From Bugula neritina (Eukaryota; Animalia; Bryozoa), in the NCBI GenBank assembly GCA_964035545.1, contig OZ037771.1, forward strand, positions 7,805,408-7,869,407: DNA of 64,000 nt, read 5' to 3'. Numbering within the stretch: the stretch's first letter is position 1; the number at the start of each line of letters is the position of its first letter. The position numbers and the translations under genes are program-made. Of this stretch, positions 1-64,000 are shown in pieces. The notes under the pieces were generated by a model. The model searched no databases. It worked only from the letters and a program-made list of their open reading frames with translations, and was not told the DNA's origin.

Positions 1-1023
1 TAAAAGCAGTAATTCTGTATTTACATAAATTGGATCATAATCTTTAGTCTAGGAGAACTGTAGCAAATGTTACTGTTGATTACTGAGAAATAACAACCTA
101 GCCACTGGATGCAAGGCCTAAAGTCCTAAACACAACCATAGTTAAACAAAGTTTCTAGTTAAATTAATACCATTGACTTATTGAAACAATTGATGGAGCA
201 GACAACTCCGAAATTCTAGAAAACTGCTTCAATATAAAGCTGATGGCATGTATTATCGAAGCTGGAGTAGTGAAATATGAACAATGTACAAGTAGACGCT
301 ATTTTTATATAATACTATTAATGCCTTTAGCTGTTTATGTGATACTGTACAAAAATGAATTGATTGAAAGTGATTTGCAAATGGCCTGATATGTAACATA
401 GGTAAACAATATTAGACACAAACTAAAAATTAATACCCCACATAAAATATAATTACAAAGAAAAAATGAATTTGCAGTTTGAACTAATTATTTTAAATTC
501 AAACCTGAGCTATTACTGACAAAGTAAACGATGGCTGATGATTTTATTTATAAAAACACACCTTGTGACAAAGCTGGGTGAGATTATACAAACCAAAGTA
601 CTTGCTGACTTGAGTACTTGAAATTTATCTAACTCAAGTCAGTTTGTTAAAATTATTCCAATTGTTCAAAATTGTTTGATTTAGTTCTCAGCATTCATAG
701 CAACAGGTTGAGATAATTTTTGAAAAATTAAACTCAGTGTTTATTAGAATTCACTCAGAGTTAATTAAGTAATTGACCATAAACTCCAGACAATTAGGGA
801 ATTAATGGTGATTATGGTCAGAAGAAAAGTTTAGCTACAGTTAATTTCAATATTATTGATTATAGATAAAATTAGCATGAAATTAGTTCAAACATAAACT
901 TATCTTTTATTAGTCTGCTAAATGTTTACCTGTATCAAGTGGTTTTTAAATTGCTTGTAACTGATAATAAAAACCAATCATGAAAGTAATGATTACAGAA
1001 TATGTTTCCAATATACTATATAC

Positions 1024-2191
1024 CAGGGTTGGGGTAATTGTAATTTGTAATTGTAATTGGCTGTAATTAATTACATTTTTTCAAGTAATTGAATGTAATT
1101 TGTAATTGAGGTTTAAAAATGTAATTGTAATTGTAATTGTAATTAATTACATATCTAATGTAATTGTTTTTTACAATTACTTTATAATTACATGTCAATT
1201 ACTTCAAACTTTTAAATCTTAAAAAACTCCTTCTTTTTCTACAATGCCTACTGTTAAATAACAAGTTCAGATAGTTAGGTCAATATAGTAGGGTCATTCC
1301 ATGCCAGCTCACCGAATTGCCCGCGTCTATTTGCGTCTCAGATTCTGTTCATGTTTACACCAAATAGACCTACACATGCCTCAAGTATTCTTCTTCAGTA
1401 TTTCTGACCTGACACAAATTTTTTTGAAAACTGACTACTTTTGTGGACAAAGGTTGAGAAACATTTTGAGGAAAATTTGTGATTTCTTCTTTTAGACTAA
1501 TCTATAAATGTCTATATCTCAATCATTTTTCTAGACTGAGCCTAAAAAATTTGCTCTGTGATTTGATAATACCTATCAATTTGCACTAGTAGCAACACAT
1601 ATTACAGAATACTTTGTGTGCATATATGCAAAGTCATTGAATATGAACAAATCTTTGTAAATTTTGAAAAATTTCAAATACTCGCCTAATCAAATTTTAA
1701 ATTACTTATAAATTGGTCTAAAAGTATAAATCACAAATTTTCCTCAAAATATTTTCCAACCTTTGTTCACCAAAGTAGTAATTTCTTAAAATGTTTTTGT
1801 GTCAGGCCAGAAATATTCACGAATGGTAATCTGAACATGTGTAGGTCCATTTAGTGTAAATATGAGCAAAATCTGAGACACAAAGACGTGGGACCCCTTG
1901 AAAGTTGGTTGATTTGGTATGGAATGACATAATAGTATCACCGTGGAAAACAAAAGAGGTTCACCACTGTCAACACTGCCCCTGGTAGTTGGACCCTAGA
2001 AGTGACTTCTATTTATTCTTTGTGAGAACAAAAGTAATTGTAATTGTAATTAATTACATTGCCATGTAATTGTAATTGTAATTAATTACATTTATTTTTA
2101 ACTGTAATTATAATTGTAATTGTAATTGACAAATCTTTATGTAATTGTAATTGTAATTAATTACATTTACATGTAATTGACCCCAACCCTG
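1024..2191. mobile_element. Non-autonomous hAT-type DNA transposon (MITE) with GTAATT-rich subterminal repeats
   Basis: Termini CAGGGTTGGGGT(A)ATT (1024) and AATTGACCCCAACCCTG (ends 2191). Perfect 8-bp TSD CTATATAC at 1016-1023 and 2192-2199. Many GTAATT/AATTAC subterminal copies at both ends. Confidence 0.9.
1291..1930. mobile_element. Foldback-like MITE with long imperfect inverted repeats, nested in the hAT element
   Basis: About 200 bp at 1291-1487 (GGGTCATTCCATGCCAGCTCACC...GAGGAAAATTTGTGATTT) is the imperfect reverse complement of ~1728-1930 (AAATCACAAATTTTCCTC...GGTTGATTTGGTATGGAATGAC). Confidence 0.8.
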
Positions 2192-3899
2192 CTATATACT
2201 AGTGCTGCGCCGTACTAATTTTTATAATCATATACTAATGAACAATCAAATAAAACACCACTAATATTGAAAGCAAAATGCAACACATGCATTGCAGCTA
2301 GTAGCACAAAAAAACTATTTAAAATACCAATCTGAAATTAGTAATACAGAAACTTGCAAATACAGTTACATTTTAAGTGTATTATGTTAGTAAATTTTAT
2401 TGCTCAGAAAATAATTTTTAATTCTAAGCGAAATATTAAAACAAGTAAATACACTTATGTCATTCTAGTTGAGTGAAAAGTACAGAAAACTAATTAGAGG
2501 CACTATAATATGACTGATAATAGAAAAAACTATAATGCTGGAATACTAACAGTGTATACCCGGCCAAAATTTAGGAAATACTTTTCTGATGACATCACTT
2601 CAACTTTTTGTACAGCAACAGCTATAGCTTAAAGGGTTCTTTTCTCTATTGAACTTTCATTTTTATAGATTTACCAAAAATTTCATTAAAATTATTTGCA
2701 TGTTCCAAAATTAAAACTTTATAAACTTTCAATAGTCTATACTCGTTTACTTAATACAACTAAGTTTTTTCTACAAAAATCATTTTGAAATGTCCCCACC
2801 TGAAAAATAAATCTAATTACCAGCGTGGGAAGTTGCAATTTTCAATTAGACTTTTGCCACTATAGTTCGGAAAATAAATCCATGATAAATATACAACCAA
2901 TGCAAAAAAATTTTATTTGACTTATTACTGGCGAAATCTACCGTGTTATGCCCAGTAATAAAAATCATGTCAACTCTATACTAATGTTTAATTAATGGTA
3001 TTTAACTTTATTCCATTATATTATATCAAAATTATATCATTAATAAAAAAAATTAGTTTCAATAATTAAAATTTGCAATTGTAGTTATTACTTTCAAATT
3101 ATTCAATAAGATAAATAAGCAATAACTGAACATGATGATGACTACTACAATAACAGTAATTGTCATGTTGACAGTGACATATTTAACAATAGTTCATTTA
3201 GCAATTTCCTATCAAATGTATTAAATTAAAGTTTTGTAATATTGTATTTAATTGTTTAATATTATGGCTAATTAGCATTATTATAACTATTCATCATCAC
3301 AGACACTATAAGATTATAATTGGCAACTGCTCATTATAATTATTACAATGAGAACATTAACATTATAATATCTACATTATGATTCTTATAACTGCAGCAA
3401 AGTTATAAACAATTGTGATTTGAAATAATAAAAATTGAATTAAAGAAATAGATTTATTTTGATTTGTCTTCAAATTGACAAAATAAATTAGTAGTATTAC
3501 TTGGTAATTTTCTATTCATTAGTAAAAAACTAAATGGTTATTTTCAGTTGGTTTTCAACAATTATTCTAAAACAGATATAGATATAAAAAACTAAGCCCA
3601 TATCTAAGGCTAACACTATGAATACGTGTAAAAACAGATAGCCTATTCTAAGTTAATCCAAAACTTACATAAAATTATTACTGATAGTAAAGTACTATCA
3701 ATTAAAGTTAGTATCACTCTGTTATGAGTGTAAGTATACTGAGTATCACAATGATAGTTACGAGCTTTAAGGTCTATGAGTATGTAATACTACGTCTATA
3801 TTATTGTTAATATTATAATTACTAATATATTTATTTATAATTATAACACAACTACAAGTAAAAGCAAATTAGTAATACAGATTTCATATTATAAAAATT

Positions 3900-4022
3900 C
3901 ACACAAGTTTATATTCGATATCCCTGTGAGAACTTTTGATAGAAAGGTTTCTTTCAAAGAATGTTAAGGACTTACTATTTGACACAGGAGCAATTATCGC
4001 TAGATGCTCTCCGTAACATCAA
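3900..4022 (-). mobile_element. Degraded partial copy of the tRNA-derived SINE family
   Basis: The reverse complement matches the SINE body (GATGTTA..GAGCATC..ATAATTGCTCCTGTG...TCTCACAGGG...ATAAACTTGTGTGA) seen at 14954, 16641 and 33587. Confidence 0.65.
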
Positions 4023-4362
4023 CTCTACCATAAACAGGTAGTAATAGTAGTAAAATGTACTAATACTTATTTAGTTAATAATTATTAGTCACAAACTTAT
4101 GCCTATGGCTTGTACTTATATAGTATTAGTAAATTTGTCATAATGTAGTTTACAAATTAAATTTATAATAACTTTTCAGTTATACTAAATTTAGCAGTAA
4201 TACTAATAGTTAATACTTACTATACTAATAGTCATAGCCCAAGCTCAAGTTGTACTTATACTTACTCTTAGTGGTACTATTAGTAGCACTAGTTAGTCCC
4301 AATTAATATAAAATTTTAACTCAAGATTAATTTAAAATATAAATATCTATAATTTCAATCCA

Positions 4363-4528
4363 TTACTGTTAATGTTATTATTAAACTAAAACTTGATCTC
4401 TGTGGCTAGAGATATTTTTAATATAGCATTAATTGTTATTTTATTTTAATTATAACAATTAATGCTATATTAAAAATATCTATAGCCACAGAGATCAAGT
4501 TTTAGTTTAATAATAACATTAACAGTAA
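4363..4528. repeat. Near-perfect palindrome, 77-bp arms with 12-nt spacer
   Basis: 4363-4439 is the reverse complement of 4452-4528 with one mismatch (GGCTAGAGAT vs ATCTATAGCC). Confidence 0.95.
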
Positions 4529-4619
4529 ATACTTGTATTTATATTAAAAAACTCACTTGTATTTACTTTAGGTTTAATGACATTATAGAAAATAAAATAA
4601 GAATTGGATTATTATCATC

Positions 4620-5171
4620 AAAGTACCAGCATAATAGTATTACTATTACTATTAGTATTGCAGTTACTGCCCTACCATTATTATTATGATAATTATAAAT
4701 ATTAATAGTAATAGTAACACAGTATTATTTATATTTAATAATATTTTTTTATAATTATCAACTTTAATATATTTTAAATTATTTATAATAATAATGTATT
4801 TACCATTATTACAAAATTGGAAATTTAGTACTACTAGTACTAGTAGTAGTTCACTACCACTAGTAGTAATGCCAATAGTAGTAACACTAATACCAATAGA
4901 CAACAGACACAGTACTACTACTAGGTCTAGTACTAGTACTAGTAGTAGACCTAATAATAATACGACTACCACTACCAGTACTACTAGTACTACTGCTACT
5001 AGACTACTACTGTAACCAGTAACTGTAAGACTAAGACTGTAAGAATAAGTGAAAGTCACTAACTGTAACAGTAACACTAACTGACTAAGAGTAAGAGTAA
5101 GACTAAGAGTAAGTAGTAGTACTAGTAGTACTACACGGTAGACCTAATACTAAGTCTAGTGTTAATAGACG

Positions 5172-5203
<32 letters not shown>

Positions 5204-5350
5204 GAACTACTATTACTATTAGTACTAGTACTAGTAGCTCAGTAGTAGCTGTAGTACTAGCAGTAGTACTAGCAGTAGTACTACTACGTCTACTATAACT
5301 AGGTCTAGTACTACTACTAGTACTAGTACTACTAATACTAGTAATAAATG
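4620..5350. repeat. Low-complexity (ACT/AGT/AAT)n degenerate trinucleotide tract
   Basis: Runs of TACTAC/TAGTAG/TAATAA. These generate the spurious poly-S/T/V/L ORFs in the track. Confidence 0.9.
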
Positions 5351-6109
5351 TCAACTTTCATCATTATTTTATAGCTATTTTAACTTAAAAATACTAATCA
5401 AAAATAATTAAAAATTTGAGCTTCGATTTAGCTAGCAGATAATTCATGCATAATTAATTTTATTTTGAATATCTTACGCGTGGATTTATTTGTTAGCCTG
5501 GAACTTCCATCTGTCGGGTAGCCGTCGATGTTGATGTTCCTGCTCTAATTAATTATCTACACATGTAACCAATGGCTGCTCATTTTCGCTATATAGGTTA
5601 AAAGAACGCTGTTGGTGCACTCCGGTGTGTTTTCGTGGCGCTCGTTAAAGTTCTCTGACGTCAAATTTCCGCTTAAAAATGAACCAATTGAATTTTTTCA
5701 TTTTTGACTTAAATGCGCTGCAGCAATAGATAAATAATTATATTTTTAGGCCCAGTATCGATATGAATCTCTTAGTATTTTAGAATTACTATTAGTATAA
5801 CTATTGGCAATGTGAAATGATGTATACGGGTATATGAATGTTAATTATTATTTGTGGACCAAGGGCAAGTGTAAAAATATATAATTGAGCCATAATTGTT
5901 TACTATTAGTATTATTTTTTATTGAATTTATTATATTTAATTTTATTGAACGTTATCATTATGATTATCATTATGACTATCATTGTCAAATTTTCATTAT
6001 CAATATCATTATGATATTCATATGAAATTTGATATTTATAATGAATCGTTATGATTAAATTGAATAATTATAGTTATTTCATTATGAATATGAATTATGA
6101 TTATAAATA

Positions 6110-6770
6110 TAATATCTTGGAGTAATCATGCAGTCTAACCTAAAGTTTGACAGACATGTTACATCTAAAGTCAACAATGCAAGCAAAATACTTGGCTTTA
6201 TCAAGCATACAATCTACAATGCACCCATGAAGGCAAAATTAATTGCATACCTTAGTCTATGTAGACCTATCCTTGAGTATGCAAACACGTTGTGGGATCT
6301 GACTAACAAAAGTGCCTGTGAGGAAATTGAACATGTTCAAAATCAAGCCATCAGGTTTATCGCTAACCTCAAAGACCATAGAATAACTTTGTTAATGAGA
6401 ATACTCCCAGGTTAAGAGCGCCATGAAACGCTTTCATCTGCTTATGATGAACTATTAAATTCAACTCGGTCAATAAACACTCGATCTGCTAAGAGAGGAG
6501 AACCAACATCAATTTCTGCATCCTCACAGACCTTTCACAGCAGTTTTCTCCCTCGAAGCATCAGAGATTTGAGGATACCATCTCATAACACAAACTCAGC
6601 TTAGCTATGTGCTAAAACCGCTTTACATTACAATTAAAATATCCAAACTTAGCTGCATGCTAGAATAGATACATTTCAACACATGGTAAACCCAAACAAA
6701 AACAACATAAGAGGCACTCATAATTTTGCGCCTGTAGGTCTTAGCAGAGTGTTCTAATTTTTACAAGGTG
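6110..6770 (+). mobile_element. 5'-truncated, decayed non-LTR retrotransposon (CR1/L2-like), RT C-terminus plus 3' region
   Basis: YLGVIMQSNLKFDRHVTSKVNNASKILGFIKHTIYNAPMKAKLIAYLSLCRPILEYANTLWD is the typical post-RT region of CR1/L2-clade ORF2. A downstream FHSSFLPRSIRD motif follows after a stop/frameshift. The 3' boundary is approximate. Confidence 0.85.
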
Positions 6771-8883
6771 AGTTATGAAGTGAGTTATAAATAATTAATA
6801 TCATTAATTTTATTTTTAAATTAAATTTTAATTATTGTTAATAATTAATGTTATTACTTATTAATATTATATTTTAATTTAGTATGAATGCCATTACCAT
6901 ATTATCTGGCATATTTATATTGATAATATGATAATGATATTTATATTGTTATTAATACTGAAATTGAAAATGTATATTTGTATTAACATTGATTTAAGAT
7001 TAATATATATATTTATAACTTATTTTTTTGATTTTGATTTATTATTCTATAAACTATTGGTTATTGTTGTGCGACGCACAATAGTTATGTGGGCTTTCTA
7101 GTTAGTCCAATTAACATCTAATCACTGATAGTTCAATAGTAGTTTCGCTTGTAATCTTTATTATAACCATATAATACAATGCAAAAATATCTCTATGTAT
7201 CACTGTAATTGCTGCTTTACATTACTACTAGTCGCGCTCTACTAACAACTGTTCTGCATGGCTTAATACAGCCGGAATACTAAAGAGAGTCAGTGATTGG
7301 CAGGGGGCGCACGTGACGTATAAACCACGCCCCATTACATTATTTATGTTACATCAGTCACACACTCACACTGGCTAAAAAAAGCCCAGTGACAAACCTA
7401 AAGAATACAGCAATCCTGCCAATCTCAACTTGAACTAAGCTATCAACTTAAAAAAATTCTTTCTCTATGTTGTTGGTAGAAGATGTTCCAACAAAACTAA
7501 ATGGAGTCAGAGTGTCTTTTTACATTATAAGTATATGTTGAATGACTTTCTACAGCTCAAACTATATCAGGAATTGAGCAAGTTAGCCACTATTTCGGAC
7601 ACTCATCTGGTATATACAAAAGGCTAATAATTTTATTTGATCCGTCTTCCAAAGAGTTTTAACACAAAGTATTAGATTTTGAAAGGGTTATGATAGCAAC
7701 AGATAACATGTCCGTATAAAGATGGGATGATAAAAACTTATCAATAACTACAGCAGTCTACAAGAACTACTAAGGTGAGGTTTGAAAATTGATTTGAAAC
7801 AAGACAATATAATTGTTGTACTATAAGAGCTAAAGGATACTGGTCACATCACATCAAGTGAATACGTTAAGAAGAGCCAAAAAATTAGTATTACAGTTAT
7901 CTGCTAGTTCGCATAATTTTGTTAGTTTTCTAATCTACAAAAATTACAGTCTTCGATTACGATATCAATTTCTCTACTGTTAACATTTTGTAGTCATAAT
8001 CTAAGCCAAATAGCTTTCACGGATGTTCTGAAAGCATTCTGTTTTGACTGATTTTGCTGGAAAACATTGACTTATTGCTGCAGCACCCCCTCGCAGCTTT
8101 TATCCCATACATTTTGAAATAGGTCATCAATATAGGCCAAATATTACATGTGCATATAGTTTTTGAATTGTTGAACTGTTTTAATGTTCAGTCCTAATGT
8201 CTGGTATGTACTAAAACAATTACCCTCATTTATCTTCTAGGAAACAATTTTATAGCACAATTTGAATTCTATGTAATAGGCAAATTTAGATATTTTCATG
8301 TCCTTGTTAATTAGCATAGTGGACACAAATCCTAATTAATACTCTAGTATTAGGAACATTGGGAAAGGATCTTTACTCTGAAGCGAATACATTAGTAATT
8401 ATGCTAGCTAGTGTCCACTGAACTACTCGAAGCAGTTGTGATGCAACTCGGCAAGCTGGTAGAATATGCATCAAGAGAAATGGAAAGAAAATCGTTATTT
8501 ATGAGTGCTAAGAAATCCTAACATTTACATCTTCATAAACCATGAACTATTTATAACCATATTTGACAATCTACTACAGAAAGCTTCAAAAATGCTATAG
8601 TCTGATGCTTCTACTTCTTGATAGATATCTAGCGAACATCAAGCGCCAACCCTCAGCTCAGCCCATTACCAGACATGCAATCTTAATCGGCAGTTGAAAA
8701 ATCAACTATAAGTAAAATTCAAACTGGACAGATAATTCTTACAGTTTTCTCTTTTTTATTTTTTCTATTCTACCTTCAAAGTGTTACACCTGACTAATGG
8801 TGATGCATTTATATAGTTATTTCAGTTATCATTATGAAGTCACACTAATATGAGATTTTTAAATCATAACTATTGTTTCACTT

Positions 8884-9308
8884 AGCATAGGGCCACATGG
8901 GGCGTATTTTCGAAGAAAATAATTTGCACCACCAGTAGAAAAAGGTGTCCACTGTACGAAACGTGTCAGTAAAATCGAAAAACTACTAGCTAATAATATA
9001 TGCGCTTAACTTTACTGCTCGCCTTGTTTCTATGGCTATATGTGCGAGATAAATTATATTTTCATTTTTAAATCTCCCTCTCTTTCAATAAAACGCAATT
9101 TAGTGGAATGTAGCACTAAATTAAGAAAAGTGGGCTCGCTAAATAACAACCAGCCAGTTAAGTGACGACGGTAGAACTTATTCGCACTTGTTGAGAATGC
9201 TGAACGGCAAGTACGAATATTTTCTCCACATTCGTGTACAGTGGACACCTTTTTCTGCGTGTGTGAATTTTCGTGTGCGAAAATACGCCTCGTGTGGCCC
9301 TACGCTTA
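8884..9308. mobile_element. MITE family A, copy 1
   Basis: TIRs AGCATAGGGCCACATGGGGCGTATTTTCG ... CGAAAATACGCCTCGTGTGGCCCTACGCT. The internal sequence is shared with 28583-28978. Confidence 0.85.
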
Positions 9309-9429
9309 CTGGGCACATTCTATATAGAGAATAGATTACATATTGCAGTTGACCTAACAAACAAACGTTTTGAAGCTGCTCTGTTCGTTGATAATTGTTA
9401 TATTTTAATAATGATAGATCCACAGAAGA

Positions 9430-12450
<3,021 letters not shown>

Positions 12451-12961
12451 GTCTAGGAATGAGATCTCATTACTCCACTTCAGCTACCACAGCTCTGGTT
12501 CAGCACTCATCTAACTGCCACAACTCCAGTTCTACAGACACAAAGCTTCATCACCACCCATCAACCACCATTGCATGTAGCAATCACAATTTAGATTTGT
12601 TCTGTTCAATGTTGTAAAAATCTGTATTTGTAGAAATAATTTAAATATAAATATATTATGTTGTGATTATTGAGATGTAAATTTACATCAAAATAAATAG
12701 GATAGTAAACAAATACAGAAATAATAAATAATATGATTTCCAGAGATACAATTTGAGCTCATCAAACGAGTATATAATTATTCCTGCTGTAATAAATATA
12801 TATCACCGAATAAAACTTTTAGTTGTATGTGAATCAAACAATTGGGAAAACTAACCTATTCCTATAGAAATTAATCCAGTGAAGGCACACCTTTTTTATT
12901 AGAAATAAAATGTAGAACATGTAGTGAGTTAGTTTTGTATAGAATATTTTTCGAAGATAAA

Positions 12962-15900
12962 TCATGCTGAATGGCGAATTTTAGATATAATGAGAGCCAG
13001 TAGTAGAAATCCTACTGCCCAGCCAGCAGCTACGAGGTAACCTCTGTACACCACATAATTACTCAAATTCCATCCTCTTCCCACTACAGACCTACAATTA
13101 TACAATTTCAATATGATAAGCTTCTGGCCACAGCAGAATGCAGGTTACTAAGGACAGCAATATTCTATGGCTCCTAACTGCTAGTTCGAACTACATTAAT
13201 TCACAGCTTATAGGTATTCTTGCAAAGTAAATCAAAATAGTCTGTTAGTCTGCATTACCTTTGAGCTTCTACTAGTCCGCAATACATAAATTCACAGTAT
13301 AGTTACTTTTGCCAAGTTAATCAAAATAGAGCTGTTACGGCAGAATTACCTTTGAGCTTCTACAGCTAGAGTAAGTGGTAAACATATGGATATGTACTGT
13401 AGCCATTGCGGCATAGCTTCAATTGGCCAAAGTATTCCAGAAGCCAAGAGGAAAGGGAAGACAACAGCTAAAGATAGCTGAGTTGCTGCTTGTTCATTGC
13501 TAGCTCCTGTTGGTAAAAACAACATTAGTATAATTCACATCCCCTGCCATGCTGTAAGATGATTACTGGTGATGTAAGTTTCAAGAGTTTATTTCACATC
13601 AATTAAAACTATATATAATAATATAGTAAAAAGGAAATCAAGTATAATAACCTGAGACATGCAGAAATGTATAAAACTGACTAAAACTCTACAGTAAAAT
13701 ATTAAGATAAGATAACTCTTAAAATGCAGTACATCGTTGGGAACAGGCTGTCTAACGTTGGGTAGAAAGTGAGGGCTGGACTCTGGTAGATGTGTTTATA
13801 GAACATTGTGTAATGTAGTGTTACATTCAAGTGACTGGTAGTACAGTATGACTAATAGTATAGTATGACTGGTAGTACAGTATGACTAATAATATAGTAT
13901 GACTGGTAGTACAGTGTGACTAGTAGTACAGTATAACTAGTAGTACAGTATGACTAATAGTACAGTATGACTAATAGTACAGTGTGACTAGTATATTATA
14001 CTCACCTGTACTAATAACAAAACCGAGGCTCATCCCAGTCATGCCCACCAGCAACTCAAACAGTACAACGACCACCATGGGGCCAACAGTATACACATTA
14101 AACACAGCAAAGGCAAACACCACCAGCACAGCTGTTTGAATCACCATCACCAAGAACTGAGTGCCAATATGTCCCAGCATTATCTCTAGTACCGTCACAC
14201 CAGATACCAAACTCCTCTCAAACAATCCCTCCTACAATATTGTATTCGTTCTATCACTCTATAGATTGTGTACACAGAATTAGTCTACATGTAGAGTTAA
14301 GCAAGATAGGTCACACTGATAAACTTTTTAAAAAACCACTTGATAACTTTTTAAAATTTATGTAAACATGGTAAACCAATTGAAAGAGAAGTATAGTGTC
14401 ATGGTAATAAGGTCATCATAGCAATATATTCAATTAATGAGCTTCAATAGCATGTACCGCAGGAGGTACAAATCACTGTTTTATAGAACATAATTTGTTG
14501 GGTAGACATCCACTAACTTGCCGACAAGTTCACAATACAACGCCCAATGAATGACTACTGCTGTCGTGACTAGGTTAGCAGATAACAGAGAATACAAGCA
14601 GCAGATGAGGTTCTCTGTAGAGATCAATGAGTACCTTGATCTCCATCACCAGGGAGAGAGCCGTCAAGCCAACTGCAAGGAAGTAGATGATGGAGCACAT
14701 GATGCCCGGGGCAACAAAGTCGAGGAAGGTATTCTTATCTCTGCCATAAATGGGCGTGTTGTAGTGAACTGGTAACTGCTCTGTAGACGTTAAGTTGGTT
14801 GGCAGAGAGATGTTGTACCTGTCTTTAACTGAAATTAGAACAGCAGGTTGACGATGGTTTATAGAATCAGGGTGCTATAGTATACCGCACACATGACACA
14901 TCTGTGTAGAACATTAGATATGAACAGGAAATGTAGTATATCAGTCACAAACAGGGAGTAGCCGTGGTCTAGGAGTTAGAGCACGGGCTTAGTAAACCTG
15001 TAGCCAGAAGTTCGACACCCAGTAAAGGCCATTGGTGATGTTAGGAAGAGCATCCAGTCATAATTGCTTCTGTGTCCAATCTGAATAAGTCCTTAGCCTG
15101 ATTTAACAAGAAAAAACCTTTCCATCCGGGGTTCTCACAGGGATGGTGACTATAAACTTGCGTGAGAGTCTCAAACAGCCAACACAAGCACAACCAGATT
15201 TGTAAGAAAGAGCTAGTTGACAGCGAGGTTAAAACCTCGACAGTTGCTGCCGAGCAAAATAAACTGGCAGAAATTTTATTTAATTTATTTATTATTAATG
15301 ATACAGCTCTAATATTATATCACTATTACATCGTGTTATATTGCATTGTATTATATTGCGAATCGGGTATTGGTTATTCCTATATTACACTTTCAGTCTA
15401 AGTATAAAAAAACATGCTGTAGCTGAGGTAATACTAATATTTTCCTGATTAGTACCTTCCAACATAAACACTAGTAGACATTGAGGAAGACAGTAAATCT
15501 TGAAGCAGTAACTGAAACAGTTGCTGTAGGATAACGTACTAGTATGATGGAGTGTAACCTATACAATATAATACTGTAATACACTTGAATATAAAATATA
15601 TATCAATACCTTGCTGAATAACTGCTGCTGCTAAGTTCTGATATGCCTCTACAATTTTAGCCTTCAAAGTCATGAAAATCTGTTGATTAGTCTCGTCCAT
15701 CCAAATCTCCACGGTGGAACCCTCCACCACCGATTTATTGCTGGAGCCGCTCATTCTACAAAGTAAAACTGTGTTATGAAGGAAATCTGTCAGACCTACA
15801 TATATCATAGTACGTTTATTGTAAAAGTAAACTTACAGTAGGTTCAGTGTACATGTAAAGCACATCTAAAAATGAACAGAAAAGGTAAACTCTAAGAAAT

Positions 15901-18900
15901 GAAATTTTCAAACTGCATTTTCTATACAAGAAAAAGACTATTTGAACATCTAAATATTGAACATGGAGCTAAGTTGAAAAAGCTACCCCCCCCCCCCCCA
16001 GCCTATTTACAGTACTGAGCTGTTAACAACTGCACTTTGTTTCTCACCTTTCTAGCGAGTCATGAGAAAAGTTGGTGTGGAATAAGAAGAGAGCCCAGGC
16101 TGACCCATTTTTGACGTAATCTTTCCCGACAGCAACAGAGTTGGTGTAGTGCTTAGTCATGACTTCTGAGTCCAGCTGGGTTATCAATGCATCAGACACA
16201 CTGATGTTTAGACCAAGGATAGAAACGCCAACATCTTTATTCACTATCTGCACATTCAGACCTTTAGGTGTGCCTGCAAACACCTAACCTAATTGAATTT
16301 AACAACTAAGTCACACTGGTAATAGTTGTCTAACAACTGAATGTAGTTATCTCTCCATGAAACCAGTACCCACATTTATTAACTGAGACGCTTTAGATTG
16401 CTAGGTAAACATTTTTATATGTGAAAATAAAACTCTTCAGCAAGTACCATGAATAACTACAAAATCAAACATGCAAGTTTCCACCATCTTCTCAAATCAA
16501 ATGAAGTTGAAACAAATTGTCTTGTTTGTTTCACAATAAAATAGATACTTCACTGAGCACAAAAGTGAAGGGCAATAAAATATGCCTGGCTATGAGGAAG
16601 TAAGCATGTGGACTAAAATCATTATATTTCATTCCATTTAGGAGCAGCCGTGGTCTAGGGGTTAGAGCGCTTGCCTAGTAAACACGAAGTTGTGGGTTGG
16701 AACCCCGACAAAGGCCATTGGTGATGTCATAATTGCTCCTGTGCCTCATCTGAATAAGTCCTTAGTCTGATTTAACAAAAACCATTTCCATCAGGGGTTT
16801 TCTCACATAGATGATAACTATAAACTTGCGTGAGGTAGTTTTTAAGTGTAGTAGTGGAGAAATTTTAATAATCTAAATTCTTGAATTTTTCAATATATTT
16901 TAGCTTGAGACGCTGGGGGGGGGTTGAAATTTTCGTGGGAACATAACTTCTCTTGCTATATTTCTAATCTAAGGCTTTTGTCAGTTTCCCCATTCCTGCA
17001 CCTACCTCCTTTATTCACTCTTTTTTTCTGTTCATTACAGAAAAGGTGGCATTATCTTATATCATGAAACCCTCTCATCAATATAAAAGAGTTTTAGTGG
17101 TTCTATTTTTAAACACTTGAGTAACAGGGTTGTTTACTTGGTGAGATAAGGTTACACCCATTGTAAGGTCGTTCAGGTCATAATATGGGACACTGATCTA
17201 GCAGCCCTAGGAATTGATGCTGCAAAACTACAGACAAGATAATTGGATAACAAGACAGAAGCAACTTAAACAGGCAGCGTATAAGTGACAACTTATAACT
17301 TACCTCCGATGCAAAACGCAAACAATGCAATCTGAATAGCTGGCAAGAGAAACTGAAAGAGCAAAAATCCAACATTCTTCCTCATCACATGTCCATTCTT
17401 TATGAGTAATGCAATGATGTTCCTCACTGTAACAGTACCAATGGGAAATAGTGTACGCTCATCATTCCTAACTGAGAACACTCAAAGTACAAAGTCTACA
17501 CACATATAAGCCACTTTATAAGCTTTGAAACACATATGCTGTTTAGTGTCAGTTTGGGAATTAGCAACTTCCAAACCTGCTTGAGCATTTTCCCACTAAA
17601 TGTAGAACAAGCCCCTCACTTGAAACTACCATATGGTGATAATACTATTGATTACTCACTCTTTGGGAAACCTGCACAGCAATTCTTGAAGTTATCCGAG
17701 CAATGGCTGCCTCTGTTATCATAACTAATGATAGCGACATCCTGAGGCACAGGCGGGGAGGAGAAGGGGGCATTCGGGTCGTTGGGGCTGATCATTCCAA
17801 CATCATCATCATTATAGCTTCCTTAAAGCAGAAGAGTTATGTACACTAATCAGCAGCTACACCAGACTAGCACTAAGAGGCACCGAGACAAGAAAAATTC
17901 AGTATTTTAGCCAATCAAATTAACTACTTACAGTAACAGCTGAAAATCAGCTGAGGGACAGGAGTTTTATCCTGAATATGATGAGAAAACCACACATTGT
18001 GCTATTAGTGGGATTTTACATAATCTTATTTTATATTTCACATTTATATGTGTACATTGCATACAGTCAGTTACTACATTTCACTTGGGTTTAACTTCCA
18101 TGCAGTTTGCCTGAGGTACAAATACAAGCTGATTACTTCAAGTGAATGTATCCACACCTCGCCTGCTGCGGTGTAGATACAATGTATCTGATATGTACCA
18201 TTTAGCAGCCGCTCTTTATCACTGTCTTTAGAATCTGGTGAATTGCCAAGTAGTAGTCGCTGCTCCCGGGTGGTTGAAGGACCTCTTTGCTGGAAGAGAA
18301 AGTAAATCAATATACTATACTTACTGTACTCTATCAGTATACTATATTTACTATACTCTATTAGTACACTATACTTCCTGTACTATACTTACTACACTAT
18401 ACTTACTACACTATACTTACTATACTATACTTACTATACTATACTTACCATAGACCCACCAGCAATGTTGTCCTCTCTGAGACAGAGATGTAGAAACACA
18501 TCTTCCAGACTGGGTTTACTAAATCTTTCTAATAGCAAGTCTGGGTGACCTTCGGCAAGAATACGGCCATTTCTCATAAGACCAACGCAGTTAGCTGCCC
18601 TAAAGTAAGTATATAATAGTAAGTATACAAAAGTAAGTAATAGTAAGTATACAAGAGTAAGTATATAAGAGTACGTATAGAGGAGTAAGTATATAAGAGT
18701 CAGTATAAGAGTAAGTATATAAGGGTAAGTATATCACTAGGTTCCCAAGCTTAGGAATGGATTTTTCATTCAAAGCAATAGGAACGCAGTGGGTATGGCA
18801 ATGCAGTGCAGGAAATTCCATCATCTATTTAGCAACTTAATTTTTTGGGAATTCCAGTTTTTGAAATGTAATATCACAACAGCTGGGAACAGCTTACAAT

Positions 18901-21900
18901 TATACAGTGACAGTACAGAGTATAGTGACAGTACAGAGTATAGTAACAGTACAGAGTATAGTGACAGTACAGAGTATAGTAACAGTATATAGTATAGTAA
19001 CAGTACAGAGTATAGTAACAGTAGAGAGTATAGTAACAGTACAGAGTATAGTAACAGTAGAGAGTATAGTAACAGTAGAGAGTATAGTAACAGTACAGAG
19101 TATAGTAACAGTACAGAGTATAGTAACAGTACAGAGTATAGTAACAGTACAGTACCTAGCCTCCTCTATGTAATGTGTGGTAATTATTATAGTGGTGCTA
19201 TTAGTTGTTGAAATGCCAATCAGGTGCTCCCAGATTCTCTGTCTTAGTAATGGATCCACACCGACAGTGGGTTCGTCTAGGATGAGTATCTAATAAAGTA
19301 ATGGAGTCAATGTTATATGCTATATAGTATGTATTGTATACTATATAGTGCATACTATATAATATATAATACATACTATATAGCATATACTATAATATAG
19401 TATAGAGTATATACTATATAATATATACTATATAGTATATACTATATAATATACATTGCATACTACATTGCAGGTACTATATGAATTATACTATATACTA
19501 CATACCATCTCGAAACCTAACTAAGTGTACTAAAGTTTTACCTGAGGTATAAAATAGCTTTTCATTAGTTTTCAATATTTAAATATTGGATTCTCTCATT
19601 CAATAAATGGGAACTGTATATTGAATTAAACATCAAGCAGAAACTTGTTCGTTATTTAAAGATTTTCAACAATACTGACAGTAATTTCTAAAGGTTTCCA
19701 TCGAAAGATGGCTATTGGGCCAATGGCAGCAGAATTTTAGATGCTAATGAATTTAGTACAAATAATCAAAAAGTTTTACATTTATTATTCATCTATACTA
19801 GTTTCTGAGTTTAGTTTTTGTAAATGGTATCAGATATTACTATTATGGAAGCATCGAGTTTTCAGAAAACCAAGTAAATGCGGTAATAGTTGATAGAAAT
19901 TTTTACAAGCACCACTTGTTGACCATTTTCGGAGCACACCTTGGTAACCTTGTGACATTCAAGTCTATTCATGTTTAAGAACTAATGCAATGAAATTCAA
20001 ACATCCCACATTTCAGTAGAACTGCAGTGTATTCAGTGTCGACCCGTGATATAACTCCAATGATATCTTTCTGCTAAGTCATACCTAAACTGTTACTGTA
20101 TATTTAGATCTAAAGAATTCTTAATCACACATCATAGTTCTACCCAACACTTTCTTTTATGTATAATCTCTCTCCCAGTAATAAAATCCCGCATTATTAA
20201 TATATAAGATGACAAAGTATGTACTATTTATCAATGTATCTAGTAAAGTACATGATTCCTACATTTTAAGGTGAAATACTAGAACAGCCGGTCAGATATG
20301 GTGATTATCAAGAATTGTATTATATAAAGTGATAACATCTCCATTGCAAATAGTGAGGCTTACTGAGGAGAATGGAGTAAGAAATAGTGGGGCTTACTTG
20401 AGGAGAATGGAGTAAAGCTACGGCCAAAGAGACTCTCCTTTGCTGGCCTCCACTCAGCTGGCTAATTTTTCTCCCAGCACTAGGCAAATCTAGAAAACTG
20501 AGTAAGAACGTCTGCCTGTCTTTAATCTGCTTCCCTGAAAGAGGTCAAATAAAAAGCTTCAACACTTGATCACACTGCCAAATGGCTACAGATAAATTCT
20601 AAAACATCAAAATGATTACACAAAAAGTGCTATTGCAGTGACCATAGCTGTGTCACTGGAATGGTGAAGAGCACATTGTACAAAGGTGTATATAACACAA
20701 ACACATACCAGACATTCTGTGTATACGGCCAAAGAAGTGCATCGTTTCGCTGATGGTAAACTCCTGGAAGAGTGCTAACTCCTGAGGCATGTAACCAACC
20801 CTTGAGCCCGGAATTTTACTCTCTGAAACAAAAATAGTACATCATGGTGTATAGAAATACATCACCTGGCAGTTACATATATCCAGCCTTCTACCACTCA
20901 GCTACGTAGTAGAGACTGGGCTCAATTCTATTCCATTATGTTTGGCTCTTATTTTATTAGTTTCAAAGACAAAAGAACTTACAAACACAGCTGCTTAAAA
21001 ATTGGTAAATTATGAGGGCATAGCAAATTGTGTATCTGAAGGTATCCGAAAGACTATTAAACTCATAGCCAAACCTTCACTGTAATGCAATCAGAGAAGA
21101 AACTTAACTACATGTGAAATAGTGAGAACAAAGTATTTTGAATATGAAAAATGCAACTCTGTTTTAATTTACACAAGCAACTCATTTTTGCATATTTTCA
21201 CAAGCAGTCATTCAGCAAATTTTTGCTATGCTCAGTTTTTGAATCTCAAATTATCTGTGCGTTTGACAGGAGGGTGAGAGTGACAGTGAGTATATGACAG
21301 TGAGTATATGACAGTGAGTATATGACAGTGAGCATATGACAGTGAGTATATGACAGTGAGTATATGACAGTGAGTATATGACAGTGAGTATATGACAGAG
21401 AGTATATGACAGTGAGTATATGACAGTGAGTATATGATAGTGTGAAGTAATTTTTCAGCTGCAATGCAATAGCCCTAGCCAGAGTCATCTAACAAAAGTA
21501 TATATATTGAACTCAGTAATTGAATGTTATATGAAGGGGGCAAATAGCCCTACCAACAGCTACTGTTTTGTTGTGAAGACTTGCTGTAAAGACTAATTAG
21601 CTAATCAGTTATTTTAATTCTATCTAATTAGAAAATAATATTATTTTATTGGGATAATTTGTTAAAAGTTTACAAATCAAAAGCAACATGCTAAGAAAAA
21701 CCTTTATGTCTCTCTCATTTAGTTGATAAATTTTACTATTTATTCAAGTTGGGACTTTATTTCAATACAATATTCAAACAATATAAATTGCAATTTCAAC
21801 TCAACTGCTAAAGCAGAGCTTTTAGACATTTATGCAATGGCTAGGTTAGGTTTCCAAGTTCACCATACTCTCATTAGATGACTCTGGCTGCAACCAAATC

Positions 21901-22329
21901 ATACATACCAACTGTTCCGGGCATGTGTCCTAGCACCCTTACTTTACCACTGGTTGCTTTCAGTCTACCAATAATCAGCTTCAGCAAAGTTGTCTTCCCG
22001 CATCCACTAGGTCCCAGTAATCCATAAATGTTTCCTTTTCTTCAATGTTTCAAAACACAAAAACTCTTCATAAAATAATTGTGAGATATCGTAAACATAT
22101 TGCGTACTCTCATATATAAAATATTAGTCCACTATAAAAAATGAAATGAACTTTTAGTGCTAACGTCACATTGGCAGATCACTTTCTGTATTGCTACAGT
22201 TTGAGCTGACCAATCAGCAGACTCCTGTACTCACTTTACTAGCAGACTGGTGTCCTGAAGCACTGGCACCTTCTTGTTATACGACTTGTAGACATTTCTG
22301 ACATCAATAGCAGGCAGTAGAACCTCCAT
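12962..22329 (-). CDS. ABC half-transporter with NBD-TMD topology, ABCH / ABCG23-like; ~15 coding exons
   Basis: NBD exons (approximate): 22235-22329 ([17 protein letters not shown]), 21909-22039 (Walker [15 protein letters not shown]), 20709-20822 ([16 protein letters not shown]-loop), 20398-20534 ([19 protein letters not shown] signature), 19156-19289 ([18 protein letters not shown]...TTHYIEEA, Walker B and H-loop), 18448-18599. Linker and TMD exons at ~18155-18287, 17661-17822, 17302-17481 ([13 protein letters not shown]), 16048-16274, 15611-15754, 14636-14829 (FVAPGIM), 14006-14231 (ERSLVSGV), 13350-13506 ([11 protein letters not shown]) and 12962-13091 (VGRGW...HSA*). Confidence 0.92.
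13830..14000. repeat. 19-bp minisatellite (GTATGACTAATAGTACA-type) abutting an ABC-transporter splice donor
   Basis: Tandem TGACT(A/G)(A/G)TAGTACAGT units ending just before the exon boundary at ~14006. Confidence 0.85.
14954..15166 (+). mobile_element. tRNA-derived SINE, near full length
   Basis: tRNA-like head with A box (TGGTCTAGGAG) and B box (AGTTCGACACC), core GGCCATTGGTGATGTTAGGAAGAGCATCCAG, and tail ...GACTATAAACTTGCGTGAG. Homologous copies at 16641, 33587 and 3900. Confidence 0.85.
16641..16833 (+). mobile_element. tRNA-derived SINE copy with internal deletion
   Basis: GGAGCAGCCGTGGTCTAGGGGTTAGAGCG...AAAGGCCATTGGTGATG...ATAAACTTGCGTGAG. Confidence 0.85.
16846..17009. mobile_element. 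Short MITE family B copy (~160 bp)
   Basis: Imperfect TIR (GTAGTAGTGGAGAAATT ... TTTCCCCATTCCTGCACC) and internal GAACATAACTTCT, shared with 29148, 44615 and 57533. Confidence 0.75.
18903..19155. repeat. 18-bp minisatellite (TATAGTAACAGTACAGAG) starting at an ABC-transporter splice donor
   Basis: About 13-14 tandem units immediately adjacent to the exon end at ~19156. Produces the IVTVQS/CTVTIL ORFs. Confidence 0.95.
21280..21440. repeat. 14-bp minisatellite (TGACAGTGAGTATA)
   Basis: About 11 tandem copies in an ABC-transporter intron. Confidence 0.95.
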
Positions 22330-24713
22330 GACAAATCTAAAGGATAAAGCAGGCTAAAATAACGGCCTGGTATGCACTGTAATATTCTAAGTTAATGAAA
22401 GAGTTTACTCCAACCTTAGTTAAAAAAGAGGGAACAGCATTTAATATGTCAATTACATTTAGTTTCAGTTTGAACAGTATACACAATATAATACACCAAC
22501 ACAAATTCTCACCCTTAAAACATGTCTTTCAAAAGATTAAGTTTTACTTATTCAATTTAAATCCTTATATTGCACAAAAATCTTCTATGAAATGTCATTT
22601 TTATCGCCAGTGTGCTACCTACCAAATTTTCCATGTGCCTGTAACAATTAATAGATAGTATTCAAGCATATCTATACTTATCTGAAACATTTTGGTTATA
22701 AAATACATTTATACTGAGAGTGAGATAACCTTATCACTTTGGCCTTGAGACAAAGATATCTGGCCTAAGAATACACTGCACCCTGTAGTTGCATCTATAC
22801 AAAAGCTCATCTTGAAAGCACAGTACAGATTAGCAGATGTTTTTATGCTTATATGAATAGCCAGCCACACACTGCAGTTAGAATTAATAATAAGGGTATC
22901 CAAAGATCAACAGGCGGCAAAAAGATGGAGACAATGATATACAGATTAGTGGTGGTGCTATATTTAATCAATATAAACTTTGTACCAATAGGTAGTGGTG
23001 CTATATCTAATTAGTAAAAAATGTGTACTAATAAGGATTTAGAGGAGCATGTAGTTTATTGAAACTTTAAATTGTGTAAAGGCACTAGGGCCAGTTTACT
23101 TTATTTATCAAACACTGATTTTTTTTCCTTCTTTGCTTATTCTATAAAATTCTAGCTGCTAATGTATATTTCTTTTGTCCAAAACTAATTATATATTTAC
23201 AAATAAAACTAAATAATATATACTTTTAAAAATACCATATATAATTCATTCTAATAAATTTTGAACCGATTTTTATGTTTAAGCCTAATTTGCTAGTGTG
23301 TGCTAAATAAAGTAGGATGGCCCACTACATGTAGGCTAGATGTTCCAGCTGAGATAAAATATATTTGTAAATATATTGTTCTTTTAAAAGTTTAGAAGCA
23401 GTTTAAAACATGGTTTTGTTTTCTCAATACAGCCAACTAGATGCATAATTGTTTCTATATATGAAAACTGCTCTTTTCCTTAGATATCTTAGATATCTAC
23501 TGTTATTAAAACAATTTTCAATTCAATAAACAAATGTTATCTATTATCTAACTCAAATGTGAATGATTTATTGACTGCTGTTATGTTGGTGAACAGCATT
23601 TTTATCTAGAACTCCTTGCTAATGATCATAATTTTTGAAGAATTATTTTAATTACTGACAAAAATAATGATAATTATCTTGAACCCTAGGTTTAATCACT
23701 ATAAATTACCCTCATGAGCAATTACGAAAATATATTATTAAAACTCCAATTTGTTTGGTTATTAAAATGCTTTTATATGCTAATAGATCTATAAAAAAAA
23801 CTATACCATGTTTTGCACGCAGGGTTAGAGCACACTAACTTAAATAGAGGTCAATGAGGTTCAGCAAGCATGTATGGTGAATATTTGACCAAAGAAATCA
23901 ACAAACTTGAAGAAGCCATGAAAATATAAAGGAGCTATTGCAATAATAGCTGAAAAAGTAATATCCATACAGTCATACTAATGCTAATGGCAGATAACGT
24001 AAAGAGTAACTTAAACTGATACTGCGTAGTTAAACTGTAAACCATGGTGATGCTGGTAGTCCTGCACTTGGAGATAACAAGCTGTGAAATACATATCATG
24101 AGGATACTAATCCTAACAGTCTAGGATACATCTCAAAGCATCTACTCTTAGAATTAGTTATCTGAACTAAATAACTGACTTTTAGTTAAATTTGATGTCA
24201 ACATATGTGAAATTTCGTGCTTTTAATTGGTAATCACCTATTTAAGTTCATTTAAGTCATGCTTACTGTCACTATCTGCAATATCAACGTACGATTTTAG
24301 CAATTATTTGACTCTACGATTGGATAATATAATCATTATCGGTCCTAAAAACTAAAAGATAGATAGGACAGGTATTAGGAATTAATGAAATATGATTATA
24401 ATAATAATTATAATATTCAATTTTAAATTGATATTTACATGGAACATAATATTACAATATGAATATGAGCAATCATATAAGTTAATTAATAACTAAAATC
24501 ATAAAATTTAATGACAATTATCATTTTAATGAATATAAAAGTCAAGGTCATAAGCTGATGCATATTGATATTGACTATTGAGTTTGGTTCTAATGTTCAA
24601 CATAGTTAACAATAATTATTAGGTCTAATAGCTCAATTACTATTAGTATTAGTATCACTATTAGTCTAGCGAGCAACCAGAATATAAATATTTATGTTGT
24701 TTGGAATCCCGAA

Positions 24714-24786
24714 GCCCCTGTAGCGTAATTGGTTAGCGCGCCTGCTTGCAAGCCGGAGGTCTGTGGTTTGAATCTCGGTGGGGGTA
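24714..24786 (+). pseudogene. tRNA-like unit, copy 1 (B box mutated to GGTTTGAATCT)
   Basis: GCCCCTGTAGCGTAATTGGTTAGCGCG...TGGGGGTA. Acceptor and D stems pair; anticodon and T stems are defective. Confidence 0.7.
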
Positions 24787-25178
24787 ATTATTTTACAAGC
24801 TATTTCGGCCTTGTCTTGTGGAAGTACTCTCAGGGAGTTGAGTGGCGAGTGAAGCCCATAAACTGACAGAGTACGTGGGGGCCAGTGCAGTTCTGATATT
24901 TACATGGAACATAATATTACAATATGAATATGAGCAATCATATAAGTTAATTAATAACTAAAATCATAAAATTTAATGACAATTATCATTTTAATGAATA
25001 TAAAAGTCAAGGTCATAAGCTGATGCATATTGATATTGACTATTGAGTTTGGTTCTAATGTTCAACATAGTTAACAATAATTGTTAGGTCTAATAGCTCA
25101 ATTACTATTAGTATTAGTATCACTATTAGTCTAGCGAGCAACCAGAATATAAATATTTATGTTGTTTGGAATCCCGAA

Positions 25179-25251
25179 GCCCCTGTAGCGTAATTGGTTA
25201 GCGCGCCTGCTTGCAAGCCGGAGGTCTGTGGTTTGAATCTCGGTGGGGGTA
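25179..25251 (+). pseudogene. tRNA-like unit, copy 2
   Basis: Same sequence as copy 1, offset 465 bp. Confidence 0.7.
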
Positions 25252-25396
25252 ATTATTTTACAAGCTATTTCGGCCTTGTCTTGTGGAAGTACTCTCAGGG
25301 AGTTGAGTGGCAAGTGGAGCCCATAAACTGACAGAGTACGTGGAGGTCAGTGCAGTTCTGGAGAGAACTGGGTGGGATGTTGTTTGGAATCCCGAA

Positions 25397-25469
25397 GCCC
25401 CTGTAGCGTAATTGGTTAGCGCGCCTGCTTGCAAGCCGGAGGTCTGTGGTTCGAATCCCGGTGGGGGCA
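25397..25469 (+). tRNA. tRNA-like gene or pseudogene, copy 3; anticodon ambiguous (TGC or GCA)
   Basis: 7-bp acceptor stem GCCCCTG/TGGGGGC, D arm GCGT/GCGC, intact A box TAGCGTAATTGG and B box GGTTCGAATCC, followed by ATTATTTT. The anticodon loop is only 6 nt (TTGCAA) and the T stem is mismatched, so it is not a canonical tRNA. Confidence 0.5.
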
Positions 25470-25799
25470 ATTATTTTACAATTTAATAGTAATAAAATCT
25501 AATCATAATAAAGTGATAATGATAAGGATAAAATTAAATAATGGTAAATTTCTTATTTCAATTAATATCATAATTATTACTTATATTATTGGTATCAATT
25601 TCAAACCAAATCAAATAGAATTTCAGTGGTTAGTACTAGTAGACAGTGCAGGCACCAGCACTGTGACTGAAATTTTGTTATAAACTAAAACAGTTAATCA
25701 CATTCATATTGATATTGAATTCATAGATAAAAAATCTTATTTAAAAACCAGAAGTTTCATCAGTTAAACTTGAAGTTAATATAAATTAAAATGTATTTA

Positions 25800-26290
25800 T
25801 AGTTATAGTTATAGTAATACTAATAGTAATAGACATAGCAATTCTAATACTAAATCTAATAGTAATACCAATAGTAATAGTGATCTACTTTTTAACTTTA
25901 GTCTTTACTAGGCCTAGTAGTACTACTAGTAGTACTAGTAGTAGTAGTAGTAGTAGCAGTAGTAGTACTACTACTACTAGTAGTAGTAGTAGTACTACTA
26001 CTACTAGTACTACTAGTAATAGACTAGTACTACTACTACTACTACTAGTACCACTACTATTACTACTACTATTACTACTACTAGTAGTACCACTACTATT
26101 ACTACTACTACTATTATTATAGTCTATAATTATAATAATAATATTATTAATTATTATTATACCTACGGCTAGTACTAGTACTAGTACAGTACTAGTACTT
26201 ACTAGTAGTACCAGTACTACTAATAAAATAAAATACCAGCAGTAGCAGTAGATTAGTTGCAACAGTTTTTATTGCAACCTAGTAGTAGTA
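25800..26290. repeat. (TAG/TAC/TAA)n low-complexity tract
   Basis: Runs of TAGTAG and TACTAC; spurious poly-S/T/L ORFs. Confidence 0.92.
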
Positions 26291-27905
26291 AGAACAGGTT
26301 TAAAAAGATATATTGGAAATAGTCAACTACCTCGATTAAATTTAATGAGTATAACTATATGTTAGTGGTCGAAATTACTATAGCAAGCTGTAGCTGCAAT
26401 GCATAGCCATGGTGAAATGAATGGTTAGATGCATCACAAAGTTTGGGGATCACTGAATGATATCTCTACAGACATCGCTTTCCCGAATTCCAAACTTGAG
26501 CGGCTGAATCACCGCTAGGTTTGCGCTGCTTCAAGCGATTTCCCACGAATGAAAGTGTCCGCTAGTAGCTTATGATCAATGCTGCCGCTAAAAGCTAGTG
26601 TACCGATTATTGAATAGCCCCCTTCCCCGCACACTTCATAGGCATTTTCTGACATTTTTAGCTCTTAGATTATAGACAGCAAGGTGATAGAAGAGAACAC
26701 CCTCACACGGATTTTCTATCTACATGTTGCGAGAGCGCAACCCCCAAAAGTGCACAACTGCCCAACACAAAATTTTAATTTGTATTGACTAACCTGAATT
26801 GCAACAACTAGTAATGCACTAATCCTAAAATAATTTTATTGAGTAGATCAACCACCATGCTTTTGAGCTAAAAATAAGTTTGAATGGCTAACAGAATCAA
26901 AGGTACATTCACAAAAATGAGGCCAGATTCACGGTAGATTACATAATTCAATTAATATATTTTACAGTAGTTGAAGATGAACATGTATTATAAAAACCTT
27001 ATAATATTTCTGATATGAAATTAGTATATTCCAAAGAACAATAAATATAAACCGATGAATACTCTTACATCTATATAGAAACTTGACTATCTTTCCTATG
27101 AAGTCAACAGTGCACAAGATATATAACCAATGAGCAATATACCAACGATAGTTACAAAGTACAAGTGTTCGAAAACTACACAAAGTGAAAGAAAAAAGAA
27201 ATATAATACAAATTACAAATGCTTTCTATGCCTTTATAACAAATGGGTACAGTGCAAAAGTAATTTAGACTTATAAAAACTAAAAATAACAACAGCCATC
27301 AGTATTTTCAAAATACATAATAGGATAAAACACTCCATAATATTATTGTTTATAGCGTAAAACAAACAATCTATATACAACTCAGTACAACCTTCTTCTA
27401 AGAATGCTGCCTTATGATCAGAGTACAATATAAAGGCAAAAGTGTAAAAACCTTTGAAGTAACCTTTAGTGATAAATACTAATAGTAGCAACAACACTGT
27501 GCAACACAAGTATATCAGCAACTATAGTTCATATACAAGTATATAAAGTGCATGAACTATTCAAATTTTCAGAGAGTATGATAACCATAGTTTTACTGTG
27601 AAATATTATAAACCAAAATGAGACTAAATTGAGTAAAATAGTTCTAGAAACTAGCAATTAATTTTACACAATATATAAGCAGTTTTGCACTCTATATAAG
27701 TTGCATTCAACAAAGCACTGCCTGTACATTTCCCATGTGTAATTACAATCATGCAATATTGATCTGTAAGGTTTCAAAAATTTTATAAATCATGAGATAT
27801 GTTATTTATTAACCCCTAACTAACTTTACCATGTTGCGTATTAGAAATCCTAATCTGTACACTCGTCTACGTGGAAATGACGTCATTCCGACAGCTAGCA
27901 GCGAG

Positions 27906-30900
27906 TCACCAACCGAATCGAGTTCTGATACCGTCAAGTAATCTCGGCCTCTCCTCCCACTCACTGATGTTATTCAAAGACGGGTGCTGATGCATGCGTG
28001 ACAGCTTACCTGTGAATCACACAGCTATTTAGTAATCAAGGTAGAGAGAAGAGAAGCAACACTGCAACACAGAACCAGGAGGCAATTGAACTATCACTAA
28101 GCTTGAGAGACAACCTTAGAAGTAACAAAGTACTTAGATAAAGCTTTTACACATCATAAGAAACGGCAAAGAAAACTATTTTGAGGCAATAAATACACGT
28201 TGAGGACCATATTATTAAATGCAAGCAATATCAGTTTATGGTCGGAGTGCTACAAAGTGTACTCACTGGAAAGACTTTGTACACAAGTAAGAGAGAGAAA
28301 GCGCGTTGTAGAGAGATTACTGTAGAAAGGTCGACGGTCTCTGAAAGTCTCAGAACCTCGTCTGGCTCGAGGCCAGCTAGCTAGTCCACCTAGTCCTGGA
28401 GGTGGGGAGGTGCTAGGGTCCTCCTCACTGCCGTCAATGTCTGACAGATGCACATCATCTAGGTCCTGCATGATAAAGGTCATGTGACCAAGAGCATTGC
28501 TAGAGCATTGTGGGCCGACACCAAATCAACCAGTGAATAGTTAGCATATATGCTCAATATAGCTACTTGTATATCTTTCTCTAAGCGTAGGGCCACACGG
28601 TGCGTATTTTTGCAGACAAAAATTTGCTGCACAATTAGAAAAAGGTGTCCTCTGTACAACTTTCCGTCAGTAAAAGCGAAAAAACTATTAGCTAATAAGA
28701 TTTGGGTTTAACTTTACTGCTCGCCTTGTTTCTACAGCTACATGTTCGGGATAAATTGAATTTTCATTTTTAACTCTCACTCGCTTTCAATAAAACACAA
28801 CTTAGTGGAATGTAGCACTGAATTAGAAAAAATGGGCTCGCTAAATAACCATGCCACCCAATTAGGTGACGACAAAAAATATTTGCACTTGTTGTAAATT
28901 CTTGTACAGTAGACACCTTTTTCTACTTGTGGTGCAAATTTTTGTCTGCGAATATACACACCATGTGGCCCTACGTTAAGTTGTTGCAAGCATTTTTTAC
29001 GCAAAAACTAGGAGTATTAAACTCTAACTGACAAGTAAACATTTTCCTAATTTCCATGCAGAAAATATCTGTTTCAGTATTTATTGAAACAGTGTCAATG
29101 CGAAGCATCGTAAAACGTTATAAAAAAATTGAGTGACATAACTTAGGAGGTAGGTGCAGAAATAGAGAAAAGCCTGTGTTCTAGATTAAACTTGTAGCAA
29201 AAGAAGTCAGGTTCAACTCGAGTCCAAAGTCATAACTTAATAAAAAAGTTAAATAACTTGGGCTAATAAAATTTCTCCAATACTGCACCTAAATGTAACT
29301 TGGAAAACAGTTCTAAAGGAATGAAATGACTGTAGCTTGATGGAATCAGACAAAGACTAACTGACTAATACTAGTGAGATGATACCAGACAATCCAGTTG
29401 AAGGGTAGAATTAGTACTCACATCGTACTCAGCATAACTACGATGCATAACTCTAGATGAAGGAATTTTGAAACTTTCTTTGGATGTAGTTTGCTGGAGT
29501 TGAGCAGGCGCCTGGTTGAAAGTGACTTCATCCTCACCAACAGTTGAGTCAACTTCCACTACCATAGATTCGTCGTCTGTTTCGTGGTGAGTCAGAGATG
29601 TCATTGGTAGAGGTCTGGCACCAGTTGCCGTATCGAGAATAGATAAATCTACCTGTATGATATAAATCTACCTGTACAATACACGTCTATCTGTGTGAGA
29701 TAATCAAATGCTGGTTATTGGCATATCTCACTTGCCTGTGTGAAACATAGATGATGAATCAGAAGAGTCACAGGAAAAAACTCATGGGTAGGCGATCAAT
29801 AAAATACTAGATTATCTTAGCTAGTAAGTCACTTCCAACTTTTCTCAATAAGAATACGGTAACACACCCTTCCCCCCATACTTTGCATCAATATAATTGA
29901 TCCTCTGCCACATATGAATAAGCCCTTAGCCTAATATAAAATGCCCTTACCATCAGAGTGTCTAACTGGGGTAGTGACTATAAAAATACACTCAGTCACA
30001 GTAGTTGCTGAACGATTGTACACATAAAAGACTATAAAATAAAGAAAAGTTTCACCACAATCCATCCACACACCTGGTTGTCGCCGGTCTCCATGTCAAC
30101 CTCAGCGGAGTCAGCGCTGCCACACTGAGAGAACTGACTCTCGTCATCAAGTTCTTCGAGATTAGCGTGAGAGTGAGAACCTAGGAGGGAGCTAGCATCC
30201 CTGATGGACGCCTCACTACACTCCACTATCATGCTGTCGTTCTCACAGTCGTGTGTGCGCAGTGAGCGGGGAACCTGCAGTTAGATGTGGAGCAACTGTG
30301 CTAGCAATCTGATCAGCTAGTACTAGTGTGTATGGTGCGTACAGTACATATCAGACAGCACATGTATAGTAAACTACGCAGTGTACATACAGCACGTCAT
30401 ATGTACTGTACATACCACACAGTGCATACTATACGTATGCATTGTCTACACAGCATGTAGTACATAGGGTATATACAGTATATACTGCATAGTGTACGTT
30501 ACTCTAATTTTTCTAGGTATGTACAGTATGAGTAGTCATGCCTCCTGCTGTGTAAAGAACATGCTGCTTCTAATCAAAATAGTATCCAATATTGTACAAA
30601 ATAATATATTCTACAATAAAGACGAACCAAAACCTGAGGCTTTCTAATGATATGATAATTTCTAGGCAGTAAAAGACTGGGAAAGTATAAAGGCAGTTAG
30701 CACAGCACACTGAAACTCGGGCATCTTGATATATCGCAGTTTAACTGGTGACAAACCCAAAACCACACAACTTCATTACTATAACTATTACAAACCAAGA
30801 CTTACTCTGCCTAATATGTTACTTACAGAACTAAAACCACTCGTCGCAATGCTGTCAAAATCACCAACAACAACTGGTCTGAAATCAATCTCTGACGTGC

Positions 30901-33900
30901 AGGGAGGTACTTCCAGCGGAGCAGCTCTACCCACTACCTCTACTCGGTGCTCAGCCGGCAACTGAAACACACGCACTTGTGTGACGGTTCTCAACAAACT
31001 TTACATGTTCGACAAATATGTTTAGTTAAATACATACTACTTTTGTACTTTTTATAAACGAAAAAAAAACAGAGAACAGAAAAGACGACAGCAATGTAAA
31101 GGATCTGTTCAGGTGAACTGCATGCAACATAATATCAAGTAGTGTAAGTGATAATCGGTGGCAGCAATACAGCATAAAATTATTTATTGTCAGTTGTAGT
31201 TTGACTTCGACAAAAATCATGAAGTTCATCTTCTTAGCGTTGAACCAATAAATGAGAGACAAGTCTAATGGAGAGATCCTTCAAACCGATGTCATAGTTG
31301 TCAGTTCTAAGGCTTTGAGCTAATTTAAAAATACAGTTTTGGAAAATGATGCGATTTCAACTTAGAAAAGTTTTTTCTAATTATTTAGTTGGCTTTTATA
31401 CGAAAAGTTTGTTTATTTATTGTATTCAATATAAAACCCTTTGATGTATTTTATATTTTAAAACATCTTTACATGTAAACCACTTTTAAATAGGAGACTT
31501 TAAAATACTATATCAAGTATTGCAGCATAAAAGAAACAGTGATATCCATATGGACTGCCCCTAAATAGGGTAGGCAATTAGTTCTTGGGGTTAAGCCTGC
31601 AACTAGTTCTACCAGGGAATCTACACTCGACATATTTATTCATGGCAAATTAGACAAAATCCTGGCAAGACCTGATCACCTTGATAGAGGCTAAAGAGAA
31701 GGAGGGGAGGCTAAAGAGAAGGAAGGGAGGCTAAAGAGAAGGAAGGGAGGCTAAAGAGAAAGAGGGGAGGCTAAAGAGAAAGAGGGGAGGCTAAAGAGAA
31801 AGAAGGGAGGCTAAAGAGAAGGAAGGGAGGCTAAAGAGAAAGAGGGGAGGCTAAAGAGAAAGAGGGGAGGCTAAAGAGAAAGAGGGGAGGCTAAAGAGAA
31901 AGAGGGGAGGCTAAAGAGAAAGAAGGGAGGCTAAAGAGAAAGAAGGGAGGCTAAAGAGAAAGAAGGGAGGCTAAAGAGAAGGAAGAGAGGCTAAAGAGAA
32001 AGAGGGGAGGCTAAAGAGAAAGAAGGGAGGCTAAAGAGAAAGAAGGGAGGCTAAAGAGAAAGAAGGGAGGCTAAAGAGAAGGAAGAGAGGCTAAAGAGAA
32101 AGAGGGGAGGCTAAAGAGAAAGAAGGGAGGCTAAAGAGAAAGAAGGGAGGCTAAAGAGAAGGAAGGGAGGCTAAAGAGAAAGAGGGGAGGCTAAAGAGAA
32201 AGAGGGGAGGCTAAAGAGAAAGAAGGGAGGCTAAAGAGAAGGAAGGGAGGCTAAAGAGAAAGAGGGGAGGCTAAAGAGAAAGAGGGGAGGCTAAAGAGAA
32301 AGAGGGGAGGCTAAAGAGAAAGAGGGGAGGCTAAAGAGAAAGAAGGGAGGCTAAAGAGAAAGAAGGGAGGCTAAAGAGAAAGAAGGGAGGCTAAAGAGAA
32401 GGAAGGGAGGCTAAAGAGAAAGAGGGGAGGCTAAAGAGAAAGAGGGGAGGCTAAAGAGAAAGAAGGGAGGCTAAAGAGAAGGAAGGGAGGCTAAAGAGAA
32501 AGAGGGGAGGCTAAAGAGAAAGAGGGGAGGCTAAAGAGAAAGAGGGGAGGCTAAAGAGAAAGAGGGGAGGCTAAAGAGAAAGAAGGGAGGCTAAAGAGAA
32601 AGAAGGGAGGCTAAAGAGAAAGAAGCTGAACAGGTAGCAGTTATGAAATTCGAATTCCAAAGAAGCGCCTAATAAATGAAGAAAAACTCAGAAACAGAAG
32701 TTATAGGTGCAGTCAGCAAAGAATGGTTAAAAATGTTTTAGCAAAATTTTACCGGAGCTGCTGGTAATTTAAGCTCCTCCATAGCCGGGCTGCCTCGGCC
32801 ACGTATTTTAACTGTATCCTCTTCACCCATATCATCATCCTGGATAGCGGTGTAGTCGTGCTCCACTGGCTCTCTGTGCTCTACAGACAGTAAGGGGCCA
32901 TCCATAAATTATGTCACACTTTATTCAGCACTTTTTGACCCCCCCTCCCCCCCTTGTCACAAAGTGTCACGCTTATATGACCCCCTCCCCCCCATGTGAT
33001 GTCACACAGATTATGTAAACGCCCTTTTAAGATTAAATACTCCATACAAAAAGTACTGATTGAATGGTTTATGTTTAGTAATGATTACAGGCACAAAGTT
33101 CAATATTTATGAATGCAACTTTTTAAGAACCTAAATTTATTCAGTGTATCATTATTATCCAATGACAAGAAAATCATAAACATTATTGAAACCATGCTTG
33201 ATTTAATAAGGCAGGTCATAAGTTCTGGCCTATAACTGCTATTTTTACTGCCTCAGTAGTCAGTGGTATTAAAGTTCCACTAGAGCATGAAGTCTGTTTT
33301 TATTGTGCTTTATATTGACAAAAAATACATGTATTTGATGTTTTATGTTCAGTATTAATACATATCTGAAATATTTTGTTTTGGTAAAATATTTGAAAAT
33401 GTGACATCACACATATCTACCCTCCCCCCCTCCCCCCTGTCACAAACTGTCACACATGAGGGTACCCCCTCCCCCCCCTTGAGCGTGACATAATTTATGG
33501 ATGGCCCCTAATCAACATTGATAGGCCCTCCTATACGCCCTACAGTATCCTTTAGTTACAATTATAGCAGGTTACAGGTTGCTCAATAGGGAGGAAGTCA
33601 TTGGTTCAAACCCCGACAAAGGCTATTGGTGATGTTAGGAAGAGCATCCAGCCATAATTGCTCCTGTGCCCCATCTGAATAATTCCTTAACCCGAATTAA
33701 CAAAAACCCCTTCCATCTGGGGTTTTCTCACAGGAATGGTGACTATAAACTTGTGTGAGTTTTACAGGTTGCTCAAGGAGAGCACAGGTTCACACAAACC
33801 AATTTTATCACACAAATAACTTACCTGATTGAGAGTAAAACCCAGAAGAATGGTCACTTAAAAGGAAAGGAAGATCAATGCGATTCTTGACTAGAATCTC

Positions 33901-35273
33901 CTGGATGTCGGGTATACTTTGATCTTTCGCCAGTTGTTGGAGTTTGGCTGCATACTGCTTTTGAAGAAGCTCAACTTGAGCAGCTCCTTCAAGAATAATT
34001 ACATACAAAAAGCTACAACTAAGGACTACATTCCCTAAATGAACATCCAGTTGGGTTCACTTGAATCAGTATATTCTTCACTGATGTTGCTAAAATTTAA
34101 GTGTTGCAAGGATTCAAGTCTTCTACAGTAAAAGCCACAAACGTAACTTGAGAATATTTCAAGAAACTATTATTGCACTTAACTAACAAGTGTATAACTA
34201 CAGAAGAAACCCCACCACACAGAGGTGGAGGTCACTTGAAACTCGAAAACATAAAATATGAACACGGCTTACCAACACATAATGAACATAACATAACGAA
34301 TACAAAATGTTATTATAGTGACAATATTTTATAATTCAACAGCAACCTTTCCATCATTTTTCATCACAAATAAATATAAAAACATACCAGTTATTTCCAG
34401 CCTTCTCTTTTCAAATTCATGTTTAATATTATTAATTTCCTTGACATAAGTGTCGGTAATACTGTGTAGTTCAGCTTGACGACGTTCCCTGTCCATACGC
34501 TCAATGAGTTTAGGCTTTATAGTGTTTACCATTGCTGTCCGACTCATCGCAGAGGTTTCCAAATCACTGATACAAACTCCTTGCAACATCTACAACATAG
34601 CATTTAGTACGAACTTAAACGTTGCTGACTCAAAATACATACAGGAAGTTGTGGGAGGAGCAAAACATCAACGTCGTGAAAGGTGTAAGTCTAGGGCAGA
34701 GGTGGGCAACTGAGGGCCCCAGGGCCACCTGTGGCCCTTTGCCGCTTTTTCAGTGGCCCTTTTAATGCTTAAGATAAGTAGCAATTATTATTATATGCAT
34801 TTATATTAGGTTTGGTGACAAATTATTATTATAATAAAATCTAATATGTGTAAAATCATGAAGCCCTTCGTTTTGGCTGACTTCTGAACTTGGCTCCCAT
34901 GCAAAAAAAGTTGTCCACCCCTGGTCTAGGTGGTAATAGTGAACGTGCAGGGTCAGTTGGTGTTAACTAGTTATCCCAAGTCAAGTAACAATCAGTTACC
35001 AACCTAAGAAAACACACTACCTTGATGTAGGTTGGTAAGGATTTCATTGTGTTCCTATCTTCAAATATGGGAACATATTTATCACCACCTTTGTTGCAAA
35101 TACTGTTGGTAAGGGCCTGATTACTATTAAATAAAGCCATTGGGTCGTCTAACAAATCTTTAGTGATGAGTATTAACATCAAGGAACATCTGAAATATAA
35201 TATTAGTAAGTTAAACCAAGAGTCTGTTGTATAACTGAGTTGTGATATATTTATATGTATGTATGTATGTATG

Positions 35274-35331
<58 letters not shown>

Positions 35332-35764
35332 GAAGGCGCTTATAATGCAGTAAGCTGGCTACAAATGAGAAAGGAAACACCTAAACATGGTAAACAGTAA
35401 ATATATAAAACCAGTAGAGTAAACTTCAACAGTGCCACTGTGCCATTCACACGCTCTTGAAAATTTACCAGAAGACATACCAAACACAGAAGCTTTGAAA
35501 AGATTTGTTTCACGATTATATTTATTTGTGTGGATAGGCTATATACATAGTCGGTAGAAGATTTTACCTGCTTAAAGCATCTTCCATAGAATCAAACACT
35601 GTGCCAATGGCAAAGTGTTCTACAAAGCTGGCAACTTTTGGTGTTTCACCAATGTCTTTCTGGAGCTCTAATATTATATCTTGAAGCTTTTTGGCTAGCT
35701 GCTTTGATTGCTCAGAGCTACTATGGTAAATTAGAACATCCCAATGACTTTGTCCCATAGCCAT
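27906..35764 (-). CDS. Cytoplasmic TIR-domain protein, TRIF/TICAM-like TIR followed by a coiled coil and a disordered acidic/Ser-rich tail; 10 coding exons
   Basis: Exons 35568-35764 (WDVLIYHSS...ASFVEHFAIGTVFDSMEDALSR), 35021-35189 (CSLMLILITKDLL...NQALTNSI...YVPIF), 34388-34589, 33825-33986, 32753-32880, ~30806-30962, ~30074-30274, ~29386-29652, ~28266-28465 and ~27906-28010 (stop). GT-AG junctions in compatible phase. No signal peptide or TM segment. Confidence 0.8.
28583..28978. mobile_element. MITE family A, copy 2
   Basis: AAGCGTAGGGCCACACGGTGCGTATTTT ... AATATACACACCATGTGGCCCTACGTT; colinear with 8884-9308. Confidence 0.85.
29148..29290. mobile_element. MITE family B copy, reverse orientation
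   Basis: GGTAGGTGCAGAAATAGAGAAAAGCCTGTGTTCTAGA ... ATTTCTCCAATACTGCACCT. Confidence 0.7.
31685..32625. repeat. 20-bp purine-rich minisatellite, ~47 copies of GAGGCTAAAGAGAARGARGG
   Basis: Exact 20-bp period; units vary only at A/G positions. Confidence 0.98.
32894..33508. mobile_element. PIF/Harbinger-type MITE
   Basis: TIR GGGGCCATCCATAAATTATGTCAC ... GTGACATAATTTATGGATGGCCCC with TAA TSD (32891-32893 and 33509-33511); C-rich subterminal repeats. Confidence 0.9.
33587..33761 (+). mobile_element. 5'-truncated SINE copy with 15-bp TSD
   Basis: SINE core and tail flanked by TTACAGGTTGCTCAA at 33572-33586 and 33762-33776. Confidence 0.88.
34697..34923. mobile_element. Short hAT (Charlie-like) MITE
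   Basis: TIR CAGAGGTGGGCAAC ... GTTGTCCACCCCTG; 8-bp TSD GTCTAGGG / GTCTAGGT (one mismatch). Confidence 0.85.
35255..35328. repeat. (ATGT)n/(AT)n microsatellite
   Basis: Direct inspection. Confidence 0.95.
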
Positions 35765-35939
35765 CTTTCAAAAAAAGATAAAAAATGTTGCAGTGTAGAT
35801 TTAGAAGTTGGCAGAACACAACAGAGATGGTTTTCTGCCTAAGACAAGTGCAAGAGAAGTGCATTGAACAAAACATTCTACTCCACATAGTATTGGTTAA
35901 CTTGTGTAAAGCATTTAACACTGCGTTTAGAGTAAGGCT

Positions 35940-36970
35940 TTAGTAGGTCCTCAAAAACTTCGGCTGAACAAATAAGTTCACGAGCATTATTAAAGCTCTT
36001 CATACAGGCATGCAAGAAGGTGTAGTGGCGAGAGGTTTTATCTCAAATGATTTTGCAGTAACAAATAACGTCAAGCAAAGGTGTGTTGTGCTGCACCAAC
36101 ACTATTCTCACTTCACCTGTCAATCATGCTTGAAGTTGCCTTAAAGACAGTTCAGAAGGGGCATATTTAAAATAGAAAAAAACAAACCTGTTTGATGGAC
36201 CTCACTTTAAGTTTAAAACCAAAACCACTACTAAGTTAGTGAGAGAGTTGCTATTTGCTGATATCACTCTAATAACTCATCATCTTGCTAATATACAAAC
36301 TATAGTCAACAGAAATGCTTACGCTGCAAGAAAATTTAGGCTTGAGATTAACATCAAGAAGACAGAATGCCTCAAGCAGCACCCAAATTTACAAAGTGGA
36401 ATATCTCAGCTAAACACCTTAACCATCAATAGAGAACTGCTGTAAAGTGTAAAACTTTTAATTACCTAGGAAGTATAGTGACTGACAATTCTAAATTAAA
36501 TAATAAAATCCAACTGAGAATAAATAAAATGCTAGTGTAGTGCACGTAAAATTGAAGACTGGACTTTTGACAAACCACCATTTCTCAGACAAATTCAAAC
36601 CTTGTGTCAGGTGCTACAACATTCGCCAACTTACTGTATGGGGTTGAGAGCTGGGACATATACAATTTGTAAGCCTAGTTTATGTGACATATACAGTCAA
36701 CCATGGATATCTCTTGGAGAAACAAGATTACAAACCATAAAGATCTAAAGATAATTTACTATCTTAAAAATCTATCTATCTTGAGATGGCTAGGACATCT
36801 AGAAAGGATGGGCCAAAAACGTTTACCTAAACAACTACCAAATACACAGCTGTAAGCGAGCAGGCATAACCAAGAAAAGCTGAGTTTTAAAGACACTGTG
36901 AAGCAAAATATGAAGATGGTATATATGGACAAAGATAATTGGCAAGAGAAAACTAGGTAAAGAAATGGTT
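35940..36970 (+). mobile_element. Decayed RTE-clade LINE reverse-transcriptase fragment
   Basis: Frameshifted motifs VKQ.C...APTLF, VRELLFAD, LEINIKKTE, FNYLGS, TLLYGVESW, LRWLGHLERM and RLPKQL, typical of RTE ORF2. Confidence 0.85.
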
Positions 36971-39900
36971 TAATATGTATGAGCAGACAAAAATAAAACA
37001 GTTATTAGCTATAAATAAAGCTGTATTTTCTGTAGTAGGAAGCATTCTAATTTCTACTGATGTATGTTATACTTGAAAGTCTTTTAGTTCTACAATAAAA
37101 ATATATCTAGACTGATGCAAACTATGCATACTACTGGTGTTGTGCTTCAAACCATTTGGTTAAAGTCTCAGCAGCAAAAAAAATATTTCCTTACATTTTT
37201 ACTCATATTAGAAAATACTGTTGAAGCTTTATGGAAAACAAAATAAAATTTAAGGTATATTATACTCCATGATTGCCTTATGTTACAATTATTATAAGCA
37301 TAACCATAAGTAAGCGTGAAAATAAACTTTAAGCTTTAAATTTTGCTACCATAATAATCATAATGCACTAACAGTAAATTTCATACTTATTTTGATTCTC
37401 AAACACTATCAGTATGACTATCAAAATGACTCTAATAAGAGTATGAGTATCAATATGCCACAATAACAATGACGCCGGTAGTTATTGAATAAATATTTAT
37501 AATGATAATTATTCCTTTTATTATATAACAATCAGATTTACTAAACTATCTTTATGATTAGTAATTATATTCATTAGTAACACTAACCAGTAACTGCAAT
37601 CAAAATTTGAACCACAGTATAAATATTTATATTAGTTTAATGAAAGTATCAGCATCCTTTATTTATAACCATTTTTAGTTACTAGGAACCCTAATACTGA
37701 TAAGTATCTTATTAGTATCACTGCTATCACTATGAGTATCAGCATCACTAAATCTAATGAGTATGAGTATGACTATAAGTATAAGTGTATTTTAAACATA
37801 TTAATATTATAATCATACTGATACACTGACACCGATAGTCATCTGTCATACTGATACTCATAGTCATACTCATAGTGATAGTCAGTACTCATTACTCATT
37901 ACTGATGGCGATGCCAATGCGCGTTAATTAAATCTATATCAATATATATTCAATTTTATAATATCAAATTCAATATAAATATAATTAATATCATATTAAA
38001 TTTATTGCATGGTTCCGTTATCATAATAATAACCATAAAGATTATTTAAATATTAACAATAATATTATTTATAATATAAATAATAATATTAATACTAATA
38101 GTTATTATAATTTATAATTATAATATTAATAATTAATTAATCAATTCATATCCAAACTCAACAAAAAATTCAAATTCAATAATCTTAATCTAGATTGGCA
38201 CCATCATCATAAATCATTCATGATTATGACGTTCACCATGACCATCAACATGGTCCATTTTCATCATTTTAACTTTGAGTTCATCACTCAGTGACGGTCT
38301 CGTAGTGATGGACAAACTCAAAGTAGAATTCAAAATCAATGCAAAATGAAAATGAAAATCAAAATGACAATTTTTAATTTTATGTGCCATGCAACTGTAA
38401 TGTATGCTTATGTATATGAATTTGAAACCCGATTGAAGAAACGTTAATATTGGTAAAAATATATTTAGTAAACATTTGGTTTATGCACATAAAAATTTCA
38501 ATTTAGCAAGGCTTTTTATACGGTTTTGGATTATCTCATAGATAAAATCCTGGTACCTCTGGTAATCTACAAGCACTGTTAGCCGTGAAAAGCGGATAGG
38601 TGTGAAAATCGCTTGATGTAGCAGAAAACTTGGGAGCCGCTGAATGCAGCAGCTAGTGTACCTTCAATTTCAATACCTTCAATTTAGATGTATACAATTA
38701 GTGCACTCAGTGACTCTAAATCTGGTGCTATGTCTAGCGATCTCTAATGCTAAAATAGTTTAGTTATAACTCATAAAATTTGCTAAGCTTGTCTACTGGC
38801 TATTAGCAATAACGAGCCCATGCTCGTGCATTTTTCTATTTCATACTAGTAATATTTTAGTAATAGTATTAGTACAAGAACTAGAGGTATAACTCACAGT
38901 CACTATGTGCAACTCACTAGGTGTAACGCTAACTTGAATCAGAGTGATCTATATCAACTATATCTATATGAACTTTAATCCTTTGACTTGAATATCTTTA
39001 CGAATATAAGTGAAATTGATGAGTAACGATATATGTTTAATAATATTTATATTTCATTATGATTATTATCATTATCAATTATCATTAATATTATGCATAC
39101 TGATTATCATAATGATAATCATAATCAAATTCAATAGCAGTATCATTAACGTTACGATATTGATAATTGAGCCCGTTACTTGGAGTTGGTTGTAATTATC
39201 AAAATGATTGTCATAATCATTACGATTATCATCATGGTGATGATTGATGATAATATTAGTTGATATATCCATATTCATATTGAAAATGCTCCGTATAAGT
39301 TTTAATATTACTATTACTATTAGTGTAGCAGTAATACTAATAGCTATAAGTATAAGTATTACTATTACTATTAGATTTAGTGAATTACTATTCAAATTTA
39401 ACCCACACTATGAGTATAACTATATGTTATAAATATAACTATAAGTATAAGGCTAAGTAATTATTATTATTATTAATCTTTATCTTATTTGATGATCATT
39501 ATCACTTTATGATTGTGATTACTCATTATCTATTTTACTTTTATAGAATTACTATTAGAAATGATTATTGCCATTTATTCAATTACATAGAATTATGTCT
39601 TTATCATATTGATATTCATTGTAAATATAATCATAATGATATACATTACACTTGGTGTTACTGTGTCAACAACAGGTGTATTGAGTATGTGTTTTGCTGT
39701 TAAAATTTAATAATAGTCTGGCTTTTTAGGTTTGAAGTTTAGAGGTAAAGTTGATTTTAAAACCAGTCATCAAGTTATTTTTGACCATGTTGTTGGTTAA
39801 ATGATCATAGTACTAACAGTAATACTATGTAATTCAATGTAATTATTTGAAGTTTAATTGTGACTACTCATCAAGTGGCCCGTTAGTGTTCCTAGAGGCA

Positions 39901-40284
39901 TTGATTACAGTTTCCTGTCAATTTATGGCTTATGTATATAATTATGTATACGTCTATTGTTGGATTTCAAAGTTGAACAAAAGTGTGCCAAACCTTTCAC
40001 CGTTTTCAAGATGAGTGGTTACCATGACTCCTTTAGATTGCATTACATTCATCAGCTCCACAACCAGTGAATATCACCTTACCTTATTTATAAGAGTAAT
40101 GCAGATTGGCATAATTAAACTGTTATTTAAACTGAGTTCATTTTTTGCACAGTATTATCTGTGATACTGTTAAAATTTTGGTAATATCTTTTAATATTTT
40201 GCTTTTATGTTGTAGCTGCTAGGACCTGTTGTCGTGTTTAATTTAGTTAACTAACTGTTGATGTAAAATGAAAAGAAGTAAATA

Positions 40285-43200
40285 ATGGGAGATGTTGTTA
40301 TTGAGAATACCTCTAACCCATTTACTCAGGACCGTCTCACCCCTGAACACCTAGCTTTGCTATTTCCTCCTAAATTCTATCAAAATGACGATTCATTAGC
40401 CTTGCATCTATCTGGTGAGTTATCACTCTGTTACAGTACTAAAGTTGTGTAACATATATGACTTTTTAAGCAGCAGTACTGTAGATTTGAAATTATGGCT
40501 GATTGCTGGAATTTCATTAAAGCACTGTTGAGTTGTTATGAATCAATGAATTGATCTGAACTAAGCATTTTGGTCTTGTAACTTGTGAAAATTCAAAAAA
40601 ACTGGCCCAAGCGGATGATAATCGTCAAGTCAGGTTAGCAGGTCACCTTGAGTTCACTTGATTATTTCAAAAATCGACTCTGTTCAGAGAACTACACTCA
40701 CATCAATAAGTACTTAATCCCAGCTCTGTTGTGTTTGCAGAATCATGTCTGGTAGAATCAACTACTTGGGATGGGAACATTGCTATTGGTGACATGGCCT
40801 TTTGGTTGAAGGTGCTCAGCACTCCTCAAACTGAGTATCTGAAGCAGCAGAAGAGAGCTTTCAAGTCGAGAGTTGCTGAAATGTGTCGAGATATTCGAGT
40901 GAAAGATGTAGGTGTAGGCCAACTTCTGGTTTATATTTATCTGCCAATTTCTTCATCTCCCAACCAAAGCGATAAGGGTTCACTGCAATAGTGAGCTTTA
41001 TTTCTATTTCAAGAACACGATGTAGTTGTTCATATGCATGTTGTCTTACTAAATAATTAGAGGCTCATTGTTGCCTGTAGAGATCCTTGCAAACTGTTAG
41101 AACTCATTGTAAGTATGTCATAGCCTCTCTACTCTAAAACAATTATTGTAAATGATGACTACGGTAGCATAAAATAGCAAGTTTACAAAATACATGTTTT
41201 AAAGGCCGCTGTTGTAAAACTATTCCTGTATTTTCAGGGTAGGCCAGTGGCTAAGAAGTTGCATACTGAAGTTCAAGATTCTCCACCTAAACCTGTTGTC
41301 CAGCAATTGAAAGTGACCACATCCAATATTTTGATGAAACCAAAACCCACTCTTACTACAGTACTTGTTGTTGATAGCTCTGCTGGTATGTTATCTATGT
41401 GACGTGCTCACATGAATTAGTTTATGCTGTTACCTAGCAGCTTGAATGATACCTCCAATGTTGTAGTGGCATGAATTTCATCTCAACAGAATGTGAATAT
41501 AACTTGTGTGGTCATACCTACATGTTTAATCTTTTCAGTATTATTTTGTGGTTCACAATCTCTCAACACTTATTTTTAAAACAATAACATGATTTAACAC
41601 TTTTCACACTAAATTCTTGTTTGCAGGTGAAGACCAGCCAAAGCCAAAGGCCTCCAACCAGGTAAATCTCAAGTGTAGTGTAAATGTTGCTGACTTGTAG
41701 TTTCGAGGAGTTGCTTTCTCTTTAGTTCTATATGCTTTATGTGCTCACAAATCTTAATTTTCAACACCGATAAGATTTTATGGCTACACAGTAATAATAA
41801 AAAGTTGGTGACAACATATTGTTACTTCAACCTAATTTTTGCCCAAGCATTTTTATCTGGTTGTTGTGGAGAAACTCTGCGTTATTCAAACAGTAGAGAG
41901 GTTTTTTATGATTCAAGATGGCCATAAATTCATAACATTTTCTTTGTATAAAGCCATTTCAGCAGTTTAAGTGTTTTGTGGCTAAACTAATAAAATGTCC
42001 AAGCATGTGCATTTATTATTAGAAGACTTGTAAGAACATTGTCGCTTCTTTATTAGATTTTGTCTATCAATGTATTCAAACACCTCAAACATATTTCATG
42101 TATAGCCTTAGAATCTATACTATGGTTGTTGCAGATAACTCAACTAACTCTGGATGCAGTGGCCAGCCCGACTCCCGGGTTTGGCCTCAACTCCTACAAG
42201 TGTACCACGTGTGACTTTGCGACTGACACGCGAGAGAGACTCAACCACCATCAGAAGATGGCTCACGCCGCGGAGCGGCCCTACAGCTGTGAGTACTGTG
42301 ACTACACCTCCAAGTATTCCTGGAACATCAAAACCCACGTGGATAATGTTCACTTGAAGACCAAGAGGTTCAAATGTGCTCACTGTGACTTTGCATCTCC
42401 TCAAGCCTGTCTCCTTAGACGCCATGTGAGCCGAGTGCACACCAACGCCCGCGATGTCAAGTGCCAGTACTGTGATTATCGCACAAACCATAAGGACGTC
42501 CTCAGACGCCATGTTCACATGAAGCACACCGGTGATTTTGATCATAAATGTCCGTACTGTGCTTTTGGCAGAGATGCTAAATACGAGGTAGAAGATCACA
42601 TCAATGCAGTTCACCTCAAGAAAGTCATATATCAGTGTTCGGAGTGCAGTTTTCAGACGTATCGTAAAATCACTCTAAAAAGTCACCACAAAGACCATGC
42701 GTCTAAGCCGATGCTTTCCTGTCCCAGTTGTAACATGAAAAGTATATATCCATCTACTCTAGCCAAGCATATCCGAGATAATCATCCGCAAATTCCCATG
42801 CCGGAAGAGCTTAAAGATGTGAGACATAAGATTGAGCAGAGGAACATTGCGTCTGGAGATGTGGATTACACTCCTGTGATGATGTGTAGGTGTAAACTGT
42901 GTGATTTCACCTGTGAGAAAATCGTGACACTAAAAGCTCATGTCAGAAAAGCACACAATGCGAACTCACGTCATAGCTGCCCAGTTTGTAAAACTGGCTT
43001 TGCAAATAAACGTAACCTTACCAATCATATGACTAAACAACATAACATAAATAAAAACAGTCTATCAAAGAATCAATTCACAAGTAATAAGACTGGAATC
43101 GGCGACGAAACAATCAATTTAGTAGATTCTGTACCCTTACCAACTTTAAACTTAACTGACTCTGTCCAGACAGAGGGTACACTGACAGATGTCGACAGCG

Positions 43201-43397
43201 CTGTGTGTGGTACACGCAGTTTAATGACGACAAATAATATTGCTGCCAGTGAAGGAGAATTCTCTGTGACAGGTCCTAATCCTCAGGTTGTTCTAAATTT
43301 TCATCCAAAGCAATCCAACAATTTGAATAGCCAATCAAATGACACCGTCATATTTATTGAGGAGACAGAAACACTGCTAGATTCAGTTTCTCACTAG
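40285..43397 (+). CDS. C2H2 zinc-finger protein A (9 fingers) with unrecognised N-terminal domain; 6 coding exons
   Basis: Exons 40285-40414, 40741-40907, 41061-41108, 41238-41385, 41627-41661 and 42135-43397, phases compatible. Fingers CTTC, CEYC, CAHC, CQYC, CPYC, CSEC, CPSC, CKLC and CPVC. Confidence 0.9.
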
Positions 43398-43734
43398 CAA
43401 TCATGTGTAAATCATGAAGCTTACCTATAGACAAACTATATACAACATGCAATATGTCAGTTTATTTTGAAGAAATAAAAAATTGTAAATATATTTTTAT
43501 ATGTGGGCAAAATTTTAAACAGACGATATACTCTTATATTGTATTTTGATTAGGGATTACTATAAGAACTCCATGACTAAAAACAAAAGTGACTTCAAAT
43601 TTAGATGCTTTCAAAAATATACTTTTTTTTAAATTTGTGTATAGTTGGAAAAAAATGGTATTGCATTTTTCAGATCAATATTCTAAATAATAAATCTTAA
43701 TGTTGTTGAGCAAAGTTAAATAAAAAAATAATTA

Positions 43735-43920
43735 ATACACACACGTGCTCGCTCGCTCACACATACATTTATATACACATGTATGTATGCATGTATATAT
43801 ATATACATATGTAAGCATGCATATATGCATGTATGTATGCATGTATGTATGCATGCATATATGCATGTATGTGTGTATGCATGTGTGTATGTATGTGTGT
43901 GTGTATGCATGTGTATATAT
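43735..43920. repeat. (ATGT/ATGC/AC)n compound microsatellite
   Basis: Direct inspection. Confidence 0.9.
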
Positions 43921-44614
43921 GAGTCATTTTAAAATTTATTAAATGAAATATTCAACATAAAGAATGGTTTTCATTTGTTTAGATGCATGTGATTGGATCC
44001 CAGCTTTTAGATTACCACCAAAAAGCATGATTATAATATATCAGGAAGTGTATGTGTAAAATTAATACCTAAGCTAACACGTACTAGTCATAACAAAGAG
44101 AAATTGTCATTTCCATAACGTCTGTATAAAAGGGAAGTTAAGGTTTTTTTGGATATACGTACAGTTTTACACAAGTTTTGAAATTCTTGAAATAAAAATA
44201 TTATTGCAATGAAAATGTGTTTAATAAAATAGATTTAAAAAGTAAAGAATTAAACAAGATGCACATAATAAATAACTATTGCATAAAGGTTGAGGATGTT
44301 GACTCATAGTAGATCAATAAAAAATCAGAATTATACTATGTTAATAATTTAGTAAAATAAAATACACATTTCATTTATACAGGCTTAAACTAGAAGCTAT
44401 CCCACAGGTCTGTGCACTTGTACATAATTTATATTATTTATTAGCTAACTCCACATCTTTTTAATTACTTAATTCTGCAAAATAACTAAAAACTTATAGA
44501 GCATAGAATATTCATGCAGTGTGTAAACGTGGCATGAGAGTAAGTGTACAAAAGCATTTACTCTGAGCTTATTAGAATAGACTGATCAGTCTCTAAATTC
44601 ATAAATTAAACTTT

Positions 44615-44779
44615 AGGTGAAGTAGTGGAGAAATTGAGATAGCCCAAGTTCTTAAATTTGTTATTAAATTTTGGTTTGGGGCGCTGGTTGAAATTCTGGT
44701 GAGAACATAACTTCTTTTACTATATTCTAATCTGGAATCGCAGGCTTTTCTTAATTTTTCCATTACTGCACCTGCCTCC
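44615..44779. mobile_element. MITE family B copy
   Basis: GGTGAAGTAGTGGAGAAATTGAG ... CTTAATTTTTCCATTACTGCACC. Confidence 0.8.
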
Positions 44780-45001
44780 ACTGTTTAGATGATTTTGCTG
44801 TTTTTACACATGTAAGGATCTGCAGGCACGAGTTGCATTTCAAAATCATCATGTGGCTTAAAAGTTGTCAATCAGCTTTTTTATAGTTTGAAACAAAATC
44901 ATGTAACCAAATTATGCAAAATTTATAAACTGTAAAACTCCTATTAGCTTGTTTTACAGTTAATCCAATTTGTTTAGTGGGTGTTACCTGAAGAAAATCT
45001 G

Positions 45002-49501
<4,500 letters not shown>

Positions 49502-51996
49502 GATTGAGATACAACTGCTACTGCCTTATATAAAGCCACTTTACAAAGAAGTATTTAATAAAATGTATGTGTGTTATAGAGTGTTAGACATTCAAATGAC
49601 TAAATCTGTAAGTTATGTAGTTATGCTGGTCTGGTGCTGCTGCAGACACTTATTAAATAACTGAAATAAATGCCACACACCTGCATGAATAATAATGGTG
49701 AGTATGGAATGTTGTGTTTTCAGTAATATTATATATAAAAAATAACTTTCAACACAGCACAGGTTTTAACCTTTTAAAAAGGCTCTTTTGAGCTTTATAT
49801 TAATTATCTATTGCGCGTATTGTGGCTATGATTGTGAGAGTTGTCAGCCGCTACCCGAACAGAGTAGAGAGGAGGTTATGAGTATTGTGAGAGTTGTCTA
49901 CGTATTTTTAAATCCGGCATAAACAATCACATGATGCAAGCGCGATTAAGCAAGTTATGTATTTATACCATGAATACGGAAAATAGTTTGAGATATAAAC
50001 TGCACGCAAATATTTACTTTTGATAAACTTTTTAAAGTGTTGCTTATGTTACGACAATATCAATTGCGGCAGTTTTTCATGTATAACTAACTTGTTAGCG
50101 TTGACCGCTTCACTTTCCAGCTACAAACAGGACGGTTTATTACAGGTAGGAGATCATTGCTAAGAGATGTTTGATATCTTAATGTGTATAGCATATACAG
50201 AAACCTCTCAAAGAGAAGACGTTATTGTAGCTCATCTCATTAATAATAACTTCAATTTTTTATGTGTGTAGCAATTCAAAATGAAAATTTTTACGTACAT
50301 TTTTAGTAATTACAAAACTTAAACTGACGTTGACGCAATCACAATGGCAGAGTCACAATCTAAAAGTAAATTTTTATCACTCTGACTATCACTATGACTA
50401 TGAGTATGAGCTTATCCTGTTCCTATTACCATTGCATTCAGCATTGGCATTGTCAATCATTGTGATTGGGCTTGGCGGTTGGCCCTGGGTAATAATAAGT
50501 ATAATAATAATAGTAATACTATAAGTATAACTAGTACTGTAACTGTAAGTTTAAGTATAAGTGTTATAGTACTAATTGAGTAATACTAAGTCTAAGACTA
50601 ATACTTAATAGTAATACTAATACTAGTTATAGTGTAATACTATTTAGTATTTAAGTAATATTAATTCAGTAATTGGCTAATACTAATACTAATAGTAATA
50701 CTAATACAGTAATGCTAATACTATAGCATTAACTATAAATCGAAGACTTGGACTAAGTATTTTTTAATCATCAATGAAATATCTCAATTTTTATACTAAT
50801 ACTAATAGTATTACATATTAATCATATTTATTTTGATATAATTCAATTTGTGCCCCTAAATAAGTGAATGTAGAACAGATATTACGTCATATTCAAATTA
50901 TTCATCTTGATTGTATTCACTTTCAGTATGCCAGCAACTAGCAAGTATGACTATTAGCTACATTTAGTCAATTAGTGAAATGATCATTGGTGTGCCATAC
51001 TAGCGCCTGTAATTCTCTCTTTTAATAAAATGTGATGGCATTTGTTGGTTAGTAAATGACAGTTGCTGCTGTAAAAAATTTGATTTAAAAATTAGTTTAT
51101 ACTTGAAAGAGAACTGATCTTAGTAGAATCATCAACTCATGCAACTTGTAAGTTTTATTTTTATAATCATTCATGAAATAAACAGTGCTGAGTTTGATTA
51201 AATTTTAACTTAGTAGTAGTTTATAAAATATGTTTTATGCAGAAATATTTTTGTTTCCTGACATTGAATTTACAGCTTTGGATCATTACACTCTTTAACC
51301 ATTTCTCAATAATTGTTATTGCTTTTACACTGTACTCTCAGTTTGTTGAATATGTTTTCTTGTATACAAATAAAATGGCACATGGCATGTATTGTATTTA
51401 CAAAAAGAGCCTGCAAAAATTATTTTCTAAAATTTCACTCAATTTCTCAGTATCTAGTTGAGTTCTCTTTAGCCTTGAGGTTTATCTTCACTTACAACTT
51501 AGAGTACGAGTATTCAACTTACTTTACTGTATATTATAAATAGTGAATCACTGCTAAATTGTTGCTGCCTTGTGCGTCAGTGGCCTGTGTCTTGTGTATT
51601 ACTGACTATCAGTGGCATCATCAGCATTTTAACTAACAATGTCAGTTCGATACTTTGGAGTAACAGTAAACAGGACATCAATCAGACTTGGGCATTATTT
51701 ATTAAGCTACTTACTTTAAATTCTAAAAGCCGTCTTCTTATCGACTAATACTTGCCTCAAGTTTTAAAGTCGATATATTAATATTTAAAACACTCAATGC
51801 TATGCTGCGTATATCACTCATCATTGTTACTAGTACTGTTCAAATCTGAATATCTTTTAACTCAAACCGTTATTTTAGCGCATCTTTTTTGATCGACATT
51901 TTCACATGATTTATTTTTGCAATCTTATGTAGTTGTGTGCTAAAATGAGTTACATAACAACTGTATTTCTTGTAGTGTATGTACACTAGTACTACA

Positions 51997-54726
51997 ATGG
52001 AAGAAAAAACTGAGCTACTGAATCCTTATGCCACTGAGAAGTTATCTCCCAAACATCTGGAGTTGCTTTACCCTGCAGTTTTCTATAAGTCAGATGAGGA
52101 GTTGTCTCTCCATCTCTCACGTAAGTCGTATGAGTCATAGGGTATGTTGCATGGCTAACCAGTTGTCTAAATGCGCCTCAAGTTGTGAATTGCTAAAAAA
52201 TATCACCTGAAGTAGAGTTTCTGTAGGCTTTTCACTTTATATTATGATATAACAACTCTGTATGTTGTTTTAAAACGCAGTAGAGATTGATGGCTCAAAT
52301 TTGATATGCATTAACAATTATTCTGAGAGATTTATAAATAAATATTACAATATCTAATGACAAGATTAACTTGGCATTGCAGAGGCATGTCTAGTGGAGC
52401 GATTGTCCTGGGAGGGGGATAAAGCTATTGGCGAGACAGCTTTCTGGCTGAAGGTGCTCAGCACCCCTCAGACTGAGTATCTGAAGCAGCAGAAGAAGCT
52501 CTTCAAACTCGCAATCACTGAGAGATGCAAAGACATATGCGATACTTATGTAAGTTATTACTGGGCAGCTGTTTTGAACTGATATTCCATTGACTAATGA
52601 ATCAGTCAAAATGCATTCTACAGTAAGCAAATGCTGAAAGGATTTTTGTTTGTTATACATACATTTACAATTATAAAAAGGCACAGGTTGCTCTGGCATC
52701 TATTGACGTATTGCAAAGTTCACTGCATCTATGTTTTTATGTAACAATAGAATAGTCCGGGTCTTGGTCTGCCACCGGAGGTGATAACTCTTAATATTCG
52801 GGGCAAGCAAGGAGAGCCCAAGTCTCCAGCCGCTGTCCCCATGTTGGAAAAGAGGCCGCAGTTGAAGCCCGTCATACGAGTGACTACTGGTGATAATGGC
52901 ACTCAGGTCGGGGTGCTGACCACAGTTCCGGGTGCGTATTGTAGACTGTGATCTGTGAGTTCAGCTTAGCCTGTGTTAGTAGAAAATCATGAATAGAGAA
53001 GGTAACTCACAGTAAGTACTCACAGTAAGTACTCACAGTAAGTACTCATAGTAAGTACTCATAGTAAGTACTCTGTAACTCACGGTAAGTACTCTGTAAC
53101 TCACAGTAAGTGCTCTGTAACTCAGAGTAAGTACTTACAGTATGTACTCTGTAACTGATGTGTATTCTGTAGAGACTGTGGACACTCCGGTCACAGATCA
53201 CATAATAACTGACAACGAGTGGGAACTTATTGAGAAACACCTCAACGAAGGCGTCACTGAGGCTGCTGCTGCCGCCGCTGTTACTCAGGTCAGCATTGTA
53301 AACATTTACTTGACTCACTTGATAATGATGAGTGTTTATTGTGTTGCATGGAAGTAATAATTTCCGTCACTTAGTCTAGTAGTGCATGGGTGACTGGGTT
53401 ATACTCTGCAATGTCCTCTGTAAGAAGTTATATTGATTGTATTTTTCTGTCTCTCTTTACATGTTTATCTCAGGTGCATGTTGTGTATTTCTGTTGCAAT
53501 AACCATCAGCTTTGTGTGTGATTTTGTAGGCGTCGGATTTCGCCAGCCCCACCCCAGGGTTTGGTATAAAGACATACAAGTGCCGGCATTGTGAGTTTGC
53601 CTCTGACAATCGAGCGGGGCTAAACAGACACCAGAAGCTGAACCATGCTGACGAGCTGCCGTACAGCTGTGACCGCTGTGACTACACGTCAAAGTATGCG
53701 TGGAGCGTCAAGACCCACATCGACAGCGTTCACCTCAAGAGCAAGAGATTCAAGTGCCCTCTCTGTGACTACGCGACGTCGCAGGCTTGTTTCTTGAAGC
53801 GGCACACGCTCAGACGTCACAACCCGGAGAAGGGGGCCTACAAGTGCACGTACTGTGACTACGCTGCCCACCACCCCAACAGTCTCCAGCGCCACATCAA
53901 TCGACAGCACACGCATAATTTTGCTCACAAGTGTCCGTACTGTGACTTTGGCAGAGACTGCAAGTACCTGGTGGAGGACCACATCAACGCCGAGCACCTC
54001 AAGAAGGTCATCTACCAGTGCTCTGAGTGCAGCTTCCAGACGTACAAGCAGAGAGCTCTCAAGAGTCACCACAAGACGCACGAGAACAAGAGTGTGATGC
54101 AGTGCTCTGAGTGCGAGTTCAAGTCTGTCAGCGTGTCCGGCCTCACCAAGCATATGAAACAAGAACACCCGGACGTTGACGCTAAGGCTACGGTTGCTGG
54201 AACTAAGGGCAAGAGAAGTCTAGCCTCTGTCGTCCAGCACGACGGTGACGAGTACACAGCCGTGGTGATGGGGAAATGCAAGTACTGTGATTACGCCAAC
54301 GAGAATCTGTTGAAGCTAAAGGCCCACGTAAGGAGATACCATAGGAAAGGCAACGCCCAGTGTCCTCACTGTCCATTCACTGCCATCACCAAGATCTCTC
54401 TGGCCAAACACATCAATAACAAACACGCTGCTCTAGTGGCCACTACCGATGATGCCGCAAAGGATGCTTCTGCCAACGTTCTTCTTAGTGCTGATGCTGT
54501 CACCAACAGCGCTGTCACCGAGACCTTTGCTGCCGAGGGTATCGCTACTGCAGAGGACGCATTCTCAGCGAGTATCCCTGCCGGGAGTTTGGGTGAGGTC
54601 GCAGTGGAGGGCGGGGGTACTGTGACAGCGCAAGTAGCGTCAGTTGTGAATCAAGCTGATCTGCCTACAGTCTCCTTTGTCGAGGGGTCGGATGGTAACA
54701 TCATAGTAGTTCAGAGTGCAGAGTAG
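51997..54726 (+). CDS. C2H2 zinc-finger protein B (9 fingers), paralog of protein A; 5 coding exons
   Basis: Exons 51997-52120 (an in-frame ATG also lies at 51979), 52383-52549, 52751-52931, 53173-53288 and 53530-54726. Shares the N-terminal domain, the ASPTPGFG motif and finger sequences (HKCPYC.FGRD.KY.VEDHINA.HLKKVIYQCSECSFQTY) with 40285-43397. Confidence 0.9.
53000..53155. repeat. AGTAAGTACTCAC-type minisatellite in ZF-B intron 3
   Basis: 13-bp units, then ~21-bp units, running up to the acceptor at 53172. Confidence 0.88.
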
Positions 54727-55239
54727 TGTGATGGAGACTACATTGTATTTATATTCGTCTTATTTAAGTTTTGTTTTATACATACAAATGATTATTTTAA
54801 TTGTAATCAAATTGCCAATGAGTGATTCATTTCTATATGATGATTTGATGTATATAGCTCATGTATATAGACCAAATAAATCAAAATTACATTTTGTTAA
54901 ATGTTTACAAAGAAATGTTTTTTTAAGTTAAATAGATTCAACTTAAAGTACCTTCACACTGTACAGCTAACTCATGCTGTTTGCTTGATAATACAAAACT
55001 CATAACTTCTAGAGTTATTTGAACGCTCTGGCTTAAATAACCAAATCATTGCTTTGCCAGAAACATGAGCTTCTTCTGTTGCAAAAGTTCGGGCAGGCGC
55101 AATGATACATTTTTCTGTGTTGTAGACTAGACAAATCTTAATCAGTGCCCAGTATTTATTTATGAACCTCAGATTATAGCATGTAAAACTATATAAAGCA
55201 ACAGTTCATTACATTGTTTTTTACATATGTGGTTCAATT

Positions 55240-58200
55240 CACTCTTCTGTTACTTCTGCTCCCCACTTTTGGTCTGAGTGTCGGCAACTTCAGCTCTAAA
55301 ATCAAATTCAATTTTTACACGAGTTGCTTTTTCGAGGTCAAAAAATTGGTTTTTAATTTAAATATAGTGTTATATTGTGGTTTTTAGGATGCAACAAGCA
55401 AATGCAGCATAGCACCTTTATCAACAGCTGTTGATAAAGGTTAAAGCTTCAAGTGTGGCATATGAAAAATAATCTTACTGTGTGCCATCCTTTGTTGGGT
55501 GCATTTCAAACCTTCGAGTATTTTCATTAAACTTTATTTCCAATTCTTCTCGGTAATGTCCTTAAAAGCAATACCAATATTATACTAGATGAGACACAAT
55601 AGAAACTGTACAATCATGTTGGATGCAGTAAAATAGATGAAGAGTATTATAATATGTGGACAGTTACTGCTGTTGGAGTTGTCTGACCACTGTAGTGCTC
55701 ATTAGACTGTTAACTGTCAGATTACACACTCTCCTTAATATACATAATGTAATACATAATTTATATAATATAACTTAATATATCACTTATATAATATAAC
55801 ATAATGCAATATACCATTCATATATAATCTAATGCAGTATATTAATTCATATAATATAATACAATACATCATTCATATATATAATATACTTACTATATTC
55901 CGGCAACGTATGCTCCTCAATAAATCTCTCTAATTCTCCCTCCTCAGTCAAAGCGCAGAATTTGTAGTCATTACTCAGCTGCTCCACTTTCCAACCCAAT
56001 AAATCCATTTCATTTTCCAAGACCTGGAACATCAGCAAACGTAATGCCACTGATTGTAATTAGTATAAATTACTCTCATGTAAAAATAACTCTACATCAA
56101 CTCAGCAAACACTACTTTTTAAGTTCTCTTACAGCAGGTTCATTCTCCCCTTTCTTATCCTTGGTTTTATAAATTGGAATTCGACCTTGAGTCGTGCACT
56201 TGTTCATTGCAGGTGATAAAGTCTTCATGTCTAGTCGCTCTTTGTTGTAGTTGTCTCCTCTAGGGTGAGATATGCTTGTAGGTTTTACCTGCTGCATCAC
56301 AAGTAATATATGTGTGTATATATAATAACAATATATTAAAATAGCAATATATAATAGCAATATATAATAAATATTGGTGTTATAATATAACACAATCAAT
56401 ATTCTTCTAATAGTATAATGGTATTATGTTTACAATAACTGATATGTTTATAACAATTAACATGTATATGACAATATTGTAGTAACTATGATAATACTTC
56501 GTAAATAAAATAGTAAATAGATAATGAATAAATACTAGACACTCTATATAGGCCATATAAAATATTTTTAACTATTTAAAATATTTTTTTATGAAAATAC
56601 TATTCTAAAATTTACAAATTAATATGTCAGACAAGCAACAAACATAGCAATACAGTAAACTTTCTACTGCGCAATACTCACTGGGAAAGCCAGAGATTCT
56701 GGAACATGTGGTGTTTTACAGAGATTATCCAACTCTGTTTCTAGTGTCTTCAATCTTCGTCTGGGACTGCCACAAATATTCTTCAAGTCTTTAGTCGTTT
56801 TTTCATTGTCTGTCCACGGCAAGGAATATTCTGCAAATGGCTTCGTAGGCTTTGTAAGTTTTACTTTTCGAAATTCTGTCAAAATATTTTAACAAACATT
56901 TAACCTGTTAAACAAATACACATTTATAAGGTAACTTATTGGATTTCAACTGCCTCTCTCGAGCTGTGTTTGAGTTTATGTAAATGATGGTTTTACTATT
57001 CCACTAATGTTTATAGCATGATATATATTACTTTGGAGTTTTTTCAAGTGTAAAGTATAAAACTCAATAAAGTAGAAAACAGTTTCTGGTGTATCCACAA
57101 AGCATATCCGTGCAACAACCACCTCCAGTTTTATTAGTGGATACAAACATTTCCTCATCTAGATTTTTATTTTGTTTCAAGCTTTTTTTATCACTGCCCA
57201 ATTCTTCATCAGAAATATCTCTTGGTTTAGGCAGCCCAGAACATACAGTAGCGTATAGAGTAGAAGTCCAAGACAACAGTCTTGGGTCATCAGTTGAAAA
57301 CATTAGAACTACAGAGCTCAGTGTTCCTCAACTGACTTGAAAGGTTAACCAGGCACTACAAAGCCTGTTAACCAAATGTGCAGCCCTAACAGCTCAGAAA
57401 TTATGTCTACTGTTGGCCTTAACACCACAATAAAAGAATGTCATTCCTTCACAGTAGCATTGTTCTGTGTAATGCTCAGTCATTATTATTATTATATATA
57501 GCGACTTGATTGTCAGACAATCAACTGGACTTAGGAGCAGTAGTGGAGAAATTGAGATAGCCTAAGTTCTGTAGTTTTATTATTAAATTTTGGTTTGGGG
57601 CGAGGTTTGAAATTCTCCCGAGAACATAACTTCTTTTGCTACATTTTCAATCTAGAACACAGGCTTTTCTCAATTTCTACATTACTGCACCCACCTCATC
57701 AACTGAAGCTACACTACTGAGATTTTCACAAGCACATAGCCTTATATAAGGGAAACATTAGTATACTAATAGTCAGCGTACCGTTTGACTTATCACCCTC
57801 TCCATCCCTTCTGCTCTGTGCTGTTCTGGTTGCATTCTCTCTGGAACTACTCATTTCTGCCAACAAATTATTAGTAAATGTGTCCAGGTCTATTTCCTCA
57901 AGCTCCGGCTCTTCCGTCCAGTCATTACTCACCGAGTCCATGTTAACTGCAAACGTGTGCGCATTACCCGACACATTTCCTGTCAATAAAACAAAAATAA
58001 GGATTTTCGTGCCATAAGCATAAGATTCTATACATTGTTCGACAAGCCATGCTTCTGAGAACAGTGTTTACTAGACTCACTACATGTTATTATGCTGAGT
58101 TTCTACATAAAGTTGTTCAATACATGTATTTAGATTCTATACACCTGCAATCCAGAACTTTTGTATCATCAGGGATTTCTTGAAACTTACTGTTTCTGAT

Positions 58201-58490
58201 ACACATAAATATATCATGTGCACCAATAAGCTGTTTCACCAAAAAAGAAAGTTTTTAATGAATGCATTATATCAGGTTTAATAACATCGATTTTGCATGG
58301 TTATTTTGTCTTCTAGCATCTCATCCATTATAATGATGCAAGCAAGTGCTGCAACTGCTAAGAATATCAACTGGTAAAAATGAACAGCAGTTAGATACAG
58401 TACCTTCTAGAGACTCTATTATAGAAATTGACTTGAGCAAGTATTTCGAGTACTTGGAGCACTTAAATTTCTTGTCACTTTGCATGCTGC
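55240..58490 (-). CDS. Uncharacterised multi-exon gene, or 3' part of the gene at 58966-63724
   Basis: Open exon-like segments with splice sites at ~57781-57979 (DWTEEPELEEIDLDTF), ~57064-57330, ~56682-56905, ~56115-56289, ~55873-56024 (VLENEMDLLGWKVEQL) and ~55478-55560. No family recognised; ends uncertain. Confidence 0.6.
57533..57697. mobile_element. MITE family B copy
   Basis: GGAGCAGTAGTGGAGAAATTGAG ... CTCAATTTCTACATTACTGCACC. Confidence 0.8.
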
Positions 58491-58965
58491 AAGATGACAC
58501 TTGCTACAGAGCAGCACAACTACACAGCGGGAAAACGTTACAGCAAGCACTGCATATATTCCGCCATCTTGTAAACTCCAAGTTTCAACAATAGGATTTC
58601 GTGTTTACGCTCTTTATGGCAACAATTGAAATTTTTGATCAATCAGATTTTATATTCAGCACTGAAGTGTTTAGTATTTGATAATAATAAACAATGCCAT
58701 CTAATAATAGAGAGTGCCAACTAATGATAGTCAATACTAAATAATAATAGACAATGCTAGCTAATAATAGACAATACTATCTAATAATAGACAATGCTAT
58801 CTAATGATAGACCATACGATCTAATAAGTATTTGAGAAGAGAAAGATTAGACTACTTTCCTAATTAAAAAATAATATAAAACATGCAGAATATTTTAATT
58901 AACTAGTATTGAAAGCTTATATAATTTATCCATTACAATGTACTCATATATTATCTTATACTTGC

Positions 58966-61900
58966 TTTTCAGAAGAATAATTCTTTGCTACCTGAAAAAA
59001 TCTGATGAAATTAACAGCATGCATTCAACGCCTTTACACTTGTATTAATTTACTCAAATTAGTCATATTGAACTGTAGGCTATATAACAACCCATAGCCC
59101 AAAAGCAGCTGAAAATACAGTCTAGGACTAACCCGCTGCATTAACCTCTTCATCGCTGCTACTATTCTCATTATTCTCTTCCTCGTCACTCTCCTCTCCC
59201 TCATCACTGGAGACATCAGTGCTAGCGTGTGCATCTTCACTGCTGTTCTCATTGCTAGCCATTCTCTCTGAGGAATCATCTCCCCCGTTCTTTCCTTCAG
59301 TCTTCTCCTTTTCCTCATCTTCCTCATTACCAGAACTTGCATCTGTACACAGAGTTACTATACATTGCACTATGTTTTTACTGCTTTGTTAATGCATGGT
59401 CAGAATAGAGGTCAAATTATTAGCCAACTTCATAATAATTAGAAGTTTTACTTTAGGGAATAGAAGAATTGAAAGTTGTGTGCTTAGATGATACAGGATC
59501 ACTGTAGGTGGCATTCAGGGCAGTTCTTACATTATATTGAAGTTTCATAACATTTTCTTAACTTTATTCTTAGATAGAAGTTATTTATGTTGACCTTTTC
59601 AAATACACTACAGTAGAATACAGCGGTTTTATTATATGTGTTGTAATTAATTACATAGAACATGACACTGCTCTCTGTTATTGAAAATAAAAAATCTTAC
59701 CATTTTATCCAGAAAAATGCATGCAGTCTGATAATATAATGTAATATAACATGACATAATATAACATAACATAATATAACATAACATAATATAATATAAC
59801 ATAACATAATATAACACAATATAACATAACATAACCTAATATAACATAATATAACATAACATACTATATATAATATAATATACTGTATATAATATAATAT
59901 AATATAGTTCACTTGCTAACACTTGACTTACCTGATAGTCTACCTGATTCATTCACTTCAGTCAGAAAAATGGCTTTTTCCATTTCACTTTTGGCTGCAG
60001 GAAAAATTGCTGCTCAGTAACATCTAATAGTTTGTCAGTAGCAAGTAGGTTGTAGTATTAATAATAGTCAATTATACCAAGTTTAACTATTCATTACAGA
60101 AGGTATATTGAAATAGAATAAACTGTGATATAGGCTTAGTTTATTACAAACTTGGTAAACTATATTAACACCCACATGCATGCACGCGCACACGCACGCA
60201 TGCATGCATGCACGCACACATGCATGCATGCACGCACGCACACATGCACGCACACACACGAACAAACACACACCGTAGCACATGCTTTGTATGGAATCCA
60301 ATAGACGGCTTATTCATATAGGTTGTAATAAATTTTATGCAAGTTTTACACACCTCAGACCACTAAAATAGGGTTCTGATTCAAGACATTGCAATCTTTC
60401 AACTATATATATGATATAATATATTCACTCAACTAATGTCACAGCATGACTTCATTATTATATTTATATATTAATATATTAATATATAGGCTATCATAAA
60501 AACAAACCTCAATTTTATGTTAAAGGAATTATTTCATTCATCTAACCTGATTTGTATGGTTTTGGAGTTATCTCCTTGTTTAGCCTTAGGCCACTGTTAC
60601 CAACTGACATAGCTGAGTTCTGTGAACAGAGGTGGTGCCCATCCATTGCTAAGTGAGCTTGGTTCCCTGCTAAATGTATCTGCATTCTCATTGCACTTGG
60701 TAGTTGATTACTCTGCAAGTTTATAATACTCGTATATATGCTACACAGCAGCAGCAACAGCAGCAACAGTAATAGTATTGGCAGTGAGATATATTATGTT
60801 AAGAGTTATAAATATTGAATGCCACTTGTTGCAGGGAATCTAGCTGCTATCAACTGTTGCAGGGAAAGCATGTAGCAAATGTGTTTCTGCAGCTATAACA
60901 ATGACAAAACATTGGAACATTTAATATACAACTAGAGATGTAGTTCTATACTGTGTAAGTAAGCAGTTTATTATACATACAGCACACTTGTGCTCATGTG
61001 CTGTGAATATATTCACTCTTTACTAAATCTGTAACTCATAGAGACATAAAAGAATCATGTACATACAAGATATTTTGTTAACTACCAAACAATGTATATA
61101 TTATATATAGATGTAGTCGTAGATGTTAGAGAAGTTGGCATACAGTTTTACAGATAGGGTGTTGTATAGCTTTATCCAGTTTTAAGGCAGCGTGTGTATA
61201 TGTGGGGCTATTCAGCATGTTTGGTAGAACTCTGTTCAACTCACAGAGTATATTTTTCTTTCTAAAATGTGACAAATTCACCCAATAATAGCTGAAACCA
61301 AAGTGGTGGCATTTGTATATATATTTTCATTATACGGAATAAACAAGATGTAAATATAATATGTTGAAGTTACAGCAATGTACACAATGTAACATTATTA
61401 TGCAATGTGTGTTTCTACCAGCTTGGCAATCACGGGCTTTCCATGTACCGATCTCAGATCGATCTTAGCGAGATCGATCCATGGAAAGACGCCACAGATC
61501 GATCTCCGTCGATCTGAGCTGGTCGGTCTGTAGAGCTCGAACTCAGATCGATCTCATGTCAATAAGACTATGGAAAGACGAAAGATCGATCTCAGAAGTA
61601 GAAAAAGACTGCCTGCTACAATGTTGTCTGCTAATAAAAATAAAAACTTATTGATAATTACTAAGCAAAGTATTAAATAATTATGATAGCCACCTTTTCA
61701 GATGCCAAAACTTTGACTTCCAGTACAATGATTAAGAAAACTCAATTATATGCAGTAGAAGGTAAAAAAATGGGAGAATTTAAATTGAATTTAAATGACT
61801 ATTAAGACTTAGTTTCATTAGCTATTTTTTGTAATTTTAAGCCTAACAGTCCTGTAAGTTTATTAATAATCTGCAAAACAGCCATTAATTTTATATAAGT

Positions 61901-63724
61901 CGTCAAGCTAAAAAATTAAAATTAATTATTTTAAATTGGCCAAATTACCATACACTGAAAGCTTTGCTGCGTATAGTTTATAGCTGGGATTAAATTTTAG
62001 ACTACGACCATTTTGTTTTCAACAGTAGTAGCTTTAATCACTCAAATAGGTGAACAAATTATACTTTCAAAGTATCCTTCACTTAAGAGGAGGCAACTTC
62101 GCGAGATCGATCTGACACTCTCATGGAAAAACGATCGATCTGAGCACATTTCTCAGATCGGTACATGGAAAGCCCGTGATAGCAAGTGGCATAGTATTTA
62201 TGTAAAGCCTGGCCTAGTGTGACACAGGTCACGGGTTAAAGTCCAGGTCATTGGTGATGACAGGAAGGGCATCCTATTATACTTTATCCACTATAAAAAC
62301 CCTCTAACCAGAATTGTATGAAGCACAATCCTTAGGCACTTAAAAACCCTTGTAAGCAGGGGCTCTAACATTAAGGGTGGTGACTTAAAACTAATGTATA
62401 TAAGTGGTTCTTTGAATGTAAGTTTTGTAAGAAAGCTGATCAGCAATTTTAAATGAAATGACAAATTGAAATGATCGAATTGTATGACTATGAAAAATGT
62501 GGGATGTAGAGAAAGTGGCAGTCAACCCCCCCCCCTCGAGTTTTACTGTTTTACAATATAACTTACTCAACTACAAACAGCTTCCCGCCAAATATTTGAA
62601 GAACAAGAAAGTTGTCACCGAAGGACTTGCTCTTGTACCATATAATCACATTGCCATCTACTATTCTGGGAAATCCAAGGGAGATGATCTTCTTTTCACT
62701 TTTACTTTGCTTAACCATCACTCTTTCTCCGGCTATTTCCCCGATACCCACTTGAAAACAAGACAGATCTTCCCGCAGTTGCTATAAACACATAGCATTA
62801 GAATTATATGGTTAGCCAGAAATCTGTTTATAGTCTGTTGGGGGAGTTACAGATGCCTTCCTCAAGCTTTTTGTCAATTGAGATATAACTCATTAAAAAT
62901 AGCAGAAAGTGTAAAAGTTACTTATCAAGACCTTGCTTTTTATTCATACATTGTATTAAAAGCATTAGTTTTTTGTTTTTTTTACTTGACACTGACAGTA
63001 GCAACATATAATGGTGTGTCGTCATGTATTCGTTGATAAGAAATATAATCATTGACAGCACTTTGCTAGTATAAAAATAATGTAAATGCACTTTCAAGCT
63101 CTAAAACTATTCATTGCTTAAAATTTAAACTAATTGCTGTGGCAATCTTCAATAAAAATACATTATCAGTGCATAAAATAATGTATCTTGTGTTCACGTG
63201 TGAACCCTTTCAACTTTCAACTTCAAAAAGTCGGCATTGAAACCAACTTTTAAAAACTTAGCCAGTACTAAAGGGAGGCCAGCTAGCGCACCTTTATTGT
63301 ATCATCTTTTATCTGCAAGTCTAAGTTTAACTTCTCAGCCATGTAGACCACATCTGCAGATATTTGTTGGTAGTTCTAAAACAGAAACACTCATTGTATA
63401 CATGAGGAATATTGTAACAAGTTACTAATTTATGCAAACTATCTGTTTTGAAGAATCTTCTTAAATTTTTGTTATAATTGTTATTTATATTCACCCATAA
63501 GATTTATACAAAGTTGTTAATATTAAAAAGTTTCCATGGGCTAAACTCAAAGGCAAAAAAACTACACACAGTTGACTGTAGCTAGTTTACGAGGCATTAT
63601 CAGTGTTGTGGGTGCATTTATTCACTCACACGAATCTCAGCATCTTTGAGTCGAGTTAAGTCGTTTAATTCTTTCACTTTCTGACTGAACATGTCTATTT
63701 CTTGTTTATGGAACAGTTGCAGAC
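58966..63724 (-). CDS. Uncharacterised multi-exon gene continuing beyond the window (coiled coil, beta-rich segment, acidic tail)
   Basis: In-phase GT-AG exons ~63629-63724 (RLQLFHKQEIDMFSQKVKELNDLTRLKDAEIR), ~62567-62781, ~61144-61261, ~60547-60712, ~59932-59994 and ~59133-59342 (E/D/S-rich). A possible terminal exon stops near 58966. Confidence 0.65.
59735..59905. repeat. (ATAAC/ATAAT)n pentanucleotide repeat
   Basis: Direct inspection; lies close to the donor at ~59931. Confidence 0.9.
60170..60272. repeat. (GCAC/GCAT)n microsatellite
   Basis: Direct inspection. Confidence 0.9.
61431..62178. mobile_element. Non-autonomous DNA transposon, CMC/CACTA-like, with GATC-rich subterminal repeats
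   Basis: Perfect 24-bp TIR CACGGGCTTTCCATGTACCGATCT ... AGATCGGTACATGGAAAGCCCGTG, AT on both flanks, multiple AGATCGATCT palindromes. Superfamily assignment is tentative. Confidence 0.85.
62185..62400 (+). mobile_element. Divergent tRNA-derived SINE related to the main family
   Basis: Degenerate tRNA head, core GGTCATTGGTGATGACAGGAAGGGCATCC and tail GGTGGTGACTTAAAACT. Confidence 0.65.
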
Positions 63725-64000
63725 GCTACAAATGAAGGACATTAAAACAGCTATCATATAGATAACTCATATACTACGTCTACTCGTGCATAGCTAAGCT
63801 GATTATGACCCTGAGTTAAAGTAACAGCTTTGAAAATAAGTTGTTCTTGTGGACTTGTCTTATATAAGTTCTAATACCCAGTACTAATTTTGCTGCTCTT
63901 GCACAAAATAGCTGAACTGAATTAATTTATTGCAGATTTTTATGGGAGTTTTCTATGTTTTATTCGAATGCGTGGAGAGTTTTTTAAATATTAATGTCTC

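Follow-up and report, generated by a model that had tools for sequence, protein, structure and literature searches.

A Bugula neritina gene encoding a putative, very divergent N-terminal TIR domain followed by a probable coiled coil and an acidic tail

What kind of protein is encoded by the ten-exon gene on the minus strand at positions 27906-35764 of the window, the 64,000-nucleotide stretch of Bugula neritina DNA analysed here? The locus is a real, spliced and transcribed gene, not a chance open reading frame, and its product of ~575 codons most likely begins with a very divergent TIR domain. Judged from the sequence, the protein is probably a non-enzymatic TIR scaffold, continuing into a coiled coil and then an acidic tail. 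The TIR resembles the TICAM (TRAM/TRIF) type more closely than other types, but in architecture the protein matches neither TRIF nor TRAM.

The N-terminal residues quoted in the initial annotation are found on the minus strand in exons 1 and 2, which join through a split Arg codon; exon 1 (35764-35568, minus strand) is translated as MAMGQSHWDVLIYHSSSEQSKQLAKKLQDIILELQKDIGETPKVASFVEHFAIGTVFDSMEDALS and exon 2 (35189-35021, minus strand) as CSLMLILITKDLLDDPMALFNSNQALTNSICNKGGDKYVPIFEDRNTMKSLPTYIK. When the coding sequence was checked against RNA-seq, the junctions of exons 1 to 5 were matched by spliced contigs from two studies (runs X1 and X6; joints 35568/35189, 35021/34589, 34388/33986 and 33825/32880), all four with GT..AG ends on the gene strand. 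The 3' end implied earlier, a TGA ending at 27906, agrees with a phase-consistent model of exons 9 and 10, exons 6-10 being model only. The gene is single-copy in this genome, and between the genome and the RNA strain there are 14 synonymous and 12 non-synonymous codon changes. It is not a chance ORF, because eight exon-1 homologues and a near-identical sibling lineage keep its intron positions. The features of the locus, with the TIR elements named as predicted, are:

35568..35764, minus strand: exon 1; start ATG at 35764, donor phase 2, RNA joint 35568/35189; strand A (DVLIYH), helix A, strand B (KVASF), BB-type loop without Pro (EHFAIG), start of helix B
35021..35189, minus strand: exon 2; RNA joints, family alignments A2 and A4; strand C (LMLILIT), helix C (F..NQAL..SI), strand D (KYVPIF), helix D to YIK
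34388..34589, minus strand: exon 3; RNA joints 35021/34589 and 34388/33986, alignments A3 and A6; probable strand E (MLQGVCISDL), then a long charged helix (LVNTIK..L.ER.DRE...)
33825..33986, minus strand: exon 4; RNA joints; second half of the helical/coiled-coil region
32893..33509: MITE-like insert of 617 bp in intron 4, with 28-nt terminal inverted repeats
32753..32880, minus strand: exon 5; RNA joint 33825/32880; acidic tail begins
31687..32625: 20-bp minisatellite, 47 copies, in intron 5
30827..30961, minus strand: exon 6; tail; model only (open frame, AG/GT boundaries, consistent phase)
30074..30274, minus strand: exon 7; model only; highly acidic tail (16 D+E vs 3 K+R)
29422..29652, minus strand: exon 8; model only, acceptor placed at 29652 as the best phase-0 option; acidic tail that includes a VVEVD patch
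28267..28465, minus strand: exon 9; model only; the alternative is read-through to a TAG at 28250-28252
27906..28009, minus strand: exon 10; model only; TGA stop at 27906-27908, phase fitting the exon 9 donor at 28266

Exon 2 is the best-conserved stretch of the family. The charged helix of exon 3 is probably the start of the coiled coil, and a Pfam search with this exon gave weak coiled-coil-type noise only. Exon 4 ends in a conserved (I/L)DL..LL(F)SD patch, with weak conservation in the homologous locus L028 (E 0.015). In exon 5, a motif scan matched EPVEHDY to TRAF6-type P.E..Y and caspase-type VEHD patterns; its counterpart in L028 is EAVEHDE (tblastn). The MITE-like insert, whose end lies 12 nt upstream of the exon-5 acceptor and outside the protein, is covered by multi-copy contigs in all four RNA runs. 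The sole Rfam matches in the locus, labelled mir-297 and mir-1277, are microsatellite artefacts.

The architecture described in the initial annotation, an extreme N-terminal domain followed by a coiled coil and a long tail, was recovered, with the middle part read as a helical/coiled-coil stretch and the tail as acidic, and so were the absences that it had listed. No 19-mer reaches transmembrane level (maximum Kyte-Doolittle 1.19), exon-by-exon Pfam searches found no Death-fold match, and exons 1-9 contain neither the RHIM pattern [IV]Q[IVLC]G nor L.IS of pLxIS. Replacement of the BB-loop proline (FAIG) was correctly read, since none of nine family sequences has Pro there. The family motifs are [WFY]D.L[ICV].H in strand A and E[HDYL]F..G in the BB loop. 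The signal peptide, ectodomain and transmembrane segment that precede the TIR in Toll-like and IL-1 receptors are absent, the start Met following upstream in-frame stops. Absent too is a MyD88-type Death domain N-terminal to the TIR; the TIR-like domain is itself N-terminal and starts at residue 8. Across exons 1-9 and all homologues, exon-by-exon Pfam searches returned nothing relevant. The helix-C glutamate of NADase TIRs, which we take to lie four residues after the helix-C Trp and to be Q in TRAM, was located through the TRAM alignment described below and is missing from all five exon-2 sequences. The protein is probably a scaffold rather than an NADase enzyme, because that column holds N, L, H, Q or A.

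What points to a TIR? When an exon-2 profile of five sequences (A4) was compared with 177,635 PDB sequences, the sole TIR matched was TICAM2/TRAM, in three constructs (2M1W, 9DKI and 9DLG; E 0.72-0.89, 13 bits). Family positions 2-33, 32 residues, align without gaps to AWTILLLTENFLRDTWCNFQFYTSLMNSVNRQ across strand C and helix C; the match lies 56-64 residues into the constructs, corresponding to residue 67 in this protein. A4 was the one profile to give this match, with E near 1. Counted over nine distinct profile and single-sequence PDB searches there were ~15 chance-level matches, and we estimate the odds of one chance match being any TIR at about 1e-2, and of it being a TICAM at the order of 1e-3 or less. 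In an ESM-feature search with exon 2, the ten best named matches were all TIR or TIR_2 clusters, with scores of 0.83 that serve as leads only; the same search with exon 1 gave noise. AlphaFold2 predicted strand-helix orders for the exon fragments (exon 1: E9-14, H18-38, E43-48, H60-64, that is, b-a-b-loop-a; exon 2: E4-7, H10-19, H24-32, E38-41, H45-50, that is, E-H-H-E-H) that fit a TIR but are common to other folds, with pLDDT 67.

The earlier suggestion that the domain tracks TICAM better than MyD88, TLR or SARM holds insofar as TRAM is the sole solved TIR reached, and it comes down to one 13-bit match together with motif likeness. TRAM as the apparent nearest solved relative hints at a TICAM-type adaptor outside chordates, and the likeness to TRIF is presumably colinear from strand A to strand E. 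Compared with the published TRIF boxes (PMC6831525, PMC7075850) and the aligned TRAM residues, the family has TICAM-flavoured traits: a terminal His in strand A, E[DH]F rather than RD in the BB loop, and an 'ILLT'-type strand C ending in Thr. Could the gene then be a true orthologue of the chordate TICAMs (TRIF, TRAM and amphioxus bbtTICAM), from a lineage older than the chordates whose architecture was altered in bryozoans? This is possible but unlikely. TRIF (2M1X) was not matched in the PDB searches, and the protein is without the TRIF N-terminal domain, RHIM, pLxIS, BB-loop Pro and N-myristoylation site. None of the exon-1 phmmer relatives among 1.84 billion cluster representatives comes from another phylum. 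According to the literature, TICAM arose in chordates (PMC9440496, PMC6043800, PMC9334734), and TRIF-type TIRs are confined to gnathostomes (PMC7075850). Because trees of TIR domains resolve poorly, a few loop residues could plausibly have converged.

The reading of the domain as a TIR scaffold has also to be weighed against standard profiles. Pfam TIR (PF01582), TIR_2 (PF13676) and SEFIR gave 0 matches at E<=10, exon by exon, for the gene and its homologues, and scanning the same genome in six frames for TIR and TIR_2 gave 9 and 22 other exon matches and missed this locus; all domain searches and folds were run exon by exon, and the TIR-profile negatives are therefore weak for the whole domain. 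PDB searches with the exon-1, exon-3 and four-sequence exon-2 (A2) profiles and with single sequences reached no TIR, and hhalign of A1 and A2 against one TIR_2 exon of this genome gave nothing. Foldseek searches with the two exon-fragment models found generic strand-helix-strand matches only, with the BCAP 'cryptic TIR' 5FOR at rank 35, without significance. These negatives, a lone PDB TIR match at E about 0.8, comparable to obvious chance matches to RNase, ferritin and BRD4, and a strand-helix-strand order shared by many folds would all suit some other flavodoxin-like alpha/beta domain that resembles TICAM by chance. We consider this improbable, however: two independent methods, profile and ESM features, both applied to exon 2, led to a pre-specified family, and the TRAM match falls where it should within the domain and follows the order of the exons. 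TRIF-type TIRs, with a BB motif unlike the usual RD..PG, are also poorly recognised by canonical TIR profiles (PMC7075850).

The gene belongs to a family (P0001, P0003, P0004, P0007-P0011; loci L003-L008, L028 and L029) whose members have intron positions and the start Met in common. The eight exon-1 homologues (42-59% identity) all keep this gene's intron positions, and the sibling lineage has identical ones. Homologues lie on at least seven other short public contigs and in the sibling lineage, with the start Met just before the first strand. The runs behind the homologue contigs include SRR25569774, SRR25569781, SRR25569782, SRR25569785 and SRR22824305. A phmmer search with exon 1 against the 1.84 billion cluster representatives returned five short family fragments and three repetitive false matches, with no full-length protein and no relatives from other phyla; the relatives are on short contigs and apparently closely related. 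A word-index protein search found nothing with exon 1 alone and, with alignments, exon-sized fragments of genomic contigs only, and a metagenome scan for a spliced, contiguous copy found one further genomic copy only, L008. The N-termini themselves are not conserved (MAMGQSH here, MGQSHW in the sibling lineage, which starts at the second ATG, 35758, and elsewhere MATLRD, MSRSH, MQDQF, MEKPRE and MAGAGG). An in-frame TGA lies two codons upstream of this gene's ATG. It is very improbable that upstream coding exons, for example for a TM segment or ectodomain, are missing and the N-terminal TIR an artefact: although tttttatctttttttgaaag directly before the ATG resembles a splice acceptor and 19 unmatched letters past 35768 on one RNA contig would allow a 5' exon, in each of the nine loci an in-frame stop lies 2-31 codons ahead of the conserved Met, with no in-frame ATG upstream of that Met, seven of the nine lack an AG immediately before the start codon (this gene and L006 have one), RNA contigs of two runs terminate 2-19 nt from the ATG, and the Met lies 4-13 residues ahead of strand A in every family sequence.

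How might such a protein work? Residues ~8-150 (exons 1 and 2 and the start of exon 3) would form the very divergent, scaffold-type TIR, which by analogy with TIR adaptors may dock onto the TIRs of activated receptors or of other adaptors. The ~90-residue helical stretch that follows, probably a coiled coil, could pair or multimerise the protein, and short motifs in the ~330-residue acidic tail, poorly conserved and probably disordered, may recruit downstream factors. We infer a signalling role by this analogy; the MyD88-independent signalling branch proposed in the initial annotation is pure conjecture.

Reviews and surveys report no TRIF/TICAM homologue outside chordates (PMC6043800, PMC9440496, PMC9334734, PMC7075850), and the gene is a concrete candidate for a pre-chordate origin of the TICAM-type adaptor. 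We think it rather doubtful that protostomes have a TICAM counterpart in this family and that a TRAM/TRIF-type adaptor was already present in the bilaterian ancestor. If it were so, Toll signalling would have had its 'MyD88-independent' adaptor branch before the chordates, to which its invention is now credited, and bryozoans would retain that branch as an N-terminal TIR joined to a coiled coil and an acidic effector tail. Should the gene encode no more than an orphan TIR scaffold specific to its lineage, it would be an unremarkable new member of a class that is already very diverse. Pfam/SMART-based catalogues of invertebrate TIR proteins would miss at least one family.

Among known systems, TICAM2/TRAM is like the family in that its W, L, T, L, D, F, L and S each recur in one or more family members, strand C and helix C lie at an equal distance from strand A, the NADase Glu is absent from both, and both are soluble and adaptor-type. 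It differs in its helix-C Trp, which is Leu in this gene, in its AEDD site after strand A and Pro-Cys in the BB loop, neither of which is found here, and in its N-myristoylation motif (MG...S/T), which fits none of the family N-termini. TRAM has ~235 residues with the TIR at its C-terminal end, whereas the ~575 residues of this protein include a coiled coil and an acidic tail.

TICAM1/TRIF shares an aromatic-D/N box 1 followed by h-h-I-x-H ('YN' in TRIF), and of its box 2 ('EDFQVPG', or E-D-F-x-x-P-G, group 37) only E, F and G are common with E-[HDYL]-F-x-x-G here (PMC6831525, PMC7075850). Like TRIF, this is a soluble adaptor-type protein, and long parts of both are non-globular. In contrast to TRIF, which carries its TIR in the C-terminal half, the TIR here is N-terminal, and there is no TRIF-NTD, RHIM, LxIS, BB-loop Pro or box 3 'IFAR'.

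The orphan TIR proteins of invertebrates (OrTIR, ecTIR-DC) are likewise soluble with no other recognisable domain, and molluscs and other marine invertebrates have many such proteins, with 17 TIR-only proteins listed for Aplysia (PMC9334734). Their catalogues were built on Pfam/SMART TIR matches, whereas this family escapes Pfam TIR and TIR_2; we found no published account of an N-terminal TIR combined with a coiled coil and an acidic tail in one protein. Amphioxus bbtTICAM, the earliest described TICAM, compared here by its description, lacks the vertebrate proline-rich regions, as does this protein, and differs in acting through a RHIM and RIP1, the RHIM core being absent here (PMC6043800). 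It carries out NF-kB signalling without interferon (PMC6043800), and an NF-kB role of that kind is what, by analogy, we would propose for the bryozoan protein.

What does the minus-strand gene at 27906-35764 encode? Its first two exons are bridged by a split Arg codon and give, in the minus-strand sequence, exactly the peptide that the initial annotation had read as a TIR domain.

35764-35568, minus strand: exon 1
35189-35021, minus strand: exon 2

The ten-exon model (1728 nt) has consistent phases and a terminal TGA at 27906-27908, the end of which coincides with the annotated boundary at 27906, and the gene is single-copy within the 216-Mb genome. Logan contigs of four runs were placed on 32700-38600 only, which covers exons 1-5; exons 6-10 are model only. 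In two of these runs from separate studies, X1 and X6, the contigs jump 35568|35189, 34388|33986 and 33825|32880, with CT..AC on the plus strand and hence GT..AG in the direction of the gene, and they also contain the exon 2-exon 3 junction 35021|34589. These intron-skipping joints identify the contigs as products of spliced RNA and show expression of the gene, so that the RNA check proposed in the initial annotation bears out the junctions of exons 1-5. Similarity between this RNA and the genome is 95-99%, and near 35035 the RNA has 6 extra nt that keep the frame, so its source is a sibling strain or species. The same variant occurs in L029, a JGI contig. Across exons 1-5 the two lineages differ by 26 codons, 14 synonymous and 12 non-synonymous, a ratio that points to moderate purifying selection. 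Exon 2 of the sibling lineage is two residues longer, in frame (SLRTPTYIK), and has Met in place of a Cys. The first ATG (window 35758-35764 against L029:1-40) is ATA in that lineage, where the start must therefore be the second Met (MGQSHW...).

The gene belongs to a family. With exon 1 as the phmmer query, 1.84 billion representatives yielded five ORFs of exon size, at 46-59% identity, and not one full-length protein; profile-based word searches added three further exon-1 fragments and several exon-2 fragments. The homologue contigs (L003, L004, L005, L006, L007, which is the same as L008, L028 and L029) are genomic; their sources are marine metagenomes, Tara among them, and Logan assemblies of DNA runs. 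In all that reach far enough, exons 1, 2 and 3 are separated by introns at identical codon positions. In all nine loci the start Met is preceded, at a distance of 2-31 codons, by an in-frame stop, and no in-frame ATG lies upstream; the Met is 4-13 residues ahead of the first strand in every sequence. The extreme N-terminal position of the domain, as initially annotated, is thus upheld and is a family feature. An acceptor-like sequence directly before the gene's ATG, together with 19 unmatched letters there in one RNA contig, is likely to reflect a 5' untranslated exon; a coding 5' exon is not likely.

The introns and flanks of the gene contain several other features.

32893-33509, intron 4: MITE-like element, 617 bp, with 28-nt terminal inverted repeats, 96% complementary
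33488-33760, intron 4: short repeat, summed contig depth about 224,000 in run X1, with many loose ends
31687-32625, intron 5: minisatellite, 940 bp, 20-bp unit GAGGCTAAAGAGAAAGAAGG, 47 copies, 96% matches
35245-35341, intron 1: microsatellite (AT)n/(ATAC)n
36200-36900, plus strand: open frames in the ORF list resembling LINE-type reverse-transcriptase fragments (e.g. ...RWLGHLERMGQKRLPKQL), adjoining the gene upstream on the opposite strand
42060-43397 and 53794-54726, plus strand: two single-exon C2H2 zinc-finger ORFs of 445 and 310 aa, clearly related in sequence

The MITE-like element is followed, 12 nt further downstream, by the exon-5 acceptor; since each of the four runs has contigs across the element, differing by small indels, it is multi-copy and probably transcribed. 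The very high depth and many loose ends of the short repeat mark it as a very abundant dispersed element, in which ARAGORN found no tRNA and Rfam nothing at E<=0.01. Sub-threshold Rfam matches to mir-297 and mir-1277 at the microsatellite are low-complexity artefacts.

Is the N-terminal domain a TIR domain? All searches, folds and alignments used single exons and so cover exon pieces of the domain. Against the PDB at E<=10, a five-sequence exon-2 profile of the family, A4, matched seven sequences, three of which are TICAM2/TRAM constructs (9DKI, 9DLG and 2M1W; 13 bits, E 0.72-0.89, values meaningless as a blind match; RNase, ferritin and BRD4 have comparable E-values in the same searches). TICAM had been specified in advance of this search, and for about 15 independent chance-level matches from nine PDB searches we estimate odds of about 1e-2 that any kind of TIR turns up among them and of at most about 1e-3 for a TICAM. 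The alignment is ungapped, from family positions 2-33 to AWTILLLTENFLRDTWCNFQFYTSLMNSVNRQ, which forms strand C and helix C. It begins 56-64 residues into the constructs and exon 2 begins at residue 67 of the protein, so that the match is colinear with exon 1 as strand A, helix A, strand B, BB loop and helix B. AlphaFold2 fragments (pLDDT 67) have the expected order of elements, one that other folds share: strand 9-14, helix 18-38, strand 43-48, loop and helix 60-64 in exon 1 (bA-aA-bB-BB-aB), and strand 4-7, helices 10-19 and 24-32, strand 38-41 and helix 45-50 in exon 2 (bC-aC-bD-aD). In a language-model feature search with exon 2, TIR/TIR_2 clusters were all ten of the best named matches (score 0.83, a lead only); exon 1 gave noise.

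On the other side, the profile check suggested in the initial annotation came out negative: exon by exon at E<=10, Pfam had no TIR, TIR_2 or SEFIR match in the gene or any homologue, and the family is invisible to standard Pfam TIR models. Six-frame PF01582 and PF13676 scans of the same genome detect 9 and 22 other exon-sized TIR matches but miss this locus, which places the domain far from canonical TIRs. No TIR was found in the PDB with exon-1 profiles (6 or 9 sequences; whole or C-terminal half), exon-3 profiles (whole or N-terminal part), a four-sequence exon-2 profile or single exon-2 sequences; hhalign against one TIR_2 exon from the same genome gave no match, and Foldseek with the fragment models nothing informative. 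Taking both sides together, we consider it highly probable that the domain has the TIR fold. Elsewhere, contig C17 of genome G000 (L020, L021) has, near its start, long uninterrupted ORFs of bacterial-looking style with N-terminal TIR_2, of 497 aa and 609 aa; the latter is cut off at the locus end, continues TIR_2 with an apparent P-loop NTPase (GASGAGKSS), and the genome scan of C17 has a 1550-aa open frame. C17 may be from a symbiont or contaminant.

What might such a protein do? At Trp+4, which we take to be the NADase glutamate position, the five exon-2 sequences have N, L, H, Q or A in the column anchored on the TRAM alignment, which leads us to expect a scaffolding rather than an enzymatic domain. 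In exon 3 a probable strand E passes directly into a long charged helix, which extends across exon 4 and which we read, by its sequence, as a coiled coil. The tail in exons 5-9, with 59 D+E to 23 K+R, is acidic; its conservation is poor and it has no hydrophobic segment. Candidate short motifs of this tail are a VVEVD patch and EPVEHDY, which combines a TRAF6-like P.E..Y with a caspase-like VEHD; L028 has EAVEHDE, so that only VEHD is common to both. As the reading with most support, we favour a soluble adaptor that would dock through TIR-TIR contacts, multimerise through its coiled coil and recruit partners with its tail.

The family consensus is [WFY]D.L[ICV].H ... K[VI]A[SN].. E[HDYL]F..G..F.[SN]M[ED]D[AC]L.R in exon 1, CS.M[FL]IL[IV]T ... 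F..N.[QH][AV]L..SI ... KY[VI]P[IV][YF] ... YIK in exon 2 and [MV][LIM].G..[IL] ... V[NK]T.K in exon 3. From strand A to helix E it may resemble human TRIF colinearly, a likeness that the initial annotation also proposed. The family shares the aromatic-D/N start and the E-x-F and G of box 2 with TRIF, and one member has EDF itself; however, 'IFAR' is missing, as is the box-2 proline in all nine sequences, in agreement with the BB-loop replacement first annotated. The TRIF boxes are 'YN', 'EDFQVPG' and 'IFAR' (PMC6831525), and the BB motif of the TRIF group is E-D-F-x-x-P-G, the usual one being x-R-D-x-x-P-G (PMC7075850). The origin of TICAM has been put in amphioxus and TRIF-type TIRs have been placed in gnathostomes (PMC9440496, PMC6043800, PMC7075850, PMC9334734). 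Unlike TRIF, the protein lacks the defining N-terminal helical domain, RHIM and pLxIS, the latter two being absent in our scan of exons 1-9 as they were in the initial annotation, and unlike TRAM it lacks the defining N-myristoylation. A true TICAM orthologue is improbable. The TRIF/TICAM-like label stands in so far as A4 reaches TICAM2/TRAM, and falls short where Pfam TIR models are silent and the TRIF- and TRAM-defining features are absent; the family hints, weakly but specifically, at an affinity of TICAM type, and we regard it as a new variant inside the TIR adaptor class.
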